Positions 1-64,000 of a stretch of DNA of 64,000 nt are shown in pieces. Source of the DNA: Bdellovibrionota bacterium (GTDB lineage: Bacteria; Bdellovibrionota_C; UBA2361; JBIKWN01); NCBI GenBank assembly GCA_044356295.1, contig JBIKWN010000003.1, positions 1-64,000 of the forward strand. The letters are read 5' to 3'. Below the pieces are notes generated by a model. The model saw only the letters and a program-made list of their open reading frames with translations, was not told the DNA's origin and made no database searches. Position 1 is the first letter of the stretch, and each line of letters begins with the position of its first letter. The position numbers and the translations under genes are program-made.

Positions 1-1
1 A

Positions 2-445
2 TCGCTAAGGCTCTACGTGCAAAAATACCTATTATATGTAGAGCCACATGCAGTTGTTTACCATCGTTATTCGTATGGCAAAGGAACGTTTAAATTTTAT
101 TTAATCGAGCGAAACAGAATTAGACTCATCCTTTCATATTATTCACTAACAACTCTTTTCAAGCTTGTTCCAATGTTACTTTTTACTGAAGGTGCAATGT
201 TTGGTTATAGTCTTTTATCGGGTTGGGCGAATAAAAAAACACTTGCATGGTTCCATATCCTTACTTCCCTCCCATCTACTATAAAAAGAAGAAAGTTTAT
301 TCAAACAATTAAAAAAGTATCCGATTCCGATCTCATTAAAAATATGGATGCTTCGCTTTCGATGCCTGATCGAACCCCATTTGTCGTTACCCACTTATAT
401 AATCCTTTGTCCGAGGCTTATAAAAAATTATTATTTTCTCGTTAA
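2..445 (+). CDS. Glycosyltransferase family 2, C-terminal part (5'-truncated by window edge)
   Basis: Frame open from base 2: SLRLY..Y.EPHAVVYH..S....F...ERNR, typical of the C-terminal half of rhamnosyltransferase-like GT2 proteins. Confidence 0.75.
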   Translation, partial: SLRLYVQKYLLYVEPHAVVYHRYSYGKGTFKFYLIERNRIRLILSYYSLTTLFKLVPMLLFTEGAMFGYSLLSGWANKKTLAWFHILTSLPSTIKRRKFIQTIKKVSDSDLIKNMDASLSMPDRTPFVVTHLYNPLSEAYKKLLFSR

Positions 446-533
446 AAAGTTATTCGGTTTTTAAGCTCTACCTGCTCTCCATAGCTACTTCGTATTGTAT
501 TTGCATGTTTTTTATGGTTCGATTCATTTGCTT

Positions 534-1250
534 ATGGGCTCAGTTACCCCCCTTTACCAAAATAATCTTCGAAAAGATGTCTGGCTTGTCATCCCTGCTT
601 ACAATGAAGATCAAGTCATTTCAGATGTTCTCGATGGACTTGCTCCATTAGGTTATTCATTAGTCGTTATCGATGATGGTTCTAAGGATTCAACCTATGA
701 AAAAGCGTGTGGACATAGTGCTCACGTTTGCCGTCATGCAATTAACTTAGGGCAAGGTGCTTCGATTCAAACGGGGATATCTTATGCTTTGAAACATGGT
801 GCATCGTACATAATTACGTTTGATGCTGATGGGCAACATAGCACAAACGATATTCCAGCTTTTATTTCAGTACTAGAATCTGGAAAATTCGAAATTGCCC
901 TTGGCTCTCGATTTGTTGCCGGAGGCAAAGCTGAAAATATTCCTCCAGCAAAAAGAGCTCTGCTGTATCTTGCAACCTTATTTACCCGAGTTACCAGTGG
1001 ACTGAATATCTCAGATACACATAATGGCTTTAGAGGCTTTACAAGAAATGCAGCCATGCAGCTTCGCATCACTCAGAATCGAATGGCGCATGGTAGTCAG
1101 ATCTTAAGTGAAATCGCACGAACCGGACTTCCCTACACTGAGGTACCAGTCCATATTCACTACACTGAGTACTCAATGGCAAAAGGTCAAAAGATGAGTA
1201 ATTCATTTAATATTTTATGGGAATCCTTAACTGGAAAACTGAGACGATGA
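534..1250 (+). CDS. Glycosyltransferase family 2 (DPM1/polyprenol-phosphate glycosyltransferase-like)
   Basis: VIPAYNE, IDDGSKD, NLGQG, TFDADGQH, GSRF, DTHNGFR motifs; ATG 534 preferred over TTG 495. Confidence 0.9.
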   Translation: MGSVTPLYQNNLRKDVWLVIPAYNEDQVISDVLDGLAPLGYSLVVIDDGSKDSTYEKACGHSAHVCRHAINLGQGASIQTGISYALKHGASYIITFDADGQHSTNDIPAFISVLESGKFEIALGSRFVAGGKAENIPPAKRALLYLATLFTRVTSGLNISDTHNGFRGFTRNAAMQLRITQNRMAHGSQILSEIARTGLPYTEVPVHIHYTEYSMAKGQKMSNSFNILWESLTGKLRR

Positions 1251-1585
1251 GTTTAATTCAGATTACATTAGTTATCGGTGCGCTTTGCTCTCTTGGCTGT
1301 TATCTATTCTTTTTAAGATCCGCTCTGACCGATAGGTTAATTGCTATCGTTTTTTTTGCAGTAATAGTGTTCCTAATTCTTTTCCCGGAAAGTTCTAGTG
1401 TCCTTGCACATAAACTTGGTGTCGGCAGAGGTACAGATCTTGTTTTCTACCTTTTCGCCATTACTTCTGTATTTGTGTTTGTTCTTTTGTATAGCAAAAT
1501 TGAAAGTACAAATGAAAAACTTACTGACTTAGTAAGAATTAATGCAATTCAGAATGCTTATCATCCTAAAGAATCTGTAAAATAA
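1247..1585 (+). CDS. DUF2304-type small membrane protein
   Basis: Three hydrophobic segments and LGVGRGTDLVFY motif; ATGA overlap with the GT2 stop, a common pairing. Confidence 0.8.
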   Translation: MSLIQITLVIGALCSLGCYLFFLRSALTDRLIAIVFFAVIVFLILFPESSSVLAHKLGVGRGTDLVFYLFAITSVFVFVLLYSKIESTNEKLTDLVRINAIQNAYHPKESVK

Positions 1586-1650
1586 CGCGAAGGATACCAA
1601 GTACGCGAAGTGGATAATTTACCTTCGCGTACTTCGCGACCTTCGCGTTA
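1583..1650. repeat. REP-like nested palindrome, copy 1 (CGCGAAG units)
   Basis: TAACGCGAAGG 1583-1593 pairs with 1640-1650; AAGTACGCGAAG 1599-1610 pairs with 1623-1634; reverse complement of 1622-1651 is identical to 30043-30072. Confidence 0.85.
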
Positions 1651-1711
1651 CAATCATTTGGCCTATGTTCCACTAATTGATTTTCAACCCTAAACTTCCT
1701 TGATATTCACC

Positions 1712-1740
1712 TTGGTTTTACCCAGTAATCCTCATATAAT
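1712..1740 (+). promoter_or_regulatory. Putative sigma70 promoter, probably leaderless transcript
   Basis: TTGGTT-17-TATAAT, 6 nt before ATG 1747, no SD. Confidence 0.55.
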
Positions 1741-1746
1741 TTCCAC

Positions 1747-2016
1747 ATGAGAATCTCAGTAGAAATCAGCATGTATCCCCTAAGCGAACAATACATTGAC
1801 CCAATTCTTGGCTTCATTGAAGATCTCAACTCATGTAAAAAAAATACAACCATAATTAAAACCAATGGTATGAGTACGCAAATATTTGGCGACTATGATG
1901 ATGTTCAATCGTTGCTATCTCTAACAATGAAAAACGCAATGACTAGAAATCCAAAAGTAGTTTTTGCAACAAAGTTTTTAAATACAGATGTCTCTGAGTA
2001 TTCAAATCATGAATAA
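1747..2016 (+). CDS. YkoF/thiamine-binding-like small protein
   Basis: ISVEISMYPL...TNGMSTQIFGDYD pattern, 89 aa. Confidence 0.7.
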   Translation: MRISVEISMYPLSEQYIDPILGFIEDLNSCKKNTTIIKTNGMSTQIFGDYDDVQSLLSLTMKNAMTRNPKVVFATKFLNTDVSEYSNHE

Positions 2017-3199
2017 AACCCAACCTTTTTCCCTCTTTGACCCTTCGCCCGAGCACTACTCGCTTCGAGAAACAATAAAAAACTTTGTAACCGCAGAGGT
2101 CGAACCGCAGGCACTCGAGTTTAATAGAAAAGAGATTTTCAATACTGCACTATTTAGAAAACTTGGCGATCTTGGTTTGCTTGGAATAACCGCATCAGAC
2201 GAGCACGGAGGATCTGGATTTGATGCAACAGCATGTGTTATTGCACACGAAGAATTATCAGCAAGCGATCCTGCATTTTGCCTCTCCTTTCTTGCTCACA
2301 GCATGCTTTGCGTAAACAACATTGCAGTCAATGCAAATGAAGAGCAGAAAAAAATGTACCTTCCAAAACTTTCTTCTGGAGAATGGATCGGAGCAATGGG
2401 TATGTCTGAGACTGAAGCTGGTACCGATGTTCTTTCAATGAGGACAACTGCAACACTTCAAAATGATCACTACATCCTTAATGGTCGCAAAATGTGGATA
2501 ACCAACGGCTGTATCGATGAAGGTAAAACGTTAGGTGATGTCTTTGTTCTGTATGCAAGAACAAATCCGGTATCAGAAGCGAAAGCAAAAATCTCTACCT
2601 TTATTTTAACAAAAGACTTACCAGGCTTTAGCGTTGGGCAAAAAATCCGAGATAAACTTGGTATGCGTGCTTCAAATACAGCTGAGCTTGTTCTTGATAA
2701 TGTAGCTGTCCCTCGAACCCATTTAATTGGGGAAGAGGGAGGAAGCATAAAACATATGATGCGAAACCTCGAAATTGAGCGCGTTACACTTGCTGCTATG
2801 AGCTTAGGTATTGCAAGACGTTGCATCGAAGTCATGACCGAATATGCCAAAACAAGAAAAGCATTTGGTAAAAAAATTGCTGAATTTGGACAGATTCAAC
2901 AGATGATTGCAGATAGCTTTGCTGAGTATCAAGCTGCAAGGTCGTATGTGTATTACACAGCCGCAAATCTCAATCTTAACAAAGAAGGCAGCCGTCTTGA
3001 TTCTGACGGTGTAAAACTATTTGCAACTCCGATGGCAAAACGTGTCGCCGATAGAGCTATCCAGGTGCTTGGAGGTAATGGCTATATAGGAGAGTATGTT
3101 GTTGAAAGATTATGGCGTGATGCTAAACTTTTAGAGATCGGTGGTGGCACCATTGAAGCTCATCAAAAAAATATCTTAATGGATCTTATTAAACAGTAA
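2009..3199 (+). CDS. Acyl-CoA dehydrogenase, isovaleryl-CoA dehydrogenase-like
   Basis: GAMGMSE..AGTD, LNGRKMWITNG, KLGMRAS, R.AFG..I..F, QVLGGNGY, WRDAKLLEIGGGT; start 2009 overlaps upstream stop. Confidence 0.9.
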   Translation: MNKTQPFSLFDPSPEHYSLRETIKNFVTAEVEPQALEFNRKEIFNTALFRKLGDLGLLGITASDEHGGSGFDATACVIAHEELSASDPAFCLSFLAHSMLCVNNIAVNANEEQKKMYLPKLSSGEWIGAMGMSETEAGTDVLSMRTTATLQNDHYILNGRKMWITNGCIDEGKTLGDVFVLYARTNPVSEAKAKISTFILTKDLPGFSVGQKIRDKLGMRASNTAELVLDNVAVPRTHLIGEEGGSIKHMMRNLEIERVTLAAMSLGIARRCIEVMTEYAKTRKAFGKKIAEFGQIQQMIADSFAEYQAARSYVYYTAANLNLNKEGSRLDSDGVKLFATPMAKRVADRAIQVLGGNGYIGEYVVERLWRDAKLLEIGGGTIEAHQKNILMDLIKQ

Positions 3200-3211
3200 G
3201 TAGATTTTAAA

Positions 3212-3646
3212 ATGATTCAATTAGCTTCTTTTCCAATTGACCACATTGGTATTGCAGTAGAAAACCTTGATGCTGCAATCTCTCATCACAAAAATTTATA
3301 TGGCACTGTCTTGGTTGAGCGAGAGACTCTTATCGACAGAGGCATTGAATTAGCTTTTCTTGCAACATCAAATACTCGACTAGAATTCATCGCGCCAATT
3401 ACATTAGATGACGATCAAAATACTATTGTTAAATTTCTAAAGAAGCGAGGATCTGGACTTCACCATATCTGTTATGAAGTTCCACGTATTGAAATTGAAT
3501 TGGAACGTCTTGAAAAAAGTGGGGCGACGTTAATCGATAAAACCCCTAGAAAAGGAGCGTGTAGTTCTCGAATTGCTTTTATTATGCCTTCAAAAGTTGA
3601 CGGCTTGCTTATAGAGCTCTGCGATTACCCTAGTAAATTCAAATAG
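3212..3646 (+). CDS. mce: Methylmalonyl-CoA epimerase (VOC family)
   Basis: IDHIGIAV, FLKKRGSGLHHICYEV, GLLIEL. Confidence 0.85.
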   Translation: MIQLASFPIDHIGIAVENLDAAISHHKNLYGTVLVERETLIDRGIELAFLATSNTRLEFIAPITLDDDQNTIVKFLKKRGSGLHHICYEVPRIEIELERLEKSGATLIDKTPRKGACSSRIAFIMPSKVDGLLIELCDYPSKFK

Positions 3647-3774
3647 TTACACTCTTTTCGTTTAGAAACATGCTTAAACTTCATGTTTCATTCCACTTTT
3701 ATATAAAATATTTTTTGTTATTGGGTCTTAATACCCTATAATTAGTCCCTTAATCGAACAGAAGGCTTTTTTTA

Positions 3775-4341
3775 GTGCTTAACAAGATACTTCCAGCTTC
3801 GTTATTATTAACGCCATTTTCAGCTTATAACGCTGACCAAAATACTGCTGCACATTTTTTTCAAACTAGACCTTCAATAATCTCTAGGGAAACTGTTCAA
3901 AGAATTAGAGCTACACTCGCAGCAGAATTAAGACCTAAGAAAATTACTCTCTCTTTTACAAATAAAGAACGGGAAGCACTCATTGCCCCTGCAATTGAAG
4001 AGAAATTTGAATTAATGAAACTACCTGTAAACCTTAAGGTGTATCCTCAAGACACAGTGTATGCGCGCTTTGCACGTAACCAGAATGTTTTTCTTATTTC
4101 GGATAAGGACACTCCCTTTACGATTCCTGCCGGAAGTTTTGTCCTCATTAACGAGCAATCTATTAAATTACCTAGAGAAACATCTGTCCTTGGAGATAGA
4201 ATTATAATGAATGGGAAAGTTGTAAGGTTTGATGAAGCTCCTGGAATCGCGCCAGCTGGCTCTGTTTATTTGATGGAACATGCTAAAAGAAAGTCTTCGG
4301 CACAAGACACTAATAATATTCAAATTAGCATCGCTGCCTAA
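3775..4341 (+). CDS. Hypothetical protein
   Basis: 188-aa ORF filling the gap, GTG start, no motif recognised. Confidence 0.55.
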   Translation: MLNKILPASLLLTPFSAYNADQNTAAHFFQTRPSIISRETVQRIRATLAAELRPKKITLSFTNKEREALIAPAIEEKFELMKLPVNLKVYPQDTVYARFARNQNVFLISDKDTPFTIPAGSFVLINEQSIKLPRETSVLGDRIIMNGKVVRFDEAPGIAPAGSVYLMEHAKRKSSAQDTNNIQISIAA

Positions 4342-4871
4342 ATAAGCCCATTAAGCCTCGCTCTAAAAAAAAGAGCTGCTGACTTTGAATCTTTTAATTC
4401 ACCTTTTTTAATGAAGTTCTCAATAGCTAAAACTGAATAAGGCTCTACTTCGATCTGCTCATCTTCGTCTGCCGGCAGCCGACTTTCATATAAATTTTTT
4501 GCTACAAAAAAATGTTGCACTTCGGAGCAAAAGCCAGGAACAGGAAATGCTGTTCCAAGTGGTATCATTTCATGAGCAGCAAAACCTGTTTCTTCTTGGA
4601 GTTCTCGCTCTGCGCTCTTTAAGGGATCTTCGCCGATATTTAAAGCACCGGCGGGTAACTCAAGTAGATATTCACCAATTGAATGCCTATATTGGCGAAC
4701 AAATAACACCTGCCCATCTTGAGTAATCGGTAAAACTACAACAGCTCCTGGATGTTTTATGGTCATATGAGTAGCTTTTAGACCATTAGAGAGCGCCAAC
4801 TCCTCTTCCATTGCTGTTAGATATTTAAACGAATATGCAGATTTTGAGGCAATAAGCCTAGGTTTTGACAT
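4338..4871 (-). CDS. NUDIX hydrolase, ADP-ribose pyrophosphatase (NudF)-like
   Basis: HPGAV, RQYR, Nudix box ELPAG......SAERELQEETG, DEDEQI. Confidence 0.9.
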   Translation of the reverse strand: MSKPRLIASKSAYSFKYLTAMEEELALSNGLKATHMTIKHPGAVVVLPITQDGQVLFVRQYRHSIGEYLLELPAGALNIGEDPLKSAERELQEETGFAAHEMIPLGTAFPVPGFCSEVQHFFVAKNLYESRLPADEDEQIEVEPYSVLAIENFIKKGELKDSKSAALFFRARLNGLI

Positions 4872-4880
4872 CACTCTATT

Positions 4881-4910
4881 TTGGCTTTTTCTTCATTGAC
4901 TTACTATAAT
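4881..4910 (+). promoter_or_regulatory. Putative sigma70 promoter of secA, probably leaderless
   Basis: TTGGCT-18-TATAAT, 7 nt before ATG 4918, no SD. Confidence 0.55.
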
Positions 4911-4917
4911 CATTCTC

Positions 4918-7524
4918 ATGTTTGGCTACATTGCAAAGAAGATTTTCGGCACCCGTAACGACCGCGTTATCCGCGGAATTAACCCCCTTATCGAACGTAT
5001 CAATGAAATCGAAGCTGAATACGAAAAACTAAGCGATGAAGCTTTAAAAAATAAAACTGTTGAATTTCGTGAACGTCTTGCAAAAGGTGAAACGTTAGAG
5101 GACCTTAAAGCTGAAAGCTTCGCAGCTGTTCGAGAAGCATCAAAAAGAGTTCTTGGAATGCGACACTTTGATGTTCAAATCGTTGGTGGCTCTATCCTTG
5201 ACTCAGGCAGAATTGCAGAGATGAAAACAGGTGAAGGTAAAACTTTAACCGCAACACTTCCAGTGTATCTTAATGCTCTACCTGGAAAAGGTGTTCATGT
5301 CGTCACTGTGAATGACTATCTAGCAAAACGAGACTCTGAATGGATGGGGCAAGTTTATAATGCTCTTGGCATGACTGTTGGTTGTATTTACTCAGGGCTC
5401 CCTGAAGCTAAAAAGAAAGAAGCTTATAACTGCGATATTACATACGGTCAAAATAACGAATTTGGTTTTGATTATTTACGAGACAACATGAAGTTTTCTC
5501 GCGATGGGCAATTTCAGCGTGGTCATTTCTTTGCAATCGTGGATGAAGTGGATTCAATCCTTATTGATGAAGCAAGAACTCCTCTTATTATTTCTGGACC
5601 TGCAGAAGATGCGACCGATAAATACTATGCAATTAATAAAATCATACCTTTCTTAATCAAAGATAAAGATTTTGAAATTGAGTTAAAATCCAAAAATCCT
5701 GCACTTACAGAAGTTGGAGTTGCGCGGTGTGAAGAATTACTAAAAATTGAAAACCTCTACGATCCAAAAAATATTGAATTACTCCATCATGTAAACCAAG
5801 CTTTAAAAGCTCATCATACTATGATGAGAGATGCTGAATACGTCGTCAAAGATGGTCAAGTAATTATCGTTGATGAATTCACTGGAAGGCTTATGGCTGG
5901 ACGCAGATGGTCAGATGGACTTCATCAAGCAGTTGAAGCAAAAGAAGGTTTAAAAATCGCTCGAGAAAACCAAACGCTCGCTTCAATTACATTTCAAAAC
6001 TATTTCAGAATGTATGAAAAACTCGCAGGTATGACTGGAACAGCTGATACTGAAGCTGTTGAGTTTAAACAGATATATAATCTCGAAGTCATTGTGATTC
6101 CTCCAAATAGAATCAATGTAAGAGATGATCAAAGCGATGTGGTATATCGAACCAGAAAAGAAAAATATGATGCTGTTGTTTTGGACATTGCAGAGATTCA
6201 TAAATCAGGACAACCGATTCTTGTTGGTACTATCAATATCGATCAGAGCGAAGCTGTTTCTAGAGAATTATCGAAACTAAATATCAAACACTCTGTCCTT
6301 AATGCTAAGCATCACGAAAAAGAAGCAGAAATTGTTGCTCAAGCAGGCAGATTTGCAGCCGTTACAATTTCAACGAATATGGCAGGTCGAGGAACTGACA
6401 TTCTTTTAGGAGGAAATCCAGAATTTCTTGCTTCTGCTGAAAGTAAAACAAAAGATAAAGATAACGCAAAATATCTTGAATCCGTAGAAAAATATAAACA
6501 GATCTGCTCAGATGAAAAAGAGAAAGTCATTGAAGCAGGCGGACTTTTTATTATGGGTACAGAGCGTCATGAATCACGACGAATTGACAATCAGCTCAGA
6601 GGTCGTTCAGGTCGCCAAGGTGATCCAGGAACGACTAGGTTCTACATATCGCTTGAAGATGACCTTATGAAACGATTCGGTGGAGAACGGATTCAAGCAA
6701 TCATGAGCCGCATTGGATGGGAAGAAGGTGTAGCAATTGATGGCAACATGATCAGCCGCTCTATCGAGACAGCTCAAAAACGAGTGGAAGCATACCACTT
6801 TGAATCACGAAAACACGTTACAGAATACGATGATGTAATGAACAAACAGCGCCAAGTAATTTACAACCTACGAAATAAAGTACTGAGTAACGACGGAATC
6901 AAAGACGAAGTTCGTAATATGATTCAGGATCAGATCGAGCAGATCGTTATTGCTGTCTGTGATGAAAAATCAAAGCCAATGGAATGGAATCTTGATCTTT
7001 TAATGCAACGATTCGAATTCCTATTCAATCGCCCTTTCTCATTCCCTACCGACATGCAACTTACCCGCGAAGCTATTGCTGAGCAGATGTCACAAGAAGC
7101 TTTAGCTGCTTATGATGAAAAACAAGCGGAAGTTCGTAACAAATTAGAAGCGCTTGCAAATGCTGCAGCATCAGCTGGTGCTACGCAAAATGGTGATCCG
7201 TTAACATTTGAGGTTTTTCAACAACATACAATACTTGAAACAGTCGATCATTTTTGGCTTACCCATCTTCAAGATATGGATCATCTTCGTGAAGGTATTG
7301 GTCTTCGTGGATACGGGCAAAAAAACCCACTCTATGAATACCAACGTGATGGCTTTACCCATTTTCAAACTATGCTTGAAAGTATGAGTGAAGCTGTAAT
7401 TAGAAAATTATTCTTTATTGAAGTAGCGAGCCCTGAAGAAGTAAGAGCGCAACTTGAAGAAGAAAAGAAACGTCGTCTAAAGCAAGAACAAGCAATGAAG
7501 ACTTCTCATCCAGATGCGCAGTAA
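4918..7524 (+). CDS. secA: Preprotein translocase ATPase SecA
   Basis: MKTGEGKT, DEVDSILIDEARTPLIISG, TNMAGRGTDI, HESRRIDNQLRGRSGRQGD. Confidence 0.99.
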   Translation: MFGYIAKKIFGTRNDRVIRGINPLIERINEIEAEYEKLSDEALKNKTVEFRERLAKGETLEDLKAESFAAVREASKRVLGMRHFDVQIVGGSILDSGRIAEMKTGEGKTLTATLPVYLNALPGKGVHVVTVNDYLAKRDSEWMGQVYNALGMTVGCIYSGLPEAKKKEAYNCDITYGQNNEFGFDYLRDNMKFSRDGQFQRGHFFAIVDEVDSILIDEARTPLIISGPAEDATDKYYAINKIIPFLIKDKDFEIELKSKNPALTEVGVARCEELLKIENLYDPKNIELLHHVNQALKAHHTMMRDAEYVVKDGQVIIVDEFTGRLMAGRRWSDGLHQAVEAKEGLKIARENQTLASITFQNYFRMYEKLAGMTGTADTEAVEFKQIYNLEVIVIPPNRINVRDDQSDVVYRTRKEKYDAVVLDIAEIHKSGQPILVGTINIDQSEAVSRELSKLNIKHSVLNAKHHEKEAEIVAQAGRFAAVTISTNMAGRGTDILLGGNPEFLASAESKTKDKDNAKYLESVEKYKQICSDEKEKVIEAGGLFIMGTERHESRRIDNQLRGRSGRQGDPGTTRFYISLEDDLMKRFGGERIQAIMSRIGWEEGVAIDGNMISRSIETAQKRVEAYHFESRKHVTEYDDVMNKQRQVIYNLRNKVLSNDGIKDEVRNMIQDQIEQIVIAVCDEKSKPMEWNLDLLMQRFEFLFNRPFSFPTDMQLTREAIAEQMSQEALAAYDEKQAEVRNKLEALANAAASAGATQNGDPLTFEVFQQHTILETVDHFWLTHLQDMDHLREGIGLRGYGQKNPLYEYQRDGFTHFQTMLESMSEAVIRKLFFIEVASPEEVRAQLEEEKKRRLKQEQAMKTSHPDAQ

Positions 7525-7533
7525 GAGCATGGT

Positions 7534-8703
7534 GTGAGTAAGCCATTTTCAATATACATTCATATTCCTTTTTGTATTCAAAAATGTCCTTACTGTGACT
7601 TTAATACCTATGCTGTATCGAAAGCACCCGAGAAAGAATATGTCTCAGGTCTTTTGGCTGAACTAGATTTCCGAGCAAGCCTGCCTGAATGGAAAGGTAG
7701 AACCGTACAAACTATTTTTTTTGGCGGAGGTACTCCTAGTATCTTCTCTGGCAAAGCCATTAAAAATATTCTGTCTCATATTACAAGACTCTTTCCAATG
7801 CTTGACTATGTAGAAGTAAGCCTTGAAGCAAATCCTGGAACAGTTGCAACTGATAATCTATCTGAGTTTTACGACGCTGGAGTTAACCGATTAAGCTTTG
7901 GAGCTCAATCATTTAATACTGCAACGTTAAAAACACTCGGACGGACTCACTCACCCGATCAGATTATTGCTGCTGTTGAGTCCTCAAGAGCATCCCTCTT
8001 TTCTAATATTAGTATCGATTTGATTTTCGCAGTCCCTGGACAAACAATCCATGATGTTAGATTTGACTGTGAGCAAGCGCTCCTACTTGACGTTCCTCAT
8101 GTTTCCACTTATTCACTGACTATTGAGAAAGGAACCCCTTTTTACCAAAGTTATAAGCGAGGCATATTTAAGCCAATAAGTGATGACCTCTCACTCGAGA
8201 TGATGGATACGATTCAAGAAATTCTTTTTCAAAGGGGTCAAGGACTTGAACGGTACGAAATCAGCAACTACGCAAAACCAGGAAAAGAAGCACGCCATAA
8301 TATGGCTTATTGGAACGGGGATGATTACTTAGGAGTCGGCGCAGGAGCTCACAGCTTCTGTAAAGACAGGCGCTGGTCTAACATTGCACTTCCACAAAGC
8401 TACGTTGAAAAAGCGACATCTCAGGGAACCGCTGAATCATGGGAAGAAAAACTAACCGTCAGGGATCAGATATTTGAGTACTTTTTCCTTGGATTAAGAA
8501 AAATTCATGGGGTCAGTATGTCTGAATTTGAACGTCGATTTCAGACTAAGTGGGACCCGCTTTTTGGTGATCTGATTGATATTTTATCTACTGAAAAACT
8601 GATTATCCAAGATGCTGACTGCATTAGATTAAGCCAGCGAGGTCTAGAAATTGCTGATTCAGTTATTGAGAATTTTTCAAAGCTAGATCTTTCTGCTCTT
8701 TAA
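7534..8703 (+). CDS. hemW: Radical SAM family heme chaperone HemW
   Basis: YIHIPFCIQKCPYCDFN, GGGTPS, EANP, YEISNYA, HNMAYW. Confidence 0.93.
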   Translation: MSKPFSIYIHIPFCIQKCPYCDFNTYAVSKAPEKEYVSGLLAELDFRASLPEWKGRTVQTIFFGGGTPSIFSGKAIKNILSHITRLFPMLDYVEVSLEANPGTVATDNLSEFYDAGVNRLSFGAQSFNTATLKTLGRTHSPDQIIAAVESSRASLFSNISIDLIFAVPGQTIHDVRFDCEQALLLDVPHVSTYSLTIEKGTPFYQSYKRGIFKPISDDLSLEMMDTIQEILFQRGQGLERYEISNYAKPGKEARHNMAYWNGDDYLGVGAGAHSFCKDRRWSNIALPQSYVEKATSQGTAESWEEKLTVRDQIFEYFFLGLRKIHGVSMSEFERRFQTKWDPLFGDLIDILSTEKLIIQDADCIRLSQRGLEIADSVIENFSKLDLSAL

Positions 8704-8766
8704 AACAAAAAAACTTTGATTGCTCTTAAAGCGTACTTTCAGTTATAAAGATAAAAGATTTCTTTT

Positions 8767-10146
8767 ATGACTATTCCAGAAAAACTAACTATTAATTCGT
8801 CTCTCACAGACAGTGGTATTACCCTTGCAATCGGTAATAATTCATTTCCAATTACTTACGATAAAGATGTCTGGCAGAAAACTTCTCAGTCTCTAAAAGA
8901 GCAGCTTCTGTCCAATCTACCAATGGCGTCGACTCTCTATCTTCCACAGATTCTTGGAAAAAGAGAAATTCACTATAATACCGCACGCCCTATTGGTGAG
9001 AGTTTTTTCTTGAGGAATGGCATTTATGATGCTCCATACTGTGCGAATGTTGATGGCAAATCCTCAACTCAGTACCTAAAAGATTTTTTTAATACTCGCT
9101 ACCTTTTTGCCAAAGACGATATTAAGACTCCTGCCTCTGTCCAATTTGAACAACAAAAAAAAGAAAAACCACGCGCTCTCGTTCTTTTTTCTTTCGGTAA
9201 AGAGAGCCTACTAAGCTTTGCTCTTTGCAGAGAGCTTGGTATTGAACCAATTCTTGTAACAATTATTCATCCAGGGTTTGCTTACGAGTGGCTTCATAAA
9301 AAACCTCTCGTTGAAAAATTTGAAAAAGAATTTGGTGTCACGGTCCATACTGTTGATTATCAACCCGGACTGCTGAAAGAAGGAAAATACTTTGGCCTTT
9401 CAACAGAGCTTGGATGGGGGCTTCATGTTACTGAATACGCTCTTCTTGCCCTACCCTATGCTGAAGTATTTAACTGCGATTTTGTAGTTTGTGGTAATGA
9501 GCAATCTTGTAATGATATTTACTTCGATAAAGAAGATGTTCTTATATACCGTGCAGGTCTTGACCAGCATCATGATTGGACTAAGTCTCAGGGACTTCTG
9601 CAAAGCCTTTTGATGGGGCGAGCTCTTGGTGCATATAGCCTTCTTGAGCCCCTCTATGAAATCTCTGAAACAAAAATTCTTCACACTCGATATCCTGAAG
9701 TCGGCAAGTATCAGATGTCATGTTTTGCCTCCTCTGAAGGATCAAAAGACAGAAGGTGGTGCCAAGAGTGTGATAAATGTGCCTATATGTACGCTCTTCT
9801 TAGAGGTTTTAATATTGATCCGAAAGCACTTGGCTTTACCGATAACTTATTCGATGAGAAGCATAAACATCTCTATGATACGTTCTTCTCTCGAACAGAT
9901 GATACGCACTTCTATGGATCACAGGGCGAGTTAGGTCTTGGCTTTTTTGCATCACTCCAATATGGGACAGATGACTACTCTTTAAAACGATTTACGAAAG
10001 AACTCCTTCCTAAATTTAAAGATAATTTTTCAGAGATACGTGAGAAATATTTGGGTATTCATCCTACGTTTCAATATCCTCCTGAATATATCGATAGACT
10101 GAATACACTTTTTTCTGACGAGTTATCACTTTGTCTAAAGAATTAG
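8767..10146 (+). CDS. MurL-like PP-loop ATP-dependent protein (putative peptide epimerase/adenylating enzyme)
   Basis: SFGKES (PP-loop), GNEQS, HDWTKS, YSLLEP, MSC, RRWCQECDKC, co-linear with motifs I recall from MurL (UDP-MurNAc-L-Ala-L-Glu epimerase). Confidence 0.6.
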   Translation: MTIPEKLTINSSLTDSGITLAIGNNSFPITYDKDVWQKTSQSLKEQLLSNLPMASTLYLPQILGKREIHYNTARPIGESFFLRNGIYDAPYCANVDGKSSTQYLKDFFNTRYLFAKDDIKTPASVQFEQQKKEKPRALVLFSFGKESLLSFALCRELGIEPILVTIIHPGFAYEWLHKKPLVEKFEKEFGVTVHTVDYQPGLLKEGKYFGLSTELGWGLHVTEYALLALPYAEVFNCDFVVCGNEQSCNDIYFDKEDVLIYRAGLDQHHDWTKSQGLLQSLLMGRALGAYSLLEPLYEISETKILHTRYPEVGKYQMSCFASSEGSKDRRWCQECDKCAYMYALLRGFNIDPKALGFTDNLFDEKHKHLYDTFFSRTDDTHFYGSQGELGLGFFASLQYGTDDYSLKRFTKELLPKFKDNFSEIREKYLGIHPTFQYPPEYIDRLNTLFSDELSLCLKN

Positions 10147-11222
10147 GCCTTTTTCCTCCTTCTTGGTTATCCCTTTTTTCATCGGGATTACTGACCTGGG
10201 ATAATAATAAAGATCAACAGAGCGTACATCATGAAGTCTTTGTTTCGTTTGAAGACGCTCTGTGGTGTTTTCTTAAAGCAGCACCTATCGATAAAAAAAC
10301 TTTTCTTGTTCCCGATTTTTTCTGTACTGATGTTACCAGCAGACTTATTGAACAGGGGTTTTCGGTTGTGTGGTATGCATTAAATGAAGATTTATCATTT
10401 AATCAGGATACCTTTAAAAATTTTATTTCTGATGATGTCGGTGGTGTCTTCATCTACTATCCAATGGGATGCCGAGATACCACACCTAAACCAGAATGGT
10501 TTAGGTCTATCCTTGGACCTAACGTACTCATCATTGAAGATTGTGCTGATTGCGTCGTCCTGTCAGATCAAATTTGTCTGATTGATTCGAAACATATCCT
10601 TATAGACAGCCTTAGAAAAATTCTCCCTCTCCAAGGGGCAAGACTTTTTTTTGATTCAAAAATCAACCTTCCGAATAGTTCCTCTGGTTTATTCTACTTT
10701 CTCAAAACACATCTGCTCCATATTTCATATCTCATCCTCCACAGTATTACGGAAGTAACGGCGTATCGTTGGTTATTGAATATAAAGTGGAATATTTTTG
10801 TGTGGCACTCTAATAGTATAGGAAGTCACTTTGAAGGCGTACGTGGGTCGCCTCTATTCGAATACTTTCTGTCAAAAATCAACTTACGATCATTGAAAAC
10901 GAAAAGAGGCACTCTTGTTAAGAGATATTATCAAAACTTATCCCCTACTATCTCTTCTTCAAATATAAAACTTTTGCCTCAGGAACCAAAAGAAGAGGGC
11001 GAAATTAGATTTCCAATTTTATGTGGCAATAAAAACACTCTCTCAATTCTTGCTGACAAACTTGAACAGTTTGAAATATATGTTGACCTTCATTTTGATG
11101 ATTCACCACGAGCCCAAATGGCTGATTACTTACTGCTCCCTCTCACTCCTTGTATGAATATAGAAGATATCGATAAAATATCTTCATCAATATTAAAAAT
11201 TTTAAATAACAAATATCAATGA
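10131..11222 (+). CDS. Divergent DegT/DnrJ/EryC1-like PLP-dependent protein
   Basis: LVPDFFC..V, YYPMG, IIEDCA, DSLRKILP (Schiff-base Lys), C-terminal LLLPL; start uncertain (TTG). Confidence 0.65.
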   Translation: MSKELGLFPPSWLSLFSSGLLTWDNNKDQQSVHHEVFVSFEDALWCFLKAAPIDKKTFLVPDFFCTDVTSRLIEQGFSVVWYALNEDLSFNQDTFKNFISDDVGGVFIYYPMGCRDTTPKPEWFRSILGPNVLIIEDCADCVVLSDQICLIDSKHILIDSLRKILPLQGARLFFDSKINLPNSSSGLFYFLKTHLLHISYLILHSITEVTAYRWLLNIKWNIFVWHSNSIGSHFEGVRGSPLFEYFLSKINLRSLKTKRGTLVKRYYQNLSPTISSSNIKLLPQEPKEEGEIRFPILCGNKNTLSILADKLEQFEIYVDLHFDDSPRAQMADYLLLPLTPCMNIEDIDKISSSILKILNNKYQ

Positions 11223-12445
11223 CACGTATCGCTTGCTTGGGACATACAATCGATCCCCTTTTTCTGAGTAAAAAAGTTAGGTCGTCTCTCATTGTTTTCA
11301 TCCCAAAATCTGATAAACGATATAAAAAATACTACAAAGATTTTAAGACAATTGAGTTTGATTTTAAGTGTAAGGACGCGATCGAAGAGACTTCTGATTT
11401 TGATGTCATGAGCTCAGGGGGATTCAAAAAAGCTCTTCAACTCACTGAAATTACTCATTTTCTAGTAAGTCATCGCTCTACCAAAGAGCTCTTCAGTTTG
11501 TTAATAAAGCTCAAAATAACTCCTCTAGGCAATCACTATGGGTGGGCTACTCGTTTCGAAAATAAAGATTACTTCGATCGACTACTCAAGACTTTTTCAC
11601 TACCTAAACCGAAAACACTTTCTAACGCTATGCTGAGCACTCATAAGGCAAAGGTAGTTCTTCAAGAAGTAAATTCTTTTGGAAGTTTTGGTACCAAAAT
11701 AGTTACTGCAAAAGAAGCGCTTACAATCAATCACAAGATCAAAAACAAGCGCTCCTTGCTAACACGAGAATTTGTTGATGGAAGCGTCTACGGAATAACG
11801 CTTCTTATTAAAGGTAAATCATTTGCGCTCTCTGCACTTCGTCAGCAGTGTTACTTTGATGAATCTCTACTCTTTGCAGGGGTTCAGTGGATAACATCCA
11901 AAAGTATTCCTAAAAAGGTTCGCAATTCGATTCAAAAGTCTTTTAAAATTATTGCTCAACACTGTATTAAAAATAACATTGAAGGTATTTTAAATTTTGA
12001 TTTTATAATCTCAAAAAATCAAAAGCTCTCTATTCTTGAATGCAATCCTCGCCCCTCGAGCGCGACACCCCATCTTCTATCACATAAAGAGCTAATCCAC
12101 GGTATTGATCTCTCTGAATTTATGACCATGCAGAACTTTAAGTTCAAAACCAATGAAAAAGTTCCGAATCATCATTTCCAAGGAGCTTTATTAGATATCA
12201 TGGTCCCACGAAATCTGTCAGGTATCGAAACAAAACGTTCCTTAAAAAAACTCCTTGTTTCACAAAATAAAATCAAACAAAAAAAACTGTTTGTACACCT
12301 CGTACTAAAGCCATCGTTTAAAGAAGGTGATTTCCTAGGTTTGATTCTGTCCGAGAAAAGGCTATTCTCAAGTTCTGGTACACTTCTAGAATCGACAAAA
12401 TTACTGTATGAAACCATCACCGGTATCTCTCTTCGAAAAACTTGA
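11219..12445 (+). CDS. ATP-grasp domain protein
   Basis: FENK, SFGSFGT, REFVDG, GILNFDFI, ILECNPR; ATGA overlap. Confidence 0.75.
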   Translation: MTRIACLGHTIDPLFLSKKVRSSLIVFIPKSDKRYKKYYKDFKTIEFDFKCKDAIEETSDFDVMSSGGFKKALQLTEITHFLVSHRSTKELFSLLIKLKITPLGNHYGWATRFENKDYFDRLLKTFSLPKPKTLSNAMLSTHKAKVVLQEVNSFGSFGTKIVTAKEALTINHKIKNKRSLLTREFVDGSVYGITLLIKGKSFALSALRQQCYFDESLLFAGVQWITSKSIPKKVRNSIQKSFKIIAQHCIKNNIEGILNFDFIISKNQKLSILECNPRPSSATPHLLSHKELIHGIDLSEFMTMQNFKFKTNEKVPNHHFQGALLDIMVPRNLSGIETKRSLKKLLVSQNKIKQKKLFVHLVLKPSFKEGDFLGLILSEKRLFSSSGTLLESTKLLYETITGISLRKT

Positions 12446-13772
12446 AAAAGCAATTGCTCACTTCAAAACGTTAGCTCCGTGGCTGAGACAACAACTTACT
12501 AACAGTCAGTATTCGACTCTCCCACTGACTCATATAGTTGACGAGATCCTCTCTAAAAAATCACAGATCGAAGCTGTTATTGAAACAAACTCAACTCCTT
12601 GCTACCTACTCGACCTCAATAATCTTAACCGTAGTATCAACAGATATAAAAAGGCTTTCAGCTCGTCCTTACCAGAGATGAAGCATTTCTATGCCGTAAA
12701 ACTTAATCATGAGCCGACTCTTTTAAAAACAATTTTCTCTCAAGGATTTGGTGCTGATGTTTCGAGTGCAAGAGAACTGTATCTTGCAAAAGAGGCTGGA
12801 GCAGCTTCTTTTCTCTTTTCAGGGCCTGGCAAAACAACAGAAGAACTTCAATCGGCTATAGAGTTTGGCAGTGACGTTATCATTAATGTCGATAATTTTT
12901 GCGAGCTAGAAAGAATTAAAAAAATTATCATAAAACCATTATCGATTGGTGTGAGAATTACCTTTAGTGAACACGGAGCTTGGGATAAGTTCGGAATCGC
13001 GTTATCAGAACTTTCAAAGTTTTATAACGAAGTAAAAAAGTCTGAATTAATTACCCTTATTGGAATTCAGTTCCATATTAGCTGGAATCAAGACAGCTCA
13101 AAGTATGTTTCAGCTATTAAAAAACTGAGTGAAGTTCTAAAGGATGAACCTCACAAAGACTTGTGCCAAGAACTCAAATTTATTGATATCGGAGGGGGAT
13201 TTAGACCTTTCCAAAGTGAAGGTTTTTTTCCAGAAGATACTCCAGAAGGCTCAATTATCTCTTCTATTCAATCGTTATTGGGCGAGCAAGGCTCTACCTC
13301 AGACCTCGATCTACCTCATGCACTTCTCACAGAAGCTGTCCCAATTGAAGAATATGCAGAAGCGATTTCCTCTGCGATTAAAAGTCATATCGAGCCACTC
13401 GGTACATTTCAATATTACTCTGAGCCAGGCCGAATTATCGTAAATGATGCTATGCATGTAGCCGTCTCAGTCGTTGATGTGAAAAACCAGCAGTGTGTCA
13501 TTACAGATGGTGGTACCAACATCGTAGGTTTTGAGCGATTTGAATTTGATTATTTTCCTGTCATTAACCTCACGCATCCTTCTCTTACGGAAAGAGATAC
13601 GACTGTCTATGGGTCTTTATGCATGCCGCAAGATTATTGGGGAAAGAGAGCATTTAGTGGTGATTTTTCTGAAAACGATATCATCATAATTCCCTATCAA
13701 GGCGCCCTCACCTATTCAAATATGAATGATTTCATTAAGGGCAAAGCCCCTGTCATACTGTTAGAATCATAA
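12408..13772 (+). CDS. Fold-III PLP decarboxylase (diaminopimelate/ornithine decarboxylase family)
   Basis: FYAVK, DVSSARE, SGPGK, KFG, GIQFH, DIGGGF, EPGR, GSLCMPQD, GALT. Confidence 0.88.
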   Translation: MKPSPVSLFEKLEKAIAHFKTLAPWLRQQLTNSQYSTLPLTHIVDEILSKKSQIEAVIETNSTPCYLLDLNNLNRSINRYKKAFSSSLPEMKHFYAVKLNHEPTLLKTIFSQGFGADVSSARELYLAKEAGAASFLFSGPGKTTEELQSAIEFGSDVIINVDNFCELERIKKIIIKPLSIGVRITFSEHGAWDKFGIALSELSKFYNEVKKSELITLIGIQFHISWNQDSSKYVSAIKKLSEVLKDEPHKDLCQELKFIDIGGGFRPFQSEGFFPEDTPEGSIISSIQSLLGEQGSTSDLDLPHALLTEAVPIEEYAEAISSAIKSHIEPLGTFQYYSEPGRIIVNDAMHVAVSVVDVKNQQCVITDGGTNIVGFERFEFDYFPVINLTHPSLTERDTTVYGSLCMPQDYWGKRAFSGDFSENDIIIIPYQGALTYSNMNDFIKGKAPVILLES

Positions 13773-14815
13773 TGAATACGGTCATTGAAAAATATTCCCT
13801 TGAACGTATTCCCCTAGAGCTTCGTGAAACTTATACGATTGCTTATCAAACAGTCTCAAAGGTAGAAAATATTTTTTTTACCATTCACCTATCTGATCGA
13901 TTCCAAGCCAAGGGAGTTTCGGCACCAGAACCTGAAGTAACCGGTGAAACAATCGATTCAACGTACCAACTTTTGCAAACGATAATCGACAATGAATTAC
14001 TACTTTGCAAAACTCCTCAAGCCTTTTTAAAGATCCTTCCAGAATTATTAGAAAAATATTCGGCATATCCAGCTATGCTTGCAAGTTTAGATTTTGCAGC
14101 ACTCTCTCTACGAGCTCATCAAAATGACAGCTCTATTAGCTCTTTTAGAAAATGTGTTGGCAAAAAAATTCCTACAACTATCACTATAAATATTCACACA
14201 CCACAAGAAACCTTAGAGAGAGCCATAAAATGGCGCGAGCAAGGTTTTATTATGTTCAAAATCAAAGGAGGTCTTGCGATTGAAGAAGACCTTTCAAAGT
14301 TATCTCTGCTTCGAAATAAACTTGGAATGTCTCGTCCAATTCTTTTTGATGCGAATCAAGGTTATAGCGAAGCAGAAGCGCGGTATTTCTTAAAGGAATC
14401 TAAAAAATTTGAACTCTTAGCGATCGAACAACCTGTAGCAAAGGAAGATAATGAGCTTCTTTTATCGTTAGCAGGAGAAAAATCAACTCCAATTATGGCT
14501 GATGAATCAGCTTGCTCCCTGAAAGATATACGGTACCTCGCACAAAAAGGAATACAGTATTTCAACATTAAGCTTATGAAGTGTGGTGGTACAGAGGCTG
14601 GATTAGCTCTGGCAAGAGAAGTCGTAAATAATGATCGAAAACTAATTTTTAGCTGTATGGATGAGTGTGCCCTTAGTAATGCGTACTCACTTGTTACGGC
14701 TCTTTCAATTCCACAAGTAACATGGGTCGATCTTGATAGTTTTACTGACTACACATCAGATCCAACTAGAAATGTTATTACAGTTGAAAAAGGATTTCTC
14801 AGTACTAAAATTTAA
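13772..14815 (+). CDS. Dipeptide (L-Ala-D/L-Glu) epimerase, enolase superfamily
   Basis: [48 protein letters not shown] overlap. Confidence 0.88.
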
Positions 14816-15084
14816 GGTAGCAGGCTAATCCAAGTAAAGTCTTTATCTGTAACTCCTCCGGCATCGTGAGTAGATAATTTTAATGTAACTTTATTGTATA
14901 CATTAAATATTTCAGCGTGATGGTCGAGCTTTTCGGATACCAGTGCAACAGAAGTTAAAAACGAGAAAGCCTGTTTAAAATCTTTAAAAACAAAATCACA
15001 GATTAACTGATTATCTTCAAATCTCCATCCTTGAAATTGTTTAATCTTATCAAGAATTATTTCTGCTGTAAGTTTTTTAATCAT
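14812..15084 (-). CDS. Pterin-4-alpha-carbinolamine dehydratase
   Basis: [39 protein letters not shown] 15084 overlaps the MFS stop. Confidence 0.92.
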
Positions 15085-16279
15085 CTTCTGTAAAGGAAAG
15101 GTTTCGACCAAAGGTTTCTTCAACTGCAAATAATGCAATAGAGCTACAAATAACAGCAAACAGTGTTGCACATAACGCTGAATTCCACGGATCTAAAAAA
15201 ATCTTTCCTTCTGCAAAAAGAAAAACAAAAAGAGCAGCAGAACCACGTATAACATTAGGAACTGATGTTGTGACCGTTGCACGAATATTGGTGCCAAATG
15301 ATTCTGCAGCAATAGAGAGTATCAATGCCCAATTTGCAGTGATAAATCCTAAAATTCCAGCAAAAAGATAGTAATCAAATGACGACTGAGGGGGAGAAAA
15401 AAATCCAAAACATACAACTAAAAATGTCCCAATAATTGAAAGTAATGCCGATTTTTTTCTGCTTCTAAAATATTGACTCAATCCACCGAAGAGAAAATCA
15501 CCAAGTGATATACCGATATAACAAAATATTACCCCTTGGGCCGCTGTAAGTGGTGAAGCAATCATAAGGCCTTTACCAATTTCAGGCGCAAACGTAGCAA
15601 TCAGGTAGATAGCACAAACAATTGGAAATCCAAGAACGACGCAAGAAATATATTTAATAAATCGACTCTTTGTCGAAAATAGAATGAAAAGGTTTCCTTT
15701 TTTAAGATCCTTTCTTTCTTTTATTGCCGTAAAGGCTTCTCCCTCTCCAACTTTTACTCGGGCAAATAAAAGTAAAAAACCAAGCACTGCACCAATTAAG
15801 TAACAATCGCGCCAAGGTATATATTCAGCAAGAATTCCGGCAACTACTGCACCAAATAATCCTACTGCCGTGATTATCGTTGTTCCCCAGCCCCGCTTTT
15901 CAGCTGGCATAAGTTCACTCACTAACGTGATACCTGCCCCTAATTCACCAGCAAGTCCAAAACCAGCAATACCGCGGTACCAAGCATACATCTCTGGACC
16001 CTGCACAAATACACAAGCAAGATTTGCAATGGAATATAATAAAATTGATCCATACAAAACTGAGAGTCGTCCAACCTTATCGGCCCAGATTCCCCAAATA
16101 ACACCACCGATAAGCAATCCAATTAATTGAAAATTTAAAATTCTGACACCAGCAGAAAATGCTTCAGCTTCAGTTAATCCAAGCGAAGTTAAACTTGGCA
16201 TCCTAAGGATACTAAAAAGAAGTATATCAAAGACATCTACGAAATAACCTAATGCTGCGACAAGTATGGCAGCATTCAT
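15077..16279 (-). CDS. MFS transporter
   Basis: About 12 TM segments, GIWADKVGR motif [20 protein letters not shown]. Confidence 0.92.
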
Positions 16280-16285
16280 TTGAGG

Positions 16286-16714
16286 TTACCGTACTTCAAA
16301 AAAATCAATTGGATCTTGATCCTCTGGATCACCATTATAATTGGTTACTATCTCTTCATCGATTGCAATATCTTTAACTGCATAAAAATCTACAACACCT
16401 TTTTCGAAACGGCGCTCAAATAAAGCATTCGGGGTATATGAATGGTTATAAATTGATCCATACCCAAGAGCTACAGCAATCCCTTCATCATCAGGCGTCC
16501 ATGCGTAGTAATAATTGTAGAGTCTCGTTTTATCAATCAATTGATTTTGTTCAAGCGGAACAATAATAACAGGTGCTCTTTCAATCAACTCACCTTTTTT
16601 GATATCACGAGAGGCAAAAACGCCACGACCTTTTTCACCTGCTTCTGCAACATAGACAGGACCAATAAATGAAAGATCTGATTTTGTTTCGGGGAGGGGC
16701 ATTACTGCATTCAT
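16286..16714 (-). CDS. SET domain protein
   Basis: KGRGVFA..DIKKGE, SIYNHSYTPN, AVKDI..DEEIVTNY. Confidence 0.92.
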   Translation of the reverse strand: MNAVMPLPETKSDLSFIGPVYVAEAGEKGRGVFASRDIKKGELIERAPVIIVPLEQNQLIDKTRLYNYYYAWTPDDEGIAVALGYGSIYNHSYTPNALFERRFEKGVVDFYAVKDIAIDEEIVTNYNGDPEDQDPIDFFEVR

Positions 16715-17020
16715 ATGTGTTAATTATAGAGAATTTAAAATTTAAACCAAGAGATCAAATAAAGTTAAATATAACTGCTTATTTATCATTCAGCCTTAAG
16801 GGATTCTTTTGAGTTGCATCCAATTACAAGAATACGACCACTCTCGCTGTTCAGGCGTCATATTATGATCACCAATGATCTGCCTAACGTTCGGACGATT
16901 AACTGTATCTTGAGATATCATACTCAAAGATATGTCTTAATTTTAAGATTCGTGACTTGAAAACTAGTAAAAGACAAAAAACGCCTAACTATATAAAATA
17001 ACAATACTTTTATCTTTTTA

Positions 17021-18178
17021 TCAATCCAATCGAAGCTCTAAAGCATCACTAACCTCATCAGAGGTCCCCTCTTCCTTCTTTTTTTTCAGATCAGCAAGCT
17101 TTGGTTCTTCAACGACTTTTTCCTCATTGAGCTTCACTCTGAGGCGTACATTATTCGCACTATCGGCATTCTTTAATGCCTCATCAAGAGTAATCCGTCC
17201 AGCTTTAAAAAGATCATAGAGCGCTTGATCAAATGTTTGCATTCCAAGATTAACACTTTTTTCCATTGTCTCTTTTAGTTCAGTAATTTGTGCTTTTAAA
17301 ATCAGATCTTTTACCCTTGGAGAATCTAAAAGTACTTCAACTGCTGCAACACGTTTATCATCAATAGTTTTTATCAATCGTTGGCTCACAATAGCCCGCA
17401 GATTTAAACTCAGCTGCATATAAATCTGATTATGCCTTTCTGCTGGAAAAAAGTTCATGACTCTTTCCATCGCTTGGTTTGCATTATTACTGTGAAGTGT
17501 TGCAAGACAAAGATGCCCAGTCTCGGCAAATGTCAATGCAGCTTCCATTGTTTCAGTATCACGAATCTCACCGAGTAACACGACATCGGGTGCTTGTCGT
17601 AAACAGTTCTTTAAAGCTATTTCATACGTTTCAGTATCAAGACCAATTTCTCTCTGAGAAATTATTGATTTCTTATGCTGATGAACAAATTCAATTGGAT
17701 CTTCAAGAGTCACAATGTGTCCAGCACTATGTGCATTTCTGTAGTCAATAAGCGCTGCAAGGCTTGTTGACTTACCTGACCCTGTTGCTCCAACAACAAG
17801 CACTAAGCCACGCTTCGTCATAGCTATATCTTTAAACACTTCAGGAAGTTCAAGATCTTCAATAGTAAGAATTTCACTTTTAATTTGTCTTACAACAACT
17901 CCAATGACACCTCGTTGACGAAATACGTTGACTCGAAATCGACCAAGGTTTCCATAATAAAGAGCTAAATTTTGTTCATTTTGAGCAATAAATTCTTTCT
18001 GTTGCTTATCATTCATTACACTCATTGCAAGACTTTCTGTCTCTTCTGAAGTTAAGCAACGATTTCCAGCAGGACGAATACCACCGTTAATTCGGTACAT
18101 GGGCGGGCTATCAACGGTTATATAGAGATCTGAAGCTCCATGTTCAACCATCAAAGATAAAAGTTTTGTTATATCCAT
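17021..18178 (-). CDS. pilU: Type IV pilus ATPase PilU
   Basis: GATGSGKSTS, EDPIEFVH, LRQAPDV, AETGHLCLATLHSNNANQ, ADSANN; follows pilT. Confidence 0.93.
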   Translation of the reverse strand: MDITKLLSLMVEHGASDLYITVDSPPMYRINGGIRPAGNRCLTSEETESLAMSVMNDKQQKEFIAQNEQNLALYYGNLGRFRVNVFRQRGVIGVVVRQIKSEILTIEDLELPEVFKDIAMTKRGLVLVVGATGSGKSTSLAALIDYRNAHSAGHIVTLEDPIEFVHQHKKSIISQREIGLDTETYEIALKNCLRQAPDVVLLGEIRDTETMEAALTFAETGHLCLATLHSNNANQAMERVMNFFPAERHNQIYMQLSLNLRAIVSQRLIKTIDDKRVAAVEVLLDSPRVKDLILKAQITELKETMEKSVNLGMQTFDQALYDLFKAGRITLDEALKNADSANNVRLRVKLNEEKVVEEPKLADLKKKKEEGTSDEVSDALELRLD

Positions 18179-18199
18179 ACCGTTCCTAGAAAAGACTTA

Positions 18200-19270
18200 C
18201 TATTTTTTTCTAACCCCAAGTGCTTCTTCTTGCTCTTTAAACATATCTTGATTACCGGTTTTCTCGATTGCTGTCTCTTTGGTAATAACACCGCGGTCTA
18301 CAAGCTCACGAAGATGCATTTCAAGTGTTTGCATCCCGACATTTTGAGAAGTTTGAATAACGCTCGGAAGTTGGTGAATTTTACCTTCTCGTATAAGGTT
18401 TCTTACTGCATTTGTTCCTAACATTATCTCAAGTGCAGCAGCTCTTCCTCCACCAACTTTTTTACAAAGTGTCTGGGTTATTACACCTTGAATTGATTCT
18501 GCAAACATTGCACGAACTTGTGCTTGTTGATTTGGTGGAAATACATCGATGATTCGATCTACGGTTTTTGGAGCACTTGAAGTATGCAGTGTTCCAAAAA
18601 CAAGGTGTCCTGTTTCTGCAGCTGTTAGGGCAAGTTGTATTGTTTCAAGGTCTCGCATCTCTCCTACTAAAACAATATCTGGATCTTCACGAAGTGCCGC
18701 ACGGAGTGCATTTGAAAACGAGTGAGTATGAGGCCCTACTTCTCTTTGGTTTACTAAACATTTTTTTGTTTTATGAACAAACTCAATTGGGTCTTCGATA
18801 GTAAGAATATGACCTTCTTCATTTTGATTAATGTAATCAATCATTGCAGCAAGGGTTGTCGACTTACCGGAACCTGTTGGACCAGTAACTAATACTAAGC
18901 CTTTCTCTTTGCGTGCGAGTTCAAGACATACTGCAGGCAATCCTAATTCTTCCGCGGTTAGAATTTTGGTTGGAATTTTTCGAAAGACTGCACCGACTCC
19001 CCTATTTTGGCGAAAAACGTTTACACGAAATCTGGCAACTTCTCCGAGCTGCATCGAAAAATCGAGATCACTAAATTCTTCAAAATGTTTTCTATGAGTA
19101 TCCGACATGATGTCATAGATCATTGCGAGTGTTTCTTCTGAACTAAGCACGGGAGCTTTGAGCTTCTTCATTGAACCATGCACTCTGACCATTGGAGGCT
19201 CGCCCGCTGAAATATGAAGATCTGAGGCGTCCTGAGCGTGTGCAAACTGTAAAAGTTGTGTGATATCCAT
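18200..19270 (-). CDS. pilT: Type IV pilus retraction ATPase PilT
   Basis: GPTGSGKSTT, ALREDPD, GTLHTSSA, AVRNLIRE. Confidence 0.97.
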   Translation of the reverse strand: MDITQLLQFAHAQDASDLHISAGEPPMVRVHGSMKKLKAPVLSSEETLAMIYDIMSDTHRKHFEEFSDLDFSMQLGEVARFRVNVFRQNRGVGAVFRKIPTKILTAEELGLPAVCLELARKEKGLVLVTGPTGSGKSTTLAAMIDYINQNEEGHILTIEDPIEFVHKTKKCLVNQREVGPHTHSFSNALRAALREDPDIVLVGEMRDLETIQLALTAAETGHLVFGTLHTSSAPKTVDRIIDVFPPNQQAQVRAMFAESIQGVITQTLCKKVGGGRAAALEIMLGTNAVRNLIREGKIHQLPSVIQTSQNVGMQTLEMHLRELVDRGVITKETAIEKTGNQDMFKEQEEALGVRKK

Positions 19271-19325
19271 TCTATTTTCTTTCTAGGAAAATTTCTTATT
19301 ACCGAGCAGTGTATTTCCCCAGTAA

Positions 19326-22300
19326 ATGTCGGTAGATTATGTAAAAAGGTTGAGCATGCAGGGTAAAAGGTTTTTCGGTCTGCAAGGGGGTGCCACTGGG
19401 TGGTTCATCGGCAGAGCCTTGTCTACTCATCCAAGGATCGTTCTTTTTTGTAAAAGTAAGAACGCACAAGAGAGCCTAGTTGGCGACCTTCAATTCTTCT
19501 GTGGCGATACACCAATTCTTGTTATATCTGGCTCAGATACACTGCCTTTCGAAGAAGTCTCACCAGATATTGACCTCTCTGCACAGCGACTTCATGCTTT
19601 TTTATCGCTTAAGAAGCTACCATCTTACGTTGCTATAATTTCTCCTGACGCGCTCCCTCAAAAGACGATACAAAGTTCTATTTTAGAAGACCTTTGCTTC
19701 GATCTGTCCCTAAAAGAGCAAATCACCAAAGAAATCCTAACCTCAAAGATGGTTCTTGCAGGGTATACGGGAACCTCATCAGTTTCGCAGGTTGGTGATT
19801 TTGCAATTCGAGGTAGTGTGGTTGATTGCTATTCATCCTCATACTCAAACCCCATAAGAATTGAATTTGAAGATTCAAAAATTATTTCGCTTAGGCTTTT
19901 TGATATTGATACGCAACGATCAATTAGTGAAATAAAAAAAGTTTCTATTTTTCCAGTAAGAGAGCTAACACTTTTTTCAAAAGAGACACCACTCCATGAA
20001 AAACTAGAAGCTGTTATCGCGCAGATTAAATCCAGAGGAAAACAGTTAGAAACACCACCTCGTGAAATTGCTCGGTGGATGTCTGCATTTCGAACGGGAA
20101 CTATTCTTCCCGGATATGAACTCATACAAAAGATAGTGACACCTGAAACAAAAACTATTTTTGATTTTATTCCAAACGATGCACAAACAATTATTCAAGA
20201 TAACATCGGAATTTTACAACTCGTCGATGAGGAATCTGACCTCATTGAATCACGATTTCAAAGACTTTCGGAAGAACATAGACTCATTCCAGAAATTTCG
20301 TCGGCATTTATCGATAGAAAAGTAATCTCAAATTATTTATCACAGACAAATCATATTCACATTGATCACCTCCCTTCAATTAATGATGATGAAGAATCTA
20401 TAAACCTTCTTACTCGCTCGACATTAGACATTTCAACTAAAGTAAAAGCCGCAAGAACCCTTGAAGACGGCGAATCAACTCTTAAGCAAGAACTTACAAA
20501 ACTTCGAAAAAAAGGAGTGATTATTGCTTTCTGTGTAGGGGCAGAAGCACGTGCAAAAAGACTACAATCGCTCCTTTCAAGAATTTCAATAGATGCCCCT
20601 ATTGCGTATTACTCTGCTAGAGAATGGCTTGATCATCCATTTAAACCTCCCGTTGTCATTCTTTCAGGCTCTCTATCTGGAGGATTTTTCATCTCTGATC
20701 CTAGCGCTGTATTTTTTGCAGAGCATGAAATATTTTCTGAAAGGTCACACCGAAAAAAAACTCACGCAGCATTCAATTTAAAAAGAATTCTCGCCTCACT
20801 TGCAAGACTTTCTGATGGGGATTATGTGGTTCACTCGGACTACGGTATTGGTCGATATCTTGGACTAAAACACTTTGAAGTTGAAGGCGGAAGTGGTGAT
20901 TTTTTACATATTCAGTATGCAGATAGCGTTCTCTATGTACCGATCCAAAATATTGGAAGAGTCAAAAAATTCTCTGCAAGTGAAGGACAAGTACCTCACC
21001 TTGATAAACTAGCATCGACTCGGTGGGTAAAAACAAAAGCTAAAATTAGAGAATCAGTAGCTGCGCTCGCCGGTGACCTTATTAGACTGTATGCAGCACG
21101 AAGCGTAGCCAAAGGATGGCGTTTTGAACCATGGGGTGCTGAAGATGAGCGTTTTGCCGAAGGTTTTCCTTATAACGAAACTCCTGATCAGCAAAAAGCA
21201 ATCGAAGAAGTCATTTCAGACATGAGCAAAGACCAAGTCATGGATAGACTCGTCTGTGGTGATGTCGGTTTTGGAAAGACAGAAGTTGCTATTCGTGCAG
21301 CATTCAAAGCAATTGAGCACAAACGACAAGTTGCTGTTCTTGTTCCAACAACAATCTTAGTTGAACAGCATCGAAAAAACTTTGCTCAACGATTTAAAGA
21401 ATATGATGTAAAAATTCGAGCACTCAGTCGATTTAATTCACCAAAAGACTCAAAAAAAATAATTGAAGATTTAAAAAATGGTGAAGTTGATATTGTTATT
21501 GGAACACATCGACTTTTATCAAAAGATATTCTCTTTAATGATTTAGGATTAGTAATTATTGATGAAGAACATCGATTTGGAGTAAAGCAAAAAGAAAAAT
21601 TAAAAGCACTCAAACGCTCAGTTGATGTATTAACGCTGACAGCAACACCAATTCCAAGAACGCTTCATATGTCACTTTTAAGCATTAGAGACATCAGTGT
21701 CATTCAATCCCCTCCACAAGATAGACGATCCATTAGAACGTATGTTGCAAACCACGATGCTACTTTAATCAGGGATGCAATTCTTCGAGAAATCCAACGA
21801 GGAGGACAAGCATTTTATTTACATAACAGAGTTCAGTCGATTGATGCAGTAACAGCCACACTAAAAGAACTCATTCCTGAAGCTCGACTTCGTTACGCTC
21901 ATGGTCAAATGTCAGAAACACAATTAGAAACGATAATGCAAGATTTTATCGATCATAAATTTGATGTTCTTGTGAGTACTACTATTATTGAATCAGGTAT
22001 TGATATCCCTAATGCAAATACACTTATTATTGAGCGAGCAGATACCTTTGGACTAGCTCAGCTGTATCAAATTCGTGGTCGTGTTGGTAGAAGCACGAGA
22101 CAAGCATATGCATATCTTTTGGTTCCAAAAACACAAAAACTAAATGAGGATGCCCGGCGCCGATTAAAAGCACTGCAATCACTTGATGAGCTTGGTCATG
22201 GATTTAATCTTGCGATGCAAGATCTTGAAATTCGTGGAGCTGGAAACTTGCTTGGGAAAGAACAATCTGGAAGCGTCTTGGCAGTTGGATTTGATCTCTA

Positions 22301-22808
22301 TACAAAAATTCTTCGTGAAGCAGTGCTGAATCTAAAAGGCGAAGAACTTGATCTCAGTGAATCAATTGATCCTGAAATTAAAATACCTGCTGCTGCTTTT
22401 ATTCCTGAATGGTACATCCCCGATGTATCAGAGCGTCTCATCATGTATCAAAGACTTGCTGGCATCGAAACTGATGTTGACAGTCAAGAATATCGATCTG
22501 AAATGATTGATAGATTTGGTCCACTTCCCCCAGAAGTTCATACATTCGTAGAGCTTATGAGGCTACGATCGCTTCTCCGAGTATACGGTGTTCCAAAACT
22601 TGAAATTGTTAACAATGGTATTGTCATCTCGCTTTCTAAGCGATCCCCAGTTCAGCTCGATAAAATTATGATTCTCACTAAAAAGCACCCTGAGACATTC
22701 CGTTTTGGAAAAAACTTATCCCTTACTATGAAACTCTTAAATCCCGAAAAAGTTCAGCCAGATGATATCTATCCACTTGTCGCTGAGATTTTTGAAAGAA
22801 TTTCTTAG
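19326..22808 (+). CDS. mfd: Transcription-repair coupling factor
   Basis: UvrB-homology N-terminus, GDYVVH..GIG RID, CGDVGFGKT, IDEEHRFG, TATPIPRT, DLEIRGAGNLLG; start may be 19356. Confidence 0.98.
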   Translation: MSVDYVKRLSMQGKRFFGLQGGATGWFIGRALSTHPRIVLFCKSKNAQESLVGDLQFFCGDTPILVISGSDTLPFEEVSPDIDLSAQRLHAFLSLKKLPSYVAIISPDALPQKTIQSSILEDLCFDLSLKEQITKEILTSKMVLAGYTGTSSVSQVGDFAIRGSVVDCYSSSYSNPIRIEFEDSKIISLRLFDIDTQRSISEIKKVSIFPVRELTLFSKETPLHEKLEAVIAQIKSRGKQLETPPREIARWMSAFRTGTILPGYELIQKIVTPETKTIFDFIPNDAQTIIQDNIGILQLVDEESDLIESRFQRLSEEHRLIPEISSAFIDRKVISNYLSQTNHIHIDHLPSINDDEESINLLTRSTLDISTKVKAARTLEDGESTLKQELTKLRKKGVIIAFCVGAEARAKRLQSLLSRISIDAPIAYYSAREWLDHPFKPPVVILSGSLSGGFFISDPSAVFFAEHEIFSERSHRKKTHAAFNLKRILASLARLSDGDYVVHSDYGIGRYLGLKHFEVEGGSGDFLHIQYADSVLYVPIQNIGRVKKFSASEGQVPHLDKLASTRWVKTKAKIRESVAALAGDLIRLYAARSVAKGWRFEPWGAEDERFAEGFPYNETPDQQKAIEEVISDMSKDQVMDRLVCGDVGFGKTEVAIRAAFKAIEHKRQVAVLVPTTILVEQHRKNFAQRFKEYDVKIRALSRFNSPKDSKKIIEDLKNGEVDIVIGTHRLLSKDILFNDLGLVIIDEEHRFGVKQKEKLKALKRSVDVLTLTATPIPRTLHMSLLSIRDISVIQSPPQDRRSIRTYVANHDATLIRDAILREIQRGGQAFYLHNRVQSIDAVTATLKELIPEARLRYAHGQMSETQLETIMQDFIDHKFDVLVSTTIIESGIDIPNANTLIIERADTFGLAQLYQIRGRVGRSTRQAYAYLLVPKTQKLNEDARRRLKALQSLDELGHGFNLAMQDLEIRGAGNLLGKEQSGSVLAVGFDLYTKILREAVLNLKGEELDLSESIDPEIKIPAAAFIPEWYIPDVSERLIMYQRLAGIETDVDSQEYRSEMIDRFGPLPPEVHTFVELMRLRSLLRVYGVPKLEIVNNGIVISLSKRSPVQLDKIMILTKKHPETFRFGKNLSLTMKLLNPEKVQPDDIYPLVAEIFERIS

Positions 22809-22840
22809 AATTGAATTCTTAATTCTAGTAGAATGCCTTT

Positions 22841-24967
22841 GTGAACGACCTTGGTAATCAGCGACTACAACTCTTTTTTCACCAAAGCCCATTGGGCTTT
22901 ATCGAATGGAATAAAGAATGGAAAGTTATTGGGTGGAATTCTGCTGCTTCTGCAATCTTTGAATTCACTCAAACAGAAGCCATGGGGATTGATCACTTAC
23001 AGATAATTCCTTTTTCAGATCAATTTCAAGTAAACCAAGTTATCGAACGACTCGAAAATCACCGTGGCGGACGATTTAGTGAAAATAACAATATTACAAA
23101 ATCCGGAAAAGTAATCCGTTGTCGTTGGTACAATACAATTCTTTATGACGAAAATGGAGAACAAATTGGCGCAGCATCCGTCGTACAAGATATTACAAAA
23201 GAAGTTGAAGCCCATAAGCGACTGCTTTCGTATTATGAACGATTAAATGAATTTAGTAATAACCTACTTGAAATATCACAACGACGTTCAATTTCAGGGG
23301 AACGACTCGGTTCAACTATTCGTGAATTAACAGAGTTTGGTGCTAGAGCACTAAAAGTTGATAGGGCCAGTAGCTGGTTATTTAATCAGTCTCATACAGC
23401 AGCAACAGCTGTAACTGTTTTTGATCTTCGAACTTCAATACATATTTCTGGAAATACTTTACAGTTTAGCGATTATCCAAATTTTTTTGATGCACTCACT
23501 GAAGAACGGTTTATAGCGGCGGATAAAGCTCGAACTGATCCGAGAACGAAAGAATTTTTAGAGAATTACTTTATTCCAGAAAATATTTTTGGAAAGCTCT
23601 CAATCATTGTCCGAAAAAAAGGAGCCATTACTGGCATGCTTTGCTTTGAGCATGCCGATTCAAATCGTAGCTGGGAACCAGAAGAACTTCTATTTGCAAC
23701 AGCACTTTCTGATTTAACATCACTCGCTCTCGAAGAAAGAGAGCGTTCAATAGAAGAATCAAAGCGAAAACGTCTCGAAGAGCAGCTTTTTCAAAGTCAG
23801 AAATTAGAGGCCCTTGGCTCACTCGCTGGAGGCATAGCTCATGACTTTAATAATTTACTAAGCGCAATTCTTGGAAGTGCTGAGCTTGCTGAACTCCGCC
23901 TTCAAGCCAACCAAGATATTCGACCTCAATTTCAAACCATCCATCAAGCTGGTGCACGTGCAAGAGATCTCGTAAAACAAATTTTAACCTTTAGTAGAAA
24001 AGCCCCTCTTACCCTTGAACCGTTAATACTAGAAAGCGCTATCGAATCCGGACTTGGGCTGTTAAAAACTACTCTTCCCTCATCCATCAACTTACAGGTG
24101 ACCTTACAAGAAGTTCCAACGTATATACTTGGTTCGCTCACCCAAATTCATCAAATCCTTATTAATTTGGTTACAAATGCATCCCATGCTATCGGCGATG
24201 AACCAGGTCTGATCTCAATTGAAACAAAGAGGTATAACTTTATCAGTCAAGAAGGTTTGATTGATGCTCTTCCACATATCAGCTTACATTCAGGAGAGCA
24301 TATCGAACTTTGCATTAAAGATTCAGGACATGGAATTCCAGAATCAATCCTGAGTAGTATCTTTGATCCATTTTTTACTACCAAAGATACAGGCAAAGGA
24401 ACTGGTCTTGGACTCTCGATTGTTCATTCAATCGTTCGTAACCTAAGCGGAGCAATTACAGTAGAAAGCACTCATCGTAAAGGCACAACATTTCATATCT
24501 ACTTTCCAATCCTTAAGAAGGATGCCTTGGAGCCCAATAAAAACCCTTTAGACATTGAATCAGATAAAAAATTACCTACTGGTTCGAATAAACAAATCAT
24601 CATAATAGATGATGAGGCATCTATCGTTTCACTTCTAAAAGATATTCTCGAAAAAGAAAATTATATTGTTAAAAGCTTCAATCGACCTGATGAAGCACTT
24701 TTAGCTTTTCAAAAAGATCCCTCCTTATATTCCCTTATTATCACTGATCAAATGATGCCTATAATGACTGGAATTCATCTGGCAGAAAAAATTAAAAGGA
24801 TCTCATCTTCAACTCCAGTAATACTCCTTTCTGGGCATGCGTTTCCCGAACGATTCACTGAGCTTGGAATATCAGCGTGTATCCCTAAGCCTTTTACCCC
24901 TGCAACATTACTTGAAGTAGTTGCAAAACTTGCACATCGAATGACACCAGTTAATAAAAAATTATAG
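22841..24967 (+). CDS. Hybrid sensor histidine kinase (PAS-GAF-HisKA-HATPase-REC)
   Basis: PAS (WN..A), [31 protein letters not shown]-terminal IIDDE/ITDQMMP/KP. Confidence 0.95.
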
Positions 24968-24971
24968 ATCT

Positions 24972-25367
24972 TTAAGCTTTACTAAGACTTTTAAGTATCT
25001 GCATTGCTTTATTTGCATCACTTGGTCTTACAAAAAGATGATCATGAAATATTGGTGAAAACGCATTAACACTTATTGAATGCTCAGCTAAAGCATTTGT
25101 AATTCGAGCTAAAAATCCGACTGCATCAAGAGATGAATTAACATTTAAAGTAATCTGGGTTCCGATCCAATCGATAGACAATCCAAGTTGCTCGGCATCC
25201 TTTACTTTATAAATCACTGTTACTCCTTCCTGTTCCTGAAACATTGCGATTGGAAGAATAGAGAAATCTTTTAGTTGCTCTGTGGTTACGTTACAGAACG
25301 CACAATCAGAGCCAAGGAGCGGCTCAATATGTTTGAGCAATAGTTCAAGGTTTGTGATAGGCCTCAT
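24972..25367 (-). CDS. ACT-domain protein (DUF2241-like)
   Basis: F.EQEGVT, ITLNVNSSLDAVGF, HDHLFV. Confidence 0.85.
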   Translation of the reverse strand: MRPITNLELLLKHIEPLLGSDCAFCNVTTEQLKDFSILPIAMFQEQEGVTVIYKVKDAEQLGLSIDWIGTQITLNVNSSLDAVGFLARITNALAEHSISVNAFSPIFHDHLFVRPSDANKAMQILKSLSKA

Positions 25368-25461
25368 AAATCTACTTTAAGCCATCCATTACAAAGAAAT
25401 AAACTGTACAGATAGGAATCTCTTTTCTATTTCAATAAAAAGGGCGAAGATAGCAGCGCCA

Positions 25462-26463
25462 ATGAGACACTTCAATCGAAAAACTCTTGTAATTTCAATT
25501 AGTTATATTTTTCTCGTTGCCTATTCTTCTTTTGCTGAAAGGCTTATCGACTCAGTTATTGCTACCGTCGATGATAAGCCGATTACATTGCTAGAATTAG
25601 GCAAACGCCTCTCTCCTGTAAGGCAAGTTGCGCTAAAAGAATTACAAACAGATGAAGTAGTGAAGAAAGCTCTTGATGGTCTCATCCTTGAGAAGCTCTT
25701 AGTAGCGGAAGCTGAAAGAAAGAATATAAGAATCAGCGATGAAGATATCACCCGATACGTAGAAGAAGTAAAGCAGCGTAATCAACTCTCAGATTCAGCA
25801 TTTGAAGATGCCTTGAGAAAAGAAAATCAATCACTTGCTACGTATAAAGACAGAGTAAAAAGTGAAATATTAAAAAGTCGCGTTGCCACTGCTTCAATTA
25901 AAAGCACTGCCGCTGTTACCGATGAAGAGGTAACACAATTTATTAAACAAAAATTAAGTGGCGAATCGATTCATGCTTCCGGTCAAAAAGTCCATTTAAG
26001 AAGAATACTTCTCTCTTCATCGAAATATAGTGCAGAGGATGCTCGTAAAAAAAGTGAAGATTTAAAATTAGAAATCTTAGATGGTTCTGATTTTGCTGAG
26101 ATAGCAAAATCTGTTTCCGATGCAACTGATGCAATCAACGGTGGCGATCTTGGGATTGTACCCAGCAATGATTTAAGTCCAGAAATTATCGATGCAGTTA
26201 AACCGCTAAAAGCAAATGAACTTTCTCACCTCGTTACAACACCTGAGGGTTTTGAGATTTTTCAACTCATCGAAAGAATAGATAGCTCTGAATCAGATTC
26301 ATCTGATGAAGATGAAGAGTTAAAAAAGAAAGTAGAGGCTGTGCCAGATGATATTCGTGCTCAGATAAAACAAAAGCTTGAAGCTGAAAAAATGGAGAAG
26401 AAAATGATATCATTTATCGATATTGAACTTCCTAAACTCCATACTATTGAAAAAAAATTTTAA
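25462..26463 (+). CDS. surA: SurA-like periplasmic chaperone / parvulin PPIase
   Basis: Signal peptide, IDSVIATVD, SurA N-domain, FAEIAK..S...GGDLG. Confidence 0.82.
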   Translation: MRHFNRKTLVISISYIFLVAYSSFAERLIDSVIATVDDKPITLLELGKRLSPVRQVALKELQTDEVVKKALDGLILEKLLVAEAERKNIRISDEDITRYVEEVKQRNQLSDSAFEDALRKENQSLATYKDRVKSEILKSRVATASIKSTAAVTDEEVTQFIKQKLSGESIHASGQKVHLRRILLSSSKYSAEDARKKSEDLKLEILDGSDFAEIAKSVSDATDAINGGDLGIVPSNDLSPEIIDAVKPLKANELSHLVTTPEGFEIFQLIERIDSSESDSSDEDEELKKKVEAVPDDIRAQIKQKLEAEKMEKKMISFIDIELPKLHTIEKKF

Positions 26464-26483
26464 TAATTAAGGGATAGTACTTT

Positions 26484-27863
26484 ATGAAACTTTTTCCACA
26501 TATCTTCCGTGAATATGACATTAGAGGAACAGTCGATGTCGATTTATCAACTGATTTTGCTTATTTACTCGGACGAGCATATGCAACGCTCGCTAAAGAA
26601 AATAAAAAAAATCAAATAGCCGTCGGTTATGATTGTCGATTAAGTTCCCCTGGATATGCCGATGCTGTTTGTAAAGGACTAAACGATGAAGGTATCGATG
26701 CTGTCCTCATTGGAATGGGTCCTACACCACTCGCCTACTTTTCTACGTTCGTCTATGGATTTGGTGGAGCTATTCAAATCACAGGGAGCCATAACCCACC
26801 TGATATGAACGGTTTTAAAATCTGTCTAGGAACAAGTACGTTGTCTGGACCAGATATTCAAGATCTTTTAAAACGTTGCGATCGACTCAATGGAACAGAG
26901 GCAAAACATAAAGGTGTTGGAACAACTTCAAGAAAAAATATTATCGAAGATTACTCATCTCATATTATTAATAATATTAAACCTCACATGGGTAATCGCA
27001 AACTAAAAGTTGTATGTGATGCCGGCAATGGTGTTGGTGGAATGACGGGGCCTACTATCCTTAGATCACTTGGATGTGAAGTTATTGAACTTTTCTGTGA
27101 ACCAGATGGTAACTTCCCAAATCATCATCCTGATCCTACTGTTCTGAAAAATATCCAAACGCTTATCAAGACTGTAAAAGAGACTGGGGCCGATATCGGG
27201 ATCGGCTGGGATGGAGATGCCGATAGGATTGGTGCAGTTGATGAAAAAGGAAATGTTATCTTTGGCGATATGCTCGTACTGATTTTCGGTCGAGCAATCC
27301 TTAATGAAGATGCAGGAGCAACAATTATTGGCGATGTAAAATGCTCAAAGCTTCTTTTTGATGACATTAATCAAAAAGGTGGGAAGGCTATTATGTGGAA
27401 AACTGGTCACTCACTCATCAAAGCAAAATTAAAAGAGACTGGTGGAGCTCTTGCTGGAGAAATGAGCGGACATATCTTTTTCAAAAATAGGTTTTTCGGA
27501 TTTGATGACGCAATTTATGCCTCTTGTCGTCTTATAGAAATCTTAAGTAATACCGATAAAAAAGCATCATCACTTCTTGCAGACCTTCCTGTAATGGTTT
27601 CAACACCTGAAATACGATTCGATTGCCCAGAAGAGATTAAATTTAAAGTTCCCGAACTTGCGAAAAATGCATTCAAAGACTATTCAGTTGATACAACTGA
27701 TGGAGCACGCATCACATTCGAACATGGTTGGGGGCTCATTCGAGCATCAAACACTCAACCTGTTTTAGTTATGAGATTTGAAGCAACAACGGAATCTGAA
27801 CTTAAGAAGTACGAGTCACTCGTAAATGCTAAGCTCGAAGAAATTATTTCTTCCTTAAAGTAG
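26484..27863 (+). CDS. Phosphomannomutase/phosphoglucomutase (AlgC-like)
   Basis: FREYDIRG, TGSHNP, DGDADR, GEMSGH, RASNT. Confidence 0.96.
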   Translation: MKLFPHIFREYDIRGTVDVDLSTDFAYLLGRAYATLAKENKKNQIAVGYDCRLSSPGYADAVCKGLNDEGIDAVLIGMGPTPLAYFSTFVYGFGGAIQITGSHNPPDMNGFKICLGTSTLSGPDIQDLLKRCDRLNGTEAKHKGVGTTSRKNIIEDYSSHIINNIKPHMGNRKLKVVCDAGNGVGGMTGPTILRSLGCEVIELFCEPDGNFPNHHPDPTVLKNIQTLIKTVKETGADIGIGWDGDADRIGAVDEKGNVIFGDMLVLIFGRAILNEDAGATIIGDVKCSKLLFDDINQKGGKAIMWKTGHSLIKAKLKETGGALAGEMSGHIFFKNRFFGFDDAIYASCRLIEILSNTDKKASSLLADLPVMVSTPEIRFDCPEEIKFKVPELAKNAFKDYSVDTTDGARITFEHGWGLIRASNTQPVLVMRFEATTESELKKYESLVNAKLEEIISSLK

Positions 27864-27875
27864 TTCGAATCAATA

Positions 27876-28277
27876 CTAAATCGACCAGAGTGCGTCGATC
27901 TTCTCTTCAAGAGCAGTTGGGGAAAAAGGCTTTAATAGGTAGTCCATCGCTCGGCAATCGAGGGATTCTAAAAGCTCCTTCTTGTCGAGATCTGATGTTA
28001 TAAATATCGTTCTTAAATACTGCAATCGATCCGTGCCATCTAGCATCTTGATGAGATCGGTTCCTAATCCATCTTTAAGATGAATATCTGATACAAGCAA
28101 ATCAATATTACTATTTTTTAAGTGCTCAATTGAATCTGTAATACCGTTACACTCAATAAAGTTTTTAAACCCGATTCGAGCGAGCATACGAACTGTTACT
28201 TTTCTAGCTGAAGGAACATCATCAACAACAAGCACTTTGACTTCTGCTTTTCTTTCATCTGTAAGTTTTTCAGCCAT
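27876..28277 (-). CDS. Single-domain response regulator (CheY-like)
   Basis: LVVDD, VSDIHL, ITS, LKPF. Confidence 0.88.
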   Translation of the reverse strand: MAEKLTDERKAEVKVLVVDDVPSARKVTVRMLARIGFKNFIECNGITDSIEHLKNSNIDLLVSDIHLKDGLGTDLIKMLDGTDRLQYLRTIFITSDLDKKELLESLDCRAMDYLLKPFSPTALEEKIDALWSI

Positions 28278-28298
28278 ATAAAAAAGAACTCCTTCACG

Positions 28299-29918
28299 CT
28301 AAATTTTTACTAATCGATGAATTGTAGAAAACAAATCTGGATAAGATATAGGTTTTCCTAAAATCTCATCGATACCAGCAGCAATATACCTTTCCTTATC
28401 TTGTTCAAATACGTTAGCAGTTAAAGCTATAATTGGCACTAAAGAATCTTTTTCATTCATTATTTTTCTTAAATGAATAGCTGCTTGCTCTCCTCCCATA
28501 ACTGGCATTTGAATATCAAGTAGAATGCATTGAATATTACTTGTCTTAAATGCATCGATTGCTTCTTGTCCATTATTTGCAACAGTAACAATACAACCGG
28601 ATTTTTCAAGTATTCTTTTAATTGCCTGCTGATTAACGAGGTTATCCTCAGCGAGTAACACGGGTAAATTTTCAAACCCAATTTCATTAATTAACTGCTC
28701 TTTTGATGTCTTGATATACTTATCAGAAGTTTGGTATGGAAGAGAAATATGGAAGGTAGAGCCAATTCCTTCAATACTTTTGACCCATACCGATCCGGAC
28801 ATTAATTCACAAAGTTTTTTAACAATGGTAAGTCCAAGCCCAGTTCCGCCGTACTTTCTTGTCGTAGAGGTATCAGACTGGCTAAAACTTTCAAATATTT
28901 TTTCGAATTTTGAAGGATGAATACCTATACCTGTATCACTTATAGAAAGATGGATTCCTTGTTCTATACCATCCACCATTTCGGGTTCAACTAATACCGA
29001 AACGCCTCTTTTATTAGGACTGAACTTAATTGCATTTGATAGTATGTTTGAAAGTATTTGTTGGTAACGAATCTTATCTCCAACATATTTTGTATTGCCA
29101 CATTGATATGTAAGAATTACTTCGACTTCTTTTTCTTGTGCAACTATTTTCAAAAGCTCTACGATTTCTTCTGTTGCAGATTTTACGTTGAAAGGGGCCT
29201 TCTCTATAACCATCCGACCTGCTTCAATTTTAGAAAAATCAAGTACGTCATTAATGATAGTTCTGAGTGAATGTGCGCAACTTTGGATTGTCCTTAGATC
29301 GTGCTCTTGCTCTTCGGTTAACTCAGAATAAAGCAGTAACTCAATATAACTCACTATTCCACTGAGCGGTGTTCTTATTTCATGACTCATATTTGCCAGA
29401 AAGTGCGATTTCATCTCAGATGCTCGCTCGGCAATTGCAAGTGTTTTTGAAAGTTCTTCAGTTCTGGATTTTACCTCTTCATCGAGTTTAGCATTTCTTT
29501 TAAACAAACTTTTTTGTGCTTCTATTATACGCTCACCGGCGCGAAGTCTTACTTTGAGCACTTCAACATCAAAAGGCTTTGTAATGAAATCATCTGCACC
29601 TGCATCAAAGCCCTGAACCATACATTGTTTTTCAGCATTACTCGTAAGAATAATACCGTAAAATGGATGTTGTTGTCCGAGAGGAAGGGTGCGTTGTTCT
29701 CTGATGATATCAACCCCTGTCTTGTGGGGCATATTCCAATCAAGGATTGCGATATCTATTTCTTGATTTTGCTCTAAGAGTAATTGAGCTTGTCTCCCGT
29801 CTGATGCAACAAGTACTTCATGCCCCCATCTAACCATGAGGCGCTCAAGCACCTTGGTCACTGTCTTATCATCATCAGCGATTAGAATTTTCAACGTTTC
29901 GTAGCCTCCAGAGAACAA
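28299..29918 (-). CDS. Hybrid histidine kinase (REC-HisKA-HATPase-REC)
   Basis: IADDD/LDWNMP, FLANMSHEIRTP, NAIKF, GGTGLGL, LAEDN/LDIQMP; TTG start. Confidence 0.95.
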   Translation of the reverse strand: MFSGGYETLKILIADDDKTVTKVLERLMVRWGHEVLVASDGRQAQLLLEQNQEIDIAILDWNMPHKTGVDIIREQRTLPLGQQHPFYGIILTSNAEKQCMVQGFDAGADDFITKPFDVEVLKVRLRAGERIIEAQKSLFKRNAKLDEEVKSRTEELSKTLAIAERASEMKSHFLANMSHEIRTPLSGIVSYIELLLYSELTEEQEHDLRTIQSCAHSLRTIINDVLDFSKIEAGRMVIEKAPFNVKSATEEIVELLKIVAQEKEVEVILTYQCGNTKYVGDKIRYQQILSNILSNAIKFSPNKRGVSVLVEPEMVDGIEQGIHLSISDTGIGIHPSKFEKIFESFSQSDTSTTRKYGGTGLGLTIVKKLCELMSGSVWVKSIEGIGSTFHISLPYQTSDKYIKTSKEQLINEIGFENLPVLLAEDNLVNQQAIKRILEKSGCIVTVANNGQEAIDAFKTSNIQCILLDIQMPVMGGEQAAIHLRKIMNEKDSLVPIIALTANVFEQDKERYIAAGIDEILGKPISYPDLFSTIHRLVKI

Positions 29919-30009
29919 TGGTCGGCAAAGTTTAAAAATAACTTGATATGCTACTAACTATTGGTATTTAAAGGGAGAATTACGGATTTTTTCTGGGTGA
30001 TACTCACTA

Positions 30010-30193
30010 CTGTCCGGTAGAAAATAACTGAAAAAGTTTTTAGTAACGCGAAGGTCGCGAAGTACGCGAAGGATCTAATTAAATCCTTCGCGTACTTAAC
30101 GTTACTAAATTTAAATGGAAAAAATATTAAATCTTTATTTAGTCGTAATTTTGCAATTACTTAAAGCATATATGTAGGCTTCTTACCGGACAG
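30010..30193. mobile_element. MITE-like 184-bp element
   Basis: Perfect 10-bp terminal inverted repeats CTGTCCGGTA/TACCGGACAG, CTA on both flanks, no ORF, contains REP-like copy 2. Confidence 0.45.
30039..30109. repeat. REP-like nested palindrome, copy 2
   Basis: TTTAGTAACG/CGTTACTAAA outer arms; AAGTACGCGAAGGAT 30060-30074 pairs with 30083-30097. Confidence 0.85.
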
Positions 30194-30214
30194 CTACGGG
30201 GCGATATTATCAAA

Positions 30215-30943
30215 CTATGACAGAGAAAAATCATCTCCTAAATAGTACCTTCTAGCTTTTTCAGAGTGGGCTATATGATTTGGATCTCCAGCTTCAAGAA
30301 CCTCTCCATCAACAAGAATATATGCACGGTCACAAATATGGAGTGTCTCACGTACGTTATGGTCAGTAATTAAAACACCAATACCGTGATCCTTTAAAGC
30401 ACTGATAATAAATTGAATATCTTTAATAGCAATCGGATCAATGCCTGCAAACGGCTCATCTAACAACATAAAAACAGGATCACGAGCAAGGGCCCGTGTT
30501 ATTTCAACTCTTCTTCTTTCACCACCTGACAGAGCGCTGGCAATACTATTTTCAATGTGGTTAAGCCCAAGACTAGTAAGCAACTCTTGAAGTCGCTCTT
30601 CTCTTGCATCATTATTTTCAAAAGGCATTGTCTCGAGAATCGCCATAATATTATCTCGAACAGAGAGCTTTCGAAAAACTGATGCCTCCTGCGGGAGATA
30701 ACCAATCCCTTGTTTCGCTCTTTCAAACATTGGGAGATCCGTAATATTTTGACCATCAAAAACAACAGCGCCTGATTCTGGGGCAACAAGACCTACACAC
30801 ATATAAAACGTTGTAGTCTTTCCAGCACCATTGGGACCGAGCAGTCCAACAACTTCGCCAGAACGGACGCCGACTGAAACGCCTTTTACTACGGTTCTTC
30901 CACCGTATATTTTTTTAACGTCGAGGGTTTCAAGAGTATGCAT
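30215..30943 (-). CDS. lptB: LPS export ABC ATPase LptB
   Basis: GPNGAGKTTTFY, YLPQEASVFRKL, LSGGERRRVEI, LDEPFAG, TDHNVRE. Confidence 0.97.
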   Translation of the reverse strand: MHTLETLDVKKIYGGRTVVKGVSVGVRSGEVVGLLGPNGAGKTTTFYMCVGLVAPESGAVVFDGQNITDLPMFERAKQGIGYLPQEASVFRKLSVRDNIMAILETMPFENNDAREERLQELLTSLGLNHIENSIASALSGGERRRVEITRALARDPVFMLLDEPFAGIDPIAIKDIQFIISALKDHGIGVLITDHNVRETLHICDRAYILVDGEVLEAGDPNHIAHSEKARRYYLGDDFSLS

Positions 30944-31024
30944 AGATTTGAACAATCATTATTCGATTTCTGTCCTTACTATGCAAGAAGCCCCCCCCAT
31001 ACTTACGTTAAGAATAAATCACCC

Positions 31025-31054
31025 CGTGAACCTGACCGTGAGCATGAGCATGAG
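31025..31054. repeat. Five degenerate hexamer repeats (CNTGAN) in a hairpin loop
   Basis: CGTGAA CCTGAC CGTGAG CATGAG CATGAG flanked by AGAATAAATC/GATTTTTCT. Confidence 0.55.
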
Positions 31055-31099
31055 CGATTTTTCTAAGATCATCCCTTAACAGCACCAATCGGATTTAGT

Positions 31100-31915
31100 T
31101 TAAAATACAAATTCATGTAAAGCTTGAGTCACCCCATTCTGCTCAACAGACGGAGCAATATAATCCGCCGCTTCTTTTACAAAAAGAGGAGCCCCATCCA
31201 TAGCTACTCCAATACCTGCATTTTTAATAAAAATTAAGTCAGATTCACTATCACCAAAACTCATTGTTTGTTCCGCAGATACATTTTCTAATTCAAGAAT
31301 ACGCTGGAATGTTGTTGCTCTATCTACAGCTGTAATATTTACAAAATAAAGTCCAGGATGTTTTGAACCTGAAGCAGTCCCTATATGAAACAATGGAAAT
31401 TCTTTCAGAATATGTCTAAGCCTTTGGAGATCAGATTCAGTATCGACCATTACAACAAACTTTATTGGAACCTGTTCCTGTTGGTTTGGAAATAATGGAT
31501 TCTCAACAACAAGCGGAGCATTTTTCATGTACTGTGCATGAATAGCGACGAATCGATGATCCGCAAGAATAAAGGTACCTTGAGGAGTATATGATTCAAC
31601 GTAGAATCCTTCTTTATGAAGCAGATTCCACAATTCCTTTGTATAATCTTTTGGAAGAGGGAATGATTGAACAATTCTATTTTCTTTTGGATGAAAAATA
31701 ATACTTCCAGCAAAAAGAGATGAATGAGCCGTAAATTCAATCTCATTCTGAATTTTCTCAATTCCTTCTATTGATCGTCCACTTGCAAACGCAATTTTTA
31801 TTCCAAGCTCCTTTAGAGCACATAGTGATTTCTTGTCGGTCTCAGAGATTTTACCGGATGAACCAATAAGAGTGCCGTCTAGGTCAAAAAAAATAAGTTT
31901 TATGTTATTCTTCAT
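31100..31915 (-). CDS. Cof-type HAD phosphatase (subclass IIB)
   Basis: DLDGTL, ASGR, FGDSESD, GVAM, NGV. Confidence 0.92.
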   Translation of the reverse strand: MKNNIKLIFFDLDGTLIGSSGKISETDKKSLCALKELGIKIAFASGRSIEGIEKIQNEIEFTAHSSLFAGSIIFHPKENRIVQSFPLPKDYTKELWNLLHKEGFYVESYTPQGTFILADHRFVAIHAQYMKNAPLVVENPLFPNQQEQVPIKFVVMVDTESDLQRLRHILKEFPLFHIGTASGSKHPGLYFVNITAVDRATTFQRILELENVSAEQTMSFGDSESDLIFIKNAGIGVAMDGAPLFVKEAADYIAPSVEQNGVTQALHEFVF

Positions 31916-32562
31916 TGTTGACCAAGTTTTCTGACGCCAGGTATTGTCGTTGCGGTAAGAGTTGGGGACGGTGTTACTAAAGGAGCGCTAGGAATCACAG
32001 TGCTTACACTCACTGGCGCACCTGGAGCCGGAGTTTTTTCATTGATTACGGTGACACTGACATCTCCTTCAGCAATACTTCTATCTTCATTCAAAAACAT
32101 CTTTACAATATCCGCTTGGAGAATACTTCCATTTTGTTCTAGTTTTGGATTTTCAGTCATTGTTATTACTGCAGTAGCAGTCTCATAGACACCGCGCTCA
32201 GAAGAAGCTTTCATGGTTGCCCCTTTAACGACGACAACATTTTTAAGAGCAATCATTTTTTCAATTTGATTATTCTCATTGTAGTATCCTTCTAATTCAT
32301 CACAGGAAAGCGTCATATCTCCCTGCTTTGCGACAACATTAGTGCGATAATAAAAAACACGCTTCACTGAATTTACCTCCAAAGACTTAGAAGTAATAAA
32401 CGTAGGTAGTTTGCCAAAGCTCTTATCGTTGAAAGCTCCCCCAAGAGTGCCCTCTTTTGCGTTTTTTTGCTGAGCATGAGAAGGCGGACATATTCCTATA
32501 ACAATAGAAAACAGAAAATTCAAACCAATAAAAAATGTATGGATCGTTTTATTTTTTTTCAT
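31912..32562 (-). CDS. lptA: LPS transport periplasmic protein LptA
   Basis: Signal peptide, OstA beta-jellyroll pattern, position next to lptC; Pro/Thr-rich tail. Confidence 0.8.
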   Translation of the reverse strand: MKKNKTIHTFFIGLNFLFSIVIGICPPSHAQQKNAKEGTLGGAFNDKSFGKLPTFITSKSLEVNSVKRVFYYRTNVVAKQGDMTLSCDELEGYYNENNQIEKMIALKNVVVVKGATMKASSERGVYETATAVITMTENPKLEQNGSILQADIVKMFLNEDRSIAEGDVSVTVINEKTPAPGAPVSVSTVIPSAPLVTPSPTLTATTIPGVRKLGQQ

Positions 32563-33160
32563 TTTTCTTAGGTCCTTTTGCTTGAAGTATCGTGCTGACA
32601 TCTTTGAAGAGTTTAAAGTTTTTTAGCGCAGTATTTCCATCCAGACCAACACCTGAAAGCTCCATCTCAGGTGAAATAATTTTTACTGGATCTTCAGTTT
32701 CAATCCGGTCAGTTTCCTTATTATACATCAAGGAATCGGTATAAAGCGTTGCGCTCTTTTCTCGTGAGTGAATAACAACATTTCCACGAGCATCAATCTT
32801 ATTTAAATCATTACCCGTGAGTGTTACGAGAGCTTGATCAGCATTTAAGATGATCGTATCTGTTTCTTTCAATAAATGTACTTCCGTTTCTTGTAATTCG
32901 GCGAGCCCTGTTGTTGTATTGAATTTTCCAACTTTAGCAGTTATTTCCCATATTTTTTTACCATTTTTAACCTCACTTTTCTTAAATGCTCCAAACACTA
33001 CTGAAGCATCTATAGAACCGTCTTTATTTTTTAATAGTTCAATAGATGGAATCGAAGATATTCCTCCACGCTTTGAACCAACAACCAGAGCTAGTCCAAT
33101 TGCTAGAAATACAATAGCAAAAGCGAGTATTCGACTATGTTTTTTTTTAAGCCTTAGCAC
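32549..33160 (-). CDS. lptC: LPS export protein LptC
   Basis: N-terminal TM anchor, GKKIWEITA, LYTDSLMY, TEDPV, GVGL; between kdsA and lptA. Confidence 0.82.
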   Translation of the reverse strand: MLRLKKKHSRILAFAIVFLAIGLALVVGSKRGGISSIPSIELLKNKDGSIDASVVFGAFKKSEVKNGKKIWEITAKVGKFNTTTGLAELQETEVHLLKETDTIILNADQALVTLTGNDLNKIDARGNVVIHSREKSATLYTDSLMYNKETDRIETEDPVKIISPEMELSGVGLDGNTALKNFKLFKDVSTILQAKGPKKNEKK

Positions 33161-33950
33161 GAAGTACTGCCTCTAGAAGGGGCTCCATATCATGAAGATG
33201 AACCATATTTGGTCCATCGGAAGGTGCTTTATCAGGATCTGGGTGACATTCGATAAATAATCCATCGACTCCGATTGCTGCAGCAGCTTTTGATAGAGGC
33301 AAAACATACTCCCTATTCCCTGAAGAACTTCCACCACTACCACCCATTGATTGAACACTATGGGTTGCATCAAAGATAACTGGAAATCCAGATTCTTTCA
33401 TGATTAACATACCGCGAAAATCGACAACTAAATCACGGTAGCCAAAGCAGCTACCACGTTCGCAAAGAAAAATATTTTGGTTTCCAGTTGAAGCAACTTT
33501 TTCAGCGGCATATTTCATGTCAGCAGGATGGAGGAATTGCCCTTTTTTTATATTGATTGCTTTTTTTGTTTTTCCAGCAGCAATTAAGAGATCTGTTTGA
33601 CGACAAAGAAACGCTGGTATTTGTATTACATCAACAACTTCACCAGCAATACTTGCTTCTTCTTCAGTGTGGATATCGGTAACGATTGGAACGTGAAAAG
33701 CAGCTCGGATTTCTTGCAAAATTCTTAAACCCTCTTCAATTCCAAAGCCTCTACTACCACGTAAGCTCGTTCTATTTGCTTTGTCATAGGAGCTTTTGAA
33801 AGCAAAATTAATTTTTAGTTTCTCTGAAGTTTTTTTCAGAGATTCGCAAACTTTCATCGAAAGATCACGAGATTCTAGCTGGCAAGGACCAGCAATTAAA
33901 AAAAGAGGAGAATTTTCTTCAACTTGAAAGAAAGAACCAACAGCAACCAT
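33147..33950 (-). CDS. kdsA: KDO-8-phosphate synthase
   Basis: IAGPC, KSSYDKANRTS, QIPAFLCRQTDL, KKGQF, DATHSVQ. Confidence 0.98.
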   Translation of the reverse strand: MVAVGSFFQVEENSPLFLIAGPCQLESRDLSMKVCESLKKTSEKLKINFAFKSSYDKANRTSLRGSRGFGIEEGLRILQEIRAAFHVPIVTDIHTEEEASIAGEVVDVIQIPAFLCRQTDLLIAAGKTKKAINIKKGQFLHPADMKYAAEKVASTGNQNIFLCERGSCFGYRDLVVDFRGMLIMKESGFPVIFDATHSVQSMGGSGGSSSGNREYVLPLSKAAAAIGVDGLFIECHPDPDKAPSDGPNMVHLHDMEPLLEAVLRAKA

Positions 33951-33962
33951 ACGTATGGTAGT

Positions 33963-35684
<1,722 letters not shown>

Positions 35685-35844
35685 TTATGTGCCGGAAGAT
35701 GGCGTTCCATCGAAATGCAACGCAGGTTTCTCAGAGTATAGCGAAGTTTGCAACGTTAAGGCAGAGGGGAAAGAATTAAAAAAAATATAATTTTTTGGAT
35801 TCTAGTAAATTCAGATAGTTACCAAATTGGTGGGTCAATCATTT

Positions 35845-36606
35845 TTACGATCTTGCAATTGCGACTGCAGCTTCTAAGTCTGCAAGAGTATCAACTTCAA
35901 TTTGAGGTTCCATTTCTTGGCGCTCAATTATAGCAGCTTTAATCTGGACTCCATTTGCTAGCATACGAAGCTGCTCGAGCCCTTCCCGCTTCTCTGCGAC
36001 GGCTTCTTTAAAAGTACTCATCTTAAGAAGTATTTCTGGGCGAAAAACATATAAACCAATATGTTTATATCCAAAAGGTTGATTATCAATAGGAGCATTT
36101 CTTGGATATGGTATTGGAGCTCTTGAGAAGTAGAGCGCTCTTGAGTCTTCTCCAATGACAGCTTTAACTACTGAATCTCTTCGAAACTCTTGCTCTTCGT
36201 GAATTGGTGTAACAATAGTAGCCATCCCAATTGATGCCTCGCTTTTTTCAAGAATAATAAAAGCTTTCTCAATAATTGAAGGTTTAATAAAAGGCATGTC
36301 ACCCTGCACGTTAGCTATAAGATCATAAAACTGACCTTGCCTTTGAAATTGCGAAACTACCTCCGCAACTCGGTCGCTTCCTGTAAGACAATGTGGTGAA
36401 GTTTCGATTACTTCTGCCCCAAATGTTTTACATGCGTTTAGAATCTCTGGACTATCAGTTGCAATAACAACACGATTAACTCCCTTAGCTTGCATTGCTT
36501 GCCCGTACACCCTTTCAATAAGAGTTTTTCCAGCAATATCTTTGAGTGGTTTTCCAGGCAGTCTTTGACTACTCATTCGAGCAGGTATAACAATTAATTT
36601 TTGCAT
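35845..36606 (-). CDS. kdsB: CMP-KDO synthetase
   Basis: IPARMSSQRLPGKPL, GSDR, NVQGD, YFSR, HIGLY, LEQLR. Confidence 0.97.
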   Translation of the reverse strand: MQKLIVIPARMSSQRLPGKPLKDIAGKTLIERVYGQAMQAKGVNRVVIATDSPEILNACKTFGAEVIETSPHCLTGSDRVAEVVSQFQRQGQFYDLIANVQGDMPFIKPSIIEKAFIILEKSEASIGMATIVTPIHEEQEFRRDSVVKAVIGEDSRALYFSRAPIPYPRNAPIDNQPFGYKHIGLYVFRPEILLKMSTFKEAVAEKREGLEQLRMLANGVQIKAAIIERQEMEPQIEVDTLADLEAAVAIARS

Positions 36607-36610
36607 ACTG

Positions 36611-37396
36611 TTATTTTTGCTTACTTAAAAATATTCTCGTCCGACGGGATCCAACTGAAAGTGCTTTAAATAAAAAACCACGAAATAACATAAACCAAAT
36701 AAAAGCGATTAGTCCAAGGAGGTAACTCAGTATGGTCGAGAATATGGAACCACCAAAAAACATTGTAGAAAATATCTTAACTGATTGAAAAATTACAGTA
36801 GCAGGAAGTAGTTCATCCATTTTTGCAAGAAGAATCAATAAAATGTCCGAAGAGACAGTGAGCCAAGGAATCATAAAAAGAAAAAATGGAAAAAACCATT
36901 CAATCCAATTTTCACGTGTAAATTGCGCGGCATCTTTGATTGCTTCAACTCCATCGGATCTGCCAAGATAAAGAACTTCAGGTAGTGCATTACAAACCAG
37001 AACTAATCCAAGTTGCATTACTAAAAACAACCCTTCATGACCCGAAGCCTGAATAAAAATTGATAACACAAACTTTGCTAAGAACAATACAAATCCAGTA
37101 TTGATGATTGACGAGAAGAGCATCCCATCGAGCTGATATAATCCTCTCCATACGAGTCGCTCGTTTGATACGGCATCTCGAAGCCAACAATAAGCAACAG
37201 AGATAAAAAAAAGTTGAACGAGCCCAACTACCATTCCGCCAAAAAAACCTCCTGAAGACAAAAGCCTCATTGAGAAATTATAAACTATAAAAGATAAAGC
37301 AGTTCCTAGAATAAGGACTGGATTTCGATAAAGCGCAATCGAAGCATCTCGTGCGGCTTCAAGGTATAACCGGTAAAATGAACGTAAAACTTCCAT
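36611..37396 (-). CDS. Hypothetical integral membrane protein
   Basis: About 6 hydrophobic segments; 4-6 bp gaps to pcnB and kdsB. Confidence 0.75.
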   Translation of the reverse strand: MEVLRSFYRLYLEAARDASIALYRNPVLILGTALSFIVYNFSMRLLSSGGFFGGMVVGLVQLFFISVAYCWLRDAVSNERLVWRGLYQLDGMLFSSIINTGFVLFLAKFVLSIFIQASGHEGLFLVMQLGLVLVCNALPEVLYLGRSDGVEAIKDAAQFTRENWIEWFFPFFLFMIPWLTVSSDILLILLAKMDELLPATVIFQSVKIFSTMFFGGSIFSTILSYLLGLIAFIWFMLFRGFLFKALSVGSRRTRIFLSKQK

Positions 37397-37402
37397 AAGC
37401 GA

Positions 37403-38641
37403 TTACGATCCTTTTTTCTTTTTTCCACCTTTTTCACGAGAAGGTTTTTTTGTTTTTCTTCTGAGCCAATCTGCAGCATCTTCGCCAAGCATTATAGAGA
37501 ACAAAGAAATTAACTCTTCAATGTCAACATGTCGGGAAAGTCGAAGCGGCTCATTATTTTCGTGAGCAGCAAGTGTCGATTGGTACGCATCGCAAAGATC
37601 TTCAATGCGCTCCCTTTCCTTTCGAGGAACGAGTAGTGGCTCAAATGCATATCGAATAAGCTCACCGATATCATATTCGCCTTGTTCTTGGCGACGGCCA
37701 ACCATTGAATCATCAATAATTCGAGGTTCAAGATGAAGGAAAATAACTGTTAACGGGATTGTTGCAGTTACTTCAATGCCAAAGCGGACCATAGTATCGA
37801 TTCGTTCTAAACAGATCGGAAGATGCATACCATCTTCAAGCAGCCCAACTCCTAAATTACAAAACTTTGGAAGAAGCAGCGGTAACAGCCCACTATCAGA
37901 AAGCTTCCGTAATGTTTCGAGAACATATCCTGAAATAAGATCTTTTTTGAATTCCTCATATACTCTGACCTGAGAAGCTTGCTTCAAGAGCTCTCGATTA
38001 TCTTGGAGAACAGAATAACATTCAGAGTCAATAATAAAACCTGTTCGCGCGGCATGTCTTACAACACGTAACATTCGAACTGGATCCTCAATAAATCTTT
38101 TAAGAGGATCTCCGATTACTCTTACTATTTTGTCCTTAAGGTCTTTAAAACCTCCAACATAATCTATGATGGAATAATCTGAGACATCATAAAAAAGAGC
38201 ATTGATCGTAAGATCTCGGCGTCGTGCATCAGTTTCGGAAGTACCGTAAAAGTTATCATGAGCTGTGTGACTTTGAATATCTTCTTCAGCAGTCTCTTCG
38301 CCAAGCGGTGTGTTATCTCTAAAAGTTGAGACTTCAATATATTTTAAACTCGGGAAAAAAATATGTACTAATTTAAATCGTCTGCCAATGATTCGGCTAT
38401 TTCGAAAGAGTGCCTTTACTTGACGAGGTGTCGCATCAGTTGCGATATCGAAGTCTTTGGGCTTTTTACCTAACAAGACATCTCTAACACCTCCACCGAC
38501 GAGGTACGCTTTATAACCATTTCTCGAGAGACGATACATTATCTTGAGAGCATCTGGATCGATGAAATTTCTCGAGAGTGTATGCAAGTCTCGTGTATAA
38601 ATAACTGGGGCACCAGATTGACCCTGAGCGGATACTTCCAT
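37403..38641 (-). CDS. pcnB: Poly(A) polymerase I
   Basis: VGGGVRD, KDFD, PAP signature IIGRRFKLVHI, RRDLTINAL, EDPVRMLR. Confidence 0.93.
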   Translation of the reverse strand: MEVSAQGQSGAPVIYTRDLHTLSRNFIDPDALKIMYRLSRNGYKAYLVGGGVRDVLLGKKPKDFDIATDATPRQVKALFRNSRIIGRRFKLVHIFFPSLKYIEVSTFRDNTPLGEETAEEDIQSHTAHDNFYGTSETDARRRDLTINALFYDVSDYSIIDYVGGFKDLKDKIVRVIGDPLKRFIEDPVRMLRVVRHAARTGFIIDSECYSVLQDNRELLKQASQVRVYEEFKKDLISGYVLETLRKLSDSGLLPLLLPKFCNLGVGLLEDGMHLPICLERIDTMVRFGIEVTATIPLTVIFLHLEPRIIDDSMVGRRQEQGEYDIGELIRYAFEPLLVPRKERERIEDLCDAYQSTLAAHENNEPLRLSRHVDIEELISLFSIMLGEDAADWLRRKTKKPSREKGGKKKKGS

Positions 38642-38982
38642 AGGAGAAGACTTTACGCAGGAATGGTGGTTTCTTCAATGATCGGAGCCTTTACTCGATA
38701 AAAAACTACGAAAAATTCATACAAAAAAGCAAAGAAAGCTATCAGAGCGAATTAAAGCCAATCATCACTCGGTAAAAGATTCCAATCAGCAAAATTGAAC
38801 TAAAAAAATTAGTCTCTTTGAAACAGTAAAAAAACCAGAAAAACGGCCTATTTATACAAACTGCGTTATTTTTATTATTTTTTCTCTCTAATCGTTAAGT
38901 AAAAAAGCCACCAAGCCGAACTCTCTTTTGTGTGGAAAATTCGGCGAACTTAAAGCCGGATTTATTTTAAAGGGGCAATATC

Positions 38983-39201
38983 ATGGCGCGGCCAATTTTT
39001 ACTCATGAGCTTACAGATGCAGATTTTTCATGGCTTCTGTCTACTTTCAAAGAAAATCATCCAGAATATATAGCCGTTGAAGCTGGTGGGCTTCCTGTTG
39101 TTATGTTTAAGGTTACTCACGAAGAATTCACAAGAGCACTTATGCCAACACTTTCTTCCCTCCCTGAAAAGGAAGGCGATAGTGATGAAGTTATAGAATA
39201 G
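38983..39201 (+). CDS. Small acidic hypothetical protein
   Basis: 72 aa with SD AAGGGG. Confidence 0.6.
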   Translation: MARPIFTHELTDADFSWLLSTFKENHPEYIAVEAGGLPVVMFKVTHEEFTRALMPTLSSLPEKEGDSDEVIE

Positions 39202-39418
39202 GATTTACTTCAACTTCATAACCACCAACATCCTCCATTGATTTAGGCGCAGGTTTTTGAACTTCTTTCATCTGCCCAATTTTACCTCTTTCTTCTTTTA
39301 TTTTAAGTACCCATTGTACTCCAAAATAAACAAGGCTAATTGCAATTGCTCCAGCAAGGACAGTCATTATCAGGCTTGATTCGCCTTCTCCACGTTGGAG
39401 GCGTTTATGGTGAGACAC
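39191..39418 (-). CDS. Small single-pass membrane protein
   Basis: Hydrophobic LIMTVLAGAIAISLVYFGVQWV; GTG 39418 just after the upstream stop (ATG 39436 alternative). Confidence 0.55.
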   Translation of the reverse strand: MSHHKRLQRGEGESSLIMTVLAGAIAISLVYFGVQWVLKIKEERGKIGQMKEVQKPAPKSMEDVGGYEVEVNPIL

Positions 39419-39419
39419 A

Positions 39420-40619
39420 TTAATCCGATTTGTCATTTTCCAACCAAAATATTTTAGCACGGTAAAATTGTAGGAGCGCTTCAAGCTTCTCTTTTATTGT
39501 AGTAGAAATTGAGGATTCTGTCTCACTCAAAATTGAACAAGAAATAAATACACGGGATTCCTCTCGAAGCTTTCGGAGCTCTTTTGCAATACATAAAAGA
39601 TAAGCAGTCTGATAATTATAACTTTCGAGCCGCGAATTCAAAGAAATTGAATTCAGTTGAAATACCTCAATTACTTTAGAAAGAGAACGGAACTTAGGAT
39701 GATTCTTAAACCAAAAGAAAAACTCACTAAGATTCATCGATAAAAAATCTTCCTTACTAAAGCCGCGATAGCGAGACTCAGATGTCTCTGGAAGTGCCTT
39801 AAAGAAAGTATTTATAACTGGTCGAATTTCAAGAAAATCAGCAATAACACCCATCCCTGTGACTTCAGATGGGATATAGATATCAAACTGCTTTAGTTCT
39901 GGTTTATTTCGCAAAGAGACCGTCTCAAATACTTCTGCTTTTCCACTACAGATAGCATTTTTTAGTATTGATATATTTTTAATCTCTTTCCATGAAAGAG
40001 ATGCAATTTTAATTTCAACTGAAATCTGTTGTAAGGATGCATTTTTTAACAGCAAGAGAATAAATGAAAAAAATTCTGTATTACAAACAGAACAATATTC
40101 GGAAAATATTTCCTGTAATGTTTTCTCTTTCAAAGAAAACATTGAGTTTATGGTAGGAAATTCTAGACTTTGTTCTGCAAGAGTCCAATCATTGGAATGC
40201 TTCCTGTACAGTAAGCATTTATTTGACAAGTTACTATCTGTTACTTTCTTAGTGAGCTCATCAATTCTTAAAAGGTCTTCTTTAGCAAGTATCGTAAAGC
40301 GATCTATTAATAAAAAGAAAAACTGTTCATTACAAATCGCACTGTCAAAAAGAATAAACTCGCCATCTTGAAATACTCTCTCTTGTCCAAAGAAGCGTAT
40401 AGCCTCTTCAATTTGGTTTCCTTCAATGACGGCTACAACCGCTATGGTTTGACCTGAGAGTAAGGAATACAACTTTGAGTCATGAGACTCTTTAATACGA
40501 GCATTCTTAATTTCGTTAATAACCAGATCGAGGTCTCGAATGTTAAGATACCCACCAACGGTACCTCGGAGTTCAGTACTATCAATAAGATACGGTGATT
40601 GCTGATGGTCATTTGTCAC
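39420..40619 (-). CDS. Highly degenerate UvrA-related protein (no intact ABC motifs)
   Basis: RGTVGGYLNI, ADFLEIRPVINTFF..LPE, FLSMNLSEFFFWFKNHPK..VFQLNSISL..LCIAKEL resemble UvrA segments in the same order. Confidence 0.55.
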   Translation of the reverse strand: MTNDHQQSPYLIDSTELRGTVGGYLNIRDLDLVINEIKNARIKESHDSKLYSLLSGQTIAVVAVIEGNQIEEAIRFFGQERVFQDGEFILFDSAICNEQFFFLLIDRFTILAKEDLLRIDELTKKVTDSNLSNKCLLYRKHSNDWTLAEQSLEFPTINSMFSLKEKTLQEIFSEYCSVCNTEFFSFILLLLKNASLQQISVEIKIASLSWKEIKNISILKNAICSGKAEVFETVSLRNKPELKQFDIYIPSEVTGMGVIADFLEIRPVINTFFKALPETSESRYRGFSKEDFLSMNLSEFFFWFKNHPKFRSLSKVIEVFQLNSISLNSRLESYNYQTAYLLCIAKELRKLREESRVFISCSILSETESSISTTIKEKLEALLQFYRAKIFWLENDKSD

Positions 40620-40651
40620 AGAATTGTAACTTTACTCTTCATGCCGGAAAG

Positions 40652-40668
40652 TTGGTAGATTTCTTGCT
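40652..40668 (+). promoter_or_regulatory. Putative sigma54 -24/-12 site upstream of rpoN
   Basis: TTGGTAGATTTCTTGCT: GG-N10-GC with TTGCT. Confidence 0.5.
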
Positions 40669-40718
40669 CTATTTTTTCCCCGTAGACATCCAAAGAGTGC
40701 AATAATGAAAGGGATGTC

Positions 40719-42179
40719 ATGGCATTAGAAGCACGTTTAGTACAAAAACTCGGTCAGAGCCTCACAATGACCCCCCAACTCCAGCAAGCTATTAAGCTGC
40801 TGCAACTTGGGCGTCTTGAATATAAAGAAGCTATTGAAAAGGAGCTTCTTGAAAACCCGATCCTTGAAGAAAGCCCTGAAGATTACGGCGATAACGCACC
40901 TTCACAAGGAGAAACATTAATTCTCGAAACAGGCGACAATAACAACTCAAATGATTCTAATGATTCTGGTGAAAATAACTCTGCAGCGTCTGATACACCA
41001 GATTGGGATGATTATGCAGATAGATTTTCCGACTACCAAGGAGCAAGCTCACCAAAGGGTCTTATCGATCACGAAAACCGCCCTGCCCTTGAAAATACAA
41101 TTACTCGCACTCAAACACTTCAAGAATATCTAAATGAACAGTTTCGCTTCATGGATTTTACTGAAGAAGAAAAACATGTTGGAAATTACATAGCAGGAAA
41201 TTTAGATAAGGATGGATTTCTTTGTGTTAGTGATGAAGAGATTCAACAAGAATGTAACTGCGATATTTCTATCATTAATCGAGTCCTCTTTGAATTAAGA
41301 ATGATCGATCCAATTGGATTAACAGCGCGAGATCTTAAAGAGTGCTTACTGATTCAACTTGAATATCAAGGTCTCGAAGATTCACTCGCAGCAACTATAG
41401 TTCGCGATCACCTCGATAAACTTGAAAAACGTAAATATGAAGCTTTGGCAAAAGAGTTAAAAATTCCTTTAAAAGAAGTTCTCACTCAGATTCAAGTTGT
41501 ACAAGGGCTTAATCCATATCCAGGACGAGTTTTCGCTGAAGATGATACTCGGTACGTCACACCGGATGTCTATATTCAAAAGATGAATGGTGAATGGGTT
41601 ATAACGCTCAATGATGAAGGACTTCCTCGATTACGTGTCAGTCCATATTATTTAGAAGTGCTGCAGCAGCAAGGAAAAGAAAGTGCTCAGGCAAAATCGT
41701 ATCTGAATGAACGGTTAAAAGCTGCTTCATGGCTCATTAAAAGTATTCATCAACGCCAACAAACAATTTTTAAAGTTACTGAAAGTATATTTAAATTTCA
41801 AAAAGAGTTCTTAGAAACAGGTATTGAAAAAATGAAGCCGCTCGTCTTAAGAGAAGTGGCTGATGATATCGGCATGCATGAATCAACAGTGAGTCGTGTT
41901 ACTACAAATAAATATGTTCATACACCACAAGGCGTTTTTGAATTAAAATATTTCTTTACCACTGGAATTAAGAGCGCATCCGGCGATATGTCCTCTTCTT
42001 CTATCAAAGATAAGATTAAGACACTTATTGCTGGTGAGGATAACAAACGACCACTCTCAGATCAGGACATCGTGGAAATACTCACAAAAGAGAACATAGA
42101 TATAGCACGGCGCACGGTAGCTAAGTACCGAGAATCAATGAACATTCCTGCTTCGTCCCAGAGAAAAAGTTTGTTCTAG
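40719..42179 (+). CDS. rpoN: RNA polymerase sigma-54 factor
   Basis: MTPQLQQAIKLLQL, HESTVSR, ELKYFF, RpoN box ARRTVAKYRE. Confidence 0.99.
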   Translation: MALEARLVQKLGQSLTMTPQLQQAIKLLQLGRLEYKEAIEKELLENPILEESPEDYGDNAPSQGETLILETGDNNNSNDSNDSGENNSAASDTPDWDDYADRFSDYQGASSPKGLIDHENRPALENTITRTQTLQEYLNEQFRFMDFTEEEKHVGNYIAGNLDKDGFLCVSDEEIQQECNCDISIINRVLFELRMIDPIGLTARDLKECLLIQLEYQGLEDSLAATIVRDHLDKLEKRKYEALAKELKIPLKEVLTQIQVVQGLNPYPGRVFAEDDTRYVTPDVYIQKMNGEWVITLNDEGLPRLRVSPYYLEVLQQQGKESAQAKSYLNERLKAASWLIKSIHQRQQTIFKVTESIFKFQKEFLETGIEKMKPLVLREVADDIGMHESTVSRVTTNKYVHTPQGVFELKYFFTTGIKSASGDMSSSSIKDKIKTLIAGEDNKRPLSDQDIVEILTKENIDIARRTVAKYRESMNIPASSQRKSLF

Positions 42180-42274
42180 TTCCTCTCGATTCAAGATATA
42201 ATCAAATAGAAAGAGTAAGTATTTAATGTACCTATTCTGCACTATCTCTCACCCAAGCAATAAGGAGTTTAATT

Positions 42275-42589
42275 ATGACCAATGCCCATCTTGTAAATGT
42301 AAGTGTGACTTTCAAAAATACTGATAGCAGCGAAGCACTTAAAAAATACGCGACTGAAAAACTTTCCGCAGCGCTTGGTAAATTTGTTCATCATCCAACC
42401 GAGGTGCATACAATACTAAGACTTGAAAAAAACAGACAAATTGCAGAAGCAACGTTTCATGCTGACGGACATGATTTCAAAGGAAAAGAAGAATCAGAAG
42501 ATCTCTATGCTTCTATTGATAGTTTAGTAGCTTCAGTCACGCAACAGTTAAGAAAACATAAAGAAAAACTCACTGAGCACCATCCTTAA
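42275..42589 (+). CDS. hpf: Ribosome hibernation promoting factor (short HPF/RaiA)
   Basis: SEALKKY..EK, DLYASID, QLRKHKEK; follows rpoN; SD TAAGGAG. Confidence 0.93.
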   Translation: MTNAHLVNVSVTFKNTDSSEALKKYATEKLSAALGKFVHHPTEVHTILRLEKNRQIAEATFHADGHDFKGKEESEDLYASIDSLVASVTQQLRKHKEKLTEHHP

Positions 42590-42606
42590 TTCTCACTAGA
42601 TCTGTC

Positions 42607-43485
42607 GTGCAGTCACTTATATTTTTAGTAGGAACATCGGGTGCTGGAAAATCCAAAGCACTCGATGCTCTGTCAGATTTTGGTTATTTTAACCTTGAAA
42701 ATGTCCCTGTAGAACTTCTTCCTAATTTTCTGGAAGTTGCAAAAAAAGATCCTATTCGTTATCAAAAACTTGCAATTCTTCCAGATATTAACTCAACAGA
42801 AAAACTTGAAAATCTTCTTGTCTTCATTGATGAAGTAACAAAAAGTCATAAAGATACCAAAACAACCTGTATCTATATCGACTGCTCTGACGCTGTCATT
42901 GTTCGTCGTTATAGTGAAACAAGACGTCCTCATCCCTGTTTTGATCCAACTCGCGACAAAACACTTGAAGATGCAATCATTCGTGAGAGAACTCGTTTAA
43001 GTCTATTTAGAGATAGAGCGAATCTCTTACTCGATACCACTCATTGGAATATTCATGAACTTCGCCGTGAACTTGTTTCTTTCATTGAAACGATTGCTTT
43101 CTCGGTTGAACACTTATTTAGACTGAATTTTCTTTCCTTTGGGTTTAAATATGGACTACCAAACGATTGCGATATCATTATGGATGCCCGATTCCTGCCT
43201 AATCCATATTTTATTGCTGATCTAAGAGAGAAGGATGGTACGAACCAAGAAGTATCATCTTTTGTTTTAGATAATCCATCATGTAAACAATTCCTTGATA
43301 AATACCTTGATCTGCTCAGCTTTTCCTTACCTCTTTATATCTCTTCTGGAAAACAATACTTAAATGTAGGTATTGGATGCACTGGTGGCAAACATCGAAG
43401 TGTCGCTATTGCAGAATGTCTCTCAAAGGAAATATCCGACCCACTGTATGTTGTTAGTGCAAAGCACAGAGATCGCGATAAATAG
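42607..43485 (+). CDS. rapZ: RNase adapter RapZ (YvcJ/YhbJ)
   Basis: GTSGAGKS, RYSETRRPHP, SFGFKYG, DARFLPNP, GCTGGKHRSV. Confidence 0.95.
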   Translation: MQSLIFLVGTSGAGKSKALDALSDFGYFNLENVPVELLPNFLEVAKKDPIRYQKLAILPDINSTEKLENLLVFIDEVTKSHKDTKTTCIYIDCSDAVIVRRYSETRRPHPCFDPTRDKTLEDAIIRERTRLSLFRDRANLLLDTTHWNIHELRRELVSFIETIAFSVEHLFRLNFLSFGFKYGLPNDCDIIMDARFLPNPYFIADLREKDGTNQEVSSFVLDNPSCKQFLDKYLDLLSFSLPLYISSGKQYLNVGIGCTGGKHRSVAIAECLSKEISDPLYVVSAKHRDRDK

Positions 43486-43601
43486 CAGTAAAATCTAGGC
43501 TATACGGTTGACCAACTGACATATTCAAGCGACAATCAACACTTCCAAAACTCTCACCGTTTTTTGCGATTTTTTCGCGAATTATTTTACGCAAGAAACG
43601 A

Positions 43602-43766
43602 ATGGAAATGACCTACCGGCTCCTTTAGAACGCGAACAGAACAGAAGCTGGGGGTATCCACTAACCGGTGGAGAAACATACGAGATTGTTCGTTAAGCTA
43701 TTTTTGAGAGAGTTTTTTAAGCGACGTCGGCTCATGTTTCTCTGCAGTTTGTTATGGAGATTACAT
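43602..43766 (+). promoter_or_regulatory. Structured metK 5' leader (candidate riboswitch/translational attenuator)
   Basis: GTGGAGAAACAT 43668-43679 pairs with ATGTTTCTCTGC 43734-43745, which can alternatively pair with the SD region. Confidence 0.45.
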
Positions 43767-43767
43767 A

Positions 43768-44943
43768 ATGGAATCGCACGACTTTATTTTTACCTCTGAA
43801 TCTGTTTCAGAAGGGCACCCTGATAAAATTTGTGACCAATTAAGTGATGCAGTTCTTGATGCACATTTAAAAGGTGACGCAAAAAGCCGAGTAGCTTGTG
43901 AAGCACTTGTTAAGAATTCTACTGTTATTCTTGCAGGAGAAATTACTTCAAACGCAAAAGTGAACTACGAAGATATCGCTCGCGCGGTAATTCGTGAAAT
44001 TGGGTATACAGATCCTGCTCTAGGTTTTGATGCTGATTCTGCATCAATCCTTACTTTCATAAGCCATCAGTCCCAAGACATTAGTCAAGGTGTTACTGAA
44101 GGTGAAGGTGAATTTAAAGAGCAAGGCGCTGGTGACCAAGGCTTAATGTTTGGATTTGCTTGCAACGAAACTCCTGAATTAATGCCACTTCCAGTTGCAT
44201 TATCGCACAGACTCTTAAAGAAACTCTCTGACATTCGTCGCAGTGACAAGAATACAACGCTTCGTCCAGATGCAAAGTCACAAGTTTCTGTTGAATATAA
44301 AAACGGTATACCTTCAAGAATTGATACTATCGTTCTTTCAACTCAACACACTGAGGCTGCAACGCTGAAACAACTTCATGACTTAATCGTCGATCAAGTT
44401 GTTCCAGAAGTTATCCCAACAAATCTTCTTGATAAAAATACAAAGTACCTTGTTAATCCAACAGGTCGTTTTGTAATCGGAGGTCCAGTTGGTGACTGTG
44501 GTCTTACTGGACGTAAAATCATTGTAGATACTTACGGTGGATATGCTCGTCACGGAGGTGGTGCATTCTCTGGTAAGGATCCTACAAAGGTTGATCGTTC
44601 TGCTGCATACGCTGCAAGATATATTGCAAAAAATATCGTTGCTGCTGGTCTTGCGACTAAGTGCGAAGTTCAAGTTGCTTATGCAATTGGTGTTGCTAAG
44701 CCAGTATCTATCTATGTAAACACATACGGTACAAGTTCGTTTACAGGAGATAAGATATCGGCGGCCGTTGCAGAAGTTTTTGATTTAACTCCTCGTGGAA
44801 TTATCGAGAGCTTAAATCTGCTTCGACCAATCTATCAACCAACTGCTAGTTATGGTCACTTTGGTCGTGATGCGACTAATAGTGGACAGTTTAGCTGGGA
44901 GAGAACTGATAAAGTTGAAGCGCTTAAAAGTGCGATTAAATAA
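43768..44943 (+). CDS. metK: S-adenosylmethionine synthetase
   Basis: [34 protein letters not shown]. Confidence 0.99.
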
Positions 44944-44968
44944 GTAAATAAGATTACTTATTTACCAT

Positions 44969-45003
44969 AAAGGGCATCCAGTAATGGGTGCCCTTTTTTA
45001 TTT
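44969..45003 (+). terminator. Intrinsic terminator after metK
   Basis: AAAGGGCATCCA-gtaa-TGGGTGCCCTTT followed by T-run; a second AT-rich 9-bp hairpin lies at 44944-44965. Confidence 0.88.
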
Positions 45004-45375
45004 TCAAGGATTGATTAATAGTTTTGCATACTCATTACTCGAGTCTTCTAGGCAAACATTAAGACTCCAAATTGACTGATCTTTAGCATCATAGACAAGG
45101 GCTGCATCAAACGGGAGCTCTTCCGAAAGAACTTCGACAATAGAAGCATCTTCTATCATCTTTAATAGATCGTCTGCGGGTGCATCAATCAAGTTTCGAG
45201 TAGAAAAAAAGAACGTAACATTTTTACAGTCGTCCTCAATCCAAACCTCGGCTAGATAGGGGCGACTATCTGGCAAGATTCCTTCAAGTGAATATAGAAC
45301 AATAGTATTGGGAGGATTTGGAAGAGTCGATCCTTTCCAATCTGGTTTTTCGTATTCAAAAGAGAAAGAACTCAC
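45004..45375 (-). CDS. Acidic hypothetical protein
   Basis: 123-aa ORF, GTG start, 24 bp downstream of the lipoprotein gene. Confidence 0.65.
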   Translation of the reverse strand: MSSFSFEYEKPDWKGSTLPNPPNTIVLYSLEGILPDSRPYLAEVWIEDDCKNVTFFFSTRNLIDAPADDLLKMIEDASIVEVLSEELPFDAALVYDAKDQSIWSLNVCLEDSSNEYAKLLINP

Positions 45376-45399
45376 AGCAGTGACGAAATAAATCTGAAA

Positions 45400-45822
45400 T
45401 TAACGCCAAGAATTCCCAAGCTTAGGACCAATATATAAATACTCAGCCAAATCTGGATCTGGATTTCCTCGTGGGCGCTCCATTAAAGCTTCATAACGAA
45501 GTCGATTAATCGTAGCTTGATTGTCATATATTGTTTCGTAGTTATCTTCGATCGCAGAATTATTTGAAGAGATAATGTAATACTTAGCTGTTGTATCAGA
45601 GATATATGCTGCTGCAATTCCAACTGGTATACCAATTAATGCACCGTAACCAATCCCCTGTACATTTGATATTGAAGAAGAGTTGCGTGCAACGATAGCC
45701 CCAACACCTGCACCAGCTGCTGCTCCGCCCAAAGAGCCATAACCAACTGGGTGGTTTGTTGTACAACCAGCAGAAACCGCCAATAGAAGTAGTGAAGAGA
45801 TTTTTAAAGTAAGTTTTTTCAT
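45400..45822 (-). CDS. Glycine-zipper lipoprotein
   Basis: Lipobox SAGC, GSLGGAAAGAGVGA and GIGYGALIG; SD GAGG. Confidence 0.8.
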   Translation of the reverse strand: MKKLTLKISSLLLLAVSAGCTTNHPVGYGSLGGAAAGAGVGAIVARNSSSISNVQGIGYGALIGIPVGIAAAYISDTTAKYYIISSNNSAIEDNYETIYDNQATINRLRYEALMERPRGNPDPDLAEYLYIGPKLGNSWR

Positions 45823-46001
45823 AACGATACCTCTAGTTATACGAGTAAACTCAAGCTAATCAACTATAATCGACTCGGGCGGCTATTTTGGTTCACTCTT
45901 ATAAAATTAGTAATTTCAGGTAGTTACGCTAATCTTTCTTTAGATTGTGTGTAAATATTAGACTCATTACTATGTTTTCTCTCTTTCTTTATGGGTAACT
46001 C

Positions 46002-46418
46002 ATGTCAAATTCATCACCTCTTTATTCATCTATTTTAAAAAATGCAAAGACTATTGCTGTCGTTGGTTTATCTGATAAGTCCGATCGCTCAAGTTATGGT
46101 GTGACCGAGTATATGCAAAAATACTTTGAGATAATCCCTATAAATCCAATGTTAAAAGAATGGAATGGATTAAAATCTTACTCTTCTCTTTTAGAAATTC
46201 CGAAAGAAAAAAAAGTTGATATTGTAAATGTATTTAGGAAAGCAGAAGACTGCCCTGCTGTAACAAGGGATGCCGTTACCATTGGGGCAAACAGTATCTG
46301 GCTTCAGCAGGGAATTATTAGTGAAGAATCAGAAGATATTGCGCGTCACGCACACATCCCATTTGTAATGGATGCATGTATTGCAGTTCTACATTCACAA
46401 TTGTTACGCAATCTGTGA
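46002..46418 (+). CDS. CoA-binding protein (YccU-like)
   Basis: IAVVGLS, PINP, VDIVNVFR, WLQQGI, VMDAC. Confidence 0.93.
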   Translation: MSNSSPLYSSILKNAKTIAVVGLSDKSDRSSYGVTEYMQKYFEIIPINPMLKEWNGLKSYSSLLEIPKEKKVDIVNVFRKAEDCPAVTRDAVTIGANSIWLQQGIISEESEDIARHAHIPFVMDACIAVLHSQLLRNL

Positions 46419-47711
46419 TAACTTTTCCATTAATCTTTCGTGAAGTTCATCTTTAATAAGATCATCTTTTAATGTTGAGATGATCTCACCGGCAAATGCT
46501 TGAACAAGCATCATCTTGGCTTCTTTTTTTCCAACACCTCGTGACTGAATATAAAAAAGAGCATCATCATCAAGCTGACCAATGGTTGCGCCGTGTGTAC
46601 ATTTTACATCATCAGCCCAAATTTTTAGTTGCGGCTTTGTATTTACTTGAGCTTCGTTAGATAAAAGTATCGATCGATTCGATTGAATTGCGTTAGTTTT
46701 TTGCGCGTCTTCTCGAACAATAATTGTTCCAGAAAAAACTCCTTGTGATTTACCACCATAAATACCCTTATAGAGCTCTAGGCTTTCACAGTGAGGTTTA
46801 GCATGATCAAGTAGCGTTGTATTATCAACGTGTTGATTTCCATCAAGCACTGACAAACCATTCATCGTCACATTAGCATTGCTGCCGTTCATAACAATAT
46901 TTACATGATTTCGGACAAGTTTTCCTCCGAACGAGAACGTATGAGTTCGAAAAGTAGAATCATTTTCAACATGAGCTTCAATCATTGAAACGTGAAATGC
47001 TTCTGTAGACTCATCTTGAATACGCACATGGTAAACATGCGCATTTGATGCGACTTTGCACTCAAGTACCGAATTAGAAAGATAAGAAACCCCTGTCTCT
47101 GCTTGAAAACGCTCTACGATATTAATAGAAGCACCTGTCTCAGCAACACAAAGAATTCTTGGATGAAGTGCAGCGCCAGCCGCAGCTTTTGTCGTCTGAA
47201 AAATAATCTCAATTGGTTTTACATTTGAAGCATTTTTAGCTGCAAATATAACAAGTCCATCAGAGAGAAAAGCCGTATTGATAGACGAAAAACTTTCGTC
47301 TTGTCTGGCAATAGTGCCAAAGTTCGATGCCCAGACAGCGTGAAGTGGATGGTCAGTTTTTTGAACTTCTGAAAGTTGTACAATCTGAATTAATTCTTCG
47401 ATTTTTTCAGATGACTTCTCTACCAATGCACCATCAACAAAAAGAAAGCGGTGGCTATCTACGTTAGAACGAACTGGCAAAGCTTTTGCAGTATTCTTCG
47501 TTTTAGTAAGAGCAAAAAATTTTCCATCAAGGATTGCTTTTGGATCGGTATATTTCCAATCTTCCAAAGCAACAGTAGGAAATCCATTTTTTGCGTATTG
47601 CTCTAGAGCATCTTTTCTTTTTTGGTGAAGCGGAAGTTTTGCACCACCATTTAAGCTCTTCTCGAACTGAGCAAAACTTTCAGTAATCCAGTCTTTGTTT
47701 TCTTCTAGCAT
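46404..47711 (-). CDS. sufD: Fe-S cluster assembly protein SufD
   Basis: EDWKYT, AQKTNA, PQLKIWADDVKCTHGAT, FY..SRG. Confidence 0.96.
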   Translation of the reverse strand: MLEENKDWITESFAQFEKSLNGGAKLPLHQKRKDALEQYAKNGFPTVALEDWKYTDPKAILDGKFFALTKTKNTAKALPVRSNVDSHRFLFVDGALVEKSSEKIEELIQIVQLSEVQKTDHPLHAVWASNFGTIARQDESFSSINTAFLSDGLVIFAAKNASNVKPIEIIFQTTKAAAGAALHPRILCVAETGASINIVERFQAETGVSYLSNSVLECKVASNAHVYHVRIQDESTEAFHVSMIEAHVENDSTFRTHTFSFGGKLVRNHVNIVMNGSNANVTMNGLSVLDGNQHVDNTTLLDHAKPHCESLELYKGIYGGKSQGVFSGTIIVREDAQKTNAIQSNRSILLSNEAQVNTKPQLKIWADDVKCTHGATIGQLDDDALFYIQSRGVGKKEAKMMLVQAFAGEIISTLKDDLIKDELHERLMEKLSQIA

Positions 47712-47717
47712 AAAAAA

Positions 47718-48500
47718 TTAAGCACGAAGCTCCTCTTTAACCCAGTTATAACCTTTTGATTCAAGTTCAAGTGCCAACTCTTTTGGACCAGACTTAATAA
47801 TTTTGCCGTCAATCATAATATGAACAACATCAGGGGTAATGTAATCAAGAAGTCGTTGATAGTGTGTTATGACAACAAAGGAACGCTCTGGTTTTTCAGC
47901 TTTAAGTTTATTAACCCCTCTTGCAACAATTTGAAGAGCATCAATATCAAGCCCAGAATCTGTCTCATCTAAGATAGCAATAGTTGGTTCAAGACATGCC
48001 ATTTGAAATATTTCATTTCGCTTTTTCTCGCCACCAGAGAAGCCTTCATTGACTGAACGCTTTACAAGCGCTTCATCGATTTCAACAAAAGCAGCTTTCT
48101 CTTTAATCATTGCATTAAAATCACGAACTGAAAGTTCTGGTTGTTGACGGTGTGCTCTTGTTGCATTCACTGCAGTGCGGAGGAAATACGTCGTGTTGAC
48201 TCCTGGAAGTTCAACTGGATATTGAAACGCCATAAAAAGCCCTTCTCGTGCGCGCTCTTCTGGATCCATCTCTAAAAGATCTTTTTCACTAAAGGTGATC
48301 GATCCCTTAGTTACTTCGTATCCTTTTTTACCACCTAAAATATTAGCAAGGGTGCTCTTTCCAGATCCATTGACACCCATTATAGCGTGAACTTCACCTT
48401 TTTTAACGGTTAAGTTTAGACCTTTTAAGATCTCTTTACTGCCATCTTCAATTTTTGCATGAAGGTCATTTACTTCAAGAATTACATCTTTCGTTGTCAT
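47718..48500 (-). CDS. sufC: Fe-S cluster assembly ATPase SufC
   Basis: GVNGSGKS, AFQYP, FSGGEKKR, DETDSGLD, THYQRLL. Confidence 0.98.
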   Translation of the reverse strand: MTTKDVILEVNDLHAKIEDGSKEILKGLNLTVKKGEVHAIMGVNGSGKSTLANILGGKKGYEVTKGSITFSEKDLLEMDPEERAREGLFMAFQYPVELPGVNTTYFLRTAVNATRAHRQQPELSVRDFNAMIKEKAAFVEIDEALVKRSVNEGFSGGEKKRNEIFQMACLEPTIAILDETDSGLDIDALQIVARGVNKLKAEKPERSFVVITHYQRLLDYITPDVVHIMIDGKIIKSGPKELALELESKGYNWVKEELRA

Positions 48501-48538
48501 CTGTTTTATTCTCTCTTTTAGATATATTTTTAAATTTA

Positions 48539-49978
48539 TTAACCAACACTTCCTTCAAGGCTTACTTGAAGTAGTTGTCTTGCCTCTATAGCGAACTCAA
48601 TCGGAAGTTCTTTAAAAACTTCCTTACAAAAACCGTGTACAATCATTGACACAGCATCCTCAGTCGCAATCCCTCTTTGATTACAGTAGAAGATCTGATC
48701 TTCACCAATCTTTGAAGTAGAAGCTTCGTGTTCAACTTTCGCAGTTGGATTTTTTACTTCAATATAAGGAAAGGTGTGTGCGCCACATCTATCACCCATT
48801 AACATTGAATCACACTGAGAAAAGTTTCTTGCATTCTCTGCACTTTTCATCATTTTGACTAAACCACGGTATGTATTTTGACCTTGTGCTGCAGAGATTC
48901 CCTTTGAAACAATCGTACTCTTCGTGTTTTTACCGATATGAATCATTTTTGTTCCAGTATCAGCTTGTTGTTTTTTATTAGTAACGGCTACTGAATAAAA
49001 TTCACCAACTGAATTATCACCCTTAAGAATCACACTTGGATATTTCCAAGTAATTGCCGAACCGGTTTCAACCTGAGTCCAAGAGATTTTAGCATTATCA
49101 TGCGTAATTCCTCGTTTGGTTACGAAATTATAGATTCCACCTTTACCGTCTTTATCACCAGGATACCAATTCTGAATTGTAGAATACTTTATGTGAGCTC
49201 CTGGAAGTGCAACAAGTTCAACAACTGCAGCGTGAAGTTGATTTTCATCACGCATTGGAGCAGTGCACCCTTCCATATAACTAACACTCGATCCTTCATC
49301 AGCAATGATAAGAGTTCGCTCGAATTGTCCGGTATTTTTTTCATTAATTCTAAAATACGTCGAAAGATCCAATGGGCATTTAACACCCTTAGGAATATAG
49401 ACAAACGATCCGTCTGAAAAAACTGCTGAATTAAGCGCTGCAAAATAGTTGTCGGTATAAGGAACAACCGATCCTAAATATTTCTCAATTATTTCTGGAT
49501 GATTTTTTGCAGCTTCTGAAAAACTACAAAAGATGATTCCTTCTTTTTCTAATTGTTTTTTATAGGTAGTAACAATCGAAACAGAATCAAAAACAACATC
49601 AACAGCAACTCCGGCTAAAATTTTCTGCTCGTGAAGTGGAATACCAAGTTTTTCATACGTTTTAATTAATTCTGGATCAGCATCTTCTAGGCTATTTAAA
49701 ATTTGTTTCTTGGGCGCACTAAAATATGAGATAGACTGATAATCAATTGGAGGATAATTAATAAAAGCCCAAGTCGGCTCTTTCATCTTTAACCAACGTT
49801 GATAAGCTTTTAAACGCCACTCGAGTAGGAATGCGGGCTCTTCTTTTTTTGCAGAAATTGCACGTATGACATCTTCATTGAGGCCAGGAGGGAAGGTGTC
49901 TGTCTCAATTTGTGTAGTAAATCCGTACTTGTATTCCTGATTTGTAAAATCTTCTAGCAACTGGGTATCAGAACTCAT
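48539..49978 (-). CDS. sufB: Fe-S cluster assembly protein SufB
   Basis: YFRIN, GQFERTL, EGCTAP, WKYPS, QQADTG, EHEA, LEGSVG. Confidence 0.99.
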
Positions 49979-50010
49979 ATTTTCTTCTATAATATAGGTG
50001 GAGAGATAAA

Positions 50011-50029
50011 CTAGAGTCTTTTATTCTAG
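50011..50029. promoter_or_regulatory. Candidate Rrf2 operator between sufB and rrf2
   Basis: Inverted repeat CTAGA-N9-TCTAG in the divergent intergenic region. Confidence 0.35.
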
Positions 50030-50095
50030 AATAGATCAGGTTGTTACTCCAAGGGGTCGGCAGTAAATTTACAAGAATTTTTGAGGAAAAAATCG

Positions 50096-50578
50096 ATGAG
50101 AATCACTCAGTGGGGAGAATATGCTACACACTTCTGTATTTATTTCGCCCGTCATAACTCAAGTATTCACTCTACTAATCGAACAAGTATAACAGCTACC
50201 GAGATTGCTAAAGAGCATAATATCGATCAACTTTATGCTCAGCAGATCTTGCAAAGACTTCGTAAGGGAAATCTTATTAACAGTATTCGTGGTGCACAGG
50301 GTGGATATCAACTCTCTCGAGACCCTTCTGAGATCTCTTTGAAAGATATTCTCTCTGCCGCGGAAGGTGAAACGTTTGAAATGATCTGCGATTCAAAACC
50401 TATTAGTGAAACAAAATGTGCTCCCACAGGTCTTTGCTCACTTCGCGGTGTTTGGAGGGAATTGAAAACAGAGATTGATGACTTTCTAGAGACGAAACTT
50501 TTGTCTGAACTTGCTATAAAACTTCCAGCTCAGAAAGAGGAGCTTATGCAGATTGGAAGAAAAAGCATGGCTCAATAG
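50096..50578 (+). CDS. Rrf2 family (IscR-like) regulator
   Basis: QILQRLR...SIRGAQGGYQL, three Cys (C..C..C) in the Fe-S ligand region; divergent from sufB. Confidence 0.92.
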   Translation: MRITQWGEYATHFCIYFARHNSSIHSTNRTSITATEIAKEHNIDQLYAQQILQRLRKGNLINSIRGAQGGYQLSRDPSEISLKDILSAAEGETFEMICDSKPISETKCAPTGLCSLRGVWRELKTEIDDFLETKLLSELAIKLPAQKEELMQIGRKSMAQ

Positions 50579-51309
50579 AGCAGAAACTCAAATAACTTTA
50601 AATGATCTCGTTTATTGAGTTTATTTTCAGTCCACATTGTTTCAGGGTGCCATTGTACTGCAAGTAGATTGCTATAGTTTTTACTTTCAATTGCTTCAAT
50701 TATTTTATCTTTTTCAGAAACCCCAGTTACGACTAAATCTTTTCCTAAGTCTTTAATAGATTGATGGTGAATTGAATTTACTTGAATGCTATTTGTTTGA
50801 AATATTTTCTTAACCAAACTCTCGTCATATAAACTCACATCGTGAGCAATCTCAAACCATTTATCTTCTTTTGATGTATGAGAAAAATCAGTAAAAGACC
50901 GATCGCACTGACTATTGATATCTTGATAAAGCGTACCACCAAAAGCTACGTTAATGAGTTGAAGCCCTCTACAGATTCCAAGCACTTTCTTATTTGCCTT
51001 TAAAAAAGCATTCATTAACGCAATTTCAAAATCATCTCTTTTTCTAGAAACGGCTCCAAGCTTTTCGTGTGAGGCTTCTCTGTACAGACTAGGATCAACA
51101 TCCTCACCTCCAGTTACTATGAGCGCATCTAATTTTTCAGCATAGACCGCCGCGTTTTCACTTAATCCATCTTCAAAAAGTGGAATAAGAACAGGAATTC
51201 CACCGACCTTCATAACAGACTGAACATACGCAGACGTTGATCCAATGACTTCAATTGAATAGTCAGAATCTTTTACAACTCGAGTACTTATACCAATCAT
51301 CTTTTTCAT
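50572..51309 (-). CDS. Gamma-glutamyl hydrolase family protein (peptidase C26, PuuD-like)
   Basis: TGGEDVDP, GICRG.Q, VNSIHHQ, VQWHPE. Confidence 0.93.
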   Translation of the reverse strand: MKKMIGISTRVVKDSDYSIEVIGSTSAYVQSVMKVGGIPVLIPLFEDGLSENAAVYAEKLDALIVTGGEDVDPSLYREASHEKLGAVSRKRDDFEIALMNAFLKANKKVLGICRGLQLINVAFGGTLYQDINSQCDRSFTDFSHTSKEDKWFEIAHDVSLYDESLVKKIFQTNSIQVNSIHHQSIKDLGKDLVVTGVSEKDKIIEAIESKNYSNLLAVQWHPETMWTENKLNKRDHLKLFEFLLY

Positions 51310-51319
51310 AACGGGACGC

Positions 51320-52483
51320 TCATAAACCCTCAAAAATTATCTGAATTCCTTCTTCCCAAGGTACGACAAGCACATTTCCAACCTTAATACGTTGAGGAAC
51401 TCGCGAAATGCATAAAGCTGTTGCACCAGGAAATTCAGGCAGAAACTCTTCGAGTGTAGAAACATGTCGCTCATCGATCTCTTCTCTTGATTTAATCTCA
51501 ACCAGGATAGTTGATTGACCAGGACGTTCAATGACAAGATCGATCTCACGGTCATTAGCAAAACGAAGATAGCTAAATGAAAATCTTTTACGAAGATACT
51601 CATTCATTCGAATGATTTCATTAATGATAAAACCTTCAAAAAGCATTCCGTATTCAAATGTGCCAGGAACAGGTTTTTGAAGAATTGTATTCTGAAGTGT
51701 TCGTACTATTCCCAGATCATAAAAGTAAAATTTAGGTGCAGTTCGATGTCGTTTCCTTACCGATGTATGGTAAGGATGCAGATAAAATCCAAGTAACGTA
51801 TCTTCTAGAATTTGATAGTAATTTTTAACCGTGGGTCCAGATACTTTTATATCCTTAGCAATATTTTCATATGAAATGACATCGCCATTTGACTGTGCTG
51901 CAACTTCAAGAAAGCGATTAAAAGGCTCAATGTCTCGAACAGTTTGCTCCTGTAAAATCTCTTCTTTTAAATAGGTGCTTGCATACGAGTAGAGGTACTC
52001 TTCTTTGATCGCATCATCTTGCTCTGTAATAGTTTTTGGTAAGGCTCCCCACTGCAGTACTTTTTCAAGCAAGAAATCTTTATCTATTTCATGGCGTGTC
52101 AGTGGATAGAGGCGGTAGCTAAGAGCCCGACCCGCAAGTAGGTTTGCACCTTTACTTTTAAGTTTTCGAGCACTTGATCCAGTAAGACCAAAAATAACTC
52201 CGTGCTCCTCAATTAATAGATGTACTTCATCAAGAAGTTCAGGAATTTTTTGTACTTCATCAATGACAACTAGAACTTGTTCGCTCGTACGAGCTGCTAC
52301 AATTTCTCTTAATTTCCATGGCTCTTTTGATAATTGAAGGTAGAGCCGACTATCAAGTAGGTTCAGTGTTAAGCAGTGTTCAGGGGCAAAAGATGTGCGT
52401 ATTAAGTGACTTTTTCCAACCCCACGTTGCCCAAAGAGAAAAAAAGACTGATTATTTGGCAATGATAACAGGCGGTTATACAT
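51320..52483 (-). CDS. AAA ATPase with DUF4143 and C-terminal PD-(D/E)xK-like motif
   Basis: GQRGVGKS, IDEVQK, TGSSARKL, PKFYFYDLG, EIDL...EIK. Confidence 0.9.
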   Translation of the reverse strand: MYNRLLSLPNNQSFFLFGQRGVGKSHLIRTSFAPEHCLTLNLLDSRLYLQLSKEPWKLREIVAARTSEQVLVVIDEVQKIPELLDEVHLLIEEHGVIFGLTGSSARKLKSKGANLLAGRALSYRLYPLTRHEIDKDFLLEKVLQWGALPKTITEQDDAIKEEYLYSYASTYLKEEILQEQTVRDIEPFNRFLEVAAQSNGDVISYENIAKDIKVSGPTVKNYYQILEDTLLGFYLHPYHTSVRKRHRTAPKFYFYDLGIVRTLQNTILQKPVPGTFEYGMLFEGFIINEIIRMNEYLRKRFSFSYLRFANDREIDLVIERPGQSTILVEIKSREEIDERHVSTLEEFLPEFPGATALCISRVPQRIKVGNVLVVPWEEGIQIIFEGL

Positions 52484-52507
52484 AGTAAATTTGAATTTTA
52501 GATTTAT

Positions 52508-52542
52508 TATACAATATTAAATTACAAATTTGATATTGTATA
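52508..52542. repeat. AT-rich palindrome with 16-bp arms
   Basis: TATACAATATTAAATT-aca-AATTTGATATTGTATA, one T/G pair. Confidence 0.7.
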
Positions 52543-52592
52543 TTTATAAATAAAGTTCAATGTTTTCAATTAGTTGCAAAGGTGAGCGTCCC

Positions 52593-53003
52593 CTATTTGG
52601 AGAGGAATTTAACGAGCTGAACCATTCCCATAAGCCCTTGCCCTTTACCCATTGAAATCGTCCTTCCAAAGATATCGTAAACAATATCTTCTTTTACTGT
52701 TTGGATTTCATCGGATGTTTTTCCGCTGAGGTTTTCATCGAGAATAACTGCGAGCGCTTTTGCTGAGATCCCCTGGGGATTTTCGACTGCAAAGTGTAGC
52801 TTAATAGTGTTATCGGAATTTTTTGTTACAAAACAATATGCTTCTGATTCACAGGCTGGGGTTCTATTAGCTTCGTTAAAAGGTCTTGTTGCAACCTCAG
52901 AAGGCACATCGGTGAACTTATCCGCATATTCAATAAGCAGATCAAATCTTAGATCTTGATCATCAATATCTTTTAATTCATTTAAGAAGGTATCTAGAGT
53001 CAT
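52593..53003 (-). CDS. SufE-family sulfur acceptor protein
   Basis: LLIEYAD, PACES (catalytic Cys), HFAVENP. Confidence 0.85.
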   Translation of the reverse strand: MTLDTFLNELKDIDDQDLRFDLLIEYADKFTDVPSEVATRPFNEANRTPACESEAYCFVTKNSDNTIKLHFAVENPQGISAKALAVILDENLSGKTSDEIQTVKEDIVYDIFGRTISMGKGQGLMGMVQLVKFLSK

Positions 53004-53014
53004 AGAAAAAAGTA

Positions 53015-53911
53015 TTACTCACTTTTTTCGACAGGAACACCAACAAGGTTACCCCACTCTGTCCAAGATCCATCGTAGTTACGTACCTTTTGAAATCCTA
53101 AAAGATAACTCAAGACAAACCACGTATGACTGCTTCTTTCACCAATTCTGCAGTATGCAACAACATCATCTGTTTTCTTTAAGCCCATCTCTGAACAGTA
53201 AATAGAGGATAACTCAGAAGCCGTTTTAAAAGTTCCATCTTCTGGATTAATAGCTCGTGCCCAAGGAACACTTTTTGCCCCTGGAATATGCCCACCACGA
53301 AGTGCGCCTTCATTAGGATACCCTTCCATATGTAGTTTCTTTCCTGAAAACTCATCAGGGCTTCTTACGTCTACCAAAGGAAGTTTTTTCTCAACATGCT
53401 TTAGTACGTCATCACGAAAAGCTCTGACAGTTTTATCATCCCTTGATGTAACTGAATAATTTGATGCTGTGAAAGATGGAGTTGTTCTTGTGAGTTCTCT
53501 TTTTTCTTTTTCCCACTTAAGACGTCCACCATCCATAATTTTTGCATTCGTGTGACCAAAAAGTTGAAAGATCCAAAATGCGTAACATGCCCACCAATTA
53601 TTTTTATCACCATAGAACACAACTGTCGTATCTTTTGTAATTCCAAACTTACCGCAAAGATCACTGAATTGTTTTGGATCAAGATAATCTCGGATTGTTT
53701 GATGATTAAGATCTTTGACCCAATCAATTTCTACTGCATTTTCTATATGTCCTGATTTATACAAAAGTTGATCTTCATTTGACTCAACGATTCGAACAGA
53801 TAGATTTGAAATATTTTCTGCAACCCATTCCGTCGTTACAAGAGAATCAGGGAATGAATATCCTTTTGAATGAATTTCATCGAGTGAAGTAAGTTTTAGA
53901 GCTGAAGACAT
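53015..53911 (-). CDS. sseA: Two-domain rhodanese / thiosulfate sulfurtransferase (SseA-like)
   Basis: [40 protein letters not shown]. Confidence 0.93.
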
Positions 53912-54155
53912 TGGATAATCTTTAAAAAAATTAAATTTTTATAGTTGAGTAAACTATTATAATTTAGACAGCGTTTTTATGGAAATCTGAAGCATCATTG
54001 GACCTAATTTTTCAAATACGAATAAATCTTAGATTGCTAACTACTTGAATATACAGAGTATTATTTTAGCTTTTAAAGTTCTTTTTTAGTCTACATTCCT
54101 TTTATTTGAGCCATATCCATAGGTAAGAACGACTATAGTTCAAAGGTTAATTATT

Positions 54156-55355
54156 ATGACGACCCATCAAGAGAAAGTTATTGCAGCACTAACTGAAGTT
54201 GATACTGACGCAGGTAAGCTTGCTTCAGAAGTGTACGGCAAATTTAATGGTAATAAAGCCGCATTCAGAATTGAAAACGCCGCAGGTGCTAAAAAGCTTG
54301 ATAAAGCAGTCAATCTTGCGCTTGATCTTGCAAAGAGAGGGCACTCCCTAAGTAGCGAGGAAATTGATGAACTTAAGGAAGGTTTCCAAGCCGCAAAAGA
54401 ATTTTTACAAAAAAGTGCCCCTGCCGCAGCCCCTACTGGCGAAAGTCCAGCTAATCCTCAAGGTGCAGCAGCAGCTGGTGCACCAAGTCCTGCAACCGCA
54501 CCTACGAACCCAACTGATCCTCAAAATAATCCACAAAATCCAACTACACCAACGCTTACTCCTCTTGAAGTTGCCGCTCAAGAGCTTGATAAAACTATCG
54601 CTGATAAAACTAATGAATGGGCAACTGAGGAAAATGCAGCAAAACGTGCTGAGTTAAAAACAAAGCTTGATGAGTTAAAAGCACATCGCAAAGATCTCCA
54701 AAAGCTGATTGACGAATCTAAACCTAAAGAAAAATCTGAAGGTATAGATAAACTTGAAGACACTGTTAAAGCACTTAACAGTGCTATCGCTGAGGCACAG
54801 AGTGCATGGATTGCTGAAAAAGATCTTGAAAAGCAAAAGCCTTTAAAAGCAAGGCTCGATGCACTTCAGGCTGAACTAAGAGAAGCAGAAACTAAACTTG
54901 CAGCAGCAAAACGAACAGACAATCAAGAAGAGACAGCTGAGCAACGTGCTACTAAAGCTGCAGAGCGTGAAGAGGAGCGTAAGAAAAAAGAAGAAGAGCG
55001 AAAAGCTGAACAAGCGCAAAGAGAAAAAGACCGAAAAGCTGAACAAGAAAAACGAGAAGCAGAACAACGAATACGAGAACAAGTTACATACAGAGAAAGT
55101 GAAGTTAGAAAACTATCTAATTTAATCTCAAGTAATCGAGATGTTCGTGACGCTGAGCGAGGGATACTACTTTCTCCAGTAAACAGAGTTAAAAGAGACT
55201 TAATGAGATCTGAAGCTACTAAATATGGAGTCCCTTTTGATAGCAAAGATTCTTGGGAGATTATCTTTAATAAAATAATAGATAAAAAAGTTAAGGATAG
55301 ATTCCCAGCACAAACTAAAGCAGATGAAACAGCCAAAGACCCGAATGAAGAGTGA
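54156..55355 (+). CDS. Hypothetical coiled-coil protein with Pro/Ala/Thr linker
   Basis: 399 aa: helical N-domain, low-complexity linker, two related helical repeats, E/K/R-rich segment. Confidence 0.8.
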   Translation: MTTHQEKVIAALTEVDTDAGKLASEVYGKFNGNKAAFRIENAAGAKKLDKAVNLALDLAKRGHSLSSEEIDELKEGFQAAKEFLQKSAPAAAPTGESPANPQGAAAAGAPSPATAPTNPTDPQNNPQNPTTPTLTPLEVAAQELDKTIADKTNEWATEENAAKRAELKTKLDELKAHRKDLQKLIDESKPKEKSEGIDKLEDTVKALNSAIAEAQSAWIAEKDLEKQKPLKARLDALQAELREAETKLAAAKRTDNQEETAEQRATKAAEREEERKKKEEERKAEQAQREKDRKAEQEKREAEQRIREQVTYRESEVRKLSNLISSNRDVRDAERGILLSPVNRVKRDLMRSEATKYGVPFDSKDSWEIIFNKIIDKKVKDRFPAQTKADETAKDPNEE

Positions 55356-55475
55356 ATCCATCTTCCATACTCAGCTTAACATGTTGATTTTACTATGATA
55401 ATTTAAATGAACCAAACTGATAATAAAGACAGATTAAATACTATGAAAACTAAACCTATACTTGGTGACAGCTAT

Positions 55476-56291
55476 ATGAAAAATCTTAAAAAATGTTTGA
55501 TGACTATTCTTGGCGCGACACTTTTGGTTACAAATATTTCGATTGCACAATCAAACTCATGTAAAGGACAAGTTTCAAGAGCCAATTCGCTTCTAAAGCG
55601 TGCTATTTCTTCACAGAATAGACTAGATAGCCAAGTTCAAAGGGATGAAAATCAGATTGTAAATTTTGAAGGTCAGAAAGAGATTACCCTTGCTGGTTTA
55701 AGAGCTACCGAAGAAGCTGCAAAAGCTGATAAAACTTTTTCTTCACTAAGTTGTGTAGTAACGGTTGCATTCAATGTAAAATTCGTAACTAGGCAAGTAC
55801 AACCACCCCTTGAAGTAGAAGGTGGGAAAAATAATATTCCACGATGCGCAATGTTAATCGCTAGACTAGAAATCATAGCCCAAAAAGCATCAGCAAAACG
55901 CCGTGCACGTGAAAAATCATTCAATTTAAGAATAGCAGTCGTCCAAAAAAGACTCGATAGAAACAGAGCAAAACTAGAAACTGCAACAAGTGAAACAGTA
56001 AGACTTCAAGCATCATTCGACCAAATCTCTGCAGCATGCGAAGCATCAACTGCTCTTTCACAGTGCAAAAAAGATGCAATCAAAACTTGCAACCAAGAAA
56101 AACGAAGCTGTGGACCCACAAGAAATTCATGCAAAGCTGATACGAATCAATCATGTCGTGGAAGCTTTACCATCGGATCTGCTGACTATAGAAACTGCTT
56201 AACATCAGGATACAACAGCTGCAAAGATTCATATAACGCATGTTTCAACGTAGATTGCCAAGCACGTGCAAATACAACGTGTGGAGGGTAA
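55476..56291 (+). CDS. Secreted coiled-coil protein with Cys-rich C-terminus
   Basis: MKNLKK..SIA|Q signal peptide; many Cys in the C-terminal ~85 aa; upstream ATGs at 55407 and 55443 also possible. Confidence 0.75.
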   Translation: MKNLKKCLMTILGATLLVTNISIAQSNSCKGQVSRANSLLKRAISSQNRLDSQVQRDENQIVNFEGQKEITLAGLRATEEAAKADKTFSSLSCVVTVAFNVKFVTRQVQPPLEVEGGKNNIPRCAMLIARLEIIAQKASAKRRAREKSFNLRIAVVQKRLDRNRAKLETATSETVRLQASFDQISAACEASTALSQCKKDAIKTCNQEKRSCGPTRNSCKADTNQSCRGSFTIGSADYRNCLTSGYNSCKDSYNACFNVDCQARANTTCGG

Positions 56292-56300
56292 TATAGCCAA

Positions 56301-56942
56301 GTGACCCAGGCTATTATTATCGCAGGCGGGGCTATAAGCCCCGTTTTCATTTCAACCATCAAAGAATCGAATACCGATTTTATCATCGCTTGCGATCAAG
56401 GTGCTGAATACCTAGAACAAGCTGGCATTCAACCAAACCTTCTTGTTGGAGACCTTGATTCTATAAGCGAACAGACCCTTTCAAAACTGCGCCTCGCTGA
56501 AATCCCAATTGAACAGCATTCAGTAAATAAAGAATCATCTGACCTTGAGCTAGCAATCGACGCAGCGATAAAGCGAGGCTTTGAAAAGATTAAGATCTCT
56601 TGTGCCCTTGGCAATAGAACTGATTACACACTCGCAAATACCAACCTACTACTGAGACAAAAATATAAAGAGCTTGAAATTTCAATTAACGAAGATAACG
56701 AACAGATCATTCCTCTTCATAATGATATTGAGCAAGTAATATCAAAACCACCCTCAAAAAGGTTTTCAATAATTTTAAACGGCGAAGGGTACGTTTCGAT
56801 TGAGGGTGCAAAATGGAATCTTGATAATGAATATATTGTTCAAGGATCAAGCCGATTAGTTTCAAATCTTGTAGAAAAAGATTCGGTCTCTATTTTACTC
56901 AAAAAAACATCTGGTCTAGTCGTTTTCAGCAATTACTCTTAG
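56301..56942 (+). CDS. thiN: Thiamine diphosphokinase
   Basis: IACDQGA, GDLDS, KESSDLELA, GNR.DY, G.SR.VSN. Confidence 0.88.
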   Translation: MTQAIIIAGGAISPVFISTIKESNTDFIIACDQGAEYLEQAGIQPNLLVGDLDSISEQTLSKLRLAEIPIEQHSVNKESSDLELAIDAAIKRGFEKIKISCALGNRTDYTLANTNLLLRQKYKELEISINEDNEQIIPLHNDIEQVISKPPSKRFSIILNGEGYVSIEGAKWNLDNEYIVQGSSRLVSNLVEKDSVSILLKKTSGLVVFSNYS

Positions 56943-57742
56943 CTTTGATAAGCTCGTGCACCAATTCGGTGAATAACGCCCTCACCTTCGGTTTCTTCAG
57001 GCGAAATATGCCAAAGCCATGTTGAGCTATCTTTTAATTTTGACTCCAAGGGCTCTAAAAGCTCTTCTATAGTAGCAAGAGAGATATCCCACTCGGATTC
57101 ATCCCCAGTATAAAAGTAGAACTCACGATCAAAGAAAAATATTGAAGTTACTCGTGCTAATTCAATAACTCGGTCGATATGCTGCTTTTGAAGTTCATAT
57201 GAAAGCTCTAAAAGCTCATTATCTGTTGGATTATCTTGAAATTCTTCTGCTCGAGTAAAGAAATAAAGGGGAAGTTGTCCGAGTAAATTCAAAGACAGTA
57301 CAACATCATGTCTTTTACAATTTGCAATCGGGCAAGGATCCGGAGGAAGCTCATGGTGCATTGTGTAATAATCAATTGCACCTGTTACATCTTGTAATAC
57401 AGTTCGTACCGTAAAATCTTTTTTATATTTCTTAGAGATATTAAGAAGCTTCCATTTTGAAATAAAAAGCGACAACGGATCCGCGTCAACTAAAGTAATC
57501 TCAGAGCAAGCTGGAATCTCTTCCGCCGGAAAATCATAAAGCCTGCCACTTCCTAAAATTAAAAATGAAGAAGCATGTTGCGGCACATTACTCACAATAA
57601 ATTTTTTAGTAAGTGTAAAATGTTTATCCCAAAAATCTTTATTCCTCTCATACCGAGCTTTAATCCCAAGCCCCATTCGAATAAAATCTTTCCTCTTTGG
57701 ATAGAAAAATGAAAAGAGTAAAAAAAGAAACGAATCAATCAC
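56939..57742 (-). CDS. Hypothetical protein, class I SAM-methyltransferase-like fold
   Basis: ILGSGRLYD, LVDAD, QDVTG, VLSLNLL resemble Rossmann MTase motifs. Confidence 0.5.
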   Translation of the reverse strand: MIDSFLFLLFSFFYPKRKDFIRMGLGIKARYERNKDFWDKHFTLTKKFIVSNVPQHASSFLILGSGRLYDFPAEEIPACSEITLVDADPLSLFISKWKLLNISKKYKKDFTVRTVLQDVTGAIDYYTMHHELPPDPCPIANCKRHDVVLSLNLLGQLPLYFFTRAEEFQDNPTDNELLELSYELQKQHIDRVIELARVTSIFFFDREFYFYTGDESEWDISLATIEELLEPLESKLKDSSTWLWHISPEETEGEGVIHRIGARAYQS

Positions 57743-57751
57743 AGTAATTAC

Positions 57752-58906
57752 TTACGGAATACTTAATTTACCTAATATACTTTCAGAAGTTGCCCCAGTA
57801 ATACCGGATAAATTAAGGGCATAACTATGTATAAAAAGATAAGCCAAAAACGCAAAAGCCATTGCTTCTCTGGCAGAATCAGGAACACCAACCTCACTAA
57901 AGTTTTTAACTTTTACATGAGGCAATGCCTCTTGAAGCCATTTCATAATAGTTAAATTCTTAGCTCCACCGCCTGCAACTAAAAGCTCATCTATTGTTAC
58001 CGGGACAAAGTCTTTAATAGCTCTCGCTATACTCTCTGTTACAAAGCGTGTTGTTGTTGCGATAAGATTCTCATCAATTTTTCCGTGAAGCGTTTTTAGT
58101 TTTTCCACGAAATCATCACCATAATTTTCAAACCCAGCAGATTTTGGTGGTTTTTTATTTAGGAATGCATCGTCTTTAAGCAATTTTTCAAGTAGTTCTT
58201 TATCAACTTTAGACCTGGCAGCAATCTTTCCGTCAGTATCAAAGGGTTCCTTATTTTTTGTAAAAATCCTTACAAGCCTATCAAGTGGTGCATTTGCAGG
58301 TCCGGTATCAAAACCTTGCGTTGCAACAAGTGAATCACCAAAAATTGTTATATTAGCTATCCCACCCAAGTTAAGAATTGCTCGTTTTGTATCCTTCGAG
58401 CGAAAAAGAAAAAAATCAGTCGCCGGTGTCAACGGGGCTCCTTCTCCGCCGCAGATAATATCTTTTGCTCTAAAATCATGAATACAGGGACGATTGGTAA
58501 GATGACTTATAACATCACCACATCCAAGTTGTAGTGTTGTTTTTAAAGGGGTCGTCCCACTGTGATGATAAACCGTTTGCCCGTGCGAACCTGAGATATC
58601 AAAAGTGATGCCGCTGTCTTTTTCAGCTTTTAAGAGTGCTTCGGCAAAAGCTTTTCCTATTTCAAAATTTATTTGTGAAACATCTTCAATTGATAACGTT
58701 TTTACCGAACGAATTTTTTTCTGTAGAGCGTCACTGTATTGATAGGTATTAGAAAATACACATTGAGTCGCCAAAAGCTCTTCAGGTGGGCCCGAAAACT
58801 TACAAAGAGCGATATCGATTCCATCGGCACTGGTACCCGAAATTGCCCCTGCTACAACAAGAGATTTACGATTCTGAAGGTTTGAGAGCTTTTTTGTCCA
58901 ATTCAT
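57752..58906 (-). CDS. anmK: Anhydro-N-acetylmuramic acid kinase
   Basis: SGTSADGID, GSHGQT, DFR..D...GGEGAPL, NLGGIAN, FDTGPAN, GGGAKN, EAMAFA. Confidence 0.96.
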   Translation of the reverse strand: MNWTKKLSNLQNRKSLVVAGAISGTSADGIDIALCKFSGPPEELLATQCVFSNTYQYSDALQKKIRSVKTLSIEDVSQINFEIGKAFAEALLKAEKDSGITFDISGSHGQTVYHHSGTTPLKTTLQLGCGDVISHLTNRPCIHDFRAKDIICGGEGAPLTPATDFFLFRSKDTKRAILNLGGIANITIFGDSLVATQGFDTGPANAPLDRLVRIFTKNKEPFDTDGKIAARSKVDKELLEKLLKDDAFLNKKPPKSAGFENYGDDFVEKLKTLHGKIDENLIATTTRFVTESIARAIKDFVPVTIDELLVAGGGAKNLTIMKWLQEALPHVKVKNFSEVGVPDSAREAMAFAFLAYLFIHSYALNLSGITGATSESILGKLSIP

Positions 58907-58961
58907 GTAGCGCCTATTATGGAAGGAGCTCAAAAAGTGCGCTACCCTTGATGCGCTTCTT

Positions 58962-59651
58962 ATGAGAGATATTTACAGTTTTAAATGGATTAATGAATAC
59001 GTCCACTTGGCAAAGACCCTTCCTGAGCGGATCTTTTCTTGCCAAGGCAACTATCCCACCAAAGAAGAAGTTGAAAACCTTCAACAGATCTTTTCAGGGA
59101 AACCTCTTATCATAGAAATTGGTTCAGGCTCGGGGCAACACCTGCTTGAACATGCAAAACGAAATCCTTCAATATTTTTCATCGGAATTGAAGTTAGATT
59201 TAAAAGAAGTTTTAAACTTGCCGAGAAAGCAACAAAGAGAGGAATTGATAATCTATTTGTCATTCGAGGGGAGGCAAATTTAGTTTCACAAGTTTTTAGT
59301 GAAAATTCTTTGCATGGTATTTATATTAACTTTCCCGACCCTTGGGCTCGACCAAAGTGGAGGAAAAACAGACTGACCGCTCCTTCGTATCTTGATCAAT
59401 ACGAAAAACTTCTTGTTGATAATGGATTTTTAAAATTAAAAACAGACCACGAAGAATTCTTTGAGAGTACTCTGAAACTACTCGCGGCTCATCCTGATTA
59501 TATAGTTCAAAGATCAGAGCGAGACCTATACCAAACAGACTTAAAAGACCACAACATTCCTACCGAGTTCGAACAGTTATTCACTAGTAAAAAGCAGCCA
59601 ATTTATTTTATTGAAGCAATTCGCAGGGTTCGTTCGACTGTACAAAATTGA
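58962..59651 (+). CDS. trmB: tRNA (guanine-N7)-methyltransferase
   Basis: EIGSGSG, GIE, NFPDPW, KTD, TEFE. Confidence 0.95.
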   Translation: MRDIYSFKWINEYVHLAKTLPERIFSCQGNYPTKEEVENLQQIFSGKPLIIEIGSGSGQHLLEHAKRNPSIFFIGIEVRFKRSFKLAEKATKRGIDNLFVIRGEANLVSQVFSENSLHGIYINFPDPWARPKWRKNRLTAPSYLDQYEKLLVDNGFLKLKTDHEEFFESTLKLLAAHPDYIVQRSERDLYQTDLKDHNIPTEFEQLFTSKKQPIYFIEAIRRVRSTVQN

Positions 59652-59859
59652 ACAGCATTTTTTATATTTTTTTAGTGATCTCGAGTACGACCCAGTGCTA
59701 ATTTGATTAAAGCTCCCTTAAACGTTGTAACAAGATTGTAAAGATTGAGGGCAGGGGCTAATCAGTGCACTACGATTTTGATACCCTACTCATCAGATAA
59801 GAAGTTACCCGATTGAACTGGGTGTGGTTTTAATAAAGTTAATTTGTATAAGGGGCATT

Positions 59860-60051
59860 ATGTCAAAGCAGTGGGATAAAGAGATGGAAAAAATAGACAC
59901 CACAATTGGAGATCTTGTAGAAGCAATTACTCAGATAGCGCTTGAATCAGGAAAGAGCGAAGAAGAAGGTTATGAACTAGCCGCTATTGCTATCGAATCA
60001 ATTTTAAGAAGAAGCCTCAAACACGACCCAATCAACGAAGTGTTAAACTAA
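59860..60051 (+). CDS. Small acidic hypothetical protein
   Basis: ATG 59860 with SD AAGGGG; 63 aa; followed by a terminator. Confidence 0.7.
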   Translation: MSKQWDKEMEKIDTTIGDLVEAITQIALESGKSEEEGYELAAIAIESILRRSLKHDPINEVLN

Positions 60052-60064
60052 TCGATTGTTGCTT

Positions 60065-60114
60065 AAAGACCAGGGCGGTAGACTATTCTCCATCTACTAC
60101 CTTGGTCTTTTTTT
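60065..60114 (+). terminator. Intrinsic terminator
   Basis: 17-bp stem AAGACCAGGGCGGTAGA/TCTACTACCTTGGTCTT (one mismatch, G-U pairs) followed by T-run. Confidence 0.8.
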
Positions 60115-60119
60115 ATTGT

Positions 60120-60887
60120 ATGAATACACACTCTGCAGTTTCGATTTCACACCTCCAAAAAAGTTACGGCTCTTTTAAAGCTGTACAAGATATATCTCTC
60201 GAAATAAAACCAGGTGAAGTCTTCGGAGTCCTTGGTGTTAACGGTGCGGGCAAAACTACAACACTTCGAATGCTTGCCGGTATTCTAACCCCTACTGCAG
60301 GCGATATTTCTATTTTTGGAATTAATTTAAAAGATAATCCAATCGAAGCAAAAAGAATCTGTGGTTATATACCTGACAGACCGTATCTTTATAATAAATT
60401 AACTGGTCGAGAATTTTTATACTTTGTCTCTGATCTGTATCAAGTACCTGTTAAAAAAGCCGAAGAAAATATAACTCGCCTTCTTTCAGAATATAAACTT
60501 ACCGAATGGCAGTTTGAATTAATTGAAAGTTTTTCACATGGCATGAAACAGCGTCTTGCAACCTGTGCGGCCCTGATTCATGAACCTAAGCTTCTTATTG
60601 TCGATGAGCCAATGGTAGGACTAGATCCCCACGGTGCAAAATTTCTAAAAGCTGCTTTTCGCAGATATGCTTCTGAAGGCATGACGGTTCTTCTTTCAAC
60701 ACACTCGTTAAACGTCGCCGAAGAAGTTGCAGACAGATTAGTGATAATCGATAGAGGAAACATTATTGCGATGGGAACCCTTGCTGAAATTAGAGCACAA
60801 ACCAGCAGTAATCCTTTAAGCGAAGAATCCTTAGAAAATCTGTTCTTAAGACTTACTGGCGAAGACGAGCAAATAAGCGCTGCGTAA
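60120..60887 (+). CDS. ABC transporter ATP-binding protein (ABC-2 type)
   Basis: GVNGAGKTT, FSHGMKQR, VDEPMVGLDP, STH. Confidence 0.95.
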   Translation: MNTHSAVSISHLQKSYGSFKAVQDISLEIKPGEVFGVLGVNGAGKTTTLRMLAGILTPTAGDISIFGINLKDNPIEAKRICGYIPDRPYLYNKLTGREFLYFVSDLYQVPVKKAEENITRLLSEYKLTEWQFELIESFSHGMKQRLATCAALIHEPKLLIVDEPMVGLDPHGAKFLKAAFRRYASEGMTVLLSTHSLNVAEEVADRLVIIDRGNIIAMGTLAEIRAQTSSNPLSEESLENLFLRLTGEDEQISAA

Positions 60888-62530
60888 TGCTTATTCGAAC
60901 GGCTTTTACACTTATTACCCCAAAAATTCTGACTGTTAAGAATAGCATTTTTAAAAATGGCTCACTCGCTCAACAGTGCTTGATTATTTTTGGCACTCTA
61001 TTAGTTTTAGCGTGGCTTCCAACTGCTATTTATTTCTCGGTTAGGGATTCTTTAAATACATTTTCTGGTGGCGCCAATCCTATCGGATTTCTTGAACTGA
61101 TTGTTACTACTTTTGTTTCAATACTGGCAATCGCTGCGTGTATACATGCACTTCAGATTTTTTTTGTTTCTCGTGAAAATGAATTATTTCTATTAGCTCC
61201 ACTATCAAAAGCTGAATTCTTTTTAGGACGGTATATTGAAAACTGTTTTGCAGCTTCATGGATTCTTTTTCTACTTTTTATGCCTATGTTGTACGGGTAT
61301 GCGACTCATATAAAAGCTGATTGGAATTTTTACATACTCGCGACATTTTATTTTATTCTTTTAGCTTTGATTGAATCTGCACTTTCAATTGCTGTCGTTA
61401 TCATTCTTGCAAAAATTTACCCCGCTCGAAGACTGAAAGAACTTTTTATTATTATAGCTCTCGTTTTTATTATCTTTCTTCATTTTTATTCAAAAAGTAC
61501 TGAGTTTGTATTTCCCAAAATACATAACGGAAACGTTGAACAATTCGAGGAAACTCTTAAACATTGGCATCAGCAAATATCACTACGCTCGAAACAGCTT
61601 TTCTCGCTCCCTCTTTTGGAACTAGAAAAAAATAATACTTCAAATACTATCTCGTTATTTTGCGCACTGAGTGCTTTATTGGGGCTCAGTTTTGCAGCAA
61701 GTTTTCGTGTATTTACCGATTTCTACGAGCTCTCAAGCTCTCTTGAAAGATGGCAACAAACTAAAAAACCAAAGAAAAGATTCTGGCTTCAAAAGCCTCG
61801 GTCTTTATTTCTTGGGTTTTTTCAGAAAGATATTCATCTTTTTTTGCGAGATCTGGCTCAGCCTGTTCAATTAATACTTTTTATTGCCATTGCTGGCGTA
61901 ACACTGCTTTCATTTCGTCAAAGTACACTACTAAAAGGTGCACTTGGGGGTGATGAACTTATTTTTTACGATATTATTTTTGCAGTAGGAATTCTGAGCC
62001 ATGTGCTTTTAACAGTTCTTTTTGCAGGAAGATTTATTTTTCCGGCACTTGCATTCGAAGAAGAATCTCGTTGGCTCATTCAAGGGGCTCCTCTAACAGG
62101 AATGCAATTTGTTAAAGCTAAATATCAAAGTCAAAGTATCTTAACACTCGTTGTTTTAGTACCACTCTATATAGTTATTGCATTTCTTTCAGACCTGACC
62201 ATTGAAAGAATCCTTACAGGGACAATGTTAAGTATTTTGAGCATCCTCGGAATTGATGCTATTGCAGTCGGCAGTGGTGGACTTTTAGCAAGGATTTTTC
62301 ATAATAATCTTGCAAATATGACAAGTACACTTGGAAGTTTTGTCTTTATGACGGTAAGTCTTTTGGTGATACCGCTCTGTCTTGTCTTTTCAATAAGTCT
62401 TGCTTCATTCTATTCACTACTACTGTCTGAATCACTCTCTTTTAATGGGCTAGTTTGTTGCATCGTGTACGCAACCTTGATTCGACTTGTTGGCGGCTTC
62501 TTTTTAAGGAAAGCAGCACGTTTATGGTAG
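60887..62530 (+). CDS. Putative ABC-2 exporter permease
   Basis: 12 or more TM segments, FQKD..LFLRD, GRFIFP, TAATG coupling to the ATPase. Confidence 0.85.
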   Translation: MLIRTAFTLITPKILTVKNSIFKNGSLAQQCLIIFGTLLVLAWLPTAIYFSVRDSLNTFSGGANPIGFLELIVTTFVSILAIAACIHALQIFFVSRENELFLLAPLSKAEFFLGRYIENCFAASWILFLLFMPMLYGYATHIKADWNFYILATFYFILLALIESALSIAVVIILAKIYPARRLKELFIIIALVFIIFLHFYSKSTEFVFPKIHNGNVEQFEETLKHWHQQISLRSKQLFSLPLLELEKNNTSNTISLFCALSALLGLSFAASFRVFTDFYELSSSLERWQQTKKPKKRFWLQKPRSLFLGFFQKDIHLFLRDLAQPVQLILFIAIAGVTLLSFRQSTLLKGALGGDELIFYDIIFAVGILSHVLLTVLFAGRFIFPALAFEEESRWLIQGAPLTGMQFVKAKYQSQSILTLVVLVPLYIVIAFLSDLTIERILTGTMLSILSILGIDAIAVGSGGLLARIFHNNLANMTSTLGSFVFMTVSLLVIPLCLVFSISLASFYSLLLSESLSFNGLVCCIVYATLIRLVGGFFLRKAARLW

Positions 62531-63274
62531 GAAAAATTGCTCTACGGTAAATGTTGGCTGTAACTTTCTTTGTTGAATCGTCAGATCTACAGTCGAAGTA
62601 AACCTTGGTATTTCTAGATGGATTCGTTTAGGAAGTTTTGACTCATCGTATTCTGTAAACTGAGCACTAAGTCGTACGGAAGAATCCTCAAGGAATATCA
62701 TATTTTCTAATAGCTGGCTGGCAAGATTTACTTCAGCAAACAATACGGGATCTTCTTCTGTCAAAGAGCGATAAGCGTAAATTCGTATTTTGTCTTGTAA
62801 TAAATAAAACTGATAAAAAAGTGCTTCGCGAGGTAATACGCCAAATAAAACTGAGCTCAGTTCCTCTTGACTCAGCGAGAGTCCAAACAGATCTTCTAGT
62901 GTCGATGATGATAAGGGTTTAGATTCCTGCGAAGTGTTTGCTGAGTCAGTAAACAAATATTTTTCACCATCAGTAACAAATAAAGCTAATGTGAAAAAAC
63001 TTGTTGTGGGAAATACCTCAACTCGAAATTTCTTATTATCTCTAAGGATTGCATAGCGAAGCGTTTGCTTCTCGGCATCCGCCTGAATCGTAGCATGAAC
63101 AAGTGTTTTATAAGATTGATTCTCTTTTTGAAAAAGATTTGGCATAAGCTTTTCTGCATCGGCTTCAGAAAGAGGCGCGCCATCTGGCTTAGGTACTTTA
63201 AAAGAAGATACTGCACATCCTGATAAAAATAAAAGAACGATACAAATCGTTACTTTCAAATAATTTTTAATCAT
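62522..63274 (-). CDS. Lipoprotein, LolB/DUF4292-like
   Basis: Lipobox LSGC, beta-rich body, LPKRIHL; follows a TPR gene. Confidence 0.6.
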   Translation of the reverse strand: MIKNYLKVTICIVLLFLSGCAVSSFKVPKPDGAPLSEADAEKLMPNLFQKENQSYKTLVHATIQADAEKQTLRYAILRDNKKFRVEVFPTTSFFTLALFVTDGEKYLFTDSANTSQESKPLSSSTLEDLFGLSLSQEELSSVLFGVLPREALFYQFYLLQDKIRIYAYRSLTEEDPVLFAEVNLASQLLENMIFLEDSSVRLSAQFTEYDESKLPKRIHLEIPRFTSTVDLTIQQRKLQPTFTVEQFFLP

Positions 63275-64000
63275 TGAGTTCCTGGCACCTATTCTTTGCC
63301 AAAGCAGATTCTGAGTCTTTTGATTCTAGTTGAATTGCTTTCTTACAGTACTCGATTGCAGCAGGACGATTTTCGAGTGCGATCATTATCTGAGCTGCAT
63401 GCTCTAAAATAACAATATCTTCAGGAGTATATTTTAACGCTTTTAAAATATTTTCTTTTGCTGACTTGTAATCTAAAAGCTTAAAATCAATCCAGGCTAT
63501 AGTATCAAGAACATAGCCATCTTTTGTTTTAATCTTTAGAGCTGCATTTGCATGCTCCTTTGCTTCTAGTAGAACGACTGGATCTGATGAAGACTGACAA
63601 AGTTCATATGCAAGAAAATTAAGGGCGTCAGCATTGGAGCTGTTTAAAGTAATTGCCTGTCTTAAAACCTCAATTGCGGTTTGATGATCATTTAAGTCAT
63701 GGAGAAGCACCGCATAATCAAAGAGAAGTCTATCGTTCGGTTCTTGCTTCTGAAACAGCTCTTCCAGAACTACTCTTGCTTCCTGTTTTTGGTTATTTTC
63801 ACGGTAAAGAGACGCTACATAGAGTTCCAACTGGGGATTAAAACCTTTCTCATTTCGTAGCTCATTAATAACTTCAATTGCTTTATCTAGTTTTTGAGAA
63901 TTTCTGTAAGAAGTAGCTATAAAAACCTGGGCTTTCTCGTATTGAGGTTGATCAGGTTGAATTCTCTCAACGACTGTAATTGCTTGATCAAGCTTTCCCA
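63267..64000 (-). CDS. TPR-repeat protein (5'-truncated by window edge)
   Basis: Frame open to the window end; ADALNFLAY, GYVLDTIAW, ILEH are typical of TPR proteins upstream of lolB-like genes. Confidence 0.88.
   Translation of the reverse strand, partial: GKLDQAITVVERIQPDQPQYEKAQVFIATSYRNSQKLDKAIEVINELRNEKGFNPQLELYVASLYRENNQKQEARVVLEELFQKQEPNDRLLFDYAVLLHDLNDHQTAIEVLRQAITLNSSNADALNFLAYELCQSSSDPVVLLEAKEHANAALKIKTKDGYVLDTIAWIDFKLLDYKSAKENILKALKYTPEDIVILEHAAQIMIALENRPAAIEYCKKAIQLESKDSESALAKNRCQELND

Follow-up and report, generated by a model that had tools for sequence, protein, structure and literature searches.

Gene organization at the locus

The window, by which we mean the whole 64,000-nt stretch of DNA analysed, contains between positions 8767 and 14815 five open reading frames on the + strand, O1 to O5, each overlapping its neighbour in the ORF listing (Table 1). 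O1 and O2 overlap by 16 nt and O3 and O4 by 38 nt, the O2/O3 junction is ATGA (11219–11222), and the O4/O5 junction is TAATG, with the O5 ATG at 13772. The stop of the downstream pterin-4a-carbinolamine dehydratase (PCD) gene overlaps that of O5 by 4 nt. The initial annotation had described five overlapping same-strand frames with hemW on one side and a PCD gene in convergent orientation on the other; the ORF list, the junctions and contigs from two runs confirmed this arrangement. Contigs from run X2, which came from another sample and another study, showed no differences from the locus in 30 of 30 bins and spanned four of the six junctions (O2/O3, O3/O4, O4/O5 and O5/PCD); run X4 spanned the remaining two, hemW/O1 and O1/O2. 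All listed runs with DNA of the locus were labelled lake water metagenome or metagenome, and no RNA run was among them.

Since each of the five has strong homologues, we concluded that they are real genes rather than frames open by chance. Homologue conservation, which begins at residue 6 (ELGLFPP), supports TTG as the start of O2; the next in-frame start, a GTG at 10368, would delete the invariant S39 and D42. The GC content of the operon (0.376) is near that of the genome (0.386, sd 0.014 for 6-kb windows), and composition thus gives no hint of recent transfer. A signal scan found 17 promoter-like sites where 24.8 were expected and 10 terminator-like sites where 6.1 were expected; no site lay at any gene boundary of note.

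Table 1. Positions of the genes discussed in the text, numbered from the first nucleotide of the window
Feature	Coordinates	Strand	Remarks
HemW	7534–8703		upstream of O1; TIGR00539 331 bits vs cut-off 205
O1	8767–10146	+	459 aa, ATG start
O2	10131–11222	+	363 aa, TTG start
O3	11219–12445	+	408 aa
O4	12408–13772	+	454 aa
O5	13772–14815	+	347 aa
PCD	14812–15171	-	downstream of O5, convergent
MFS transporter	15077–16279	-	Pfam MFS_1 80.9 bits; role assigned by synteny
SET-domain methyltransferase	16286–16714	-	Pfam SET 54.2 bits; role assigned by synteny

Enzymes encoded by the operon

The identities first suggested for the five products held at the superfamily level in domain, profile and structure comparisons, and the catalytic motifs are intact. 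As judged from its sequence, O1 is a PP-loop ATPase with a QueC-type Cys4 motif, and its family is paralogous to the peptide epimerase MurL. It carries the PP-loop variant SFGKES at residues 142–147, and all 28 sequences compared have C319, C332, C335 and C338; thus, as in MurL, a PP-loop-type nucleotide-binding motif is present together with a C-terminal CxxCxxC zinc-type motif. The NCBIfam MurL model gave 36.5 bits with O1 (E 1.9e-9), and a scan of the whole genome with the MurL model gave 31 bits, at O1. When the O1 family was aligned by hhalign with eight MurL or MurL-like proteins (MurL sequences were taken from 400 genomes of another class, of which G289 was left unscored), the match covered 288 columns at 24% identity (Prob 98.7, E 2.4e-16), and the features in common were the PP-loop (SFGKES versus GGGKDS), GNEQS/SNERS and RWCxxCxKC. 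O1 is not MurL itself: the family is paralogous, the score of 36.5 bits compares with a curated equivalog cut-off of 700, and in place of a MurL-type setting (an L-Glu-adding MurD2 and no glutamate racemase) O1 adjoins HemW and the DegT-like gene in a genome that keeps murI. MurL was absent among the best 150 O1 relatives listed from a representative library, and the O1 family comprises at least 184 clusters at 50% identity (E<=1e-30). A PDB search with the O1 sequence gave no match; the best PDB folds for its predicted structure (pLDDT 92.7) were QatC (1.1e-6), QueC (1.7e-4) and Cap9, and the QueC Pfam family gave an E of 0.18. MurL is described as an ATP- and Mg-dependent, AMP-forming, one-way epimerase, which adenylates the terminal carboxylate and then inverts the residue in one direction (PMC5808125, PMC8788868). 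By analogy, we infer that O1 would epimerise rather than amidate. Because its likeness in fold to QatC, QueC and Cap9 is as strong as its likeness in sequence to MurL, O1 could instead ligate or amidate, as its modelled fold resembles that of the amide-forming QueC-type enzymes.

O2 is a DegT/WecE-fold PLP-dependent enzyme of the aminotransferase type. It had no Pfam match even at E<=1 and did not reach the gathering score of PF01041, with which one CPR orthologue scored 27.6 bits. A PDB search with the O2 sequence alone gave no match; the family profile matched DegT-family PDB chains at 1e-6 to 1e-3, the atlas features scored 0.98 to DegT clusters, and Foldseek with the predicted structure (pLDDT 90.3) gave the sugar aminotransferases WecE and ArnB as best matches (E ~5e-13, TM ~0.6). 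In the DegT family the Schiff-base lysine lies about 26 residues after the PLP-binding aspartate. In O2, D137 (IEDCAD), which lines up with the EDCAQ motif of that family, and K163 (DSLRK) do not vary among 18 sequences, and O2 therefore has the fold, the PLP-binding Asp and the Schiff-base Lys of the fold-type-I sugar aminotransferases. These nearest folds act on nucleotide keto-sugars, not peptides, for which the explanation preferred below does not account.

O3 is predicted to be an ATP-grasp amide ligase. It scored 40.4 bits with Pfam ATP-grasp_3 (PF02655, cut-off 23.2), had no PDB match by sequence, and found generic ATP-grasp clusters only in the atlas search; weak NCBIfam matches to PylC, MfnD and an archaeal Ddl-like family were all far under their cut-offs. 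The O4 sequence is that of a putative fold-III PLP decarboxylase that resembles FslC and LysA but is not the housekeeping LysA. It scored 122.8 bits with Orn_Arg_deC_N (PF02784) and 25.7 bits with PF00278, and carries the residues expected of a fold-III decarboxylase, namely K98 (YAVK), GGGF at 262–265, EPGR at 339–342 and C405. Its best solved relative was the N-citrylornithine decarboxylase FslC (7kh2, 2.4e-22), followed by LysA, and its score with the lysA model TIGR01048 was 140.3 bits, below the cut-off of 297.9.

The enolase-superfamily dipeptide epimerases bind the ammonium group of the dipeptide with a DxD motif, and their other motifs serve in catalysis or metal binding. O5 is predicted to be such an enzyme, with the full catalytic set. 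Its best PDB relatives were the dipeptide epimerases 3jva (2.3e-32), 3rit and 2zad, and its motifs, which align with those of 3jva and 3rit, are K163/K165 (FKIKGG), D193, E219, D244, NIKLMKCGG at 265–273 and DLD at 320–322, thus including the KxK, the three metal-binding carboxylates, the second catalytic lysine and the DxD. Since its scores with the NCBIfam L-Ala-D/L-Glu epimerases were under the equivalog cut-offs (134.8 bits with NF041118, cut-off 500, and 54.5 bits with NF011708, cut-off 343), O5 can be assigned as a dipeptide epimerase but not specifically as an Ala-Glu epimerase.

The canonical cell-wall genes are present elsewhere in the genome: murI on contig C119 (231.6 bits, cut-off 146.65), the true lysA on contig C85 (446.9 bits, cut-off 297.9) and ddl (362.1 bits, cut-off 245.65). 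O4 is thus neither the housekeeping LysA nor the sole lysA product, the operon does not replace murI, lysA or ddl, and we concluded that the cassette does not serve housekeeping cell-wall supply.

A second set of genes on another contig

Contig C3 of the same genome carries a GNAT6 gene, an O4 paralogue (34% identity), a 281-aa GNAT6 paralogue, a 794-aa fusion of an L-amino-acid ligase (LAL) with a Ddl-like protein, and a Nudix gene. The fusion, or double ligase, has two ATP-grasp modules and LAL_C2 and is 42% identical to a CPR protein; its N-terminal half matches BL00235 (3vot, 1.7e-34) and BacD, and its C-terminal half matches Ddl structures, the Ddl half scoring 106 bits against a cut-off of 245.65. 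Complex prediction with O1 and this Ddl-like half gave scores of 0.01 and 0.01.

The operon and the C3 genes are not linked in this genome itself; in a sister species (G001) the two arms are physically linked. There, one contig of 5885 nt carries the homologue of the 281-aa protein, the double ligase, SET and MFS, followed by O5 and O4 in convergent orientation, with SET 74 nt downstream of the double ligase and the MFS orthologue (62% identity) between SET and O5; a second contig reads SecA-HemW-O1-O2. A further genome of the genus (G002) has the order PCD-MFS-SET-PilT found in the window. From this synteny, the MFS protein is the probable exporter of the product and the SET protein a probable tailoring enzyme. 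The operon is not a self-contained unit, as the LAL+Ddl ligase, the second decarboxylase, two FemAB-like GNATs, SET and MFS belong to the set and lie outside 8767–14815. We conclude that O1 to O5 are half of a set of about eleven enzymes that is otherwise typical of CPR bacteria.

Distribution of the cassette

The conservation set comprised 80 O1-anchored loci from genome contigs. Co-occurrence of the genes elsewhere, fixed beforehand as a test of the cluster, was borne out: all five were found together, in shuffled order, in 4 of the 80 loci (L014, L017, L021 and L039), and subsets occurred in many more, with homologues of O4 in 13, O5 in 13, O3 in 12 and O2 in 9. A Ddl-like or double ATP-grasp protein was present in 52 of the 80 (48 at the ORF level within 6 kb), and in L025 O1 and the Ddl-like ligase form a single 803-aa ORF. 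The core across CPR bacteria and archaea is a Ddl-like ATP-grasp ligase with an O1-type enzyme, the ligase being represented here by the C-terminal half of the fused protein on C3.

The cassette recurs in Patescibacteria (CPR); in the CPR loci of the set the LAL+Ddl fusion always accompanies O1, and O1 and the double ligase each branch among CPR sequences. The O1/Ddl-like pair is also common in Asgard, Bathyarchaeota and DPANN archaea; Asgard and spirochaete loci combine O1 and the Ddl-like ligase with a small GNAT, and in DPANN loci a lysine/glutamate 2,3-aminomutase is fused to or lies beside the ligase. Among 41 related genomes, O1 was found at E<=1e-50 in four (G000, G001, G002 and G025), the full-length double ligase in G000, G001 and G002 only, and SET in five, three of this genus and two of another family. 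The O1 relative of G025, which belongs to the same order, is 33% identical, and its neighbours, a collagen-repeat protein and two proteins outside any Pfam family, are uninformative.

SET adjoins the cassette in loci L039, L046 (two copies), L018, L016 and L020 of CPR bacteria, and this adjacency is patchy. The MFS and GNAT6 proteins of this genome had no BLAST match in the CPR loci at 1e-6, GNAT6 relatives being seen there only at the Pfam level; since no MFS gene was found next to the cassette in those loci, export is supported within this genus only. Literature searches found no described pathway with this gene combination, and the initial annotation likewise had not recognised one.

Proposed pathway and alternatives

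The reading that we favour, by a modest measure, is that the ATP-grasp/MurL-like line makes an exported small peptide that contains D-residues, is decarboxylated and possibly N-methylated, and is formed by about eleven genes without the ribosome or NRPS. All substrates and the order of the steps are as we infer them. The LAL module would couple two L-amino acids to a dipeptide, and O5 would epimerise the C-terminal residue of the free dipeptide, its DxD motif implying that the N-terminus of the substrate is free. Further amide bonds would then be made by the Ddl-like module and O3; at least one of these bonds is probably formed via a side chain, which keeps an alpha-amino-acid head group free. 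The MurL-like O1 would adenylate a terminal alpha-carboxylate, ATP driving a one-way L-to-D inversion, after which O4 would strip the alpha-carboxylate from the free head group to leave a primary amine, by the logic of FslC in rhizoferrin synthesis. O2 would provide or convert an amino/keto building block, SET would methylate an amine, and the product would leave the cell through the MFS transporter. On C3, the second decarboxylase and the pair of FemAB-like GNATs may add or process one further residue. Two epimerases within one pathway would be unusual, and this counts against the explanation.

An unlikely alternative is a compatible solute or capped dipeptide of the NAGGN type. In this scheme ATP-grasp ligases make a dipeptide, and O1, as a QueC/AsnO-like enzyme, activates the C-terminal carboxylate by adenylation and converts it to an amide with ammonia or an amine. 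The N-terminus would be capped by the GNATs, and the decarboxylase and SET would leave an end group that is neutral or betaine-like. The classic osmolytes of archaea include beta-amino acids, and the aminomutase at the DPANN ligases suits this proposal. In NAGGN synthesis, Ngg consists of a GNAT and an ATP-grasp ligase, and AsnO is an asparagine-synthetase-type amidotransferase with a glutaminase domain. Ngg acetylates and ligates, and AsnO amidates the resulting dipeptide (PMC8070244). The Asgard and spirochaete trio of O1, Ddl-like ligase and small GNAT parallels this pair, and the fold of O1 is nearest to QueC-type enzymes that turn an adenylated carboxylate into an amide (QatC, QueC, Cap9). 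Its sequence, however, is clearly closer to MurL (by NCBIfam and hhalign) than to QueC (by Pfam), it has no glutaminase domain and so is not an asparagine-synthetase-type amidotransferase, a strong need for an osmolyte is not obvious in DNA from lake water metagenome or metagenome runs, and such a product needs neither a dipeptide epimerase nor an exporter.

A role in peptidoglycan, whether racemase-independent supply of D-Glu, D-Ala dipeptide or lysine or a non-canonical modification of the stem, seems less probable still. FemAB-like GNATs build peptidoglycan cross-bridges, and their presence in the set is consistent with this role, as are the relationship of cassette members to the cell-wall enzymes MurL, AE epimerases, Ddl and LysA and the occurrence of LD-carboxypeptidase, D-Ala-D-Ala carboxypeptidase and SpoIID near O1 relatives in L071, L042 and L059. 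Against it, murI, lysA and ddl are elsewhere in the genome, no cassette member attains the curated cut-off of a cell-wall family, the operon has no Mur ligase, Asgard, Bathyarchaeota and DPANN archaea commonly carry the O1/Ddl-like pair, and the cassette has a linked MFS transporter and SET methyltransferase. Of the two outcomes suggested in the initial annotation, a small peptide with a D-amino acid or amine cap remains the best reading, whereas modification of the peptidoglycan stem is disfavoured by the presence of murI, ddl and lysA and the wide distribution of the pair in archaea. We consider very improbable a salvage of imported peptides, such as cell-wall peptides of prey, in which D-residue peptides and diamino acids would be turned by the epimerases and decarboxylase into L-amino acids and amines that the cell can use, with the MFS protein as an importer. 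Murein-peptide recycling is the known physiological role of L-Ala-D/L-Glu epimerases, the host is labelled as one of the Bdellovibrionota, a phylum of predators, and MFS proteins can import; but the system has three or more ATP-grasp ligase modules and a pair of FemAB-like transferases, which build amide bonds at the cost of ATP, there is no peptidase in the conserved set, and the cassette also occurs in CPR bacteria and archaea of other lifestyles.

The pathway for a secreted D-residue peptide, if true, would be a new way to make such peptides, and its products would be a new class of small metabolites made by the least-known microbes. Among the relatives of O1 only MurL has been studied; it showed that one-way L-to-D inversion at a peptide end can be powered by ATP. 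The O1 family occurs across CPR bacteria and several archaeal phyla, next to peptide ligases. Unlike the CPR copies, the present one resides in a host with a genome of normal size (2.96 Mb, 93.6% complete), has a complete parts list through synteny in the sister species, and has a linked transporter, which suggests a secreted product. A wider proposal, which we put forward only tentatively, is that O1-type enzymes are ATP-driven terminal-residue epimerases that with Ddl-like ligases form a third general ribosome- and NRPS-independent route to D-peptides through CPR, DPANN and Asgard, and that a freshwater Bdellovibrionota genus captured a complete CPR line, added a transporter, and secretes an N-methylated D-peptide-amine that acts on other cells.

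Comparison with known systems

The rhizoferrin pathway of Francisella consists of the ligase FslA, the N-citrylornithine decarboxylase FslC and MFS exporters. The proposed pathway resembles it in the succession of a ligase, a fold-III decarboxylase whose substrate is an omega-acylated amino acid, and an MFS transporter, and O4, for which FslC is the best solved relative, has in common with it a C-terminal CM-x-x-D motif. In contrast to that pathway, there is no NIS synthetase here, O4 scored 104.4 bits against an FslC cut-off of 500, and the epimerases, DegT-like enzyme and SET methyltransferase have no counterpart in it. NAGGN synthesis is alike in that a GNAT and an ATP-grasp ligase (Ngg) make a dipeptide whose C-terminal carboxylate is then modified by an adenylating enzyme (AsnO); it differs in that O1 is not an asparagine-synthetase-type amidotransferase and in that NAGGN uses no epimerase or decarboxylase.

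The characterised dipeptide epimerases (YkfB/YcjG, 3jva, 3rit, 2zad) are the best matches of O5, which has their complete catalytic set and DxD; O5 is, however, about 30% identical or less, falls under every NCBIfam equivalog cut-off, and belongs to an operon that looks biosynthetic and not like one for peptide recycling. The L-amino acid ligases (BL00235, BacD/YwfE) and D-Ala-D-Ala ligase each match one half of the C3 protein, which differs from them in fusing both modules in one 794-aa chain in a genome with its true ddl elsewhere. Unlike the MurL system, O1 has as its partner an ATP-grasp ligase (Ddl-like or LAL) and not a Mur ligase, has no UDP-MurNAc context, lies in a genome that keeps murI, and belongs to a family that extends into archaea; like that system, it pairs a ligase with a homologous PP-loop and Cys4 enzyme, O1 and MurL aligning over ~290 columns.

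Results

The initial annotation had described five same-strand ORFs (O1 to O5), all overlapping their neighbours, and this layout was confirmed by the ORF list, by reading of the junctions and by contigs from other sequencing runs. The overlaps are 16 bases for O1/O2, 4 bases for O2/O3 (ATGA), 38 bases for O3/O4 and a single base for O4/O5 (TAATG). Contigs of run X2, which came from a different sample and study, were identical to the window in 30 of 30 bins and span four junctions; the remaining two junctions are spanned by contigs of a second run. SecA and HemW genes lie 5′ of the operon, and the minus strand 3′ of it carries a convergent pterin-4a-carbinolamine dehydratase (PCD) ORF, an MFS transporter gene, a SET-domain gene and PilT.

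In runs X2 and X4, contigs of low depth reach positions 9148–9165 and 14885–14909, with four other letters between them and very short matching sides; they probably derive from a different organism, but may represent a variant without most of the operon. The PCD ORF and the MFS gene share 95 nt, and the Pfam match of the former starts at residue 33, so the true start of PCD is probably later. A SecA gene is found within a few kb of an O1-family gene in the window and also in loci L050, L071, L079 and L087; three of these four are close relatives of one another, and the proximity may be coincidence.

Location of the features discussed (window coordinates unless a locus, L, is named)
Feature	Location	Strand	Description
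O1	8767-10146	+	ORF, MurL-like
O2	10131-11222	+	ORF, DegT-like
O3	11219-12445	+	ORF, ATP-grasp
O4	12408-13772	+	ORF, decarboxylase
O5	13772-14815	+	ORF, dipeptide epimerase
SecA	4918-7524		
PCD	14812-15171	-	ORF
MFS	15077-16279	-	transporter
SET	16286-16714	-	SET-domain gene
O1 relative	L004:1387-2811		same-order genome G025
O1 paralogues	L021:3081-4490, 7980-9374		Jacksonbacteria
O5 homologue	L017:9403-10422		Peribacteraceae
O1-Ddl fusion	L025:7998-10409		uncultured archaeon
Aminomutase	L049:8566-9663		DPANN
Aminomutase-Ddl fusion	L061:45-2138		DPANN-type
Aminomutase-Ddl fusion	L073:4545-6602		DPANN-type
Secretion ATPase	L089:9455-11470		contig C3 of this genome

O1 matched no Pfam family at E ≤ 1e-3 and scored 36.5 bits against the NCBIfam MurL model, whose cut-off is 700. 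Its motifs are a PP-loop variant, SFGKES, and the invariant cysteines C319-x12-C332-x2-C335-x2-C338. We tested the link to MurL with eight MurL or MurL-like proteins gathered from 400 genomes of another class, 10 of which gave matches at E ≤ 1e-20, three of them above the cut-off (one genome was left unscored). Profile-profile alignment of the two families gave a probability of 98.7 and an E value of 2.4e-16 over 288 columns at 24% identity, and both carry the PP-loop, GNEQS/SNERS and RWCxxCxKC. The predicted structure of O1 (pLDDT 92.7) has the QueC-type enzymes QatC, QueC and Cap9 as its nearest PDB folds. Because of the profile alignment, the common motifs and these fold matches, O1 is assigned by prediction to a family paralogous to MurL, within the QueC-like PP-loop fold. 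No true MurL was found in the genome.

O2 had no Pfam match; its model (pLDDT 90.3) resembles WecE and ArnB, two sugar aminotransferases (E about 5e-13, TM about 0.6), residues D137 and K163 do not vary across 18 sequences, and the family profile reaches DegT-family structures, with which atlas features concur. O3 is an ATP-grasp ligase with weak affinities to PylC and MfnD, makers of side-chain amides. O4 is a fold-III decarboxylase; among solved structures its closest relative is FslC, which decarboxylates N-citrylornithine, and LysA comes next. O5 has the complete catalytic residue set of dipeptide epimerases, including the DLD motif, and its top matches are characterised members of that group. 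The equivalog cut-off was reached by none of O1, O4 and O5.

The candidates from a collection of 5.8 billion proteins included 112 homologues of O1, those with names being mostly from Patescibacteria (ultra-small bacteria of the CPR) and a few from Asgard archaea; a precomputed PF26298 label is attached to 13 of these homologues. Only 12 homologues of O2 were found in the protein-collection search. Searched against 1.84 billion representatives, the O1 family profile matched 184 clusters at E ≤ 1e-30, a number that rises to 502 when the threshold is relaxed to E ≤ 1e-10. Of 163 candidate stretches from genome_contigs, 135 contain a gene for an O1 relative, and 80 loci were retained. The genes, for which the initial annotation had suggested a common pathway, do occur together in other genomes: all five are present in four of the 80 loci (L014, L017, L021 and L039), and subsets in more, with homologues of O2 in 9, O3 in 12, O4 in 13 and O5 in 13. 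A Ddl-like or double ATP-grasp ligase is present in 52 of the 80, and at the ORF level O1 and a Ddl-like ligase lie within 6 kb in 48.

In Patescibacteria-type loci, a protein of about 800 aa, consisting of an L-amino-acid-ligase (LAL) module (ATP-grasp_4 plus LAL_C2) fused to a Ddl-like module, is encoded directly upstream of O1. Three layouts recur: this double ligase with O1, O3 and O4; with O1, O5, O2, O3 and O4; and with O1, a FemAB-like GNAT (Acetyltransf_6), a decarboxylase and a protein of about 284 aa. Several of these cassettes are adjoined by SET-domain genes. The O1 of archaea and of some further bacteria adjoins a stand-alone Ddl-like ligase; the Asgard and spirochaete loci also have a fold-II PLP enzyme and a small GNAT. 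In the archaeal locus L025, an O1-type enzyme and a Ddl-like ATP-grasp ligase are encoded together in one ORF of 803 aa, and this natural fusion supports the idea that the two act together. A lysine/glutamate 2,3-aminomutase (KamA family) adjoins the Ddl-like ligase in L049 and is fused to it beside O1 in L061 and L073, which hints at beta-amino-acid substrates in those DPANN lineages. Locus L021 holds two O1 paralogues in one cassette, mutual sisters in the tree. In L017 the O5 homologue is broken into two short ORFs of 110 and 91 aa; in this otherwise intact cassette the dipeptide epimerase has probably suffered a frameshift or is decaying.

The double ligase is absent from the window, and is found on contig C3 of the same genome as a 794-aa protein with 42% identity to a CPR protein. 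Its neighbours are genes for a FemAB-like GNAT, a paralogue of O4 (34%) and a 281-aa paralogue of the same GNAT, together with a Nudix gene. Beyond the double ligase and Nudix genes, directly downstream, is a GspE/PilB-type secretion ATPase (671 aa) whose C-terminal part is a response-regulator receiver domain. In the same-genus genome G001, a contig of 5885 nt carries a gene like that for the 281-aa protein, the double ligase, SET and MFS, then convergent O5 and O4, and another contig carries SecA-HemW-O1-O2. From this gene order, both arms form one supercluster in G001, and the window SET and MFS genes belong to the system. The second sister genome, G002, has the split layout seen here. G002 has the PCD gene, which is missing at the O5/MFS junction in G001; the gene was either inserted into the supercluster or lost from it.

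Among 41 genomes of the genus and order searched for O1, the double ligase and SET, O1 was found at E ≤ 1e-50 in four (the present genome, G001, G002 and, as a distant copy, G025), the full-length double ligase in the first three, and SET in the same three and in two genomes from another family. The G025 relative has 33% identity to O1 and lies beside a collagen-repeat protein and two proteins that match no Pfam family; no ligase was seen within the 4 kb fetched.

A quick, unrooted IQ-TREE phylogeny of O1 was built with 78 rows, after a 380–520 aa filter had dropped five of the 80 loci (L025, L029, L054, L074 and L085). The three same-genus genomes fall inside a 20-row clade (SH-aLRT 100), where their precise place is weakly supported (87); its other members are CPR, counting two records labelled "uncultured Gammaproteobacteria" that fall with CPR. 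This clade is nested in a 26-row group (99) whose additional rows are also CPR. In the unrooted double-ligase tree (20 rows), the three genomes are sister (100) to six rows from Peregrinibacteria, Gracilibacteria and Patescibacteria. Exchange with CPR bacteria is the economical reading of both trees, its direction being judged from distribution only. Any transfer would be old, because no compositional anomaly of the operon was seen and the HemW-O1 synteny is common to this genome and G001. CPR-type cassettes occur in several TPA records labelled "uncultured Gammaproteobacteria" (L016, L019, L050, L058, L066, L067, L071, L077, L081, L082, L086 and L087), which in the O1 tree cluster with Microgenomates, Roizmanbacteria and Gottesmanbacteria (L019 also in the double-ligase tree); these labels look unreliable.

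Discussion

The initial annotation had raised a modified peptidoglycan stem as one possible product and proposed looking for separate murI and lysA genes. Both are present at other places in the genome, above their cut-offs (231.6 bits against 146.65 and 446.9 against 297.9, respectively), as is ddl (362.1 against 245.65); these housekeeping genes and the archaeal distribution of the system disfavour a role in peptidoglycan. Salvage of imported peptides is likewise disfavoured, by the many ATP-consuming ligases. We consider a small, exported, non-ribosomal peptide the best explanation. In a rival reading, O1 may amidate instead of epimerising: its model has a QueC-like fold, and NAGGN synthesis gives a precedent (PMC8070244). 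MurL chemistry begins with adenylation of a terminal carboxylate (PMC5808125, PMC8788868).

No description of the cassette was found in the full-text literature outside subscription-only papers under the topics MurL/MurD2, ATP-grasp/epimerase, LAL-Ddl, amidoligase and Patescibacteria/CPR. The analysis shows family membership, motifs, co-location and linkage; the substrates and the order of steps of the exported-peptide pathway are our inference. The LAL module would join a dipeptide and O5 would epimerise its C-terminal residue, the DxD motif implying that the O5 substrate is a dipeptide with a free N-terminus. This dipeptide would be extended by the Ddl-like module, O3 and the GNATs, O1 would perform a one-way inversion at the new C-terminus, SET would methylate, O2 would supply or convert an amino/keto unit, and MFS would export the product. 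O4 would strip a carboxylate to leave an amine and, because the alpha-amino-acid head of the substrate has to be free for PLP-dependent decarboxylation, would act on either a free amino acid or a side-chain-attached one. The latter is the case for FslC, whose substrate is an amino acid attached via its side chain.
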